DNA of 64,000 bases, taken from assembly GCF_001194135.2 (NCBI RefSeq), contig NC_068992.1:2619078-2683077 (forward strand). The letters run 5' to 3'. The DNA is from Octopus bimaculoides. Taxonomy: Eukaryota. Shown one piece after another: positions 1-64,000 of this stretch (positions are counted from its first letter, which is position 1; every line of letters starts with the position of its first letter). The notes beneath the pieces are model-generated. The model made no database searches. It saw nothing but the letters and a program-made list of their open reading frames with translations, and was not told the DNA's origin. The translations under genes and the position numbers were made by a program.

Positions 1-124
1 GCACCTTGTTTACCATTTTGTCCTTGTTCTTTTACCACGTCATGTAACCAGTTATGTATCTATATGTACATGTAGATGAACGTATATACATACATGTACA
101 TATATATGCATATATTCATATATT

Positions 125-164
<40 letters not shown>

Positions 165-862
165 AAAGAATTATATTTTGTTAAAATCTATTTCTCTTCA
201 ATTTATCTTCATAAAGTTTTAAGATCCAACATTAAATTTAAACAGATCAAACATATTTAAAAGAAGCTGTTATTCTCTTCTTTATTGTTTTAGAGAGAGT
301 TTGTGGAAGAATGTAAAGCTCATCAATCAAATTTCAAGATTTTTGTAACAATGTTCTGAGAAGAAAAGTAAAATAATGCCCAGAATTAAGAGCAAAGAGA
401 TTTCTTTGGGTGTGAGATTAAATCTTAGTTCTCATCTTCAGTTTTAGGCCTGGCTGAATCCATTCATTCAAACTTCTATGATTACAGCATTGGATAAGAT
501 GTTAGCAAGAGAAAAGGGGAAATTATTAATACTGAGAGATAATATCTATCCCTGCTTAAACATGGTTGTTCTATTAGAACAAACTATACTGCGGTAGATT
601 CCATGAGAGTAACTCTCATATTGGCTTTTGGCACAAAAATGCACTCATGTTTATAAAGCTAGTAGGGAGACAAATCTCTGCCAGCTCCAGTCCTGAAACC
701 ACCAGATCATGTGATTTTGATCTTCCTTGATCTTGTCAATTAATACCTCCCTCTGTCACAAGTATATATTTTTTAACAATCCCACTGGCTAATCACAACA
801 CCGGTGTCTGTTCTGGCACTGATTTTTCTATATATTTTCTATATATTCATTTTTCCATATAT

Positions 863-1240
863 CGAATGTTGGGCCTCACAAAGGCAATGACAAAAGGCCG
901 AGATGTCTGGAGGTATGCTGTGACTGAGAAGACTTGGCAAATAAAGTGAGTTCACAGCTGTAACATACACCAGCGTCGCATAACCAGCCACTCAAAAGTA
1001 CCTTAGATTGTCGGGTGACATGCCGTGCTTAAGGAGATCTATTGAGTCAAGTACAACATCAACATTAGTATCAAAATCAATTCAAATAAAATCAAATGGA
1101 AATTGTAGTTGTGACCCCCATGCCAGTGTTATGTAAAAAGAATATCCGAATGTGACCAATGCCAGTGACATGTAAAAAGCATGATCTGATCGTGGCCCAG
1201 CTCCCCTGGCCCCTGGACCTACACCTTAGCACCATCATGG
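863..1240 (+). mobile_element. RTE-clade LINE 3' end (ORF C-terminus plus 3' UTR), 5'-truncated
   Basis: Translates RMLGLTKAMTKGRDVWRYAVTEKTWQIK*, an RTE-like C-terminus. The UTR closely matches 28084-28520. Confidence 0.75.
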
Positions 1241-1353
1241 CATCTGATGTAGCTTTTTTCTTTCATATATTTTCATAAATGTACGTATATATACATACAT
1301 ACAGGGGTGAGTGCATGCGTACACTTTAATTTGGTATTTATAAGTTGATTGAT

Positions 1354-1398
<45 letters not shown>

Positions 1399-2102
1399 CA
1401 TCCATGTGTAGGAGAGTTATATAGACAGACAATAGCTAGAAATATAGGTAGACTATTAAAAAGAGAGAGAGAGAGAGAGATTGAAAGAAAAAAGAAAAAG
1501 AAACAAGCATGAAGCCTTCTGTTGCCTGCCACAGCACCAGTAATACTCAAAGAATGATAGTCTAAGACAGTTCTTCCACTGCCTAAAATGTTGCTGTTGC
1601 TGACTTTGTGAATGTAGAGAAGTTTTCAACGTTTCACAACCAATCCAAGTGATCGGCTTGCAATGGCTTTGGTGGTGAGAAGTTGATAACATTAACGTTT
1701 CTCACACAAATGTCGGGAAAAGAAAGAACTCTCTGAGTGAGTGGGAAGAGGGGAATACATTAGCATTGTTGGCTTTGTTTGTTTCTTATGTACAATATGA
1801 CTAAATGCTGGAATTGTTACTTTGAACAATGAATCAGAAAAAAGTAATGAAAACCGATAAACATTAGCTATTGAAAGAAAAAAAAGAAAAACATGAATTT
1901 TGACAAGTAATGACAGCTTCTGACATCAACAGACATTTGGGTGTTTTTTTATGTTCTTGATTGTCTATATTTTTTGAAGAATTATATATATTGCCCTTTG
2001 TGAGTATCAAGAAATACACTACGTACGTACATGTTTACAGATGCTTATCTTATCAAATTATATTGGTCTATTAATCTATGTGCTAATGTAACCTCATAGA
2101 TA

Positions 2103-2178
2103 GATAGCTAGATAGATAGACAGAATGACTGACAAACAGACAGACAGATAAACAGATAGATAGATAGATAGATAGATA

Positions 2179-2250
<72 letters not shown>
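2103..2250. repeat. compound (GATA)n/(GACA)n/(GA)n microsatellite
   Basis: Read directly from sequence. Confidence 0.95.
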
Positions 2251-2251
<1 letters not shown>

Positions 2252-2319
2252 TGCATGCAGCAAACCCATGATCAAAACCATTTCACGCATTAGCTCTCCA
2301 ACTCCTTACTCATATAAGA

Positions 2320-3027
2320 AGGGTATCAGATAGAAAAGTAGCTGGGGTTCTGTAGCATAATGTAAGTACAGAAATAACATATCCAGTCCTTCAGTTGGAA
2401 GTGTCCTTGTGTTATTTTGATTGAAAAAGTAGACTTTTAATTGTTGTACACATGTGAAATGATATGGCTTCAACTTTAGATTTTTCAACACCCATTGGCA
2501 TAACCAGCTTATGTGAAACTGATGTGCCAATTGCCATGTTATCTTCTTTAGATTTTGAGAAATGTTTCAGCGAATGTCCTAGTAGGGTTTCCTTGTTTTG
2601 GGGCATTGTGCACTGACCCTGTAGTGCACTTCTTCTTAACCAACATTTATATCCTTCTCCTTGCTAGAAAGCCTTTACTCAGAAACTTGACTTCAAAACT
2701 TTCATGTGTCTGCTTTACAGAATCCGTTCTCACATACACTTCCACAATCTCCCTTCTTCCCACTCTTGAGAATATCACCTTGCAGAAAAAGCTAGAGATG
2801 TTCGTTCAATGCAATGTTACCTTCAACTAATGCGACGAGGATGCAGTGGGAGTAATGTAGCAAACAGTCAACTGGTGCCCCATCCTTGATCAACAGTTAC
2901 AAGCAGTCAAAATGATACAATGACACTTGGAAATGAAAGGCTGGGTACTTTTCCATGAGCATCAATTCACCTATATATATTCACTCTATGTACCAGAACC
3001 TGAGCTTCTTTTTTGTGAGCCACCCTG
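2320..3027 (-). mobile_element. Tc1/mariner-superfamily transposon fossil (5' TIR plus N-terminal HTH region of transposase)
   Basis: Minus strand starts TA-CAGGGTGGCTCACAAA (TIR-like, 3029-3012). Broken ORF reads RREIVEVYVRTDSVKQTHESFEVKF..LVKK..TGSVHNAPKQGNP and LAHQFHIS..CQWVLKNLKLKPYHFTCVQQLK..GLDML, resembling DUF4817-type HTH transposases. Confidence 0.75.
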
Positions 3028-3669
3028 TATGTGAGGGAGCTTATCAAATGTGTCTTTAAGATGATAGGATATGATTTCAATATTTGACAGCTATTTCTAG
3101 CATGTTGAGTGATTACACAGTCTTTTACATTGGTTCATGCCCACAGGGTCCTGCTTCTGAGTGTAGGAAAATTCTTTTTAGCACATATTTTCTGTCCTTT
3201 ATTTTACATATGTATAATAATGAATGCAGCTATTAATTATATGACTTTTAAGCCTAAATCCACTCGTTAAATACAAGCCTTGATTAATAGCATTTAATGC
3301 TTATTATGACAATTAGTTGATTAAGTAATTATGGGAATTCTTACTCTGCATTCTGTCACATACACAGATTCATGTACATGCCTCATACAATGGCTGATAT
3401 GGAAGCAGAGCTGTTATTCACACAAAGATTCTGTGTGAGTGTGTGTATATATGTGTGTTTTGGATATGTGTGAGTATATGCATTCATTTCATGTATGCGT
3501 GTGCTCTTCTATGAGTATAGTTGTGTATGTGAATATGGATGTGTGTGTGTGTGTGTAATTGTATAAGAATACCAGTGTGTGAGGATTATATTTACTTCTT
3601 TGGTGGAGTTTTCACAATTTAGATTTTCTAAACACAAATGTACAAAAGCTGGCATATACTTATATACAA

Positions 3670-3917
3670 GCACAGGAGTGGCTGTGTGGTAAGTAGCTTG
3701 CTTACCAACCACATGGTTTCGGATTCAGTCCCACTGCATTGCATCTTTGGCAAGTGTCTTCTTCTATAGCCTTGGGCTGACCAAAGCCTTGTGAGTGGAT
3801 TTAGTAGATGGAAACTGAAAGAAGCACATCGTATGTGTGTGTGTGCCTGTTTGTCCCCACCAACATTGCTTGACAACCAATAATGGTGTGTTTATGTCCC
3901 CGTTTGTTCGACTAAAG
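3670..3917 (+). mobile_element. tRNA-derived SINE family B (5' part)
   Basis: Head GGAGTGGCTGTGTGGTAAG..GGATTCAGTCCC and body GACCAAAGCCTTGTGAGTGGATTT..GGAAACTGAAAGAAG. Homologous to 31259, 42650, 53643 and 59063. Confidence 0.85.
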
Positions 3918-3927
3918 ATGAAATACA

Positions 3928-4073
3928 GGTACTAATCATTTTTGCCAGGTGAGTGAACTGAAGCAATGTGGAATGAAGTGTCTTGCTCAAGGACACAACA
4001 CACCCCCAGTAATTGAACTCCTGACCTTACGATCATAAGCTAAATACCCATAATCACTAAGCCACACATCTTC
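3928..4073 (-). mobile_element. tRNA-derived SINE (family D-like, partial)
   Basis: Shares GAGTGAACTG..AAGTGTCTTGCTCAAG with 10056-10392 and 46575-46791. Confidence 0.65.
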
Positions 4074-4300
4074 ACTACAAAGGTTCAAGGATTAATGACA
4101 AAGTATAGAAACCTTGGTACAGTTCTGTATTTAAGAGATGAGGAATTATGCACATTATTTACATTATTTACATTTGATGGATATTTGTCCTCATCTTGTT
4201 TATTGTTAACAAAACATTTCGGCTGATATACCCTCTAGCCTTCATCAGGTGTCTTGGGGTAACTTCGAACCTGGGTTCTCATTCCTAAGGTATTTTTCAA

Positions 4301-4335
<35 letters not shown>

Positions 4336-4338
<3 letters not shown>

Positions 4339-4409
4339 TCACTGCCTGGAATCGAACTTGGAATCTTGGGGTTAGTAGCCCACACTCTTAACCACTACGC
4401 CATATGCCC
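4336..4409 (-). promoter_or_regulatory. tRNA-like Pol III internal promoter module inside the PLE 3' repeat
   Basis: Minus strand GGGCATATGGCGTAGTGGTTAAGAGTGTGGGCTACTAACCCCAAGATTCCAAGTTCGATTCCAGGCAGTGACC. A-box TGGCGTAGTGG, B-box GTTCGATTC, anticodon-like loop CT-ACT-AA. Confidence 0.75.
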
Positions 4410-4438
4410 ATGGGCAGTTATGGAGTGAATTTTAGGGC

Positions 4439-4579
4439 TTATAAATATGATATTTTCGTATCCTTTCTTAATACCAGTTTCCATATGCTGTTCATATCTG
4501 CACTTGGTCTGCTTAGGAGGTTGTTGTGTCCTAGCATATATTCTGCTTCTTTTAGCTTTCATATTTTCCAGTGGTGTTC
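4439..4579 (-). pseudogene. Penelope-like GIY-YIG endonuclease C-terminal fragment (47 codons, one internal TGA probably from CGA)
   Basis: Matches by eye the pattern E..W..RK.KEA..I......NR..G..L..IW..LL of PLE endonucleases. Confidence 0.65.
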
Positions 4580-4709
4580 AGGTTCGAAATTTCCCCAAGA
4601 CGCCTGATGAAGGCTGGAGGGTATATCAGCTGAAGCGTTGTGTTAACAACAAACAAGATGAGGACAAATATCCGTCAAATGTAAATAATGTAAATAATGT
4701 AAATAATGT
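4579..4709 (+). mobile_element. inverted partial PLE terminal repeat at the 5' truncation point (mutated hammerhead 4599-4644)
   Basis: Reverse complement of about 4145-4272. Core reads CTGATGA..CAGCT GAAG, a GAAA to GAAG mutation. Confidence 0.85.
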
Positions 4710-5768
4710 GTAGAAACCTTGTTGTCATATTTGTCAGAGTCAATTTTACCTTTGAGGTAAATGCCAGAAAAAAAACTGGAAAAATTATGCAAAAAAAAAA
4801 ATAAGAGATGAAAATAAGGAAAATTAACAGTAGCAGAAAAAAGAACACTAGACACCAGATTCCAGAGAAGCACCCACCAAAACTCTGAAGATGGCAAGTG
4901 TAATAGTTTTATGACCAGTATCAGAAATAGATGAGAAAACATCTCATCACTTAACAGCTCCAACCTATAGCACCACATTTTCATTGTGTGACAACAAATA
5001 AATAATAATTACAAATGGAAACTAAGAAGAAGTTAGTGAAAATATGAAAGAAAACATCAAACAAAAGCTGAACATAAAACGAAATAACTGAAAGAAGAGA
5101 AATTTTTGTAAATGACAATGAAATCTGCCCTCAGGAAATAAAGAAGGAAATGGAAACCAAGAAGATGAACCAAGAGTTTCTTTGAAAATCAAACAAAAAA
5201 GTTAATAGACAAATTTACACATCTGTGGTGCCACAGACTTTCTGAAGAAGTTAGAATGACATTAAAACAGTAAAGTTCAGAATGTACAACAAATAAGAAT
5301 AGTTTATTAGTAAAAGGAAAATAAAGACATTACACCAAACTTAAAAGAGATTACCCTCAAGTTGCTGATGATTTTTGGAGGGTGAGGCAGGGGGGTGTTG
5401 ACATCAAATGACTTTTAAAATGCTTGTTGGTGCATTCTGTTGCACTCAAACACAGTTTGAGAAATGATTAAGAGAATGGGGTTGTGAAGGTGGAGTATAT
5501 TGTAATCAGTAATGTTTCATGTTTTATTTTCTTCAATTATATTTTTGGGTTTTTTATTATTGTGTTTTTTTAATTTCTTTCTTTCCATGCATATATATGT
5601 AAATATGTATACATGTGTGTGTGTGAATATGTATGCACATATATATATATGTATATGTGTGCACATATATATGTGCATGTGTCTATTTAATATTCTCATT
5701 CCATCTTTCCATATACTGTAAGCCTCTCAACCACCCCTTTGTACTTTTCACACTACACAATTTCTCTT

Positions 5769-5969
5769 GTTCTGTATTTTTGAAATAAGGAATTCTGTAC
5801 ATTATTTACATTATTTATATTGGACAGAACGGATATTTGTCCTCATCTTGTTTGTTGTTAATACAACATTTCAGCTGATTTTCTCTCCGGTGTCTTCATC
5901 AGGTGGCCTGGTAGAATTTTGAACCTAACCCTGGGTTCTCGTTCTTAAGGTATTTTTTTGCTGATGTTG

Positions 5970-6013
<44 letters not shown>

Positions 6014-6073
6014 GAAGGCACTGCCTGGAATTAAACTCACAATCTTGGGGTTAGTAGTCCATGGTCTTAACCA
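5769..6073 (-). mobile_element. PLE terminal-repeat unit (tRNA-like module plus degenerate hammerhead), left arm of a foldback
   Basis: Homologous to 4120-4409. Confidence 0.8.
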
Positions 6074-6074
6074 A

Positions 6075-6358
6075 GAGCATATAGCATAATGGTTAAAAGT
6101 GCTGGCTACTAACCCCAAGATTGCGAGTTCAATTCCAGGCAGTGTCTTGAATAAATAATAATAATAATAACAATAATAGTAACATTAGCAAAAAAATATC
6201 TTAGGAATGAGAACCCAGTGTTGGGTTCAAAATTCTACCAGGACACCTGAAGGAGGCTAGAGGTTATATCAGCCAAAACCTTGTGTTAACAACAAACAAG
6301 ATGAGGACAAATATCCGTCAATTGTAAATAATGTAAATAAGGTACAATTTCTCATCTT
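6075..6358 (+). mobile_element. PLE terminal-repeat unit, right arm of a foldback (core mutated: CTGAAGG, AAAAC)
   Basis: Head GAGCATATAGCATAATGGTTAA..GAGTTCAATTCCAGGCAGTG, then (AAT)n, then tail CAAGATGAGGACAAATATCCGTCA. Confidence 0.85.
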
Positions 6359-6384
6359 TTTCGTTCCTTTATTGTGTGAATGGT

Positions 6385-8260
6385 CTCATATCTCATGCTT
6401 CAATTATTATTGGTACTATCTTTACTTTCATACCTCATATGTTGCTTATTCCAGTTTCAAGATCTTTAGATTTCCACAGTGAATCCTCATTCTTCAGGCA
6501 GTGTTTAAGTCAACCAGGGATTGATCCATCTTTCAGAGACACACATTTTTATTTCAATTCTTGATTATTATATCTGGACAGTTTGATTTGATTTTCTGGT
6601 CAATATTGACAGAATTGTCTCACTTGATTGTTTCCAAGTCACTGGATGTATTCTGATTGCTACATGCTTATACCATTTATCTTTTTATGCATTGAAGTGT
6701 TGGCATATTGCTCAATAAAAATAACTGCAAACCAAATCATGTCTGTGAATTTACTCGGATTTGGCAAGAATTTTTCCTATTGTTTTGTCCTGATGTATAA
6801 ATCTTTTTCTTCAGTGTGGTTACTTTCCAGTTCCTACTTCATTTCCAAATACTCCTTTATAATATAGATGCAAAGAAGAGTTCATTTATTTCTTTTTCAC
6901 AATTCTTTATTACACTTATTAGTCTATCTCTTGTTGCTTCTAAGTAATTTTCTACTCCAACTATTGTTATTTTGTAGTAGTTTTCTGTTTCTATTAGACC
7001 CTCTTTGTGTGTACCCTTTGAATATCATTATGGAGTAGTGGCTACACAACACTGCTAATATTTTCTTGGTGCTTTTGGCTATATTTTTCAATTCCCTTAA
7101 CTTACAGTTTATTATATGCTTGAAGTCTAGCACTGAGTTTTAATATTAGCTTAAAGTCATGTATTGATTTTTTAATATTAGCCTTATTCTTCTGTAACAT
7201 TTTTGGATTTGGTCTGCAAGATTCTTTATGTGAGTTCGTGTGTTGAAGCATATTTTGTTGTGTCTGGGAAGAGTCAATCTCTTTTAGTGCCTTATTGTTT
7301 AACACACTCATCGGTAAAGTTTCCACTCATTTACTTATTTATTTTTCTAAAATTTCCATTGCGTCTTGCATTAATCATTGAAAAGGTTGCAAGACGCAAC
7401 AAAAAGTAATGAGTGGAAACTTTACCGGTGAGTGTGTTAAATTATAAGGCACTTTTTTTTAATTATCTTATTTCTCTGTTCATATTTCATCAGTTCTATC
7501 TATTCCTAGAAGCTGCATGGATGATTCTGGTCTAATTCTCTGATTTTTCATTCTCTGTCAAATTTGATAATCTCAGTTTTAGTTAATTTGCTTCTTTTTG
7601 TATCATTTCTACATTTGTCTGATACTCATTTTCAGTTTGTTTCCCAACTGAGTATTAATCCCCGTAAATATCACTAAGCCATCCACAGAGATAATGTGGT
7701 TTATCGTTTGTCCTCAGAATCTATTATCATCTGTGGCTTCATTCCAAAACTTGTTAAAGTAGTCAGAATATAAGCAGCTGGGTACATGATGAACCCCATT
7801 GGAAAATGAAATTTCTCTCCTTATAGCAACAAGGCTGGCTTTAATTATTTTCTACTTGCTTCGTTGTGAGATGATTGTTTCCTATTTTGACATGACATGG
7901 CAGTTGCATTCTGCTGGTATTACAGCTGTTTTGTCTATATCAGTATCTCCAGAATCGGCAATTGTGCTTTACGCTAATAAATCTTTGCCACACAAACATT
8001 AGTTTTCCTCTTTTTGCTGTCTTCTTTAATATCTCACCTCACCAGTAATTGGTGCTTCATACAGCCTTGCATCTCTTTCCAGCATTATTTCTACTCTTTT
8101 CCCATTAAGTTATCAATCTTCAGCTAAGTAACCAATATCTTGTTGTATTGTAGATTAAAGATATTAGTGTCTGGGTCTAACTTAATATTCTTAGTATTAC
8201 TGAATTTGCTTCTTTTCCATGTTTGACACATTTGTCAAATCCTAATCTTATTATGGTGTT
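6385..8260 (-). mobile_element. heavily degraded R4/Dong-like (RLE) non-LTR retrotransposon, RT to endonuclease, probably composite
   Basis: Minus-strand remnants: QGCMKHQLLVR*DIKEDSKKRKTNVCVAKIY (RT), INHIISVDGLVIF (cf. INHLLFMDDLKLY), DKCRNDTKRSKLTKTEIIKFDRE, KIKSNCPDIIIK and KDLETGISNI*GMKVKIVPIII (RLE). A second thumb-region piece lies at about 8130-8260. Confidence 0.75.
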
Positions 8261-8290
8261 TTAGTTGATTGAATTTACAAACAATTTTTA

Positions 8291-8844
8291 GTATAGAACG
8301 AGTAGAAAGGTATATTTTTAACTCATAAATATTGAACAGTATATATATATATAGGATAAAATCCTGTAAGAGCAGAAAAATTTGTCAGCAACCAGCCACG
8401 AGGATCGAACTCACACCCCTCTAATAGCCGGTTAGAGTGCTCTACCTTTAAGCTAAAGTGCTGACCAACAAATTCTTCTGCAATGTCATATGTAAATAAA
8501 CATAAGTTTGTTTTTGAAGCATTGAAACATATTGCAGAACAAGTAGAAAGATATATTTTCAATGGTTGAATACTGAACAATATATATATATATATANNNN
8601 NNNNNNNNNNNNNNNNNNNNNNNNNNNNNTATATGTATATATATATATTTATATTTATATATAGGATAAAATCTAACCGGATATTAGAGGGGTGTGAGTT
8701 CGATCCTCATGGCTGGTTACCAACAAATTTTTCTGCTCTTAAAGGATTTCATCCTTTATATAAACTGTTCAGTATTTATGCGTTGAAAATATATTTTTCT
8801 ACTAGTTCTACAATACATTTCAATGCTTCAGAAACAAACTTATG
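8291..8844. mobile_element. second tRNA-module repeat family: tandem units on minus strand plus an inverted partial copy
   Basis: Minus-strand head 8466-8392 reads GGTCAGCACTTTAGCTTAAAGGTAGAGC..GAGTTCGATCCTCGTGGCTGG. 8672-8844 is the reverse complement of parts of 8291-8445 and 8495-8580. Confidence 0.7.
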
Positions 8845-8845
8845 A

Positions 8846-8946
8846 AGTTCTATGTTTAAGACATGAGGAATTATGTACATTATTTACATTTGACAGATAT
8901 TTGTCCTCATCTTGTTTGTTGTTAGCACAACATTTCGGCTGATATA
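8846..8946 (-). mobile_element. PLE terminal-repeat 3' fragment (half hammerhead)
   Basis: Minus strand TATATCAGCCGAAATGTTGTGCTAAC..GAGGACAAATATC..AATTCCTCAT. Confidence 0.85.
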
Positions 8947-9077
8947 AGTGGGGGAAAAGGAAAGAAAATTCACACCAACAATCATCATCGTTGTCGTCGT
9001 CGTCGTCGTCATCATCATCACCATTATTATTATTATTATTATTATTATTATGTTTGCTATTATTTTTGCTATTATTA

Positions 9078-9710
9078 ACATGGAAAGCTGGCAGAATCAT
9101 TAACATGACAGATAAAATATTTACTAGCATTTCATCCATCTTCACATCTTGGGTTCAAATTTCGCCAAGGTTGACTTTGCCTTTCATCCTTTCAGGCTTG
9201 ATAAGATAATTACCAGTGCAATGCTGGGGTCGATGTAATCAACTAGCGTTCCTTTTAGACCTTGTGCCTACAGGAGAAAAGCTTATTGTTATTATTATTT
9301 GAAGAATTAGCAAATGGGAGAAAGTACCAAACAAAATGCATTTCAGTATTTTGTATATGTTTTTGCATTCAAATTCCATTGAGGTAGACTTTACTTTCCA
9401 TCCCAATGGGGTTGATCAAATAACCGCACAACAAGAAGATCCAATTTAATCAACTGCACAGAAAATATGGCCTTCTGCCTATTATTATTATTATTATTAT
9501 TATCGTCATCATCATTATCATCTTCAAGATATGCAAGAATTAGAAGATCAGTAGATAAAATTCCTTGCTGTGTTTAGTTACATCTCTGAATTAAGTTACA
9601 CCTTTCCAAAGTCAAGCAAATAATGTACTAGCATATTACCAGAATCAATTTAATTGGTTTATTTTCCTCAATTACTTGTGGCCTCATGCCAGTGTTAGAA
9701 ATAATTATAT
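9078..9710 (+). mobile_element. three tandem SINE family C copies of decreasing conservation
   Basis: First copy GCTGGCAGAATC..GGGTTCAAATTTCGCCAAGGTTGACTTTGCCTTTCATCC. More decayed copies at about 9301-9480 and 9530-9710, separated by (ATT)n. Confidence 0.65.
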
Positions 9711-10055
9711 TATTTCTCCTGTTACCTCATTCTGTGTTCGTTACTGGCCTAACTTCTGCAGCAGTTTTTGCATTAATGTAAACTAATTACCCAGGCATTC
9801 AAAAACTCCAAGCTCTTCTTTAATTCTAGTTATGTTTCAAATACGAAGCAGAGATTATGGCTCTGTATGATGTCACATGAAGGGATTATATTGTAGTATG
9901 TGCTGCAGTGTGAACTGGTATGGTAGCATATAATGGGTGTTGCTGCCAGTCTGTTTTCCACTTCATAATGTTATGTATTTTTCCTGGTATAAGAAAAACA
10001 AGGATTTGAAGGTGATTTGACTGCTATATCTATAAGGTAAAGTGAGCAAGTAAGA

Positions 10056-10392
10056 GTAAACCTTTCGGTTATAAATGGCCGTAAGATTGCCCCTAGAAAG
10101 TTTGCCTCCAAGGCATAATTCTGGGAAAGGTTGTTTATGGAAGACCATCAGTCGCCTCTGCATAACAGCCTCCCCTCTCCACACCACCGATGTTATCCAA
10201 GGGAAAGGTAAAGGGGCCGATACAGCTTGGCACCAGTGACATTGCCACTCATTTCTACAGCTGAGTGAACTGGAGCAAACATGAAATAAAGTGTCTTGCT
10301 CAAGAACATAACACACAGCACGGTCCTGGAATTGAGCTCACTACCTCATGATTGTGAGCCCGATGCTCTAACCACTGAGCTATGTGCCTTCA
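10056..10392 (-). mobile_element. tRNA-derived SINE family D, near full length
   Basis: Head GAAGGCACATAGCTCAGTGGTTAGAGCATCGGGCTCACAATCATGAGGTAGTGAGCTCAATTCC. Colinear with 39008-39328. Confidence 0.85.
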
Positions 10393-10722
10393 TAAAGTGA
10401 GCAAGTAGAAGTTATTCTGTTTGCTTCTGTAAAAGTAAACTTCAGCTATAATCCCCAAAACTGGAGATGACAGAAAGCTTTGTCAGTGTTTACATTGTGT
10501 ATTGATTCTAAAAGTTACAAAAATTTCAACCCCTGTCCACTGAATGTAGAAGAAAGGCTATTTTGTGAAGACTAAATGTGATGACAAAGGAAACATCTGG
10601 ATATGACACACAGCAAAATATCTGGATGTCATTACACACCAGAAGCTTGAGCCAGGGAGAAAAGTTGTGTGCAGTAACTTGATCTGCAAGAAAAAAGTCA
10701 AATTATCTCAAATCATGCTTAT

Positions 10723-10920
10723 CAGTTCTATATTTAAGAGATGAGGAATTATGTACTTCATTTACATTAGATGGATATTTGTCCTTATCTTGTTTGTTGC
10801 TAACACAATGTTTCAGCTGATATACCCTCCAGCCTTCATCAGGTGTCTTGGGGAAATTTCGTACCTGTATTCTCTTTCCTAAGGTATTTTTTGATATAAT
10901 TATAATTATTATTATTATTA
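10723..10920 (-). mobile_element. PLE terminal-repeat unit without tRNA module (hammerhead 10802-10847, core intact, CpG-decayed stems)
   Basis: GACAC CTGATGA AGGCTG GAGGGTATAT CAGCT GAAAC ATT GTGTT. Confidence 0.88.
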
Positions 10921-11419
10921 TTAATAATAATAATAACTGAAGAAGGTTTACGTAATGGAACCATTTCCTATTATATATCACGCACACCTGAAACACATGT
11001 ATTAAATTATTTCAAAAGTCACTATTTTGGTTTGACTTTATTTTTACAACTAATACAACTCAATGCCAGTACAAACTAATCAGTCTTGACTCTACTTATG
11101 GTGATACTCAAACAACAATTTGAAGTAGTTTGTTATATATGACTCGAGTCGAAAATTTTGGTATTGGGCACCACTTCTTAGCATATCACAAAATATATAT
11201 TTATATGTGATATATATATATATTTATATATGTGTGTATTTTTATATAAAATATATATTAGCGTGTAATATATTTTATACTTATTTTTAGACATTTCTTC
11301 TTCTGGTTCATCAGATACATTGACTGCAAAAGATTGCTGCATATATTCTTAACTCTATGCCAAATAATAATAATAATAACTGGTTCTGTTTTCTTATTAT
11401 ATTATTTCATTTAATGTCA

Positions 11420-12300
11420 GGAAGTTTTAAATTCCGAACATTACACCAATGAATGCTACTGTAAAACATTCACTAATCCAGCAATGGATTACCTCCTGTG
11501 CACCGTTACTTCATTTGCCAACCTCTACAGTGTCTCAAGTGGTTTGTATGAATGTAAAAGATGCCGAGATATGCATATTTTGGTAGAGTGTGCTTTGAAG
11601 AAGTGTGCATGTTTTGTTAATGCAAACAGTTGGGAGAATACTGGAATTTTTGTGCTATCTCATCTAGCACAGCTTTTGCCAATAATTTTCAATCTACTTA
11701 TTGCATAACTGCTCTTAAATTAAAATTGATTTATATGCTGCAGATAAATGCGCTCTAAATAGCAGCAGTGGCAACAGATTTTGAGATTACATGGCGGCAA
11801 CAGAACTGTTTACCATTCCTGACATGCGTGTATTTGACTCTGAGTTGCAATATTAATCTTCATTACTACCATATAAATTATGGTAGCACCAAATATGTTG
11901 TATACATCAAACATAAACCATGTTGAAATCATAGGGGGGGAATCCGGGGTTTTTTTTTTTTTTTAGTGACAAAGTAAGATATCTATGTTGTAAGAGTTTT
12001 TTATGTAGAATTGTTTGTTGCAGATTCATACTAACATGCCGCCTGGCCTGTAATCAGAACCAATGTCTAGATTCTATAACAAGACAGTTGAAGATACCTG
12101 ATGGAATTTGATCTGATATTGAACGATTTCAGCCTGTTCCAGGACTTACTCTCAACAGTTAAATTACTAGTGTAGACTAACATGTTCTGTGAGAAAATGC
12201 TAGCTGTGCATTTGAAATCACAACCTATGAACTGGCAATCAGATACATTACCACTTGACATCACGAATTACAGTGAGAGCAATTAGGGCTTTAATTAATA
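11420..12300 (-). mobile_element. ancient hAT-like transposase fossil
   Basis: Frameshifted remnants HFLTEHV....E*VLEQ (cf. H..TRWLS....R.LEQ) and IENYWQKL..DSTKIPVFSQLFALTK (hAT C-terminal dimerisation-like region). Confidence 0.45.
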
Positions 12301-13308
12301 CATTTAAGGTGTGTCTTTGAATCACTTCAAAACTGTTGTTATATTTGACCTTTTTATTTTCATGTAGAAATATCTCTTTTATGTTTTCCTTCTATTTTGA
12401 TAATTTTCCATTTCATATGGCATTTTGGTGGAATTTCTTACCATTTTTAAATTGAGGATATTTTTGGACTCTAAAACTCACTCGCTCCATAATTCTCAAT
12501 TTTTCTTTATTCTGTCCAACTGTGTTCAATAGTTTAGATATCTCATAAGCCATTAAAGACCATAGAAATCTTTATCAAGTTGAATCATGGGATGTGGTGG
12601 GGAAAGAGAATTTGAGTTTAACAATGTAACGTAATGAAATTGTCATTAATCATTCTGAATTCCAATGGCTAACAGGAGTGAGTGCTATCTCTCCTAACTG
12701 AACTAGGCTATAAAGAATTATATATCTTTTACAATGCCATGTTGACCATGTCATACATAGTATTGACGAAGCAATGTTGAAATGACCAAAATATATAAAA
12801 CCATTTGATTCTTTAAAGGAATCAATTTATTTCATATATATATATTTTTTTTCGTGTGGCACAATTTGCTATTGCATAAATTCTAGTAAAGAAATAAAAC
12901 CCTTAACACATCAATAATTTAATGTTTGGTCTCATGTCCAAGTGTTAAATATGAAAATTGGTCTCTTCTGTTTACTCTGACCTCTTATATAAAGTTGGTT
13001 TATAAGCAATGTGTTTATGGATAGTTAAAGATGGAACACCAGTGTAAATACGACTGTTACCCTCGTTCTAGCAGTGCACATGCACTACAGACGAATTATT
13101 TACAATCGTGGTATTACATAGCATTAGCCACAGCATCTAAACAGATGTTCTCCTGTACATTTGTATAGTGTAGCAATGAAACAAAGCAGTTCTCAGACGC
13201 CAGCCAGAAACTTGTTCCTTCCTGCATACTTTGATATCTCATCACTCAGCATAGAGTCACCTCCCTCTCTGCTGTACTCTCACTCAGTCGAGGGGGATCT
13301 TTCACCAT

Positions 13309-13452
13309 CACCATCATCATTGTTTAACGTCTGTTTTCCATCCTGGCATGGGTTGGATGGTTTGACAGGGGTTGGCTAGGCAAAAGACCATGCCAAGCTT
13401 CACTGTCTGTTTTGGCAAGGCTTTTACAGCTGGATGCAACTCTTCCTAACAC
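13309..13452 (-). mobile_element. RTE-type 3' tail fragment
   Basis: Minus strand GTTAGGAAGAGTTGCATCCAGCTGTAAAA..GTCAAACCATCCAACCCATGCCAGG..GACGTTAAAC(AATG/GATG)n. Confidence 0.75.
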
Positions 13453-13515
13453 TTTTAGTTTTGCAAATTATACGGCAACATCACAAGTTTTCAATGCCAC
13501 AAAAATTAAAAGCAC

Positions 13516-13662
13516 CCAGTACACTTTGTAAAGTGGTTGGAATTAGGAAGGGCATTCAGCCATAGAAGTCATGCCAAAGCAGACATCGGATGGATCACAA
13601 TGCAACTCTCTAACTCAGCATCCAACCAAAAAGGCCAACATAGAAGATGGATGTTAAATGAT
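13516..13662 (+). mobile_element. RTE-type 3' tail fragment
   Basis: GTGGTTGGAATTAGGAAGGGCATTCAGCCATAGAA..GGATGTTAAATGAT. Confidence 0.7.
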
Positions 13663-14120
13663 TAAATTTCATTTTCGTATTTGTTGTAGAAGATTATTTA
13701 AATGAAATATGAGTTGGAGCAGAATTCACGCAAATGTTTAAATTTTCAGTAAGATCATCTTAACAAGCAATTCTGATGAGAAAAACTGAAAGAAAATATT
13801 AAAAAAAAATAAATATATATATATATATACTCTTGCTTCCAGCAGATGTAAGCCAAACTTGGCCATGCCTAACACATAATTGGAATGGAAAGTGAAGACT
13901 TAATTATCACCTTAGACTTATAAAGCAAAGTCAAAAGATTCCCTCTTCAGACATATCGGTAAATGGTTGTATTTGCTTTCTTAAAGTAGCATCCAGTTGG
14001 CAGAATTCAGAAGATTCTTTGCTGCATAAATCAAATTCCTTATGTATTAAGCATTTAGCAAATCAGGTAAAATCGAGAGATATCTATATATATGCATAGA
14101 GAGAGAGAGAGAGATGCATG

Positions 14121-14162
<42 letters not shown>

Positions 14163-14560
14163 TTCGTGTGTGTGTGAAATCCAGCACCAAAAGAGGCCTC
14201 ATGATAGCAAAGGAGAATGGGCACCAAAGTTTGGGATGGGCTGCACCTGCCTACCTCGGTTGCTATGGCATTGAGGTAGATCCCACCATCTCCTGTCAAC
14301 AGGGACAGAACCTGGATTTAAAACTCTGGATGGTGATGATGATGATGATGAGTTTGTTCTAGAACTATCCAGGGAATTACTATCATCACTGGTATGCAAA
14401 TTCACAATCCCATGATTTTTAACTAGTTTGATAAGTGTCAATGCACGAAACTCTCAGCTCTTAAGTCACTTTGTTACTTCTACAAAATATTAATAAAAAG
14501 CAATAGGTATATATTTTGATTTCTATTTTTCCTGTTTGCATCACCAATCACAGACACACA

Positions 14561-14606
<46 letters not shown>

Positions 14607-15119
14607 NNNNNNNNNNNNNNNNNNNNNNNNNNNNNNNNNNNNNNNNNNNNNNNNNNNNNNNNNNNNNNNNNNNNNNNNNNNNNNNNNNNNNNNNNNNNNN
14701 NNNNNNNNNNNNNNNNNNNNNNNNNNNNNNNNNNNNNNNNNNNNNNNNNNNNNNNNNNNNNNNNNNNNNNNNNNNNNNNNNNNNNNNNNNNNNNNNNNNN
14801 NNNNNNNNNNNNNNNNNNNNNNNNNNNNNNNNNNNNNNNNNNNNNNNNNNNNNNNNNNNNNNNNNNNNNNNNNNNNNNNNNNNNNNNNNNNNNNNNNNNN
14901 NNNNNNNNNNNNNNNNNNNNNNNNNNNNNNNNNNNNNNNNNNNNNNNNNNNNNNNNNNNNNNNNNNNNNNNNNNNNNNNNNNNNNNNNNNNNNNNNNNNN
15001 NNNNNNNNNNNNNNNNNNNNNNNNNATATATAATATAAAATAAAATAAAATAAAAATGAAATATTGAGTGTTCAATATAAAGGATCAAATATATAAATAT
15101 AAAAATATAAATATATAAA

Positions 15120-15160
15120 GGCGACTCAAGTTTCAGGGCTATTTCCCTTCGTCATGGCCG
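15120..15160 (-). ncRNA. candidate variant minimal hammerhead ribozyme (family H3)
   Basis: Minus strand GGC-CATGACGA-AGGG-AAATAG-CCCT-GAAACT-TG-AGTC/GCC. Stems I, II and III all pair; there is one extra A in the core. Confidence 0.5.
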
Positions 15161-15185
15161 GTATGACAGACTTTAACAGACTGTG

Positions 15186-15223
<38 letters not shown>

Positions 15224-16842
15224 GATATGAGGAGATTATGTCAGGATGTCTAAAACAAACAGACATGCATTCTGAGTAGGTGTGTCACCAAAATTCCAGT
15301 TCAAACAGTAGTTGAAGTTGTGGTTATGTGATTGCTTTGTTCAAGAATGCTAGAAGTGGCTTCCCTTTGAGTCGATAGGTACAGGTTAAAGTTGTGAGGA
15401 AAGGCAAACAATTAAGCAATTCTTGCCTAATTGTTTACCTTTCCTCACTACTTTAACTTATATATATATATATGCCCATACATAAATACATACACATATT
15501 TATATATGTATTTGTATATATGCACATATGCATAAATATTTGCATAATTTCTTCAAAGGAACTCATAGCTACAACTGTGTTTGTTTTACCAACATTTTTT
15601 TCATTTATTTGGTGCTCATTCTGGTTCTTGGTCAATAGCAAATTATTATTGTTGTTGTTATAGAAAATTACACAGAATTTACAAAAAAAGAAAAAGACGT
15701 AACACAATGAAATAAAATGAATGATTGAAGATGCAGCGTAATGTGTATTGTATCACTGGGTATGGGCTGGGTTTTGAAATGCGTGTAGTTGAGGGAGAGA
15801 TGATGTATGGAAGCCGATTTATGGTTCATTAATCAAAGCAAAGTCTGTTAATATGGAAGAAACTGACAACTATGATGTTGAGGTTTAGCATAGCAAATTG
15901 TTTATGGATAGGTCTGAAAATATAGTTTGATGGATTCCATCTTCTAAACCCTATGTATGTTCTAGGTGTGTGCTAAGATTGAATACTAATTCCTCTGTTG
16001 CCTCGTTACTGTCAGGCCTGATTTTTACAGATTACCACCAGCTTTTTATTGTCAACAATGTTCCACAAACTAACTTGCTTGATGGAGAAATATTTTTCAA
16101 TTTCTATTTTTTTCTTTTTAAAATTTTCGTTTTGTGTATATTTTCTGAATACCTAAGTGATTTTTTTATGAAGAGAAAACGAATACAATTTTAAAAGTAC
16201 ATGTGTAGTGATGTTATAGCTATTTTTAATCATCATCATCATCATTGTCGAAGTAAACTAAGCATTAATGTAAAAATTATCCTCCTTGATACAGACATTT
16301 GTCTATAACAGATTTTATTTACTTGTCTCTGTGATTCAGGAAATCCCTTGTATAATTATGTATACTTAAATCTGGATGCTCATTGTTCCCCAGGATAACT
16401 GTAACTTGTCTGACTCCTCTACATCTCTTCATTGTAACCATTATCAAGACTCAAACATTGAAAGAGAATCTCAAAGATCAACACACGCATTCTGTACTTC
16501 CATCCATGGTGTTTGCTGATTATGCTAAATGCCAAACCAAACTACAAGAACAGCCAGTTGCTATTCACAATTTGATTCAGTAATTATTAGTAGCTGATTT
16601 TTAAATGTCCTTACTATGATAGTGGGGGGAGGAGGTGTTGTCTAAATATGAAGTGGTCACCAGTTTAGAAGACGAATGAATGTTACCTCGTTAACAATAA
16701 GGTGAAACAGAAAGTTGGAAAAATAGATAAGAGAAGTTATTGTTTTCTATTTATGATATGTTTATAGCTAAAAGCTGTGTTGAACATGTTTTTTATGACG
16801 ACAGAATGTTCTACCCATACAGTGGTTTGGTTGGACAGATTT

Positions 16843-16886
<44 letters not shown>

Positions 16887-16939
16887 CTTTCTTTCTTGGC
16901 CTGATGGCAAGAAATTAGCAGATTTGATATAGCATCATA

Positions 16940-17270
16940 GAAAATATCTCCCTGATGAAGTCCTTTGTAAGTGATCTGAGACTGGTTAAACCAATGTAGT
17001 TGATGGTCTGTCTGAATTTGTAAAATTCAACACTGGTAAAAGTAGACAGGGAGGGAAACATCAAAGGTTTGGAAACATCACTGGGAAACGTTTTTAAGAT
17101 GAGATCTGAAGAGAAAAGATACAGGAAGGACTATGATAGGAAGAGAGAGTAGAAGTCTCAAGAAAGTTTGGGTAAAAGTAGTCTAATCTCAAGTCAGTTC
17201 TAAGTGAGCTGAGCCAAGATCAAGCGTGTTGCAATCACATTCATCACATCTTTTCTTTATATGCCAGAAA
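16940..17270 (-). mobile_element. possible CR1/L2-clade LINE 3' fragment, very degraded
   Basis: Minus strand PSLSTFTSVEFYKFRQTINYIGLTSL resembles L2/CR1 C-termini. Weak. Confidence 0.35.
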
Positions 17271-17763
17271 CCAAGGACCAGCATTATCTAATGGTTTTTC
17301 TTTTTCTTTAAGACAGTGTGGTGTGATATGAGGGAGATTTGGCTGCTTGTTCTAGCAGGTCAAGTGTGCACATAGGAATATTTCTACTGGCTCATCCTCT
17401 TAAGCAACAGAATAATGCTGTCTTACATGTGCCACATTTTAAAAAATAATAAGTTAGCCCTATTTAGAATGCTTCTAATTGTAAGCCGACTGGATCAGAA
17501 CTGACCTGGGGTTAAACAACAGCAAACCCCTAACCCCACCCACCCAGGGCTAATGACCAAACAAACTCTAAGTAAGAGACTGATAATAATTATTTAATAA
17601 TTATTCTGAAACATTATCTGTTTTTCCTGCTCTCGTCACAGCTGCAATAACTTCATTCTTCACTTCTTGCTGTATTTGTAGCAATGTGACTCTTTTACAT
17701 TTCTGTTAGTTTCAGTCCTTTAGCTCTAGCCATGCTGGAGCACCATTACATTTTCTATGTTTC

Positions 17764-17808
<45 letters not shown>

Positions 17809-18786
17809 CATTATTTATTTGTTTGTTTAATGATATTTTAATATTTGAGAAACAATCTTTTTTTAAAACATAAAACTAAAATGTAAAAATAAAAGAAGAA
17901 AAGTTTCACAGAATATTAAGGAAAACAACAGCAACATCATCAAGAACAACAACAACACTGTTGTCATACAATAGAAAATATCGATAGGCTTTGATGGTTG
18001 TTTTTCTCTCTTGTTTTCAATGTTTCCTCTGTTCAAATCTCATTTGATCTTAAATAAAGCTAACAAAAACACAACAAACACTGCACATTTATTAATATGA
18101 CAAGTTTTTCTTTTCTTTTTTTTTGGTGTTTATCAACTTATGTGGACAGAGTGTTTAGTTATGGAAGAATCAACCAATCACTTCTGATGTTTTACATTGA
18201 TGCTGGCTGTTGTTGTTTTTCTTTCACACTGATTGTCCAACATCAATTAGCTTGTTATTAATATGCTATTTATTTGCAATGAACATACGCTAAATTAAAC
18301 CATTATCAAAACTGATTTGTGTGCGTTTATGGATTGCGTGCCCGTGTCTGTGTGTGTATATGTGCGTGTGTGCATGTGTATGTGTATATATGTGTATGTA
18401 TATCTCTGTATATGAGTCTGTGTGTTTCTCTGTGGACATGTGTAGTATTACAGTGTAGGTGATAATTTTGGTGTAGAGCAACTCTGCAGGTAGTGGGTTC
18501 AATTCAGAGGGGTACTTTAATTCTACTTTCACTGTTAACAACTTAACTACTAGCTTTGAAAACAGTTTCACCATTACAACTTCCATTTATATATGCATGT
18601 CTAAATGTTTGTGTGTGCATGAGCATTAGGCTGGGAAATGCAAGTGAACCCAAAGGACAAACTTGTCTTCCCAGAATAGATAGCAGTAGCATCACTCCAA
18701 CCAGGCAAACTGACACCAATTAATTCCATCTTAAATGATACCGAATTACAGATGGGTGTCCTGAGCTATTGAGTGCTGTGTGCCTT

Positions 18787-18927
18787 TACATTATTTACAT
18801 TTGGAAGTTATTTGTCCTCATCTTGTCTGCTGTTAACACAACATTTCGGCTGATATACTCTTCAGCCTTCATCAGGTGTCTTGAAAAAATTTTGAACCTG
18901 AGTTCTCGTTCCTAAGGTATTTTTTCA

Positions 18928-18962
<35 letters not shown>

Positions 18963-19059
18963 TCACTGCCTGGAATCGAACTCGGAATCTTGGGGTTAGT
19001 AGTCCATGCTCTTAGCCACTACACCATATGTACATAATTCCTCATCTCTTAAATACAGA
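18787..19059 (-). mobile_element. PLE unit (tRNA module, (AAT)n, hammerhead) with a short inverted terminal copy at 19028-19059
   Basis: Colinear with 4120-4409. Followed on plus strand by TACATAATTCCTCATCTCTTAAATACAGA, the element's own 3' terminus in opposite orientation. Confidence 0.88.
18835..18880 (-). ncRNA. minimal type I hammerhead ribozyme, near intact
   Basis: GACAC CTGATGA A GGCTG AAGAGTATAT CAGCC GAAAT GTT GTGTT. All invariant core bases are present, with a U-G wobble in stem III. Confidence 0.75.
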
Positions 19060-19898
19060 GTGTCTTTGTCTGGGATTTGTCAATGGAGCTGAAACCTTTG
19101 ATACTTCAACTCATAGACCATTACTTTGCAAGTGTCTTCAGCTATGAGCCTCCATGAAGTATCATTAGTCCATGTTTGCTACTTGTTTTAAATTCTTGTT
19201 GTTTGTAAACTAAGGAAACAACTGGAGAAAGTTTATATCATTGATCTTAAATTTCAATCACAGGCGATAAAGTAGACACAGCTGGACTTACCTTCACACC
19301 CTAACATCACAAACGTCTTTCAGCTAATTTCCTAGATTTTAATTCACAGATTGATTGTATAATACAACTGCTAATACCCAATTCATCACTGTCTTTGTCT
19401 CATTCCTCTATATTTAATTTAATTCTCTTACTGTATTCGACTCCATCAATATCTCTTAACATTTCATATTTTCTTTGCAACTCATATTTTTCTTTATCAT
19501 CCCTTAAACAAAAAAGCGTTTAAAAACTCCATCGAAAAATTAATTTTAAATTCTTTTTACATATTCCAAAATTAATGGCAATAAATAAAATTTAATAAAC
19601 AAACCATTCACTTTTTTTCTTTTGAATTTAGATTTCCTTAGCTCTTAAAAGTTCATCAGGCTGACACTGTGGAACAATTCATTTCTGATAGGGAATTAAC
19701 TTGTTTGTTCTTTTTTTGTTTGTTTTCTGTTTTTTGTATGTCACAGATTATCAGAAAGGTACATTAATGTTACAAAGTGGTGAATAGAAATTAAATGAAA
19801 AATCATTTCCATAAACAAAGAGAAAAGAACCAACAATTTTTAATAATTTAATCACCATTTTCTTCAATTTCATTTTTCTCATTTTTTAAAACATTTTA

Positions 19899-19956
<58 letters not shown>

Positions 19957-21099
19957 CATCGACTTCATCAATATTATTAAGCATCAGTCACTCGGAGCTA
20001 TGGCATGACAAGATAACTCATACATCTAAAAGTGTTTTTTTAGAAAATAAAAATTTTGTAAAAAAGTGTAAATATCAATGAATAACAACAAAAGTTGCAT
20101 GAGAAGCCATTATCCAAAGTTGTCTTTGAGAAGAACTATTTAATTTCATTTGAGAAGGCAGCCTAATGATAATTTCCATGCTATTTTCCAGTTTAAAACA
20201 TACTTGCAACACCTAAAAATGTCGTAATACTATAAAGAACTTCCTCTATTATTGTGTTCATAAAAATTGAACACTTCCTCTATGTTTTGGCATTTCCATC
20301 ACCTCTATTTGCTGGGCGGTTCTCTCCGATGCTCTTATCATAATGTTTATGATTACTTCTACAAAGTATTTCATTTCAGATCAGTAAGTTTTATTAGATA
20401 TTACTGCTCATACAACATAGCTAATAATCAAAAAATTACTTGCCTCTCTTTCTATCCAGTTTGTTCGTTTCATTTATTGCTTGGAAATCCAATTTGATAT
20501 TTGAGAAGTTAGTGAAAATAGGAAGTCCAAATTAAGAATAACAACAAAAAAAAAATGATGTTTTTTTTGTTTTGTTTTTTCGTTTTTGTTTTTTTTGCCT
20601 TGATATCAGAAATTTTGCTTTTTAGTAAATTACTCAGCAATCTATAATCAAATATAAAACTGAAATCCATTCTATGAAAAATGAAATGCAATAGGAATTT
20701 GGGTTGTATGTGGAAGAAACTCAAACCAATTGCAATGGAAATACATACACACAGACACACACAGAGACAGACACACCCGCACGCACACACACAAACATAT
20801 TTACATTGTAATAAAATTTATTTCAATAATCTATATCTATAATATTAATAGTGTACACAAACACTGACAGCTCCTTGATAAACAATCTCCCTTCTGCTAG
20901 CAACTAATAACAGTCTTCTCCAGAGCTTTCTCTTTTCATAGGGATCTAACCTATCCTTGTCCACAAAAAACATATTTTAATTTATCCAATTTATGAAACT
21001 AAGAATATTCTCTGACCTACCAACCATCAACCCTACCCCAAACATCCCAAAGACAATGGAAAGAACCATAAGCAAGAACTTCTATCAATTTAGGTTTCT

Positions 21100-21990
21100 T
21101 CCTCTTCTTATTGACACCAGAAAAGCTTCCAAAAGGCCATAACTGTTGAAGATTTATTCTTCTCCAGCACACATGAATAATTTCTTGCCTAAAGAACATT
21201 GGTAAAATGCTGCTTCTTAGGACCCTATTAGCTATGAAACCCTTCTAGCTAAGTTGCTCACCTATGAGTTTCTCTACATCTCAATAGTAGGATTGGACTA
21301 TTCTCTCAGACGAATCTACTTCGATATACACATTCTAATATTCTTTTATCTCTTTTAGACCATTTTCTGCATATTAATGGCAAAACTTGTAATTTCCAGC
21401 AACACTAATCAATGATATTTAGAAGATATCACTTTTAAGGACCCCTTTATTATGTGCATACACACTTGTTCTACAGTGAGCTGCTTTCATGAACAGAGAC
21501 TTTGAAAGAAATCGTCCCCTTTACCACAGAATATAATAACTTATTCTTACACAAGTGTAACACATATCAACAAATGCTGCTCTACATCTTTGTTTCACAT
21601 GCTTAGTATTCAATTAAACCTCCAATTTCCCTGCAAATACTAATCTCTTTTATGACATGTTATGCTTGTCTTGCATCTAAAATTACATCTCAGACAACAG
21701 AAATCGTTTTAAGGCCCATAAAATAACTCAGCTCTGATTTGTTGTAGAATCTCCGCAAGCAAGACTCACATTTGAGTTCTGCTTCCATATCTGGGTTGCT
21801 ACTACTGAAATGCACAGACATTCTAGTCTACATCAAAAAACAAACCATCCAAATGATTGGTAAAGATTTGCTCAACAACAAGCTGAAATCAATAGCTCAC
21901 AAATGCTACCCTCTTTATTCTGTCTTCCCTTCCTGCTGAGACTACAACTACCTCTGCTTCTATGAGTGAGGTGCACCCATTCCAAACCAC
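21100..21990 (+). mobile_element. degraded CR1/L2-clade LINE RT region
   Basis: Remnants YETLLAKLLTYEF, QARLTFEFCFHIWVA (cf. IRP.LEYCSHIWG.A) and IKKQTIQMIGKDLLNNKLKSIAHK. Confidence 0.55.
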
Positions 21991-24602
21991 TTCCCCTAAT
22001 CTTATCGTCCATTATTTGTTTCCAATTCATGTTGACTCCTCAGATAGGTCTAAAGGTCGAATTCAACTGCTACAGTCTCACTTGTGTGTGTGTGTGTGTG
22101 TGTGGTGAGAGAGTTTAGGAATGTCAAAGATGATTTCCTTCATCTCCTTCCTTTTAACAAACCAAATGTTCTTTCTTGGAAGGTGCTATGGTGTTATGTT
22201 AGCCTGAGGTGTTGCTGCTCGCTAGAAGTGTCATAAGATTTTCTTTGCACACCTCTCTCTCGTATTCAAATTTTGAAAGGCAATCTCTGGCTGAACATAA
22301 TTTGTTATAAAGTTTTCTCCTAAACTGAAATCAATTGCTGCATAGCTCAGAACAAAGTAAAAATGAAAAAAAAAAAGAAAAAAAAGTCATAGACTTAGAG
22401 AACTTTTTAGTCTAAGCTTCCTTATTTCTTTGACTATATTCATATCAATCTTTTTGTCAATTTTTTTATTCCTTTCAATATTTTATGTTGAACTTAGAAG
22501 TGAACCAATTCCTACACATACAAACACATATACAAATACACAGAACATACATTACAATATTGTAAGGTAGGTACTAACTCTACAATTACAACAAATGTGG
22601 TTCACAATTTGGTTTTTTGTCAAAATTCTCAGTATTTTATTTCGGTTACACAAAACCTTAGAAAAAATTTTTTAATTAAAAAAAAATAGAAAACCTTTAT
22701 GTTTTCCACTTTGCCTACTCTTGAAGTCAATTAAGATAACTTGTAATTAACATTTGTGAAAATAATTAGCCAACCAGAAAATACTCATTTGTTGGTCAAA
22801 GGCTTATCAGTTTTCAATACAGAATCAACTCAAGTCCTTTCACTTCCTTGTTTTTGATTCCATTGAGTGTAATTATACAAACATCCCCCTAAGATAAATA
22901 AGTCAATTTATATCACCTCTTTATATCATTCTTCCTTACAAACTATGCCTTCTGAATTCCCCCCCCCACACACACACACACACACAACCAAAAATTTTAT
23001 TTTATGTGTGTATATTTGATCTGATACAAAAAGCAATGCTTTTAAGATAAAACTTTTCTTATACACTGCAAACCAAAAATAGAATTCAAAAGAACTTGTC
23101 TCTTTCTTTCTCTGGCTATTTCTATATCTAATGGAACTGTTCTTGTCACAAGACTCCTGAATGTGTCTCTAACTCACTTAACAAAGAATACAAACCATTT
23201 CAATGCATTATTACAAAAGACTTAAATTTTTTAATGGGTCAAATGTTTGTCATCCCCAAATTCTCTACTTAATATTAACATCAACATTAGACAAAATTAT
23301 TTGTTTTGCATTTCAATTCTTTTCTTTTTTTTTCTTAGTTTATTTTCTATTTGTTATTAATTCCTTCTGTTTTCTTTTTATTTTATTCTCTTTTGTTGTT
23401 TTGCTTCTTTTTCAGTCAAGAATTTTCTGACACTTGTTTTAGAAATTTTTCAAACCTTATACCATTGTACACACAATGCCCTTTGCATGCCTGAATGACC
23501 GAACGATAATGTGTTCCTAATTCTAAGATACAACAGTACAAAGTATTGGGATGGTGTTGTTAGTCTCAAAGGGGGATAATTCTTTCAAGCAAGTTATATT
23601 TTTAATACCAGAATGAGCTTACAAAGAAATACAATTTGTTACGATTGATCTTTTGCTTGTGGTCAGTCTGTCAATGCTGGAAAGCCTATACAAATGAAAT
23701 GGTTCTAATGTAGAAGAAAATCTGAAAATTCTAAATGTTATCCACCATTAAAAGAAAATGAATGCAATAGCTGTCATTTTGATATACACATCACACAACA
23801 TTTACTGGCAAACTAAAACCTTATCAAAAACTGAATATGTTTGCTTTAATGAAATAAACTTACTGAAAACACGATATTTCCTTGTATAGCATGGATATTC
23901 TGTAGCCCTGTCGTTAACAGTTACTACGAGGTCATTATGGAATATGTACTGCTTAAATCATCAATTCAATTTTTGCTTTAATTATTATTGACTTAATAAT
24001 GCTTCTTCAATAAGAAAACTTTATGAAGGATACACCTAGCGTATAAAAGTAACGTATTGTTGTAAATTTGCCACAGAGTAACCAGATTAGTCTACTTCCA
24101 ATAGTGTTATTTTTTTATTAATGGTTTTTGGTTGCTATGCTGGCAAAGAATTTATAGTTTATTTATACATAATAACTGCAGCCAATATAACCAAACCTGA
24201 GAGAATTATACAAATTGGTGGTGGTGGTGGTAGTGGGGGTGAAATGGTGTGGGATATTGATGGCAGATTAAATATGAGCAGGTTCCTTCACCTAAAACCA
24301 TTGTGTGTGTGTGTGTGTGTTATGTAAGAGAATTATCTCTATTAAGTCATCTCTCATAAATATTATTATAGTCATGCCACCACTACAGTCTTGTTTTGTT
24401 GGTTTCAGTTTAATTGTTTCTGAAATACATCCACCATAATATGTGAGGTTCTCAAAACTTAACCCCATCTTCCATAACTTTTGTTTCCATCAATTCAATG
24501 AAATGGAGCATTCATCATTTATAGAATAACCCCACTGTTTACAGTCGTGTGTTACACCTCCTCATTGTACTTATTTATTAGTTGGATATTCCAAGTCATT
24601 GT

Positions 24603-24850
24603 GAAGGTGGATGGCTCAGTGCTTAGAGTATTAGGCTCACAGCCATGAGGTAGTGAATTCGATCTCCAGACTGTGCTGTGTGTTTTGTTCTTGAGCAAGA
24701 CACTTTATTTCACATTGCTGCAGTTCACTCAGTTGTACAAATGATTTGTAGAAAGGCTGATACAGCTAGTGCCAAGCTGTATCAGCCTTTGCCTTTCTCT
24801 TGGATTACATCGGTAGTGTAGAGAGGGAAGACTTTTATGCATGAGTGACT
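24603..24850 (+). mobile_element. SINE family D (5' portion)
   Basis: GGATGGCTCAGTGCTTAGAG..GAATTCGATCTCC..TTCTTGAGCAAGACACTTTATTTCAC. Confidence 0.8.
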
Positions 24851-24968
24851 GTTTATGTATGTATTTATCTATCTACTGGTTTGTCTGTCTCTCTCTCTCT
24901 CCATGTATGTATGTACAACAGACCAATAGATAGATAGAGAGACAGACAGACAGAGACACAGACAAATA

Positions 24969-25216
24969 CCGTTCAAGCGTGGTTGATGCCAGTGCCACCT
25001 GACTGGCCCTTGTGCTGGTGGCACAAAAAAAGCATCCACTACACTCTTGGAATGGTTGGCATTAGGAAGGGCATCCAGCTGTAGAAACCTTGCCAGATCA
25101 GTTTGGTGCCTGGTACAGCCTCCTGGCTTGCCAGACCCCAGTCAAACCATCCAACCCATGCCAGCAAGGAAGGCAGACGTTAAACGATGACAATGACAAT
25201 GCTGATGATGATGATG
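24969..25216 (+). mobile_element. RTE-type 3' tail ending in (GAT)n
   Basis: GGTTGGCATTAGGAAGGGCATCCAGCTGTAGAAACC..CAGTCAAACCATCCAACCCATGCCAGC. Confidence 0.8.
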
Positions 25217-26824
25217 AAACATCATTTAACTTCAAATTCATCAATTAATTCATCTCTAGGAATATTCAGAGGTCTTAATGACAGAGAAGGGGATTTGAAC
25301 CCCTTGACCTATTGTTTTATGCAATCTATAATGAACAACACATCTCATTTCAGTTTATATACCCTCAGATCCATCTTGATGACAGGAGGTGCTCCTGAGA
25401 ATTTATTGTAACATTCATACTATTAAGCATTTAAATGACCTCTATCTTTTTATTAGTTTTGAAATCTTTGACTGTTGAGAAATTTAACCTCACTACTACA
25501 GCCTAACAGAAATATATCTGCTATACAGTACCCCAATTTTATACTGGAGTGAGCAGTACTTCATCGTGGTACCTATTTATTGTAATAGAAAATAAATCTG
25601 TTGTACATTAGACCCAATTTTATCCTGAAAGGTGTACTTCATTATAAGATCTATATATACTGTGATAGAAAATATATCACTGAAATGTAAAGATGTTACT
25701 TTGAAGACACTTTAGCCTTTGCAATGGAATATAGACTGCTGCAGGCTTAAGAAGAATTAGTTGCTTTTCGTTCATTGTATGGCACCTTGGCCAAGAATTT
25801 TTTTTGTTTTAATCATAGCTGACCTTTGGTTACCAAAGCTTTCTGAGTGAAATTTAGTGCACAGAAATTGTGTGAGGGTCATTATATAACAGAAAAAATG
25901 CAAGAAACATGACATAGAATTCTTCAGATAAATATATAAATGAATAAAAGACTATTTTGTCACACACTGACATTTATTAAGACAAATTACTTTCTGTTGA
26001 TGGAGTTTCTTCTCAATCATCATTAGAGCACAGTGTTGTTTAACTTGATAAAATGGTTGACATACAGTGCTGATTGCTAATCTTGATTAGTAATGGAAGC
26101 AATATTAGTATCAAACAGCAATCTTTATATCCTACTTAATGTGGATGTATTATTAAAACACTGAATACAGCGGTATTTGCCTTGAGAGGTCCTCTCATAT
26201 AGATGTATGATGCTAAGAGTGCAGACATATATCGTAGCAGATGAGAACCTTCTGGAATAAACACCAACTCTACCAGTTCCTATGATTTCCACATACTGTA
26301 TTTCCTCAGTGACAGGCATCTGGTTGCTGCATATCAGCTAAATCTTTTCTGCCAATGATATGTAGCATCACAGTGAGTTTTCAGTCACTGATGTCACAAA
26401 TTGCCAGCTGTTAACAAAAATATTTAGTTAATAGCCTAATTAGGTAAATTAATGAAATTTGAGGAGATTGAAATAAATAGTTGGAAAATTTACAAAACGA
26501 GTCATGCTTTCCTAATGCCAACCACTTTACAGCATGGATTGGGTACTTTGTACGTGACACCAGAAGTAGTGAGGTCACCAAATAATTTACAAGATAAGAT
26601 CCCTCAGCTGAAGGAGGGAGTTGTATTGAGGAAGGTGGCTCTGTGTTAGATGAAAGGAGTATGAGATGAGGGAATGAGACAAAAGGGAGAAGCTAAGACT
26701 TTTGCAGGGTTTCACATTGTAAATGAGGGATGAATTAATGATTCCGGGTAATATAACTAAAGGCCAGTAAGGTGAATATTATTGTTGTGTGATATTAACA
26801 TCTGCTTTGGACAAAATGATAACG

Positions 26825-27178
26825 GACTGAGATACCCGACACCTTGCTGTACTCAAGAAGATCCATACCTCACAGCAGTAATGTTGAGGCTGCTCCCCTA
26901 CATGAAGAGAGTTGGCCTGAAAGAGTCCTGTGTGAGTGTCATGTAAAAAGCATTTGTGGCAGTGCCATATGAAAGCACTCGTGTGGTGCCATGTAAAAGC
27001 CCCCAGCACACTCTCTAACACAGTTGGTGTTAGGAAGTGCATCCAGCCATAGAAACCATGCCAAATCAGAACCTGGAGCCTGGTGCAGCTCTCTGCTTTG
27101 CCAACTCTGGTCAGACAATCCAATCCATGCCAACATGGAAAACAGACATTAAATGATGACGATGATGATGATGATGAT
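26825..27178 (+). mobile_element. RTE-type 3' end ending in (GAT)n
   Basis: Internal repeats of GTGGTGCCATGTAAAAGC, then GTTAGGAAGTGCATCCAGCCATAGAAACCATGCC. Confidence 0.75.
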
Positions 27179-28015
27179 TAAAAAAACTAAGTTTCATTGG
27201 GTTGAGTTTGGAAATGGATGATGCTATGTAGTTCTGAGGGTTAGTAATTTTTTAATGTTTGATGGAAAGAAATGAAGAGAACTGAATGAATGCCATGTTT
27301 TCATGGAAAAAAAATGGTTGAACTAAATATCTGAAATGAGGTCATCAAAATTGAACAGAGAATTTTAAATGAAATAAAAAAAGACCAACCAGAAACAAGC
27401 AATTTCACGAAGTTTTACTAAAACACACAACATCAGTTGCTTTTTGTGTATTTTTTTTTTACATTGATTTAATGTAAGATAGTTGTTATAACCCTCAAGT
27501 GGCTTGAGTGACTCACATTCACAGTGTGTGCACATGTGAGAGCGAGAGAGAGAGAGAGAGAGAGCATGTGTGTGGGAACATGGTTCTCATAATGTCTGCT
27601 AACGCTTGCGCAGAGTTAAATTTTATGTTTTACTTTTTAAATGTAAATAATGTTTTACGTCTGCTATTTCTGCCAAAACAATGGCAATATCGAATTAACC
27701 AGGGAAAACAAAGATGTTGAAACATCAGGTTCAAAGTTCACAAGATTCTGGCAGATTTATCAGACTCTGCCAATGAATTGAATAAAATTCTAGATATTTC
27801 TAATTTTGCCCAAATATGTCAAAACTAATCATCACCACTAATTTCACACCAGGAATTAAATCATTTAAACATATAATACATGTTGTTAGGAATAAGTTCA
27901 GTTGTAATAAAGCATCTAAGGATAGAAATAATCATGTCATATGTTTTAATTTGTAGGGATTTTACATTTTTTTTTTTTGTAGTTTATTACCTTAATTATT
28001 TCATTTAATATGTGT

Positions 28016-28058
<43 letters not shown>

Positions 28059-28083
28059 GATTGTCATCTTGATTTTCTGATTC

Positions 28084-28520
28084 AGCAAATAAAGTGAGTT
28101 CACAGCTGTAACCTACACCAGCATCACACAACCAGCCCACTCATAAGTCCTTTGGATGGTAGGGCGACATGCCGTGCTTGAGGAGACCTATTGGGTCAAG
28201 TTCATCAACATCAATATCAAAATCAAATCAAATCAAATTAGAATCAAATGGAAATTGTAGCTGTGACCCGTGTGCCGGTGGCACATAAAAAGCACCATCC
28301 AAACATGGCCGATGCCAGTGCCACCTTGACTGGCTTCTGTGGCGGTGGCACGTAAAAGGTACCATCCAATTGTGGTCAATGCCAGCCCCCTCTGGCCCCT
28401 GTGCCAGTGGCACATAAAAAGCACCCACTACACTCTCGGAGTGGTTGGCATTAGGAAGGGCATCCAGCTGTAGAAACACAGCCAGATCAGATTGGGGCCT
28501 CAGCAACAATTGAACCCAGA
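28084..28520 (+). mobile_element. RTE 3' UTR, same subfamily as 863-1240
   Basis: Shared AAATAAAGTGAGTTCACAGCTGTAAC..GACATGCCGTGCTT..ATCAAATGGAAATTGTAG. Confidence 0.8.
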
Positions 28521-29374
28521 ACGTAAAGACGGACAGAATGCCACTAATCATTTTATCCACTAATGATTCTGGCAGCTGACCACCTTAAAACAGTTAGGAT
28601 ATTAAGGCTGGAGGCAGCTGACTTAAATACAAAAGGGTTAACAACTACACTGGTCTATCATAACTCCTCTCTTTCTTATTCTTATTGTTCATCTAGTTGC
28701 TGTTTGTCTTCTCCATCTCCCCCATCACAGCCATTTGGTTATTTACTCAAGTTTAGATTTAAAGTTGTTAATAGAATAGGCATTCAATGTTTCCCTCTGA
28801 GTATTTTGCTTCAACAATTTACTTGTCACTTCCTCATTACTTGCAAAACCGTTTTCTGCAGCAATCAATTCCAGTTAGCCAATAGTTACCATTGTCCTTG
28901 ATCACAACAATAAAAATAAAGCAGCAAAGTGTTTTTGCATGGTTCTGTAGAAATGAATACACAGAAGACAATTAATTGAAGCTTGGCTGTATCTGTTTGC
29001 ATTAAACACTGCCAGACTGTTAGGATGTCAGTTAATGGCATCTTTATTCTGCGGTTGTAGGAAGTTCTGTGGGATGCAAATCCCCCTGTTTTATTTAAAC
29101 ATTATATATATATATATATCTATATATATATATATATATATNNNNNNNNNNNNNNNNNNNNNNNNNNNNNNNNNNNNNNNNNNNNNNNNNNNNNNNNNNN
29201 NNNNNNNNNNNNNNNNNNNNNNNNNNNNNNNNNNNNNNNNNNNNNNNNNNNNNNNNNNNNNNNNNNNNNNNNNNNNNNNNNNNNNNNNNNNNNNNNNNNN
29301 NNNNNNNNNNNNNNNNNNNNNNNNNNNNNNNNNNNNNNNNNNNNNNNNNNNNNNNNNNNNNNNNNNNNNNNNNN

Positions 29375-29418
<44 letters not shown>

Positions 29419-29469
29419 TATATACATATATGTTGATATATGCTTGTCTGTGTGTGTCTATATATATAC

Positions 29470-29501
<32 letters not shown>

Positions 29502-29589
29502 ATGTATATATATATACATATATATGCATGTGTGTGTATGTATATATATACAAACACACACACACCACACATGTATAGATAGAATGATG

Positions 29590-29730
29590 ATAATCCTGAT
29601 GATGATGATGAGGAGGAGGAGGGGTATTTATTGCAGTAGCAGCAGCAGCAGCAGGTGGGACAACAGGGACAGCAGTAGCAGCAGCAGATGGGCCAGGTGT
29701 GACAGCAGTAGAAGGAGCAGGAAGAGGATG
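29590..29730. repeat. compound GAT/GAG/CAG trinucleotide tract
   Basis: Read directly; it explains the low-complexity ORFs at 29440-29820. Confidence 0.85.
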
Positions 29731-29830
29731 ATCTTATCATCATTTAAGGTCCATGGGTTGGACAGTTTGACCGGGTCTGGCAGATCTAAGGACTGCATCA
29801 TACTCCAGAATCTACTTTGATACAGTTTCT
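29728..29830 (-). mobile_element. RTE-type 3' tail fragment
   Basis: Plus strand ATCATCATTTAAGGTCCATGGGTTGGACAGTTTGACC is the reverse complement of the tail, with a deletion. Confidence 0.6.
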
Positions 29831-30173
29831 CATCTCCAAGGGGAGATAAGCCACAGCGTTTAGGTAGGGTTGAAGAGTGGAAGTAGAGAGTGGTGGATAA
29901 GCGGTGGGGAATGACTAGTGATGCTGGAGTTGGAGGAGGGAGTAGACAGAAACAGAAGAGAGAAAGGAAGAGGAACAGGAATGTAAGGATGATACATTTG
30001 ACTGAGGGTGGGGGAGGATGACGGAGAGAAAGAGAGAGAGATGATATGTAGTTAGGTAAGATGCAGAAGAAGGGTGGGGGAGAGAGGAAAGTATAGTGCA
30101 TGAAGAGAGCTATTATGGTGGTTTAGTGAATGGGCTGATCAATGTAACATGCGAGTGGAGAGGACTTTATTAG

Positions 30174-30394
30174 CCCTTCAGTATTCCGATTATTGTCAAA
30201 TGTAATGCTTATTTATTCGCATTGTTTTCAATTAATCATGCATTATCTCATAGTTTTGATATCTTAATGATGGTATTGTTTATTTTAGAGTGACTTTATA
30301 GGATAAGGTAGGTGTGAGAGGCTGGACCTGGTCAGTTGGACATAAAATGGACAAAATATTTGGGCCAGATATGGCTGGATTAAATGCTAAAAAG
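30174..30394. mobile_element. MITE with TTAA-type flanks (piggyBac-like)
   Basis: TTAG|CCCTTCAGTATT ... AATGCTAAAAAG|TTAA. Imperfect TIR, 8 of 12 positions match. Confidence 0.5.
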
Positions 30395-30584
30395 TTAATA
30401 GATAAAGAGTGACCAACAAGTGAAATGGTTCTGGGTAGCAAGGAAAATAGTGTTATGAAGGGAGAGCTGCAATGAGAGAGATGATAGGAAGAGATGAGGT
30501 CATGTGAGGCAGGGTTTCGGCAAAGGGCCTATTTATATATTTTTATATACACACAGCACTTCCAGAACTCAGTTTTGTGAAGAT

Positions 30585-31123
30585 GGAAGGGTCTTCTCTA
30601 GAACCACATCTTACCAGTCATCTCAGTCCTTTGTCATCTCCTCCAGGGGGCTCAGTGTCCTGAAGTCAGCCATCTCCACCTTGTCTCTTATCTTCCTGAG
30701 TTTCTCTCTTCTACAAGCTCCGTTCGCATTCAGTGATCGTCACATCTTTGTACAACCGTCTTCATCTATAATCACCGCATATTCATACCAGCACAGTCTA
30801 CATTCTTGCACACTACAGGATAAATTCTTCACTGAAATCATTCTAGATTCCCACTTTATTTACAGCATTTTTTGTACATGGTTTATACAGCACTCACAGG
30901 CCATTTGTCAATGTCTAATTTCCTTAGTGACCATCAGATTACAGTACATGGTACCCTGTCAAACGCCTTCTCCAGGTCAATGAATGCCAGGAATAATGGC
31001 TTACTCTTAGCCAAGTATTTCTTCTGCAGTTGTCTAACTGGAGAGATTGCATTCTTGATACTTCTTCCTGGCAAGAAGCCAAACTGCATCTCGTCTAAGT
31101 TTACCTTGTCATGAATCAAAGAT
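30585..31123 (-). mobile_element. RTE LINE RT fragment with internal deletion
   Basis: LIHDKVNLDEMQFGFLPGRS..FLAFIDLEKAFDRVP..WSLRKL joined at about 30820 to VQECRLCWYE..EEMTKD*DDW (RTE C-terminus). Confidence 0.9.
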
Positions 31124-31208
31124 ANNNNNNNNNNATATACAAACACACCACATATTTATGTATGTGTGTGTGTGCATACAAACAAATAGATAGATGTCTG
31201 TCTCTCTT

Positions 31209-31254
<46 letters not shown>

Positions 31255-31258
31255 AATA

Positions 31259-31630
31259 GGCACAGGCGTGTCTGAGTGGTAAGAAGTTTATTTTTCAATC
31301 ACATGGTTCTGGGTTCAGTCCCACTGTATGTCTTCTACGACAGCTTCAAGCCAACCAAAGCCTTGTAAGTGGAATTAGTGAATGGAAACCGAAAGAAGCC
31401 TGTCATATACATACGTATATGTGTGTGTGTGTGTTTGTCCTCCCACCATCCCTTCATAACCGGTGTTGGTGTATTTATGTCCCTGTAACTTAGTGGCTCA
31501 GCCAAAGAGATCGATAGAATAAGCACCAGGCTTACTAAGAAAGTATTTGGCTTGACTCATTCAACTAAAAACTCTTCAGAGCAGTGCCCCAGCAGGGCCA
31601 CAGTCTAATGATGGAAAGAAGTAAAAGATG
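31259..31630 (+). mobile_element. SINE family B, full length, with CR1-type tail
   Basis: Head, conserved body, internal (TA/GT)n, and tail CAGTGCCCCAGCAGGGCCACAGTCTAATG. Confidence 0.88.
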
Positions 31631-32086
31631 AAATATAAAAAGATGCTACATCTCTCCCTACCCATTGGTCTGTCTGTTTGTCCACCTGTCTGCCTGATTA
31701 TTTGTTTTTCACAGGGTATTAACCTCTGCTCTGTGACTGTTATAACATGTTTATATCGTTTATTATTGGCCACTCTGAGATTACCTGGATGTTTTTGATT
31801 ACATAATGCGTTTGATCATTTTGCAATGCCTTTGAGAATGCACTGCCAGAAATTGTATGCATATATCAGTTGTCTTTTCATGTATGCATACACACACACC
31901 TGTCTGTGTGTGTAGTGTGTGTGTGTTTGTAGTGTGTGTGTGTGTAGTGTGTGTGTATTGTGTGTGTGTGTTTAGTGTGTGTGTAGTGTGTGAAGTGTGT
32001 GTTTGTGTGTGTGTGTGTGAAGTGTGAGTTCGTGTGTGTGTTTATAGATATAGATATGTGTGTGGTGTGTCTGTGTGTATGTATAC

Positions 32087-32137
<51 letters not shown>

Positions 32138-33193
32138 GACAGAGACAGAGAGAGAGATCTATATAGATAGATTAATAGATAGATAGGCAGACAGGCAGAC
32201 AGATAGATAGATATATAGATAAATAGATATGTGTGGGGGTGGGTGTATGCATGTATCGCTTTTTCCTTAACTGATGTTGGTCAAAAGCAGGACATACTCT
32301 TCACCAATGTCAGATCAGAAGGAATTTCCAGCCTTAAGTCTGTACATATCTCTACGAATATACGCATAAAAAATTTACCTTATTTGTTTCTAACACAATT
32401 TCTCATCGTGCAATTATATGAACATACACAAGCACACATACACATACACGTATGAACACATGCATTCTCTCTCTCCTCTCTGTCTGTCTGTCTGTCTCAC
32501 CCTCTCTTTCTCTGGTATATATAATGTGCTGGAATCTATATGAAAATAGTTCTATCTTACCCACCAGGGTGAAGTAAAACATGGTTTTCTTCCTGTTCCA
32601 CCTCCTTCATTCTTCCCCAGCCCTCACTCTCTCTCTTCTCGAAGACTGTGTATTTCGGGAACATTTTGGTGGAGTCTTATTTTTTTTATCTGATTATGAA
32701 GACATTATCCCTACCTCACCCTGCCACCAATATATCCTTTGGATGACGCTGAACAAGGGTAGTAGTAGTAGTAGTAGTAGTAGTCGTGGTGGTGGTGGTG
32801 GTGGTGGTGGGTGGGTGTTTGGGNNNNNNNNNNNNNNNNNNNNNNNNNNNNNNNNNNNNNNNNNNNNNNNNNNNNNNNNNNNNNNNNNNNNNNNNNNNNN
32901 NNNNNNNNNNNNNNNNNNNNNNNNNNNNNNNNNNNNNNNTATGGCTAGTGGAATAACTACTTTGGATGCTATATCGGGACAAAATGCAAAAATGCAAAAT
33001 ATGAAAACCTTCAAGCCTCTCTTGAGGACAGTTATATCTGCTGGAAACACTGTTGTTGCTGTTGGCATTAAACCAGGTTAGAACCAGTGTGTACAGACTC
33101 GAGAAAACTGAAGCCTTTAACTGAAAATTACTGGATCTTTTCAACCATGACTTATTTCACTACAGCAGCAGCAGCAGCAACAACAACAACAAC

Positions 33194-33226
<33 letters not shown>

Positions 33227-33611
33227 GTGGTGGGTTGGTGGTGAAGGAAGATGGATATGGAGCCAATGGAATCTGTTTTCTTGTGTCAATATTAAACTAG
33301 AATAGTTTCTGTTGCTATGTCTTGAAAGAAGCCTCCTTACCATAATGTTTGAATTCTTGTCTTTTTCCAAAGTTTTTCGTCTTAATTTCACCATAAAAAA
33401 ATATTTGTATTTTTATAATGTTTATCATTTAGTATATTGCATCATATTTACCATATTCTATAATGTAATTGTAAAATATTATTGTTAAATTGACAGAAAT
33501 GTACATTGGGTTGTATGGGTAAGTTAAGTGAATGGAAGAGCTTAGAACGGAAATAAATATAAAAAAACTAGGAAGCTATTTTGAAGTCAGCACCACAAAA
33601 CCATAATACAT

Positions 33612-33690
33612 ATCATGATCATTTAACGTCCGTGTTCCCTGCTGGCATGGGTTAGAGGGTTTGACAGGATCCACTGGCCATGGAACTCAC
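33612..33690 (-). mobile_element. RTE-type 3' tail fragment
   Basis: ATCATTTAACGTCCGTGTTCCCTGCTGGCATGGGTTAGAGGGTTTGAC. Confidence 0.65.
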
Positions 33691-33825
33691 ACATTCAGGG
33701 AGTGTGGAGTCAGATACATATATATATGTATATATATATATATACGAAAAATAAGAAAATGGAAAGATATCAATTAATAAGTATATTTATTAACTGCTGT
33801 TTCCAACCTCTAATTGAGTTATATA

Positions 33826-33952
33826 TATTATTCAGTTCACTGCTTGGAATCGAACTCAGAATCTTGGGGTTAGTAGTCCATGCTCTTAACCACTACGCCA
33901 TATGCCCGTGGGCTAATGACCCCAAGATTCTGAGTTCGATTCCAGGCAGTGA

Positions 33953-33993
<41 letters not shown>

Positions 33994-34140
33994 TCGAAAA
34001 ATACCTTAGGAATGAGAACCCAGGTTCGAAATTTCCCCAAGACACCTGATGAAGGCTGGAGGGTATATCAGCTGAAACATTGTGTTAACAAGAAACAAGA
34101 TGAGGACAAATATCCGTCAAATGTAAATAATGTCAATAAT
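33826..34140 (+). mobile_element. PLE unit (33909-34140, hammerhead 34041-34086) preceded by an inverted tRNA-like module (33826-33907)
   Basis: GACAC CTGATGA AGGCTG GAGGGTATAT CAGCT GAAAC ATT GTGTT. The inversion junction GCCCGTGGGC is equivalent to GCCCATGGGC at 4406-4415. Confidence 0.88.
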
Positions 34141-34184
34141 ATACTAATTTATTTGTATGCCTTGTTTCTTACACACAACTCTTA

Positions 34185-34730
34185 GACACATTGGTTGAAG
34201 TTTCATAAAAACAAGAAATTCACTCGAGTAATCTGGTGACTGAGGCTCGTTCTCAATGACCAGTTTGGATCACACAGTGAGCTTGCTACTTTGGAAGCTG
34301 CTGGTTACTTGCTTTGGTTACAAATTTCAGTTGAAGTTAAATATTCCAATAAAATTTATGGGAGAGTTTTAACAGCTACTAACTTATGATTAACCTGAAC
34401 GAATAGGTAATTGCCCTGTGGGTGGTAACCAAAATGACAGTTGAGGAGCTTTACACAGAGACACATTGCTTGAAGTTTCGTAAAAGTGAGAAATATACTT
34501 GGGTAAGCTGGCAATTGAGGTTTATTCTCAATGACCAGTTTGGATCACACGAACTTTGGAAGCTGCTGGCTGCTTGCTTTGGTTACAAATTTCAGTTTAA
34601 TTTAAGAGAAGTTAATTGAAGTTAAACATTCCAATAAAGTTTATGGGAGGATTTTAACAGCTACTAACTTACAATTAACCTATAACAAATAGGTAATTGC
34701 CCTGTGTGCGGTAACCAACATGACAGTTGA
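34185..34730. repeat. diverged tandem duplication, period about 275 bp
   Basis: Units start GACACATTG at 34185 and 34460 and end ATGACAGTTGA. Shared TTCTCAATGACCAGTTTGGATCACAC. Confidence 0.92.
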
Positions 34731-35009
34731 ATTTTCTTGTTAGGGAGTACAGTAGGCTATTTGCAATATGCGGAGCCAAAATTATGGAGTGGTATAAATG
34801 GCTAAAAGCTTAGAATTAGTTTCCAAAGAGCTGTATTGGCAACAGAAGCTTTCCAGTTCAGTTTTCTAGGAAGCTGGTATTATTGTAGTACTAAACTTCT
34901 ACATTTCTGTGATTTCAATTTGCAGATCTTTATAGTGAGAAAGCTATTTGTATTCCTTTCTTGAGACATATTATTATTATTATTTTTATTATTATTATTA
35001 TTATTATTG

Positions 35010-35232
35010 AAGGTGGCAAGTCGGCAGAATCATTTGCACCCTGGGAGAAATGCTTAGTGGAATTTCATTTCTCAGTACATCCTGAGTTCAAATTCCGCTG
35101 AGGTTGACTTTACTTTTCTCCCTTTCAGAGTCAATAAATTAAGTAGTAGTGTTAACAACAAGCAAGATGAGGACAAATATTCATCAAATGTAAATAATGT
35201 AAATAATTTCTCATCTCTTAAATATAGAACTG
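35010..35232 (+). mobile_element. SINE C 5' part (35010-35145) fused to PLE 3' tail (35149-35232)
   Basis: GAGTTCAAATTCCGCTGAGGTTGACTTT..AAATTAAGTA, then GTGTTAACAACA..GAGGACAAATATT..TCTCATCTCTTAAATATAGAACTG. Confidence 0.8.
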
Positions 35233-36519
35233 TAATTAGTCAGCTAATGTGTGGCATGAACATTTGATCACAATAAAACAAATCCTTTCTGCAGGTTGTT
35301 TGGCAAAAGATGAACACTCACACATCTTCTTTGATGGGGAGAGTCCATCATCATCATCATCATCATCATTATTATTATTATTGTTATTATTTCTATTATT
35401 ATTATTGACTCACGTGTTGTGAAAGCAACTTTTTGATCTTCCCTTCAAAGCACATTCTATTTCAGGCACCACCAATTGAAATTTTTTTTGTTGCACTCAA
35501 TACCCAGCATGAAAATGCACATCATGAAATTACGCATCAATTTGCAAGGGTCTCTTGTTAGCTAGTATTGTAAGGGTTAGGAATAGAGTATTATAGGGGT
35601 TCCCAGGTTACAGTCCACCTCAGTCACTGGGCTATGAACCATTAACTGTTCCATGAAAAAGCTCCCACCACCTTCTCTAGAAGTTCTTTCAACCCTTTAC
35701 TCGTTAGATAATGCAGATGAAGGTGGCGTATAGGATGACACTGTTATTCCTGCAAGAAAACACTTGATAGACGATAGGATTCAGCTCCGAGTGAAACAAG
35801 TTGTTGGTAGAAATGTTACGAAGGAAACAAGAGAAATAAAATATTGTAATAGCATTATGGTGGAGGAGCAGGGTGGTGAGGCAGGGGATGTAGTTGAGTT
35901 AATGGCAATAATGTAGGGATTTTTTTTTTGTTTTTGTATGGGTGTAATAATGGTTATGAACATGGTAATGGTGGCAGCGGTGGTGGTGGTGGTGGTGGGT
36001 TAAAACTGAAGAACGTTAGGGTTGAAATGAAATTCTATCAAACGATGGGTCAAGGTCTGCAGATGCTTGAAGGGTATAAGAACACATCAAAAGAGCTGAG
36101 GAGAGAGGTGGGGTAGAGGAGAGAGAGAGAGAGAGAGAGTGTGTGAGAGAGAGGAGGGCGGGTGGAAAGGAATAGTTAGATGGGTAGAAGTGGGAGGAGT
36201 AAAGGTGAAGAGGTAGGTTGTGTAGAAACAAACAGAAACTTGGAATTTATAAAAAAAAAAAAAATATTTAAAGTTTCAAATTCCATGAAATTGTGGTTAG
36301 AAATGAAACCCAATAATTCTTTGAGAGAGAACTAATCAGGTTATTATTGTCTGCAAGGTTGAAATGAAATTATAGTGGCACCAACAAAAAAAGAATTAAA
36401 TAATTTGTATTCATTTATTTAGCTTAGTTTTATGAAATTGTATGAAAATGTATAAAATTGTTATACATTGATATGAAGTAAATCGTGAGAAATGATGAGG
36501 GGTTAAGCATTGAGACTGG

Positions 36520-36782
36520 CGTGTGCGTGTGTGTTTTTGTGAGTGTGTGTGTTTTTGTGAGTGTGTGTGTATTTTTGTGAGTGTGTGTGTGTTTTTGTGA
36601 GTGTGTGTGTGTGTGTTTTAGTGAGTGTGTGTGTGTTTTTTTGTGAGTTTCTGCGTGTGTGTGTTTGTGTGAGTCTGTGTTTGTGTGTGAGTGTGTTTGT
36701 GTGTGTGTTTTCGCATGTGTGTGTGAGTCTTTCTCTGTGTTTGTTTTTGGGTGTGTGTGTGTTTGTGAATCTGTGTATGGTA

Positions 36783-36815
<33 letters not shown>

Positions 36816-36820
36816 ATGCT
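36520..36820. repeat. GT-rich degenerate minisatellite (TTTTGTGAGTGTGTGTGT-like units)
   Basis: Read directly. Confidence 0.85.
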
Positions 36821-37903
36821 GGTGAGGGATGGGGTGGAATGGGGGTTCAGTAGGGATCAGAGAGGTGGAAGGGCGTTATGAAATGGGGGAACCTGTAGGG
36901 GCCTAAAAGTAAATTAATTTTCTATGATTAATTCTTTAACCACTCGTTAGCCTTTTTTTGGAAAATGAGTAATAGCCAGAAAATAACTGGAACTTACCAA
37001 AATGTGTTTTGGGAGTGGGGTGGGGAATAGTGAACTGCAATCAGTATTAGGGAATCTACATGGTATCATATTTCAATCCCCTTATTCCAAGTACAAGTTT
37101 TGAATATTTTACCATTCCATACTTGATAAAATCACTTCCATTATTTGGTTTTGGCTACAGTGCCATCATTCATCTTCAGATACGTTGATAATTTATGCAT
37201 TATCATTTGAAATACATTTGTTTTGTTTTTGTTATTTTGTTTTAGATGTAATGCTTATTGATGTGACGGCTATTGCAAATTTAGTTATAGAAGAAATGGT
37301 TTCCCGGCTGGGTGCTCTTCCTGCTGATACCAATTTAAACAAGAAGCTAGATCAGAACCTTAGAAGCAGAATTGGACACCTCGTGCACTGATGCAAAATG
37401 AAGGCTATGGTTAAAGACCAAAAAAAAATAGACAGATAAAGCTTCATTTGTAGGGAAGTTGAGAGGTTAGTGATAAAACTGAACTTAGCCTTTGAGTGAG
37501 AACGTCTGTAAGTGCTTTCTCTAGAAAGCACAAGTTCAATATCCAATATGTGATAGATTTTTCTTTTTCTTTTACCTGTTACATGAAACAAATATAGTCA
37601 CATACCAAGTCAGGATTTCTCTGAATTACAATAAGAATATTCTTCAGAAATCTGTTGATACATAACTTCAATAGTGTTGAAATGAGAACAAAGATAGAAA
37701 AACTTGATTCTTCACTGTATCCAGTATTATGAATCTAATCCAAGAAGTTCAAATTTTCATTTTTTCCAGCCAGTGTCTAATGAAATAAAACCCAAAACGT
37801 AAGATTCTTGTATAAAATGGAATAATAATAATAATGATAAGATGCAAATAATAATAATAATAATAAGATGCAAATATCATATTGAAGATAATAATAATAA
37901 TAA

Positions 37904-38411
37904 TAAGATGCAAATATCATATTGAAAGATTTCAAACAAAAATCATGCCTCCTCATTGATATGACTGTCCCAATCGATATAAACGTATCTGTCAAGACCT
38001 ACCAAAAACTGAGCAAATATAAAGATCTTGAAATAGAAATTGGCAAAATGTGGAACCTGAAGACTAAAACAGTACCTGTTGTCATAGGTGCCCTAGGAAT
38101 GATAGCAAAAGGGGCTGATTGCTACCTAGCTTAGATACTAGGAAACACCAAAATGGCTGAAGTTCAAAAGATAGTGCTCATGGGAACTGCCCATATCCTA
38201 CATAAAATACTATGTGACCTCAAATTTTAAAACAAACACATAATTTTCTTATGGTTTCTTAAACATTCTCTAGGACAACACTATGTACAAATCCAAATAT
38301 ATGGCACCCTAGGCATAACACCAGCATGAACTTCTAACTTGTTGTCTCTTGAGGTCTCTGGGTGAGACTTGGATCCAACTTGTACAAATGCAAAGCAAAA
38401 GTCAAACATAA

Positions 38412-38462
<51 letters not shown>
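37904..38462 (+). mobile_element. 5'-truncated R4/Dong-like RLE retrotransposon in a (TAA)n target, with 3' UTR and (TAA)n tail
   Basis: IILKDFKQKSCLLIDMTVPIDINVSVKTYQKLSKYKDLEIEIGKMWNLKTKTVPVVIGALG..*ILGNTKMAEVQKIVLMGTAHILHKIL, a PD-(D/E)xK RLE domain. (TAA)n on both sides. Confidence 0.9.
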
Positions 38463-38621
38463 CGTGAATTTTCTTTGGATAGACTTTTAATTTTTGGCAG
38501 CTGGTCCTTTACTGTTTTTAGTAAGTTGATGGGGAATTCTGGTGAATATTACAGCATTTCCTCAGTGTTCTAAGATTATCACCTGACATTTACAAGCAGT
38601 GCCATGCTTTTTGTTGTTTTT

Positions 38622-38671
<50 letters not shown>

Positions 38672-39007
38672 TGCGTGCGTGTGAGAGAGAGAGAGATAAG
38701 TAGATTGTTGTCACCATAGTAACTAATGAAAAATTTCACTATATAAGTCTCCTATTTAAAAAAAGGTATGTGCATGATTAACAAATAATATTTTTACCTG
38801 CAGCATAGTAACAAGTAAAAAAATAATATTCTCTAAAATGGATCGATTTCAAATATTTCTACTTTTTATGTATAACTTACATCCTTGATGAGCGGATCTA
38901 TGTATGTATTTAATTTCACAAACCCAACCAAGTTTCTTTTCCTTATTTGGCAAACCAACTGTGCAAAAATACTTTGTAAATCTCGCTTTAGGTTCATATT
39001 ATAAGTA

Positions 39008-39328
39008 GGAGGTGCATGGCTCAGTGGTTAGAGCATCAGGTTCACAATCACGAGATAGTGAGTTCGATTTCTGGACCAGGCTGTGTGTTGTGTTCTTGAA
39101 CAAGACACTTTACTTCAAGTTGCTCCACTTCACTCTGTAGAAATGAATTGTGACATCACTGGTGCCGAGCTGTATCAGTCTTTGCCTTTTCCTTGGACAA
39201 CATCAGTGGCAGGGAGAGAGGAGGCTGGCATGCCAGGGCAACCGCTGGTCTTCCATAAATAACCTTGGCCAGAGAGGAACTTTCTAGCTGAAATCCCATG
39301 GTCATTCATGACCGAAGGGGGTCTTTAC
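39008..39328 (+). mobile_element. SINE family D, near full length
   Basis: GGAGGTGCATGGCTCAGTGGTTAGAGC..GAGTTCGATTTC..GACCGAAGGGGGTCTTTAC. Confidence 0.88.
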
Positions 39329-40462
39329 TTCTTTCTATAGCTCAAAATCCTCTAGAATTGATCCCTAATTTACCATCTTGCAATTTTGGGACACCATTTT
39401 TAATGTGACATGTTGATATATAACTGATTGCTTCAGGCTACTTAGAATTAACATTTACTTGTTATTTTACCATTCCTCAGCCTGATATCAAGTGGAATGG
39501 AATAAAAGAAAGATATAAAATAAAAAACAAATGTTTGATGAAAGACATCAGTAACAAATATGAAAGACCAAGTAAAATCATGGAAAGCTTTCCTTTCTGC
39601 TAGCTTTCCAAAAAATCTGTCTACAGACAGCTGTGGAAAAAGACTGGTAAATATTTCACCATTATCAGATATGAAAATGGAATCGGCAGAAAATTTGTCG
39701 AAGGACTTGGAATCCTTATTTAGCTAATGGAAATGTTTGAGATTCTGTATTGGAATTTCCCTGACTAGGGACATTGAAGAGAAATGGAGAAAGAGAATGT
39801 AGAATCTCTTTCTGTGAGTGTGGAACCATCTAAGGCTAGACTCACTCACCGGTTTGTCCTTTACAGGATTTTTGTTGGTATTTCAATGATTTGAGGAATA
39901 ATTCAAAACAAGGTGCAAGTTTGCGTAAAAATTAAAATGATGCAGATGTCAAATAAAGAGCCATTAATAGGGTTTGTATTTGACCCAGTTGATAAAACGT
40001 GTTTGGAAAATTTACCTTTTTGCTTTGGTAAAAGTAATCGATATTTAGCAACATTTGAGTGAATCTAAAACAAGAGAATGAAAGGGTTAATGTTGAGCAA
40101 TGTTTTGTAAGAACAAGTAGCAAAGTAATGACAAAGAAAGTGGAAAATTAATTAGACCAAAACTAAATTAAAGGACACAGTTGATTTGCTTTCAGCTATT
40201 TCACTGAAATTGAAACCATTTTTTTTTCCTCAAAGCATTGAAAAAATGAAAGCTTTGGAATATAATTTCTCCTTTTAATTTCACTTAGCAGGGGTTTCTC
40301 ACTCTTTATTTCTCATTCTCTCCCTCTCTCTCTCTCTCTCTTTCTCTCTTTGATCTTTCTTTATTTTCTGCCTGTTTTAGTTTTCTTTTCTATTTTGTGT
40401 TTATTTTTTCAAGCTTACTCTTGCCCTTAGCATTTTTACTTTAAATCTTTTGCCCTCACTCA

Positions 40463-40494
<32 letters not shown>

Positions 40495-41184
40495 ACACAC
40501 AGCCCACACACAACACACACACACACAAATCATTCCAATCACATGATCACACCGCTTACATACACACATGTATAATTCACACATATACACGCACACGCAA
40601 ATACCACATATATGAACATATGCAGCCTCACACACACTCACACCCCACACATATCACACCCATATACATCACAAACACACACACATACATGCAACCATAT
40701 ATACACATACATACACAAACATTAGCAGTTTCTATATAAGGTTATTTCTGTAGGATATGTTAAGTTTGTTTGTTTGTTTTTTTTTCCTGATCAAAGCCAT
40801 CTTTCTGTTGGAATCATTTCTCATTTATACTGTGACAACACAAACAGGTGAAACAAAATGTTGCAACACCCTACTGGGTTGTTGGATTTTTGAGTATACA
40901 TCCGGATCTTTATTGCTTTTTTTTAGTGATTACTCTTGTAATGCCATCCACATCTCATATGGATTCAGGCAAAGTTGTGTGGCCTTTGATGGAGCAAGTG
41001 TCTTTTAGCGTACCTTCTGGCTAATCAATAATTTGTAAATAGATGCGGCAATAAGCTGGAAGAATTGTTGACACATTGGGAAAAATGCAGAGCAGTATTT
41101 CACCCATCTTTATGTCTAAGTTCAAACTCTGCTCAGATCAACTTTGCCTTGTATCTTTTCAGGGTCGATAAAATAAGTACCAAG

Positions 41185-41540
41185 TTCTTTTCAAGCACTG
41201 GGCCTCATGGAGGCAAAGTGGCTAAGTCCCTTTCGTGTGTTGAGCCTCATGGAGGCAATGACCAAGACCTTTGGCATTGTGTCATGCTTGAGAAGAAAAC
41301 CCATGAAACCGAGCAAAATCACAGTCACTGGTGTCACATAAATGGCCCCCGTGCTGGTGGCATGTAAAAGCATCCATTACACTCTGAGTGGTTGGCATTA
41401 GGAAGGGCATCCAGCCATAGAAAACCATGCCAAATCAGGCTGGGGCCTGGTGCAGCCTTCCAGCATGCCAGTCCAGTCAAACCATCCAACCCATGCCAGC
41501 AAGGACAATGGATGTTAAAATGATGATAATGATGATGATC
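41185..41540 (+). mobile_element. RTE 3' end with (GAT)n tail
   Basis: GGCCTCATGGAGGCAA duplicated, then CTTGAGAAGA.. and GGCATTAGGAAGGGCATCCAGCCATAG. Confidence 0.8.
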
Positions 41541-41622
41541 ACTGGAATTGATGTAACTGACTCACCCCTTCCCTGAAATTGCTGGCCTTGTGCCAAAATT
41601 TGAAATCAATATTTTGTAATTA

Positions 41623-41845
41623 GAAGGTGGAAAGCTGGCAGAGTCGTTAGCATGCCAGGTGAAATACTTAGTGGTATTTCATCAGCCTTTGCGTTCTGAG
41701 TTCAAATTCCACCAAGGTCGACTTTGCCTTTCATCCTTGCAGAGTGGATAAAATAAATACCAGTTGAATACTGGGGTTGATGTAATTGACTTAACACTTC
41801 CCACAAAATTGCTGGCCTTGTGCCAAAATTTGGAACCAATATTTT
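41623..41845 (+). mobile_element. SINE family C, full length (partial copies at about 41130-41185 and 41540-41615)
   Basis: AAGGTGGAAAGCTGGCAGAGTCGTTAGC..GAGTTCAAATTCCACCAAGGTCGACTTTGCCTTTCATCC..GGCCTTGTGCCAAAATTTG. Confidence 0.88.
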
Positions 41846-42544
41846 ATAAATGAAATTTATCAGACAGAAATTATGCAGAAGTCTGTCATATTCTGTTAAC
41901 ATCTATGAGAAAAATGGTGATTATATGTAAGATTTTTTTTTTTAAAGTTTAGAATATGATTTCATAGCATTGTTGATGCCTGAATTTCAGTGATGTAGGT
42001 TTGTCATTTAGTTGGAAATTAACCCTCTCTTTTTTAATGGAATTAATCCAAAAATAAATAAGGGAAATATATAAACATAATAAACAGCAGCCAGTAAAGT
42101 AATTAGTTTAGTTACTGATGAAAGAATATTAACGATGCTGTGTAGAGATTTATGATAGCTTCATAACATATATGTTGTTCTTCACAGACTGGGATCATAA
42201 ACGGATAAATTATGATACTGCATGACTAGTTACAGTTTAAAATAATAAATACATTAAGATTTACTGTAATAATTCTCTTGCTGCAGGGTTTGTAGATAAT
42301 TATTTATGCTGAGTTGTTGCCTAATTCACACTTGGTTGTACATTAGATTTTGTGTGTGTTGGTTGTTCCATGTTAATGGAGCTGAGCACATCACTGGCTA
42401 CATGAAACCTGATGAAACCATCTGTTTGAAACTTGTTGACAGTTTTGGATTTTAACCTCCAAATCACTTTACAGAATCACTAAACAGATTTAAAATAAAT
42501 ATTTTACTTTATTTACTGAACACATACACACACAGGTAGACACA

Positions 42545-42581
<37 letters not shown>

Positions 42582-42649
42582 AGACATAGATTTACACACA
42601 CATTTGCAAACTTACATATGATTCAGCATATTCACGTCTCTGTTATTAT

Positions 42650-43043
42650 GTTTCACTTGTTTCAATCATTTGATTGTGGCCATGCTGGAGCACCACCTTG
42701 AAGGGTTTTAGTTAAGCAAATCAACACCAGGACTTTTTTTCTTAAACCTAGTACTTATTTTATCAGTCTCATTTGTCGAACTGCTAGGCTACAGGGACAT
42801 AAACACACCAACACTGGCTGACAAGCGGTGGCGGGGGACAAATACAGACACAAAGACACACTCACCCATAGATACATACATGCACATATACAACGGGCTT
42901 CTTTCAGTTTCCATTTACTAAATCCACTCACAAGGCTTTGGTTGATATAAGGCTATAGTAGACACTTGGCCAAGGCACCACACAATGGAGCTGAACCTTC
43001 AGCCATGTGGTTGGGAAGCGAGCTTCCTACCACAGTCACACCA
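42650..43043 (-). mobile_element. SINE family B, full length
   Basis: Reverse complement of the 31259-type element, including tail GGTGGTGCTCCAGCATGGCCAC. Confidence 0.85.
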
Positions 43044-44147
43044 TGTAAACATTTGTATATGTTCATAGACTAACTTGCTTCGTTACCATCACCTCTGCCA
43101 CCACCACCACCACCGCCACCGCCACCACCACCGCCACCACTGCCACCACCACCACCACCACCATCATCACCACAANNNNNNNNNNNNNNNNNNNNNNNNN
43201 NNNNNNNNNNNNNNNNNNNNNNNNNNNNNNNNNNNNNNNNNNNNNNNNNNNNNNNNNNNNNNNNNNNNNNNNNNNNNNNNNNNNNNNNNNNNNNNNNNNN
43301 NNNNNNNNNNNNNNNNNNNNNNNNNNNNNNNNNNNNNNNNNNNNNNNNNNNNNNNNNNNNNNNNNNNNNNNNNNNNNNNNNNNNNNNNNNNNNNNNNNNN
43401 NNNNNNNNNNNNNNNNNNNNNNNNNNNNNNNNNNNNNNNNNNNNNNNNNNNNNNNNNNNNNNNNNNNNNNNNNNNNNNNNNNNNNNNNNNNNNNNNNNNN
43501 NNNNNNNNNNNNNNNNNNNNNNNNNNNNNNNNNNNNNNNNNNNNNNNNNNNNNNNNNNNNNNNNNNNNNNNNNNNNNNNNNNNNNNNNNNNNNNNNNNNN
43601 NNNNNNNNNNNNNNNNNNNNNNNNNNNNNNNNNNNNNNNNNNNNNNNNNNNNNNNNNNNNNNNNNNNNNNNNNNNNNNNNNNNNNNNNNNNNNNNNNNNN
43701 NNNNNNNNNNNNNNNNNNNNNNNNNNNNNNNNNNNNNNNNNNNNNNNNNNNNNNNNNNNNNNNNNNNNNNNNNNNNNNNNNNNNNNNNNNNNNNNNNNNN
43801 NNNNNNNNNNNNNNNNNNNNNNNNNNNNNNNNNNNNNNNNNNNNNNGGTGGTGGCGGTGGCGGTGGTGGTGGTGGTGCTGGATATGATGGGTATTGATTC
43901 GACTGACAAATTGAATTATGTTGAGTGTTTTAAAATCCTATTACCCTTAATGTGTTCCCATAAATAACGGCGTTGACAATTCCGGTTTGTTTACAGGCTT
44001 CCATAGATTTCCGACAACCGTTTCTTAAACATCTAATTTGAGAGAGGTTTTTTTCCTTGGGAGCCATTGACCACATCTTCTCAACAACAAAAATAATACA
44101 CAAATGTGTGTTTGTGTGTGTGTGTGTGTGCGTGTGTATGTAATATA

Positions 44148-44536
44148 AATTCCAAATTTTGGCACAAGGCCAGCAATTTCACTGGTGCTTATTTAATCGA
44201 CCCTGAGAGGATGAAAGGCAAAGTTGATCCTAGTAGGATTTGAACTCAGTACCTATAGATAGATGAAATGCCGCTAAGCATTTCATCCAGAAATGTTAGC
44301 GATTCTGTGCATGTAATATCCTTCCTGCTATGGCAACAAGGCCTAAAATTTGAGGGAAGGGGGATAGTCAATTATGTCAACCGTAGCACTTAACTTAAGT
44401 GCTTATTTTATTGAGCCAGAGACAATGAAAGGCTAAGTTGATCTTGGCGGAATTTGAACTCAGAGCATAAAGACAGATGAAATGTCATTAAGCGTTTTTG
44501 CCCAGCATGCTAACTAGTCTGCCAGCTCATTGCCTT
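44148..44536 (-). mobile_element. two tandem SINE family C copies
   Basis: ATGAAAGGCAAAGTTGATC..GGATTTGAACTCAG at about 44210-44250 and again at about 44425-44465. Confidence 0.8.
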
Positions 44537-44539
44537 GTG

Positions 44540-44883
44540 TATGTGTGGGGGGGTGAATGTGAGGGTAGGTGGGTGTTGGTGTGTGGATGGGTGTGTGAGG
44601 GTGCACGTGTGTGTGGGTGGGTGTATGCATGTGTGTATGTGGCTGTGTGGGGGGTGCATGTGCATGTGTGTGTATGGGTGTGGGTGTGTGGGGGAGTATG
44701 AGTGTGGGTGTGTGCATGTGTGTGTNNNNNNNNNNGTGTCTGTGCATGGGTGTGTGTGTCTTATGTGCATACATGTGTATGCATGTGTGTATGTGGCTGT
44801 GTGGGGGGTGCATGTGCATGTGTGTGTATGGGTGTGGGTGTGTGGGGGAGTATGAGTGTGGGTGTGTGCATGTGTGTGTCTTA

Positions 44884-44930
<47 letters not shown>
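44540..44930. repeat. GT/G-rich minisatellite, unit repeated across a 10-N gap
   Basis: GTATGTGGCTGTGTGGGGGGTGCATGTGCATG.. occurs twice. Confidence 0.8.
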
Positions 44931-46104
44931 ATAATATCAACAATTCATGTGACTCCCAGCATTTGCAGTCCTATTCAACCCATTTCAGTGATGGAAAAAT
45001 GATTAAAATGAATGAGATAAAAAGAAAACAAAAAAAAGCTAAAACAAACAAAAAAAAATCTGGATATTCTTAAAAGAAAAGGAAACTGAATTGTTATGAA
45101 CTTGTGATGACTCTGGGGATGATTTTTAGATTAGGAATTTGAATCACCACCACCACCGCTGCCGCCAATACCACCACCACAGCCATAGTGTTGCTGTTAG
45201 TATTGAAGGAAATAACAAGGAATTTCCAATTATTATAATGATGATAGAAATGATGAACTTGAATTCACTTTGAAGTTGGTGGTGGTGGTGGTGGTGTTTG
45301 TCGTCATCGTTGTCGAGGTGGTAGTGGTGGTGGTAGTTTTGATGGTGAGTGTGATGATGGCTGATTTCTTTTTTTAATAATGAAGAACTTCTTAAAAATA
45401 AGGATGAGTGTGAGCGAGAATGAACAAAGCAAGGTCATTTCAAATGTATGAAAGCAAAAAAGAGAATTTTTTAAATGGCACTCAAGAGTAGAGAGAGAGA
45501 GAAAGAGGGTAGCTGTTCAAATCACAATTGTGGTAGTTATCATTGTAACGCTCTTTGAAGTCTTCAAGCCATTTTGAAATCTTTCATGCTGATGAGGCAA
45601 TCGTACAACTAAATGTCACTCATAGAACACCTTCCATTGCTGCTGCTGTAATCAAAGTCCCTTAATAACAAGATAATAGTTGGAGGCAATCTTTAAGTTA
45701 CCATGATGAGGAAGATTTTAAAGTTTTTTCTTTTTTCCCCTTTGTGGTAAGTGGAACTTTAAAATGTCTGTTTGTGTTTACATAAGGGAGTTTTCACCAG
45801 TCGATCTGTTGTAATTATTAAAAGGTTATTAATTCATTCCGATAAACCCTCAAAGAAACATCTTGCGAAAGATGTCATCGAATGTTTTTGCTGTAGTTGT
45901 ATAATGTATTTATGGAAAACACAATTATTCACAGCGAAGCCATTTCGGCAAAACATGAAAAACGAATCAGATGAACAATTCATTTATTTGTTTCATTGAG
46001 AGGAAATAGAACAATACTCATCTGCTTCTTCTACTGCTGTCCTCTATTTGTCCTCCACAGACATTTTACTTCACAACATTAGTCAAATAACCCATCGATA
46101 TATA

Positions 46105-46321
46105 CAATGAGGTGCTGAAAAGCTCCTAGCTTTAAGGGTATCGTGAAAGTACTGGCTGGAGGTACAACCTACTGAATTCTTTAACAGGGTTTAGAGAAAC
46201 TGAAGGACCACTGTAATAGGTGTGTGAATCCGAGAGGGGAATATGCTAAATATAATCATAATTGACTGATCCTCCAGTATTTTCTTCTCCCCAAAGCCAG
46301 GAACTTTTCAGCACCCCCTAG
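46105..46321 (+). mobile_element. mariner-derived MITE, TA target duplication
   Basis: TA|CAATGAGGTGCTGAAAAGCTCCTAGCTTT ... AAAGCCAGGAACTTTTCAGCACCCCCTAG|TA. Internal LEKLKDHCNRCVNPRG resembles a mariner transposase C-terminus. Confidence 0.88.
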
Positions 46322-46574
46322 TATATATATATGATGGACTCTCCCATCAATGACAACATATGAGTGTCCAGCTTTTTGCCAAATGACCAGCACAAATGTT
46401 TTGTTTATGGTGATCAAATGTCCATGCCTCACGTTAGCTCACTCCCTGCATCAAATCGATGTTGTGTGAACAGGTGCCCTGTGTGCCACACCTCAAGTGT
46501 TGAAGTGATCACAGAGCAGCACGGGATGAAGTACACAATGATCTCAAGTAGGTAACTTTACCTTTTTGCTTTAC

Positions 46575-46791
46575 CTCTCCACAACCACTGATGTTCTCCA
46601 AGGGAAAGGCAAAGGGGCCGATACAGCTTGGCACGAGTGACGTCACAACTCATTTCTACAGCTGAGTTAACTGGAGCAATGTGAAATAAAGTGTCTTGCT
46701 CAAGAACACAGCACACAGCCCAGTCTGGGAATCGAACTCACTACCTCATGATTGTGAGCCTGACGCTCTTACCACTGAACCATGCTCCTTC
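46575..46791 (-). mobile_element. SINE family D (5' portion)
   Basis: Nearly identical in places to 10180-10392. Confidence 0.85.
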
Positions 46792-47095
46792 ACACATACA
46801 TACATCTACATAAATGCATTGCATATGTACATAAGTGTGTGTAAATGAGAGAGGGGTGAGATGGCGAAGGAAAGAAAAGAAGGAGGAGAGGAGAAGAAGC
46901 ATCGACAGTTAAAAGACATGCAAGAATCGGTAGAAGCATAAAAGAAGCAAGAGTGATGCATCTCTCATCCTAATGCTATTAACTTTGTGAAGAATACATC
47001 AGTCATGAATTGCTGATTGTATTAAGAGGATGTGTTTTCTGTTTGTTGTCATTTGTAAGTATTTAACAAGTGGGAGCAGATTAGAAAGGTGATAC

Positions 47096-47133
<38 letters not shown>

Positions 47134-47362
47134 AGAGAGAGAGAGAGAGAGTGACAGTGCACTGGAGGTGGGCGGAGATTTAGTGAGAAAGAGAGGGAGA
47201 TCGTTAAGAAGGAAAAGACATAAATCAGAATATAAGTTTTCTGTTGATCAGTCTTCACCAAATTGCTATGCAATTCTTGGTAAGTGAATTGTACAACCAG
47301 TACATCAAACTGAAGAATTATTATGTTATTATCCAAACCTGGATACATGTACAGTGTATGTG

Positions 47363-47401
<39 letters not shown>

Positions 47402-47499
47402 ACATATATGTATGTTTATATGCATGTATGTATGTTTTATAGGAAGCTTCTGATGGTTAAGCTTGGCCTTTTTTTCTGCATCTGTCTGCACAAGCAGAG

Positions 47500-48320
47500 T
47501 TTGTTTTGTGCCAAAGACTGACAGTTATCTGTATTTGTAAATTTCCCTTTTCCACATCCCCAATGTTATTCAACAGATCAAACGAGCTCTGTGAATTTTT
47601 CTGGACACTCTGGCTTCGAGGGTAAAAAGTTAGAAGTTGTGGCTACATTTTTCTTCCTTGGTAACACACTATCTAGATTTAATATACTTGATGAGGAAGT
47701 CAGTTATAGACCTTCTAAGTTCTGTGATGCATTTAGAAAGCTTGAATCAAAGCTCTGGTTACAATCAAACATCAAAGAATCAACAAAAGTTGAGATTTAC
47801 GAAGCATGTGTCCAAACAGTGCTATTGTATGGATGCAAGACCTGGACAACTTATTGCAGACATATCCAAAGTCTTGGGTGATTCCTCTAATGATGCATAA
47901 TGTCCTGAAGGTTTTATGGCAACTCATGTACTTGATAAGAGAGTACTGCAACTGGCAAAAAAGACAGGTATCATGTCTGTGATTATGAAACACCAACTTA
48001 GATGGTTTGGTCATCTTGTCCTAATTTAGAAGACACTTGCATACCAAAACAGGTGTTGTATGGTGACCTGGAGCAAGGAAAACATCTCCAGTGTAAGTTG
48101 CGCAAGTGTCTCAAAGACAATTTTAAAGACCCAATTAGAAAGATCAATATTCATACTAATACTTGGTAAGATCTTGCATCAGATAGGGAGTGACCAGTGC
48201 AGTGCAAAGACAATCCAATTCAACCACAAGTGTGGTAATGGAGGTGCCTCACCTTTGTTGATATAGTATCCAGTATGATCTCTTATGCACTTTATGTAGC
48301 AGAATGTGTGGGGCAACCAG
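47500..48320 (+). mobile_element. RTE (BovB-like) LINE, C-terminal part of ORF, frameshifted
   Basis: [64 protein letters not shown]. Confidence 0.85.
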
Positions 48321-48639
48321 TGGACTCACTCAGTGTTGTAGATCCCAGCATCAAGATGGTCAAGCTTTGCTGCTACTGAAGAACTGACTTGGGTATGACT
48401 TCTGAATTCCTTACAGATCATAGGAGCCATATGAGACTTCCTGATTAAACATACACACACATCTATATATGGATGCATATGTATGTGTACGTATGTATAT
48501 ATATCCGTCTGTGTGTGTGTGTATGCATGCAAGTCTATGTGTGTAAAAATATATATATATGTATGTATAAAGTTTTATCCATAACCATGAGCACATCAAA
48601 ATATATTTTGTCAACTGTTCAAGGACCTAACAACAAACT

Positions 48640-49400
48640 TTTGTACTTGAAATTCAGCTCTGTTCATTGGGGACATTTCACATGACAGATTATTGCAGCA
48701 AGTTCAAGTAAATGGGACTAGATACAATACTGTCCAAAAAGAATGGTCCCATTAATCCTTTTGATGATAAGCCACACCATATTGTAACTCCTAGTAAATT
48801 AACATGACATTCCTCTGTAAAATATAGATTCTGAGGTATCCAGTAGGTGCAACTGTGGGTAGTTAACTAAGCCATTTAATTTAATTAAATATAGCCTCAT
48901 CCCACCAAATAAACTTTATTGGAAAGTATGCTTCTTCTGTACAGCTTGTCAATTCCACTCACAAAACGCCACTCTTTAGTCTGGATTAAGTTCATTGAGA
49001 ACATGGAGTATTCTTGGAATATAACTTTTCCAATAGAAACACTTCAAAATGTCATAGACGATTGACATTGAATTTCTTATGATTGATTCCTACTCAAATT
49101 ATCTTGGACTCTGGTATTTCATTTCTGGTGGCCTTTCTTAGTTTAAAGGACTTTCTGATGCTTGTGGTCTTTCTAGCCATTTCTTTTGGACATGCAGAAC
49201 AGTTCCATCTGCTTCAAATTTAACTCTAATTCGAGTGATGGTAAGTGGCAATGATCGTTCTGTTTGAAATTCTTGTGTAAACTGACTTTGCCCTTCGACT
49301 GAATTTCCAAACTTCCTGCAGCACATTCTGGGAAATTTTCATTAGTTCAAAGCTTAGTGTAACTCTCTTCATTAATTCTAATGGGTTGAACTTGGTAAAT
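48640..49400 (-). mobile_element. Tc1/mariner transposase fossil (HTH plus first catalytic Asp region)
   Basis: KFGNSVEGQSQFTQEFQTE..LTITRIRVKFEADGTV, WKSYIPRILHVLNE..PD*RVAFCEW, IWWDEAIF, HSCTYW..HVNLLGVTIWCGLSSKGLMGPFF. Confidence 0.85.
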
Positions 49401-49432
49401 AAAGAACATTTATGCATCAATGCAGTATTGAG

Positions 49433-49441
<9 letters not shown>

Positions 49442-49518
<77 letters not shown>
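49442..49518. repeat. (TA)n microsatellite
   Basis: Read directly. Confidence 0.95.
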
Positions 49519-49521
<3 letters not shown>

Positions 49522-49590
49522 ATATATTCGCCATGATAGATCGCTAGCCACTAAACCTTTTTTATTTTCTCTCCCTGTTTTTTTCTGTGT

Positions 49591-49630
49591 TCTTTTCTGT
49601 CGAAGAGCATAGGTTCGAAACGTAAAAGAC
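49591..49630 (+). ncRNA. candidate variant minimal hammerhead (family H2, core CUGUCGA)
   Basis: TCTTTT-CTGTCGA-A-GAGC-ATAG-GTTC-GAAAC-GTA/AAAGAC. Same architecture as the family A ribozyme but with A6 replaced by U. Confidence 0.55.
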
Positions 49631-49913
49631 TTTCTCACTTCCTGAGCATTAAACTAATACATTTGTTTGTTGTTTACACACCCATCTTCGTCTTTTGTTT
49701 TTTGTAAATTCACATTATGTGTGTGTGTGCTTGAAATGGGGAATATAGACAGCTGACAACTGATGAAGGGTCCTTTCTCTGTGTTTACCTGTCCTGTGTT
49801 CCATTTTTTCTCGTTGCTTACGTATTTCACTCATTTTTCCCTCGTTTGTTTATGTATTTCATGTTATTTGCACTGCTGGTGACGTCCTGTACTCATATAT
49901 GCATGTATATATA

Positions 49914-49946
<33 letters not shown>

Positions 49947-50228
49947 GATTTAGGTGAATAAGGCACTTAAATGGTAAGGCACCAGGTTGAGTCAAAATTA
50001 AAAATGCATACACAGCAACTACAGACAAATAATACAAATGTTGGTACGGAAGTAAAGACAGAAAGATATTCAGGCTGTGTATACAATTAATTGAACCCAA
50101 CTGAGAATATTATCAGAAATGCACATTGTATTAAATGTACGCTCCATAATATACTTAGGAACAGACAAAGAGTAGTTTTCAAGGGAGGTGAACTGACACC
50201 TGTCCATCATTTATTATTTATATATGTG

Positions 50229-50260
<32 letters not shown>

Positions 50261-50407
50261 TGTACTGGACAGATATATTATTTTTACACCTTTTTACCAT
50301 AAGAGAGAATTTTTTTCTCCACTGTAACTGTGAGTCAATTTATCTTTAGAAGTTGAAGTATGTGACAAACATATTTTAACATACATGTATATAAATACAT
50401 ATACGTC

Positions 50408-50439
<32 letters not shown>

Positions 50440-50713
50440 TATCTTTATGTATACAATTGTACATATATGTGCACATACGCACAAATGTAAACAGATATAT
50501 ACTAATGCGGCAAACAAAAGGTGGCATGATGTATTTGGTACAACCTACCAAGACCAATGTAGTGAGGCTGATGTAATTGAGTAAATCCTTGAAAGGAAGG
50601 AGGTGCTCCAGCATGGCTGCTGTCCAATATCTGAAATCAGTGAAAGCAATGATAAAAAAATGTAAAAAAGAATAGTCTCTGGGGTGGGTGAAGTAATGCA
50701 TAATCATGAGCAC

Positions 50714-51192
50714 AGAAGGATCAGTTAATTATGATTTTATTCAACATAATCCCTTCTCAAATTCACACACTTATTGCAGGGGTCCTTCAGTTTTTCTAAG
50801 CCCTGTAAAAGAACTCAGAAGGTCGGGATGCTAACCTGACTTTTGCAATACCCAGGAAGTTTTCAGCACCCACTTTATATACATGCATATANNNNNNNNN
50901 NNNNNNNNNNNNNNNNNNNNNNNNNNNNNNNNNNNNNNNNNNNNNNNNNNNNNNNNNNNNNNNNNNNNNNNNNNNNNNNNNNNNNNNNNNNNNNNNNNNN
51001 NNNNNNNNNNNNNNNNNNNNNNNNNNNNNNNNNNNNTATGATTTCATTCAACATATTCCCCTCTCAGATTCACACACTTAGTACAGTGGTCCTTCAGTTT
51101 TTCTAAGCCCTATGAAAAGAACTCAGAAAGTTGGGCCTCCAAACAGGCCTTTCATGATACCCTTAAAGTCAGGAACTTTTCAGCATCCCTTC

Positions 51193-51195
<3 letters not shown>
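50714..51195 (-). mobile_element. two partial mariner MITE copies (50714-50880, 51037-51195) flanking a gap
   Basis: GGTCCTTCAGTTTTTCTAAGCCCT..AAGAACTCAGAA..GGAA(G/C)TTTTCAGCA(C/T)CC, homologous to 46105-46321. Confidence 0.8.
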
Positions 51196-51231
<36 letters not shown>

Positions 51232-51232
51232 T

Positions 51233-51270
<38 letters not shown>

Positions 51271-52614
51271 CAGAGTGTTTGACCACATAAACACATGTGT
51301 GCATGTATTCAACAATGCTCTTACTTTGCTAGCAAGGAATAACTGCAGTAATGTTTCAGTCTATTAAACAATAAAGTCTAGTTTCCCTTTACCTGGAAAC
51401 AAAGATTACACATACTCTCCCTCTCTCTGCTCCCCAAACGTAAATTAACTGAAAGAGGAGTTCTCATTTCATGAAATTATCTCCCCTTTTCTTTAAGTGT
51501 CGCAAAATTTTGTTGTTAGGTTTTTGTTTCTTTCCGCTAAGTCTAACGGAATCTTCAATCATTTTAAGACTATTTTGACTATGGCATTCAGTACAACCCC
51601 CACTAGCACTTTTCTAAGATATTTTTATTGTTTTGGGAACGAAAAGTAATTAGAAATCACGTTTCCTCTGTATCTTCTTTGCTATCTATTTTCAATTAAA
51701 GAACTTCCATAATAGAAATTATTTTCATGTTTAATATTTATTTGGTGGAGGAGAAGAAAAGAACAAAAGCAGAAGAGATACGTGTGTACACAGGAAAAAA
51801 AAAAGAATTTTTATTAATATTTCATAGTTTTCATTTTTGTAAACAAATTTTGTACCAAAGTCTCCTTTAGATTCCATCAACAGTTCGCTAGCCATACTTT
51901 CTACTTACTTTCTACATAGCTCTGTAGCAAAGGAAACTCAATTATTTCTATGTTGATTAGGGTTCTTAGTACGTGTCATAGTATTTGAAACCATTTCATC
52001 CTGGAATGGTTTCTAGCATTAAAACTGTTTCCTTGGCAAAGACGCTCATATTCTGTAGACTGACATCATAACGGCTGAACCAATTGCCTGTTTCACATAA
52101 AGTTAGAGACTGATATCTTTATGTTTATCCACTTTAAATAAAATAAAATGAAAAAACAGCACTAAATAATATTTCAAGCATTCAGCTCTCTACCGTTGCT
52201 AATTTATTGTTTCTGTCTACGGTCTAAGTATGTCTTGATAGGAAGTTGTCATGATTCTGGCAGCAGAAGTATTAAAGAAATTTGATGAAGATAGGAAATA
52301 TCTATTGACACACAGCAAAACTAATATGCACTGAATAACCTTAAGTTTTTATACTGATAAAGCCAAATGATACTAATTAATAAATGCGCTTCCGGCAAAG
52401 CCTACTTTTCTACATCTTTGATAAATAAATATCCACAGCTTTAAAATATTTTCATATGATTCACTTTTGTTCTTTGTCTGGGTTGCAGCTGTGCAGCCTG
52501 ACACTATCTCATTGAACTATATTTAAGAATACTCATCACTTGAAAATTATTTCTCACATCAAACATAGCTAATCTTGGTGAGAGAGGCAGTATGTAGGTA
52601 TGTAGGTATGTATG

Positions 52615-52646
<32 letters not shown>

Positions 52647-52851
52647 GTAAATCCCCAAAAAGAATGACAACAAACACAAAAAATCAACAACGCGATGACG
52701 TGGTACATGTAAAGTATTAGCAGACGCNNNNNNNNNNNNNNNNNNNNNNNNNNNNNNNNNNNNNNNNNNNNNNNNNNNNNNNNNNNNNNNNNNNNNNNNN
52801 NNNNNNNNNNNNNNNNNNNNNNNNNNNNNNNNNNNNNNNNNNNNNNNNNNN

Positions 52852-52890
<39 letters not shown>

Positions 52891-53004
52891 CACACACGCA
52901 CACAGACACTGCAAGTGCAGAAATAGATTAATGTGCTTATGCAAATTTACAAATATATCAAATATTTGAGTGTGCTGTCTAGGAGTAAAACCTGCTGCTC
53001 AGTT

Positions 53005-53362
53005 TCAATATTGTTTTCAAATTTTGGCACAAAGCCAGAAATTTGGAGGAGGCAGTGCTCAACTGGTCCTTATTTTATCGACCTCAAAGGGAAGAAAGGT
53101 AAATTTGACCTCAGTGGAATTTGAACTCAGAATGTAAAGATGCACTAAATACTGCTGAGTATTTTGCACAGCATGCTAATGATTGCTACCAGCTCACCAC
53201 CTTTGTCAATTACAAACATGGCATCAACCACATGGTTCCAGAGCTTTACATTAACTATCTGTAATTTGATAATAGATACTTTATGTCAACCTCAGCAGAA
53301 TTTGAAACCAGAACTAAGCATTTTGCTCAGTATGCTAACCATTCTGCCACCGCGTCACCTTA
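53005..53362 (-). mobile_element. SINE family C (53005-53203) plus a partial copy (53275-53362)
   Basis: GACCTCAGTGGAATTTGAACTCAGAA..GCATGCTAATGATTGCTACCAGCTCACCACCTT. Confidence 0.8.
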
Positions 53363-53642
53363 AGATTTAAAACCAGACTGACTTAACTGGTCGATAGCTC
53401 ACCTCTGCTCTATCAAGAATAACACAATACAATAGATTCTGTAGAAATGTAAACATTTCAGTTGACATCTCAGAACATTTGACAATATTCAATATTAAAT
53501 ATTTTTCTTTGACAGCATTATTTTTTCATAAATTCTTTGCACTTATTTTTCATACTTTAGCCCAGTGCCTCTCAGCCAGGGTCAATAAGGCCTTTGGGAG
53601 ACCCTATGAGATTTTTGTTGTTAAGATTTATCAGCAATAAAT

Positions 53643-53753
53643 TGGTTAAGCTTGCTTCCCAACCACATGGTTCTGGGTTCAGTCTTGTTACATAGCACCT
53701 TGGCCAAGTGTCTCGGGCTTCCCAAAGCTTTGTGAGAAACTGAAAGAAGCCTG

Positions 53754-53852
<99 letters not shown>

Positions 53853-54070
53853 TGTGTCTGTGTTTGTTTCCCCATCATCGCTTGACAACTGGTGTTGATG
53901 TGTTTGCATCCCCGTAACTTAGCAATACAGAAAAAGGGACCGATAGAATAAGTATCAAGCTTAAAAAAAAAAAAGTACTGTGGTGAATTCATGTGACTAA
54001 AAAAAAAAAATTTTCAAAGTGGTGCCCCAGCATGGCCACAGTCTAATGGCTGAAACAAGTAAAAGATAGA
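53643..54070 (+). mobile_element. SINE family B with long internal (GT)n (53756-53850) and CR1-type tail
   Basis: Tail GTGGTGCCCCAGCATGGCCACAGTCTAATGGCTGAAACAAGTAAAAG. Confidence 0.88.
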
Positions 54071-54074
54071 AAAT

Positions 54075-54203
54075 AAACGATAATTTTTTTCATACAATTC
54101 CTTAATGATATTTAATTATAAAAAGGTAATATAATTTCTTTTAAATACCAAGCAAAGTAGGGGCTAAAGGGGTCCATTAGTAATAAATGGTTGATGAACA
54201 CTG
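54075..54203 (+). mobile_element. partial hAT-type MITE (3' half)
   Basis: ATTCCTTAATGATATTTAATTATAAAAA..GGGGTCCAT..ATGGTTGATGAACACTG is similar to 63480-63618. Confidence 0.5.
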
Positions 54204-55071
54204 AAATAAAGGATGGGAATTTTTTTTCATATACTTTCTTTAAAACTATTTTATCTCTGATAGATATTGACCTTGGAACTAATCAGGTTTAGACAAATAT
54301 TAAAAGAATGTCATGAGTGCTTATTATATTAAGTGAAAAGTAACCTTTCTCTCCTTCTCCATGAAATGGCCATCAATCATTTTAACTATTCATTATATTC
54401 TAAAATATATCCAAAAATATATTCTGAAAATATTATCTTTTAAATTTTCTTTATTAGAAGGGTCAGTCTGATGTTGAAGTTGAGACATTGGCACTATGAC
54501 TGCTTAGTGATTTTAATTGTTTTTTTTTTCTTTTTTAATATTGTAGAAATAATTATTTTAAGCAGAGTAAACATTAGTCTGATGACTTTTATTTAAAATA
54601 AATATTTGATTCTGTTGAAAAATTAATAAAATTATTGAAAATGGGTTAAATGCTTTGTGCTCTAACCATTGGTGCCTTACTATTTGGGTCTTGGAGATTG
54701 TTGAACAATTAAAAAGCCTCTTGTGTCAAATTTGTTTTCATCTCTTTGGATATAGAAAGACAATAACTTTAAAAAGGATGGTGTAAGAGAGACAGATAAT
54801 AAGTGTGTGCATGTGTGTGAGTGCATGCGTGTGTGTGCACATGTGTGTATGTGTGTGTCATTCAACTGGTAACACCTTTTTCTCATCAAACCAGACAGAT
54901 GACTCGTCTGTCGCAGGTAGTAATTTCCATAGACGAGGGAATTAAATCTGTCAATGTTAACCAATAAAATGCTGCAGTATTTGAGCTTACAGCAGTAAAT
55001 TTATGCTACATGTGATCTCCTACATGGACTGCTTTAAAGGAAGGAAATACAAACTGAATTACGTACAATAT

Positions 55072-55355
55072 TGGTATCAAATTTTGCCACAGGACCAGCA
55101 GGGAGAAAGTAAGTCGATTACATCAACCCCAGCATTCAACCGGTATTTATTTTATCGATCCCCAAAAGGAAGAAAGGTAAAGTTAGCCTCAGTGGAATTT
55201 GAACTCACAACATTCAGATGAGTTCAAATTCCACCAACGTTGACTTTGCCTTTCATCCTTTCAGGGTCAATAAATTAAGTACCAGTTGCATACTGGAGTC
55301 AATCTAATTGACTGACCCCCTCCCCCAAAACTTACAGCCTTGTGCCTAGAGTAGA
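55072..55355. mobile_element. head-to-head foldback of two 5'-truncated SINE C copies
   Basis: GGAATTTGAACTCA-caacattcaga-TGAGTTCAAATTCC perfect 14-bp inversion centre. Arms 55072-55208 (minus) and 55220-55355 (plus). Confidence 0.85.
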
Positions 55356-55614
55356 AAAGAATATCAATCTATGTGTGTGTGTGTGTGTGTGTGTTGGATA
55401 ATAAAACAAATGGTTTACACTTGGCAGCTTACTAGTAAAGCATAGGCACAAAGTCGGTTAAAAACCATGAAAAGTAAAAATCCATTAAATACCTACCTAC
55501 GGCCATTTCAGAAAATATTAAGGGGCTGTAGGAATATCAAGGGGCTGTAGCACAAAAAAAAACAAAAAACAGCTGCACTATACATGGGGTATTGTCTCCA
55601 TTAAAAATTCTCTT

Positions 55615-55678
<64 letters not shown>

Positions 55679-55689
55679 GTGTGTGTGTG

Positions 55690-55920
55690 TGTCTTTGTAT
55701 CAGTGTTTGTCCACAACCACTGCTTGACAACCAGTGTTAATGTGTTTACACCCCACCCCCATGACTTAGCAGTTTAGCATGCAAAAGAGAGATTGATAGA
55801 ATAGGCAGCAGGCTTTAAAGTAATATAAGTACTAGCATCGATCCATTCGACTAAAAATTCTTCGAGGCAGTGCTCCAGTATGGCCGCAATCTAACGACTG
55901 AAACAAGGAAGAGATAAAAC
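55690..55920 (+). mobile_element. SINE family B 3' half
   Basis: GCTTGACAACC..GATAGAATAG..CGACTAAAAATTCTTCGAGGCAGTGCTCCAGTATGGCCGC. Confidence 0.8.
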
Positions 55921-57079
55921 ACAATAGATATAAGCAACTCCAGTCTGGTCAGTCCCATCCAAATATCTCCGCTTTCTCTTCTCCCCAAACCTTACCATTA
56001 ACAATATTTTAATCACTGTATTAAGCCAACCAGTTTCCAAAATTTGATGGACCAATAAAAATAATAGACGCCGCTTCCCATCACTACACTAATGAGCAAA
56101 ATCTCATTTTACCCTAAAATATAGAATTTTTAATCTGCTTAGATGAAATATTTTCTTTCTTTTATATATATATATATATGTATATATTTTCTTATTATTT
56201 AACATATTTATTCTCTTCTAAAGTGAAACCCCTTTTTAAATTCCTTGCTAATGACAAATAAAGCTAGAAAAATCAATATAAAGAGTGAGTAATAATTCCT
56301 TTGTTTTCAGATTTAATGTTATATAAAACTGTTTTAATATCCAACCGAAACTGTAAAAGATTAAGAAATGTTATATAACATAACATTTAAAGTCGGTTAA
56401 ATCCATGAGATAAGGGAAGTAACTCTAAATGTTAGTTAACTGTTTCGGTTCTGACAGTAAAATATATGGCTTTAAAAATTGTCTGAAGTGAGTTTTAAGT
56501 ACAGAGGAGTGGGGGGGGGATAGGGAAGAGGAGAGCTGCACAGTTATAATGCTGATAACACCGCCACCTACAACAACAACAACAACAACAACAATCAGTT
56601 TAATCTTTCCCGATTTTTTGAATAACATCTTTGATGACAGCTTTTTTAATGAGATGTTAAATGCGATAATAAACAGCGTCTGATTTACGTCAGTTGCAGA
56701 TTTCAGGTGTTGCGCATTTCAACTAATACTTTCTTACCTCTCATCACTGTAGGCCTACGTCTCAGTGTGTGTGTGTGAGAGAGAGAGAGAGACAGAGGGA
56801 GAGACAGAGAGAGACTAGCAACAACAAAAAGAAAAGGAAAAAACAAGCAAAAACACTTGAAAGACATGAAGGAAATTAAACCAAAGACCCTAGTAATGAG
56901 AATAAGTAATGGCAACGGAAATGGATTGAAATAATTATAAGAATTGATAACAATTTACTTTAAAAGATAAGGGTGACGGGGTGGGGATAAAATGTCACCA
57001 ATCATATCAGAGACATTTGATGGAAGACTTTGATGGATAATAGTGTATGTGATTATTAATAATAGTATCAATTATTACT

Positions 57080-57264
<185 letters not shown>

Positions 57265-57284
57265 TATTATTGTTGTTGTTATGC

Positions 57285-57327
<43 letters not shown>

Positions 57328-57330
<3 letters not shown>

Positions 57331-57825
57331 GGTGAGCTAGCAGAATCGTTAGCACGCTGGGCAGAATGCTGAGTGGCATTTTGTCTGTCTTTACGTTCTG
57401 AGTTCAAATTCTGCTCAGGTCAGCTTTGTTTTTTCATCCTTTCAGTACCAATAAATTAAGCTTCAGCTGAGTATTGGGGGCCGATGTAATCGAATTTGCC
57501 CTTCCCCTGAAATATCAGGCCTTGTGCCTTTTGTAGAAAGGATTATTATTATTATCATTATTATTACTTTTATTATTATTAAGGCGGTGAGCTGGCAGAA
57601 ACATTAGCATGCCGGTTAAAATGCTTTGCTGTATTTTGCCTATCGTCTTTATGTATTTCTTCTGTCTTTATGTTCTGAGTTCAAATTCCACCGAGGTCGA
57701 CTTTGTCTTTCATCGTTTTGGGGTCAATAAATTAAGTACCATTCAAACACTGGGGTCGATGTAATCAACTGGTCCCCTCCCCACAAATCTGTAGCAATGT
57801 ACCTCCAGTAGAAAGGATTTATTAT
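57328..57825 (+). mobile_element. two tandem SINE family C copies (57328-57545, 57582-57825), each ending in (ATT)n
   Basis: AAGG(T/CG)GAGCT(A/G)GCAGAA..GAGTTCAAATTC..GGGG(C/T)CGATGTAATC..GTAGAAAGGATT(ATT)n. Confidence 0.88.
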
Positions 57826-57836
57826 TATTATTGTTG

Positions 57837-57886
<50 letters not shown>

Positions 57887-57914
57887 ATTATTATCATTAT
57901 TAATATTATTGTCA

Positions 57915-57950
<36 letters not shown>

Positions 57951-57952
<2 letters not shown>

Positions 57953-58121
57953 AACAACATCGAAAATATTTTAGGAATGAGAACCCAGGTTCAAAATTCC
58001 TCCAGGACACCTGATGAAGGCTGGAGGGTATATCAGCCGAAACATCGTTAACAAGATGAGGACAAATATCCGTCAAATGTAAATAATGTACATAATTCCT
58101 CATCTCGCAAATATAGAACTG
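57951..58121 (+). mobile_element. PLE terminal-repeat unit without tRNA module (hammerhead core intact, stem I 3' strand deleted)
   Basis: GACAC CTGATGA AGGCTG GAGGGTATAT CAGCC GAAAC ATC GTTAAC, ending AAATATAGAACTG. Confidence 0.88.
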
Positions 58122-58179
58122 CAGAATGTAAGTTGTTGGATCCTGATACACGTAAACTGACAAGAGAGTCTATCATATA

Positions 58180-58397
58180 CACAAGGAAGTACTAAAAAGT
58201 TCCTGGGTGTAAAGGCCTCACGAAAAGCCTGGCTGGAGGCCCAATCTTCCAAGTTCATTTAGAGGCTTAGAAAAGCTGAAGGACAATTACAGTAAGTGTA
58301 TGAATCTGAGAAGGGAATTATTCTTAATAAAACCATAATTAAATGATCCTCTTGTATTTTCTTTCACCCAAAACCAGGAACTTTTCAGCCCCCCCAC
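58180..58397 (+). mobile_element. mariner-derived MITE
   Basis: AAAAAGTTCCTGGG..CTGGCTGGAGG..AAAACCAGGAACTTTTCAGCCCCCC, colinear with 46105-46321. Confidence 0.82.
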
Positions 58398-58436
58398 CCA
58401 TGTGTGTGTGTATGTGTGTGCGTGTGTGTGTGTGCA

Positions 58437-58509
<73 letters not shown>

Positions 58510-58632
58510 TGAGTGCAACTTTCATTTCTTGTAAGGACACCATTTGTCTTTTCATTTATTCTATTATCTATTCATCTGTCCATCAATCAAACAATTCAAG
58601 CAACCAGCTATTTATGTGTGTGTGTATGAATG

Positions 58633-58672
<40 letters not shown>

Positions 58673-59062
58673 CATATACACAGGCAGGGCAGTGTGTCAT
58701 AGAAGTTCATTTCACAACCACACAATTTAACAATAATCTCACAGCATGGCACTTTGTGCCAGTGTCTTCTACTTATAGCCTCAAGCTGACTAAAGCCATT
58801 TCAGTAAAATGTGTGTGTTTTTGTCGTTCTGTATCTTCTCATTGAATCTCAACCTTATACAGCAATGTTTGGTCACTTATTGGTTTTTCAACAAGTGAGG
58901 GATTTCTTATTCTCCACATTCTAAAGTGAGAAGATGCTTTCCATTATTTTTTTTTTTCCACTGGTATGTTAGCAGTAATGCTAACACTAACTGTATACGA
59001 CAATATTCTATAAGCAATCACAGATCTAAGCAGACACAGACACACGTTTTTATATGTCTGTA

Positions 59063-59230
59063 TGCAGGCGCGGTTGTGTGGTAAGATGCTTGCTTCCTAA
59101 CCACATGGTTCCAGGTTCAGTCCCACTGTGTGGCACCTTGCGCAAGTGTCTTCTACTATAGCCTTGAGCCGACCAAAGCCTTGTGAGTGGATTTGGTAGA
59201 TGGAAACTGAAAGAAGCTTGTTGTGTGTGT

Positions 59231-59233
<3 letters not shown>
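59063..59233 (+). mobile_element. SINE family B 5' half (runs into (TA)n and a gap)
   Basis: GCAGGCGCGGTTGTGTGGTAAG..GGTTCAGTCCCACTG..GGCACCTTGCGCAAG..GCCGACCAAAGCCTTGTGAGTGGATTTGGTAGATGGAAACTGAAAGAAG. Confidence 0.9.
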
Positions 59234-59266
<33 letters not shown>

Positions 59267-59641
59267 NNNNNNNNNNNNNNNNNNNNNNNNNNNNNNNNNN
59301 NNNNNNNNNNNNNNNNNNNNNNNNNNNNNNNNNNNNNNNNNNNNNNNNNNNNNNNNNNNNNNNNNNNNNNNNNNNNNNNNNNNNNNNNNNNNNNNNNNNN
59401 NNNNNNNNNNNNNNNNNNNNNNNNNNNNNNNNNNNNNNNNNNNNNNNNNNNNNNNNNNNNNNNNNNNNNNNNNNNNNNNNNNNNNNNNNNNNNNNNNNNN
59501 NNNNNNNNNNNNNNNNNNNNNNNNNNNNNNNNNNNNNNNNNNNNNNNNNNNNNNNNNNNNNNNNNNNNNNNNNNNNNNNNNNNNNNNNNNNNNNNNNNNN
59601 NNNNNNNNNNNNNNNNNNNNNNNNNNNNNNNNNNNNNNNNN

Positions 59642-59691
<50 letters not shown>

Positions 59692-60648
59692 TATATGTGT
59701 GTGTATATATACATTATATATGTGTGTGTATATATATATAGGCTGATTGCTTCTGGCTAGAAAAAGAGAGGAGGGAGATAGGAAAAGTCATAGAGGTAGA
59801 TTCATATTTTTGGCTTCCCTTAACCAAGTTTTATTAAAAATGTCACTATATTTGTGTTTAACATTTTTATGAAGGAATTTTCACATTTCTGCATTAATGC
59901 CCTATGTTTTTGTTTGGAACCATAAATTTCTTCGTTCCATTGATGTTTAAAGATCTTCCTGTTGTTGCTCTTATTGTTGTCAGTGAGTATCACATTGGTA
60001 CATTGGTATGTCTGTGGCTCATTTGTTGCTTCAGATCTTTAAATTTTCCAGTCATCAATGTTCATATTTCTCTCGGCAAACAAGCAAATAATGTCTGATC
60101 TTAGTTTATTGCTAAAATACACCATGTTGAAAGTTGCTTCGTATAATGCTATTAATATAGCTTTCAGGACTAATCTTTTAGGTTTATGTTATTCTATATA
60201 AGAAATTTGTATCATCAACTAATGTTTCTCTATCTTGTTCTGCTTTCTATTGGGTAATATAATGTGTTTCAGTGGCATCTTCTTGTAAATGCATAGTAGG
60301 TTGGTGAAAATAGGTCATATTTGTATGTCTAATGTAAACATTAGTCATAAAATTTACACCTTTTGTGTTTACATATGAATTTATAAATCACATTAGTCAT
60401 CAGAAATACCTTTTTGTTGTTGAAGAAGAGTTTTTTTTTAATTTTAGTGTTTTTGGTATGTATCTTTATTGCTAATTTATGATTAGGTATTGTACATATT
60501 GTGGTTTGTTTAGCTGAGATCAATGAGTTATAAAAAGATATTTATGAAGGGAGAAGCATTTAAAGAACGGGTTTGAAGATATCAGCATTGTCAGTGAAGA
60601 TATGTTGTTAGCAAAAGGATATTGAGGACTACTCTGTGTGTGTGTGCA

Positions 60649-60679
<31 letters not shown>

Positions 60680-61019
60680 TAGATGAATGAAGCTTTCATT
60701 TCATGTAAGGACACCATTTGTGTTTTCGTTATTCTCTTATCTATTCATCTGTCTATCTATTAAACAATCCAAGCAACCAACTGTTTATATGAATATTTGA
60801 TGACTGGAAAGTTTAAATATCTGAAACAACAAATGAACCACAGATTTTCCCAGTGAACTTGTGATACTCACTGACAACAACAAAGAGTAACAGAAAGAAA
60901 ACCTTTAGAAGTTCATTTCACAACCACACGATTTAACATTAATCTCACAGCATGGCATCTTGAGCCAGTGTCTTCTACTATAGACTCAAGCCATTTCAGT
61001 GAAATACAGCAATGATGTT

Positions 61020-61465
61020 TGATTATACATCTGGAAGGTCCTCGAAGGACTTGTCCCAAACTTTGGCATCGAAAGTTACACAAATAAAAAAAAATGGACG
61101 CCACTGCATAGTACCAAGGACTCCAAATTTGCCATCAAGATGTAGGACGTAGGACAAGATACTGCAATAGCCTGGGCTTCAGGGGTCCACAGCTCTTCAA
61201 TATCCTCCCGAAGGACCTTAGAGACCTGCACGGGGTGGATGTAGGTATCTTCAAAATAAAGCTGGACCTCTTCCTGTCAAGTGTCCCAGATGAACCAGCT
61301 TCGCGGCAGGAGGTGCAGATGAGGGCAGCTGAATCAAACTCTCTCATGCACCAAATGTCAATTCCTGAAAAGCATTCGTGAAGTAAAATTATGTAGCAAC
61401 ACCAAATGGTGGTGCCCCAGCATGGCCACAGCTCATGAGCTGAAACTAGATAAAATGAATGAAAA
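61020..61465 (+). mobile_element. CR1-clade LINE 3' end (ORF2 C-terminus plus 3' tail)
   Basis: YIWKVLEGLVPNFGIESY..NGRHCIVP, then (after a 7-nt duplication) RYCNSLGFRGPQLFNILPKDLRDLHGVDVGIFKIKLDLFLSSVPDEP..HS* (stop 61379-61381). Tail GGTGGTGCCCCAGCATGGCCACAG. Confidence 0.88.
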
Positions 61466-61979
61466 AAAAATGAAAATGATATACATAACGTCCCATTGAT
61501 CAGCTGTTTTCATGCCATGAGACAAGACAGGATGATTTGATCATCCAGTAAATGACATATTTAACACTAATTCTGAAAGTTAAGACTGTACAGAGTCCAC
61601 TTGGCATGCTCAGTGCTATGAAATAGATAAGAGACATGCTTTCACAATTATGGCAGGGTCTGTCTTCCTTCATTTTTCATTCTGTCTTGAATTCCACTTG
61701 TTGACATCTGATAAATAAATGCATAACTATATAGCTGTGTGTGTTATGATTTATACTTTAAGATATTATAATTGTTTCAGTTATAATATATATGTATATT
61801 CATGTGTGTTTATATACATGCGCGTATGCATGTGTGTGTGTGTTGTTTGTTAGTGCTTGTTTTTATGTTCAGCTATAATAAAAACTACTTTATTTTAATC
61901 TGATGGGCTACTCCATCTGTTGGATACAAATTTTTGCTGGATACAAAATTTTGTTGAATACAAATTCCTAAAACAAGAA

Positions 61980-62025
61980 TACATTATTTACATTTGATGG
62001 ATATTTGTCCTCATCTTGTTTGTTG
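61980..62025 (-). mobile_element. short PLE tail fragment
   Basis: TACATTATTTACATTTGATGGATATTTGTCCTCATCTTGTTTGTTG. Confidence 0.8.
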
Positions 62026-62194
62026 GCATGGATTTTCTCAAACCCAAGATCCTTGTGGAACTTCTTCTGACCATCATGTTCTTCATTACATTCCTCTACG
62101 AACCAGAAACACTTGTAAAGACTAAGAATGGTTCAACTTTGAATTGGTTCAGAGGCTTTTACTGATTTGTTTAACCAAGCATGCATGTATATCT

Positions 62195-62196
62195 CT

Positions 62197-62249
<53 letters not shown>

Positions 62250-62565
62250 TGTGTCTGTGTGTGTGTCTGAGTGTTTGTGTCTGTGTTTGTTTGTGTGTGT
62301 ATGTCTGTGTCTGTGTTTGTGTGTGTGTCTGTGTGTGTGTTTGTGTGTGTGTCCGTGTTTGTGTTTGTGTCTGTCTGTGTTTGTGTGTGTGTCTGTGTGT
62401 GTATGTCTGTGTGTCTGTGTTTGTGCATGTTTGTGGGTCTGTGTGTGTGTCTGTGTCTCTGTGCGTGTGTCTGTGTATGTCTGTGTGTTTGTGTCTGTGT
62501 GTTTGTGTTTGTGTGTCTGTGTGTGTGCCTTCATGTTTGTGTCTGTGTTTGTGTGTGTGTGTGTA
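62195..62565. repeat. long degenerate (GT)n/(GTCT) tract
   Basis: Read directly. Confidence 0.9.
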
Positions 62566-63045
62566 ATAACCACCACTTTGGTTATATATCTGAGTACTTC
62601 AGCCAGTCTCCTATAATTCTATAATTGTTTCTCATTTAGTTTTATATTATAATTTTAGTATAATATTATATACTTTCTCCTATTATACTATAATACTTCA
62701 TTATATTCATATAATAACTACGAGAGAATATTATTTCAATTATATTGACATTCAAATAGAGAAACTCACAGAACGCAAAACTTTACCAAAATACTTGGTG
62801 ACTTGCAATTTTAATTTCTTATTCATCCAAGAGTGATTAGTCACCAGTAATACGCGAGGTCTGAGCCAATCAACTTTATTCACTTCACCTACTGAACTTG
62901 ACTTATGTTTAGAGACCAAAATGGAGATCGGTGAATGCAGCCTAATTGAGATTTCTAGCGATGCTAAGTGAAATTCTTCTCTCTCATTCTTTGTGTTATG
63001 ACCATTATTCTCTCCCTCCTCTTTTTCTCACATACATTTCCTCTG

Positions 63046-63106
<61 letters not shown>

Positions 63107-63385
63107 TTATTTTCCCACTCATTCGTTCTCTCTCTCTTTCATACACACTTTTGACAAAATTCAAAAGAAATATCATGTGAGGATCATTCAGTACTTTTAG
63201 CTGCAGGCACCAACAGCACCTCATGAAATTTCCCGATTTTGGTTTATTTACACGACTTCTGTCAAGAAAGATAAAATATACAGAACACGAAAATAAATCG
63301 ACCCAAGTTTGCTTCAAGATTGCCATTGCTTATCTGTGATGGCCAGTTACCATTAAATCTTTCATTTCTTTGTTTCCTTTTAAAC

Positions 63386-63618
63386 CATAGGTTCCCAATG
63401 GGGGTCCACTTAAGATTTTGTCATTAAAATTAATGAACCATTAATCACTTATACGCTTTCCATACACAAAATATTTTAACAATTTCTTTTATATAATTCC
63501 TAATAATATTTAATTATAAAAATATGAGTTTTTTTTAACATTGAATAAATATGAGGGAACACTTGAACAAAATAGATATCCAAGGGGTCCATAGTCCAAA
63601 GATGGTTGAGAACCCCTG
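63386..63618. mobile_element. hAT-type MITE with 8-bp target duplication
   Basis: TIR CATAGGTTCCCAA / TTGAGAACCCCTG. Flanks TTTTAAAC and CTTTAAAC (7 of 8 match). Confidence 0.8.
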
Positions 63619-63773
63619 CTTTAAACCAGGCACTCAAACCATTCCCTAAAGGAGTACAGTCTACTCATTGACACAGGCAAGTCAGAAGAGAGAATTAAAA
63701 TGGAAAATTTATAATTTTCACTGAAATGTCAATGATGGAAGTCAAATGAAATATTTCTAAACAAGTGTGGTAG

Positions 63774-63937
63774 GTACATTATTTACATTATTTACACTAT
63801 TTACATTTGATGGATATTTGTCCTCATCTTGTTTGTTGTTAACACAACGTTTCAGCTGATGTACTCTCCAGCCTTCATCAGGTGTCCTGGGGAAATTTTT
63901 AACCTGGATTCTCATTCCTAAGTATTTTTGCGATGTT
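63774..63937 (-). mobile_element. PLE terminal-repeat unit without tRNA module
   Basis: Colinear with 10723-10897. Three AATGTAAAT-type 9-mers. Confidence 0.88.
63841..63886 (-). ncRNA. minimal type I hammerhead ribozyme, best-preserved copy
   Basis: GACAC CTGATGA A GGCTG GAGAGTACAT CAGCT GAAAC GTT GTGTT. Intact core, palindromic AACGTT stem III, GUU cleavage triplet, 5-bp stem I. Confidence 0.8.
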
Positions 63938-64000
63938 GTAATGTCAGTGTATCAATTTATACAGTTAATATATATATATATATATAAATATATATATATA

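What the first reader, a model, noticed from the sequence alone, without database searches (positions are those of the whole stretch)
4120..4709. Penelope element whose 3' repeat embeds a tRNA-like Pol III module upstream of the ribozyme
Seen, in order on the minus strand: GIY-YIG-like C-terminus with stop (4579-4439), about 30 nt, a tRNA-like module with A and B boxes (4409-4336), (AAT)n, the hammerhead, AATGTAAAT repeats and terminus AAATACAGAACTG. An inverted partial repeat (4579-4709) sits at the 5' truncation. Established: inverted partial terminal repeats at the 5' end are a hallmark of PLE insertion, and a tRNA-like Pol III promoter plus hammerhead is known from Schistosoma Sm-alpha repeats. 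Inference: an autonomous PLE has captured a Pol III promoter into its terminal repeat. This could drive short self-cleaving RNAs, or the next tandem unit, and spawn SINE/retrozyme-like offspring. I cannot tell whether this family is already catalogued.
Basis: partly seen in the sequence, partly recalled or inferred. Interest (0 to 1): 0.9.

Follow-up and report, generated by a model that had tools for sequence, protein, structure and literature searches.

The report
Octopus Penelope retroelement carrying a tRNA-like module
This is a truncated copy of an octopus Penelope-like retrotransposon whose 3' region always carries a tRNA-derived, RNA polymerase III promoter-like module just upstream of its hammerhead ribozyme, which suggests how short SINE-like parasites can arise inside their own parent element.

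Summary
Positions 4117-4707 are one insertion flanked by a 14-bp target-site duplication.

The two computable refutation tests both failed to refute the reading:
- **The 39-47 codons are the end of a Penelope-like element (PLE) endonuclease ORF.** They are 84% identical to an Octopus vulgaris ORF that runs on into the GIY-YIG core. Relatives match Poseidon_Ac endonuclease (E 6e-24) and reverse transcriptase (E 1e-34).
- **The tRNA-like module is not a one-off SINE insertion.** The order ORF stop, linker, tRNA-like module, repeat or spacer, hammerhead recurs in three further independent long copies of this subfamily. It also recurs in three copies of a sister subfamily, and in decayed form in a third subfamily.

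The hammerhead is a minimal, dimer-type, PLE-style ribozyme. It is complete only in the family consensus and is decayed in this copy. Rfam and ARAGORN detect neither module.

Short ORF-less copies of about 290 bp outnumber long ones. Five of them begin at +1 of the tRNA-like module. Between subfamilies, conservation sits in the A and B boxes, not in cloverleaf pairing. I infer, but have not shown, that the module is a Pol III promoter producing a SINE nested in its parent PLE.

I rate this a new variant of a known kind, with moderately high interest.

The parts
4708..4721 (.). Target-site duplication, copy 1 (CAAGGTTTCTACAC on the minus strand)
   Evidence: sequence
4579..4707 (+). Inverted 5'-truncated arm (consensus body positions 35-163). 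It contains a second, decayed hammerhead (A15.1 changed to G). It ends in the AATGTAAAT repeats without the tail.
   Evidence: TRF 4678-4709
4439..4578 (-). Last 39-47 codons of the PLE ORF (C-terminus of the GIY-YIG endonuclease): ...HHWKI*KLKEAEYMLGHNNLLSRPSADMNSIWKLVLRKDTKISYL, stop at 4441-4439.
   Evidence: P0002 84% and P0016 about 89% identical at the protein level; links the family to the Poseidon_Ac endonuclease
4410..4445 (-). Linker with a conserved TATA-like TTTATAA (4445-4439, -36 to -30 from module +1). Its TAA is also the ORF stop codon.
   Evidence: conserved in L001, L002, L005, L006, L007; TTTAATA in L008
4335..4409 (-). tRNA-derived module. A box 4402-4392, B box 4358-4348.
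   Evidence: no cloverleaf
4303..4334 (-). (AAT) microsatellite, 10.7 copies, between the tRNA-like module and the ribozyme region
4208..4253 (-). Minimal type I hammerhead. Stem I 4253-4249/4212-4208; core CTGATGA 4248-4242; stem II 4240-4236/4225-4221; GAA 4220-4218; predicted cleavage between 4213 and 4212. This copy is decayed.
   Evidence: architecture compared with PMC4209133
4136..4196 (-). 3' hairpin AGATGAGGA (4196-4188) / TCCTCATCT (4144-4136). It encloses the AATGTAAAT repeats where tail-less copies end.
   Evidence: compensatory AGATGAAG/CTTCATCT in L007
4120..4150 (-). Optional PLE 'tail' (CATAATTCCTCATCTCTTAAATACAGAACTG), present in about half of the copies
   Evidence: concept from PMC8557442 and PMC11167929
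4103..4116 (.). Target-site duplication, copy 2 (CAAGGTTTCTATAC on the minus strand)
5769..6360 (.). Head-to-head dimer of two short (ORF-less) copies, joined at the 5' ends of their tRNA-like modules (junction about 6073-6077)
18785..19059 (-). Short copy that starts at the tRNA-like module and ends without a tail. The tail (body 158-184) lies inverted at its 5' end (19028-19059).
33833..34149 (.). Inverted pair: tRNA-like module from +1 (33907-33833, minus) joined to a copy truncated at module position 28 (33909-34149, plus, tail-less)
10723..10926 (-). Copy truncated in the (AAT)n with a (TTA)n/(TAA)n palindromic junction. Tail present.
57927..58121 (+). Copy without the tRNA-like module, preceded by a long (ATT)n. 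Tail present.
63778..63937 (-). Tail-less copy with the best-preserved hammerhead in the window (only a G.U at 10.1-11.1)
8846..8946 (-). 5'-truncated copy (from body position 78) with tail
35146..35232 (+). 5'-truncated copy (from body position 93) with tail
61980..62025 (-). Short tail-less fragment (body positions 103-148)

Best explanation
**Shown.** Positions 4117-4707 are one retrotransposition product of a 5'-truncated canonical (C-terminal GIY-YIG) Penelope-like element (PLE) of octopus. Reading the minus strand, the order is:
1. an inverted 5'-truncated arm;
2. the last roughly 45 codons of the endonuclease;
3. a stop codon embedded in a TATA-like TTTATAA;
4. a 75-nt tRNA-derived module with consensus A and B boxes;
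5. (AAT)n;
6. a minimal dimer-type hammerhead;
7. a 3' hairpin with AATGTAAAT repeats;
8. a roughly 30-nt optional tail.

The tRNA-derived module is an old, integral part of the 3' untranslated region of this PLE lineage. It is not a secondary insertion.

**Inferred.**
- The module works as an internal Pol III promoter.
- In the window's subfamily no T4 terminator lies between the module and the element's 3' end. Pol III would therefore make an RNA of about 290 nt that starts at module +1.
- That RNA would still carry the 3' hairpin, repeats and tail where the PLE reverse transcriptase starts.
- The RNA would be copied in trans by the PLE enzyme, giving the abundant short ORF-less copies. In effect this is a SINE nested inside its own autonomous partner.
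- The hammerhead needs two copies to fold (stem III is only the palindrome ACGU). It would therefore spare monomeric short RNAs and cut only multimeric PLE transcripts.
- Only modules still embedded in a PLE keep the upstream TATA-like box. Long copies would then be the better source genes.
For: **PLE identity**
- The window peptide hits octopus endonuclease fragments.
- The family endonuclease aligns to Poseidon_Ac at E 6e-24.
- The reverse transcriptase aligns to Poseidon_Ac at E 1e-34 and passes Pfam RVT_1.
- An inverted arm lies at the 5' end of every module-bearing copy in the window, and L008 carries two inverted ORFs.
- There are two classes of 3' end, at body positions 150-164 and 186-188. 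Together with the inverted tail at 19028-19059, this matches the optional 30-40 bp PLE tail and the two reverse-transcription start sites of Poseidon_Ac.
- The hammerhead has the PLE minimal traits: helix I of 5 bp, an unpaired A before stem II, G10.1-C11.1 and a palindromic 15.2-16.2. In the alignment 84% of cells pair, against 15-55% when the partners are slid. One U-A to C-G compensation occurs across subfamilies.

**The module is integral**
- The same order appears in L001, L002 and L009, and in L005, L006 and L007. A decayed version appears in L008.
- These copies have different 5' truncation points and different flanks, so they are independent insertions.

**Pol III reading**
- The A/B-box pattern is expected 0.005 times per window by chance.
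- Between subfamilies the A-box and B-box blocks are 67-69% identical, against 20-37% for the rest of the module. No cloverleaf is conserved.
- Five independent 5' ends map to module +1 (+/-3 nt): 6.07 kb, 19.03 kb, 33.9 kb and both arms of the second L001 element.
- The 287-nt consensus unit has no TTTT.
- In the window, short or ORF-less copies outnumber long ones 12 to 1.
Against: - There is no transcription data of any kind.
- The module is not recognised as a tRNA by ARAGORN or by the Rfam tRNA model.
- The third subfamily (L008) has many near-identical members (P0038 stands for 38), yet its A and B boxes are degenerate. The promoter is therefore dispensable for the PLE itself.
- The sister subfamily has TTTT about 45 nt after the B box. 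There Pol III would stop before the hammerhead and could not make a mobile RNA.
- All five '+1' ends lie at inverted junctions, and n = 5 is small.
- No individual window copy has a fully intact hammerhead.
- No full-length intact ORF or flanking pLTR pair was recovered.
Confidence: 0.6

Rival explanations
1. Fossil passenger. An ancestor of this PLE lineage once captured a tRNA or SINE fragment in its 3' UTR, and the fragment has been carried along without function. The short copies are ordinary 5'-truncated PLE copies.
For: - The A and B boxes are degenerate in the L008 subfamily, which still looks prolific.
- The cloverleaf is lost.
- Many copies are truncated at arbitrary points.
- PLEs are known for heavy 5' truncation.
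Against: - The box blocks are conserved at 67-69% against 20-37% for the rest of the module across subfamilies whose surrounding UTR barely aligns.
- Five 5' ends coincide with module +1. Random truncation would not cluster them there.
- A conserved TATA-like box sits at -36 to -30.
Confidence: 0.2
2. RNA-processing signal. The tRNA-like segment is cut out of long Pol II PLE transcripts by RNase P or RNase Z, as with mascRNA from MALAT1. This defines the mRNA 3' end and releases a 3' RNA starting at +1 that is then reverse-transcribed.
For: - The 5' ends fall exactly at the position equivalent to mature tRNA +1.
- The module lies directly after the stop codon in all long copies.
Against: - RNase P and RNase Z need an acceptor/T-arm fold. 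No cloverleaf is predicted or conserved (consensus energy -3.4 kcal/mol).
- ARAGORN and Rfam find nothing.
- What is conserved is the box sequences, not pairing.
Confidence: 0.12
3. One-off nesting or chimera. An independent tRNA-headed SINE with a PLE-like tail inserted next to unrelated DNA or switched template onto it, and the '47 codons' are chance or transduced flank. This was my own first reading.
For: - No other copy in the window carries 4410-4578.
- Pfam and the word-indexed protein search found nothing for the peptide.
Against: - The full HMMER search found octopus PLE endonuclease fragments.
- The same ORF-end, linker and module junction occurs in independent loci L001, L002 and L009.
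- The 14-bp target-site duplication encloses everything.
Confidence: 0.03

Closest known systems
Canonical EN+ Penelope-like elements (Penelope/Poseidon type, e.g. Poseidon_Ac of Anolis)
   Same: - Reverse transcriptase plus C-terminal GIY-YIG endonuclease ORF.
- Minimal dimer-type hammerhead in the untranslated repeat region.
- Inverted 5'-truncated arms.
- Optional tail of about 30 nt and two classes of 3' end.
- No poly(A).
- An AT-rich or ATT-type repeat just after the ORF end.
   Different: No described PLE that I could find carries a tRNA-derived A/B-box module between the ORF stop and the hammerhead (literature searches). Here the module is conserved across three subfamilies.
Sm-alpha / Sj-alpha SINE-like elements of Schistosoma
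   Same: A short non-coding unit with a Pol III promoter followed by a hammerhead. It is dispersed and multi-copy (PMC6765202).
   Different: - Sm-alpha is known only as a non-autonomous unit, often tandem, with a canonical type I hammerhead active in cis or trans.
- Here the same combination sits inside the autonomous element's own 3' region.
- The ribozyme here is the minimal PLE type.
- Copies are inverted rather than tandem in the window.
- Sequence homology to Sm-alpha was not tested.
Animal non-LTR retrozymes
   Same: Non-autonomous, hammerhead-bearing derivatives of PLE pLTRs that are thought to use the PLE machinery (bioRxiv 10.64898/2026.07.22.740005; PMC7229834).
   Different: - Retrozymes are tandem arrays that give circular RNAs.
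- No Pol III or tRNA-like promoter is described for them.
- No direct tandem array of this unit is present in the window.
Cassandra / Helenus / Ajax (TRIMs with small-RNA-gene-derived Pol III sequences in their LTRs)
   Same: A terminal-repeat retroelement that carries a 5S- or tRNA-derived Pol III-type sequence inside its repeat (PMC10886601).
   Different: - Those are non-autonomous LTR elements of plants, fungi and oyster.
- This one belongs to the PLE class.
- Here the module is carried by ORF-bearing copies.
Classical tRNA-derived SINE / LINE pairs sharing a 3' tail
   Same: A tRNA-type head, a 3' end identical to that of the partner, and mobilisation in trans.
   Different: In classical pairs the promoter head is foreign to the LINE. 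Here the head is part of the partner itself, so short and long forms are collinear over the whole short unit.

Membership tests
Penelope-like element (canonical EN+) | PLE/TERT-related reverse transcriptase | tested here: met
   The RT is absent from the window copy, which is 5'-truncated. It is present in long relatives. L006 4320-4811 aligns to the Poseidon_Ac RT at 37% identity, E 1e-34, and scores 31.7 bits on Pfam RVT_1 against a cut-off of 29.6. P0035 has RT through endonuclease in one 529-aa ORF.
Penelope-like element (canonical EN+) | C-terminal GIY-YIG endonuclease | tested here: met
   The window peptide 4558-4442 is 84% identical to the C-terminus of P0002 (E 1e-5 against 1.84e9 proteins). 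P0002 and P0016 carry CSCG..Y.(G/D)ET..R....EH. P0022 aligns to the Poseidon_Ac endonuclease at E 6e-24. No Pfam family, including the GIY-YIG model, matched any of the four endonuclease fragments scanned at E <= 1, apart from weak unrelated hits. The direct comparison of the window peptide with Poseidon_Ac is weak (E 0.21).
Penelope-like element (canonical EN+) | Hammerhead ribozyme motif in the untranslated repeat | tested here: met
   The family consensus and the L001 copy at 5975-5801 have a complete core and stems. The window copy itself is decayed.
Penelope-like element (canonical EN+) | Inverted 5'-truncated copy at the 5' end, or partial tandems | tested here: met
   Inverted pieces at 4579-4707 and 19028-19059; inverted pairs at 5769-6073/6077-6360 and 33833-33907/33909-34149. 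In the loci: L001 3969-4048 and the L008 inverted ORF pair. No direct tandem was seen.
Penelope-like element (canonical EN+) | Optional 30-40 bp tail at one end | tested here: met
   Six 3' ends fall at body positions 150-164 and eight at 186-188. At 19 kb the tail is inverted at the 5' end.
Penelope-like element (canonical EN+) | pLTRs flanking an intact ORF (full-length autonomous copy) | not tested
   All recovered copies are 5'-truncated and the longest ORF is 529 aa. No eukaryotic genome search tool was available.
tRNA-derived SINE | Internal Pol III A and B boxes at tRNA spacing | tested here: met
   TGGCGTAGTGG ... AGTTCGATTCC spans 55 nt. The pattern is expected 0.005 times per window by chance.
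tRNA-derived SINE | Head recognisable as a tRNA (cloverleaf) | tested here: not met
   ARAGORN finds none. The Rfam tRNA model finds none at E<=10 in a 91-nt slice. RNAalifold finds no cloverleaf. The similarity to tRNA-Ser(GCU) rests on my memory of that sequence only.
tRNA-derived SINE | Short non-coding copies that begin at the head and share the partner's 3' end | tested here: met
   Copies at 6077-6360, 19030-18785 and 33907-33833, and L001 6116-5801.
tRNA-derived SINE | Transcription by RNA polymerase III | not testable with these tools
   No expression or occupancy data are available.
Hammerhead ribozyme, type I minimal (PLE type) | Core C3-A9, G12-A14, A15.1-U16.1 and H17 with helices I and II, an unpaired nt before helix II, and a palindromic 15.2-16.2 | tested here: met
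   The descriptor matches the consensus and 0 of 200 shuffled windows. Traits are as described in PMC4209133.
Hammerhead ribozyme, type I minimal (PLE type) | Match to curated Rfam hammerhead models | tested here: not met
   No hammerhead family hit at gathering threshold or at E<=10, including on the best copy at 63770-63945. This is expected for a 1-bp stem III, but it remains a negative result.
Hammerhead ribozyme, type I minimal (PLE type) | Self-cleavage | not testable with these tools
   This needs an in vitro assay of monomer against dimer.
Sm-alpha-like SINE / non-LTR retrozyme | Head-to-tail tandem arrays of the hammerhead unit | tested here: not met
   TRF and self-BLAST show only inverted pairs and dispersed copies in 64 kb.

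The most novel reading that the evidence does not exclude
An autonomous Penelope-like lineage carries a working Pol III gene in its 3' UTR or pLTR, complete with an upstream TATA-like box whose TAA is the ORF stop codon. Every long copy would then double as a master gene for a SINE made of its own 3' end. Loss of a T4 terminator and its replacement by (AAT)n in one subfamily would have turned a short tRNA-like transcript into a mobile unit of about 290 nt. This would show the birth of a SINE, or of a Sm-alpha-type ribozyme SINE, inside its parent element, and would contribute to the SINE load of octopus genomes.
Probability: 0.4. Interest if true: 0.78.

Novelty: new variant of a known kind. 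Interest (0 to 1): 0.65.

Why it matters
SINEs are usually explained as chance fusions of a Pol III promoter with the 3' end of a LINE. Ribozyme-bearing SINE-like repeats (Sm-alpha) and animal retrozymes are only suspected to derive from PLE repeats.

Here the promoter-like module, the hammerhead and the reverse-transcription start region are collinear within ORF-bearing PLE copies. The corresponding short copies lie beside them. If Pol III activity is confirmed, this would:
- give a concrete, testable route from an autonomous PLE to a SINE or retrozyme-like parasite;
- provide a natural system for asking what a PLE reverse transcriptase needs in its template;
- explain part of the repeat structure of octopus genomes, where such composite inverted insertions also complicate assembly and repeat annotation.

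Tried and rejected
**My first reading, now rejected.** I took this for an independent tRNA-headed SINE with a PLE-like tail, with the ORF piece as unrelated DNA. I dropped it after the full HMMER search and the external loci.

- ARAGORN on the window, on the module sequences and on the loci.
- Rfam at gathering threshold and at E<=10 on 2 kb, on the best hammerhead copy and on a tRNA-like module.
- Pfam on the three reading frames. On the endonuclease fragments it gave only weak hits to unrelated families.
- The word-indexed protein search with the 45-aa peptide.
- Exact-product look-ups of three window ORFs.
- Scans of metagenome, prokaryote-genome and viral contig collections with two family-specific DNA patterns.
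- ORFs of at least 110 aa in the window: none PLE-like.

**Weak or uninformative results**
- The direct comparison of the window peptide with Poseidon_Ac was not significant on its own (E 0.21, shuffle p about 0.09). The link needed intermediate octopus sequences.
- L003 and L004 have related endonuclease ends but a broken or different 3' region in contigs of about 600 bp.
- P0001 is the top HMMER hit by score. It is a 789-aa repeat protein unrelated to PLEs, and I set it aside as spurious.
Full report
**1. Observation**

I read the minus strand of 3600-5300.
- **ORF tail.** The reading frame ...HHWKI*KLKEAEYMLGHNNLLSRPSADMNSIWKLVLRKDTKISYL ends at TAA 4441-4439.
- **Linker.** 29 nt follow the stop codon.
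- **tRNA-like segment, 4409-4335.** The A box TGGCGTAGTGG and the B box AGTTCGATTCC lie at tRNA spacing.
- **(AAT) repeat.** 10.7 copies at 4334-4303.
- **Hammerhead-like core.** CTGATGA ... GAAA.
- **3' end.** AATGTAAAT repeats, then the terminus AAATACAGAACTG ending at 4120.
- **Inverted copy.** Positions 4579-4707 are 90.7% identical to 4145-4273 in inverted orientation.

A 14-bp direct repeat, CAAGGTTTCTAYAC (4721-4708 and 4116-4103), brackets the whole structure. The structure therefore arose in a single insertion event.

The A/B-box pattern occurs 5 times in the window, 4 of them in this family, against 0.005 expected from shuffles.

**2. The standard detectors are negative**

- ARAGORN calls no tRNA.
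- Rfam reports no tRNA or hammerhead hit at gathering threshold or at E<=10 on short slices.

I therefore analysed the ribozyme by hand. The window holds 13 copies of the ribozyme-bearing 'body' and 6 copies of the tRNA-like 'head'.

With CpG sites restored, their consensus reads GACAC CUGAUGA A GGCUG-loop-CAGCC GAA A-CG-U U|GUGUU. This is a type I hammerhead with these traits:
- a 5-bp helix I;
- an unpaired A before helix II;
- a G10.1-C11.1 pair;
- a helix III reduced to A15.1-U16.1 around the palindrome ACGU.

These are the traits Cervera and de la Pena describe for the minimal, dimer-dependent hammerheads of PLE repeats (PMC4209133).

A strict descriptor matches the consensus and none of 200 dinucleotide-shuffled windows. 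No individual window copy is fully intact, because the two CpGs in CCGAAACGUU have decayed.
- The copy in the finding also has a broken 1.1-2.1 pair.
- The inverted arm has A15.1 changed to G.
- The best window copy is 63778-63937.
- A perfect copy exists in O. vulgaris (L001 5975-5801).

I aligned twelve hammerheads from three subfamilies. In that alignment 84% of cells pair, against 15-55% when the partners are slid. Stem II shows one U-A to C-G compensation.

**3. Is the ORF tail real?**

None of the other window copies carries 4410-4578. Several start at the tRNA-like head. Pfam and the word-indexed protein search found nothing. At that stage I favoured an independent SINE and treated the codons as chance.

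The exhaustive HMMER search of the 39-aa peptide overturned this. It gave 15 hits at E<=1e-3.
- The best-scoring hit, P0001, is an unrelated 789-aa repeat protein and I set it aside.
- P0002, a hypothetical protein of Octopus vulgaris, is 84% identical. It continues upstream into CSCGRLYKGETCRPFKIKVEEHRKA..., the GIY-YIG core.
- P0016 ends ...SIWEPVLKKDRKMSGL, like the window.
- A relative, P0022, aligns to the curated Poseidon_Ac endonuclease over 155 residues through to the C-terminus, at E 6e-24. The Poseidon_Ac sequence came from the supplement of PMC11167929.
- Reverse transcriptase fragments next to a sister copy (L006) match the Poseidon_Ac RT at E 1e-34 and pass Pfam RVT_1.
- P0035 has RT through endonuclease in one 529-aa ORF.

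The window element is therefore a 5'-truncated canonical EN+ PLE.

**4. Is the tRNA-like module a one-off?**

I fetched the DNA around these proteins.

*Window subfamily*
- **L001** (O. vulgaris chromosome OX597819.1). It shows an inverted arm with tail, about 100 endonuclease codons, a stop, a linker homologous to window 4438-4410, the tRNA-like head, (AAT)n, the hammerhead and a tail-less end.
- **L002** (a metagenome scaffold). The ORF is open from the contig start. The same stop, linker and head follow.
- **L009** (a Logan contig). It has the same order with a decayed ribozyme.

These three copies differ from the window copy in 5' truncation point and in flanks, so they are independent insertions.

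*Sister subfamily*
- In L005, L006 and L007 (endonuclease about 59-65% identical), the stop is followed by a longer linker. That linker contains the same TTTATAAGYCCYAAAA motif.
- Next comes a tRNA-like module with A box TAGCRTARYGG and B box GGTTCAATCC.
- A spacer of about 110 nt follows, then the hammerhead and then AAGATGARGACA.

*Third subfamily*
- In L008 (P0038, which stands for 38 near-identical sequences), the segment is still recognisable but its boxes are degenerate. A (CAG)n-like stretch replaces (AAT)n.

**5. Other PLE hallmarks in the short copies**

- **Inverted arms.** All four head-bearing loci in the window have an inverted piece at their 5' end. L008 carries two inverted 449-aa ORFs.
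- **Two classes of 3' end.**
  - Six copies end inside the AATGTAAAT repeats, at body positions 150-164.
  - Eight copies continue to ...AGAACTG, at 186-188.
  - At 19 kb the missing tail lies inverted at the 5' end.
- This is the optional 30-40 bp 'tail' of PLEs (PMC8557442). Frangieh et al. traced that tail to two internal reverse-transcription start sites and to priming on both DNA strands (PMC11167929).
- **3' hairpin.** The tail-less ends fall in the loop of a 9-bp hairpin, AGAUGAGGA/UCCUCAUCU (z = -2.3). L007 keeps this hairpin through a compensatory change, AGAUGAAG/CUUCAUCU.

**6. What the module most likely does (inference)**

*For a Pol III promoter*
- Between subfamilies, identity is 69% in the A-box block and 67% in the B-box block. 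It is 20-37% in the rest of the module.
- RNAalifold finds no conserved cloverleaf. Sequence is conserved, not fold.
- Five independent 5' ends map to module +1 (+/-3 nt): 6077, 19030, 33907 and both arms of the second L001 element.
- A TATA-like TTTATAA is conserved at -36 to -30. In the window subfamily it supplies the stop codon.
- The 287-nt consensus unit has no T4 run.
- ORF-less copies outnumber the long copy 12 to 1 in the window.

I conclude, at about 0.6 confidence, that the module is an internal Pol III promoter. Its transcript would carry the PLE reverse-transcription start region and be mobilised in trans, making a SINE nested in its parent.

*Against*
- There are no expression data.
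- The boxes are degenerate in the apparently prolific L008 subfamily.
- The sister subfamily has TTTT about 45 nt after the B box, so Pol III would stop before the ribozyme there.
- All '+1' ends lie at inverted junctions, and the sample is small.

*Rivals*
- A functionless fossil (0.2).
- An RNase P/Z processing signal (0.12). The lack of any fold weakens this one.
- A one-off nested SINE or chimera (0.03). I consider this refuted.

**7. Comparison with what is known**

- **Element class.** By RT, endonuclease, hammerhead, inverted arms and tail, the element is a member of the canonical EN+ PLEs. Flanking pLTRs around an intact ORF could not be examined.
- **Promoter plus hammerhead.** This combination works like the Sm-alpha/Sj-alpha SINE-like repeats (PMC6765202). 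Those are known only as non-autonomous, often tandem units with canonical hammerheads.
- **Retrozymes.** Animal retrozymes are proposed PLE-pLTR derivatives, but they are tandem and lack a Pol III module.
- **Cassandra, Helenus and Ajax.** These carry Pol III-type sequences in LTRs of non-autonomous LTR elements.
- **Literature search.** Six full-text searches found no description of a PLE with a tRNA-derived module, nor of this octopus family.
- **Repeat databases.** Dfam and Repbase could not be consulted, so the family may already be catalogued as separate Penelope and SINE entries.

**8. Limits**

- No eukaryotic genome collection could be searched by DNA. The family-specific scans of the available collections were empty.
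- All external copies came through protein look-ups, which favour ORF-bearing copies.
- The organisms behind ERZ21867824, ERZ23499442, SRR11869394 and GCA_052426985.1 are not known to me. Only L001 is labelled Octopus vulgaris.
- The resemblance of the head to tRNA-Ser(GCU) rests on my memory of that tRNA. It is a lead only.

**9. Verdict**

Pol III activity remains an inference. I rate this a new variant of a known kind, with interest 0.65.

Noticed in passing
window 4445-4439 (minus); L001 ~4375-4381; L002 484-490; L005 ~1674-1680; L006 ~5663-5669; L007 ~6601-6607; L008 ~6360-6366: A TATA-like TTTATAA (TTTAATA in L008) is conserved 30-36 nt upstream of +1 of the tRNA-like module in all long copies. 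In the window subfamily its TAA is the ORF stop codon. Short copies that begin at +1 lack it.
   Followed up: partly
window 4271-4261 (minus); L006 ~5885-5895; L008 ~6593-6605: A second B-box-like motif, GGTTCGAAATT, lies about 20 nt upstream of the hammerhead and is conserved in three subfamilies. L006 and L008 have a further GAGTTCGA just before helix I. Its meaning is unknown.
   Followed up: no
window 4303-4334, 10901-10940, 57800-57952; L008 6440-6545: The slot after the tRNA-like module is a microsatellite: (AAT)n in the window subfamily and a (CAG)n-like stretch in L008. Copies lacking the module begin in (TTA)n/(TAA)n palindromes or in a long (ATT)n. The Poseidon_Ac endonuclease cuts at ATT just downstream of its ORF end (PMC11167929), so this may be a self-target or an internal priming site.
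   Followed up: partly
L005 ~1815-1822; L006 ~5822-5830: The sister subfamily has a TTTT run about 45 nt after the B box, which looks like a Pol III terminator. The window subfamily's 287-nt unit has none. In the window copy itself, a G-to-T change at hammerhead position 1.1 creates TTTT at 4214-4211.
   Followed up: partly
window 46795-46640(-), 24600-24749, 10392-10247(-), 39010-39154, 4085-3880(-): A different tRNA-derived SINE family with the core ...GTGTTCTTGAGCAAGACACTT...CACATTGCTCCAG. One copy lies directly downstream of the finding. The copy at 46782 also matches the A/B-box pattern.
   Followed up: partly
window 3680-3835, 59072-59217, 43034-42888(-), 31272-31399: Another dispersed repeat family of about 150 bp, adjacent to the finding. 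It is probably a further SINE.
   Followed up: no
L008 3409-4758(-) and 5001-6350(+): Two 449-aa RT-endonuclease ORFs of a third PLE subfamily lie head-to-head about 240 bp apart. The protein cluster has 38 near-identical members, which suggests a young, possibly active subfamily with degenerate A and B boxes.
   Followed up: partly
window, many sites (e.g. 14.5-15.0 kb, 29.1-29.4 kb, 43.1-43.9 kb, 59.2-59.7 kb): The window has 2136 N bases in several gaps flanked by microsatellites (CA, TA, AT-rich). This is typical of a draft short-read assembly, so repeat structures near the gaps may be incomplete.
   Followed up: no
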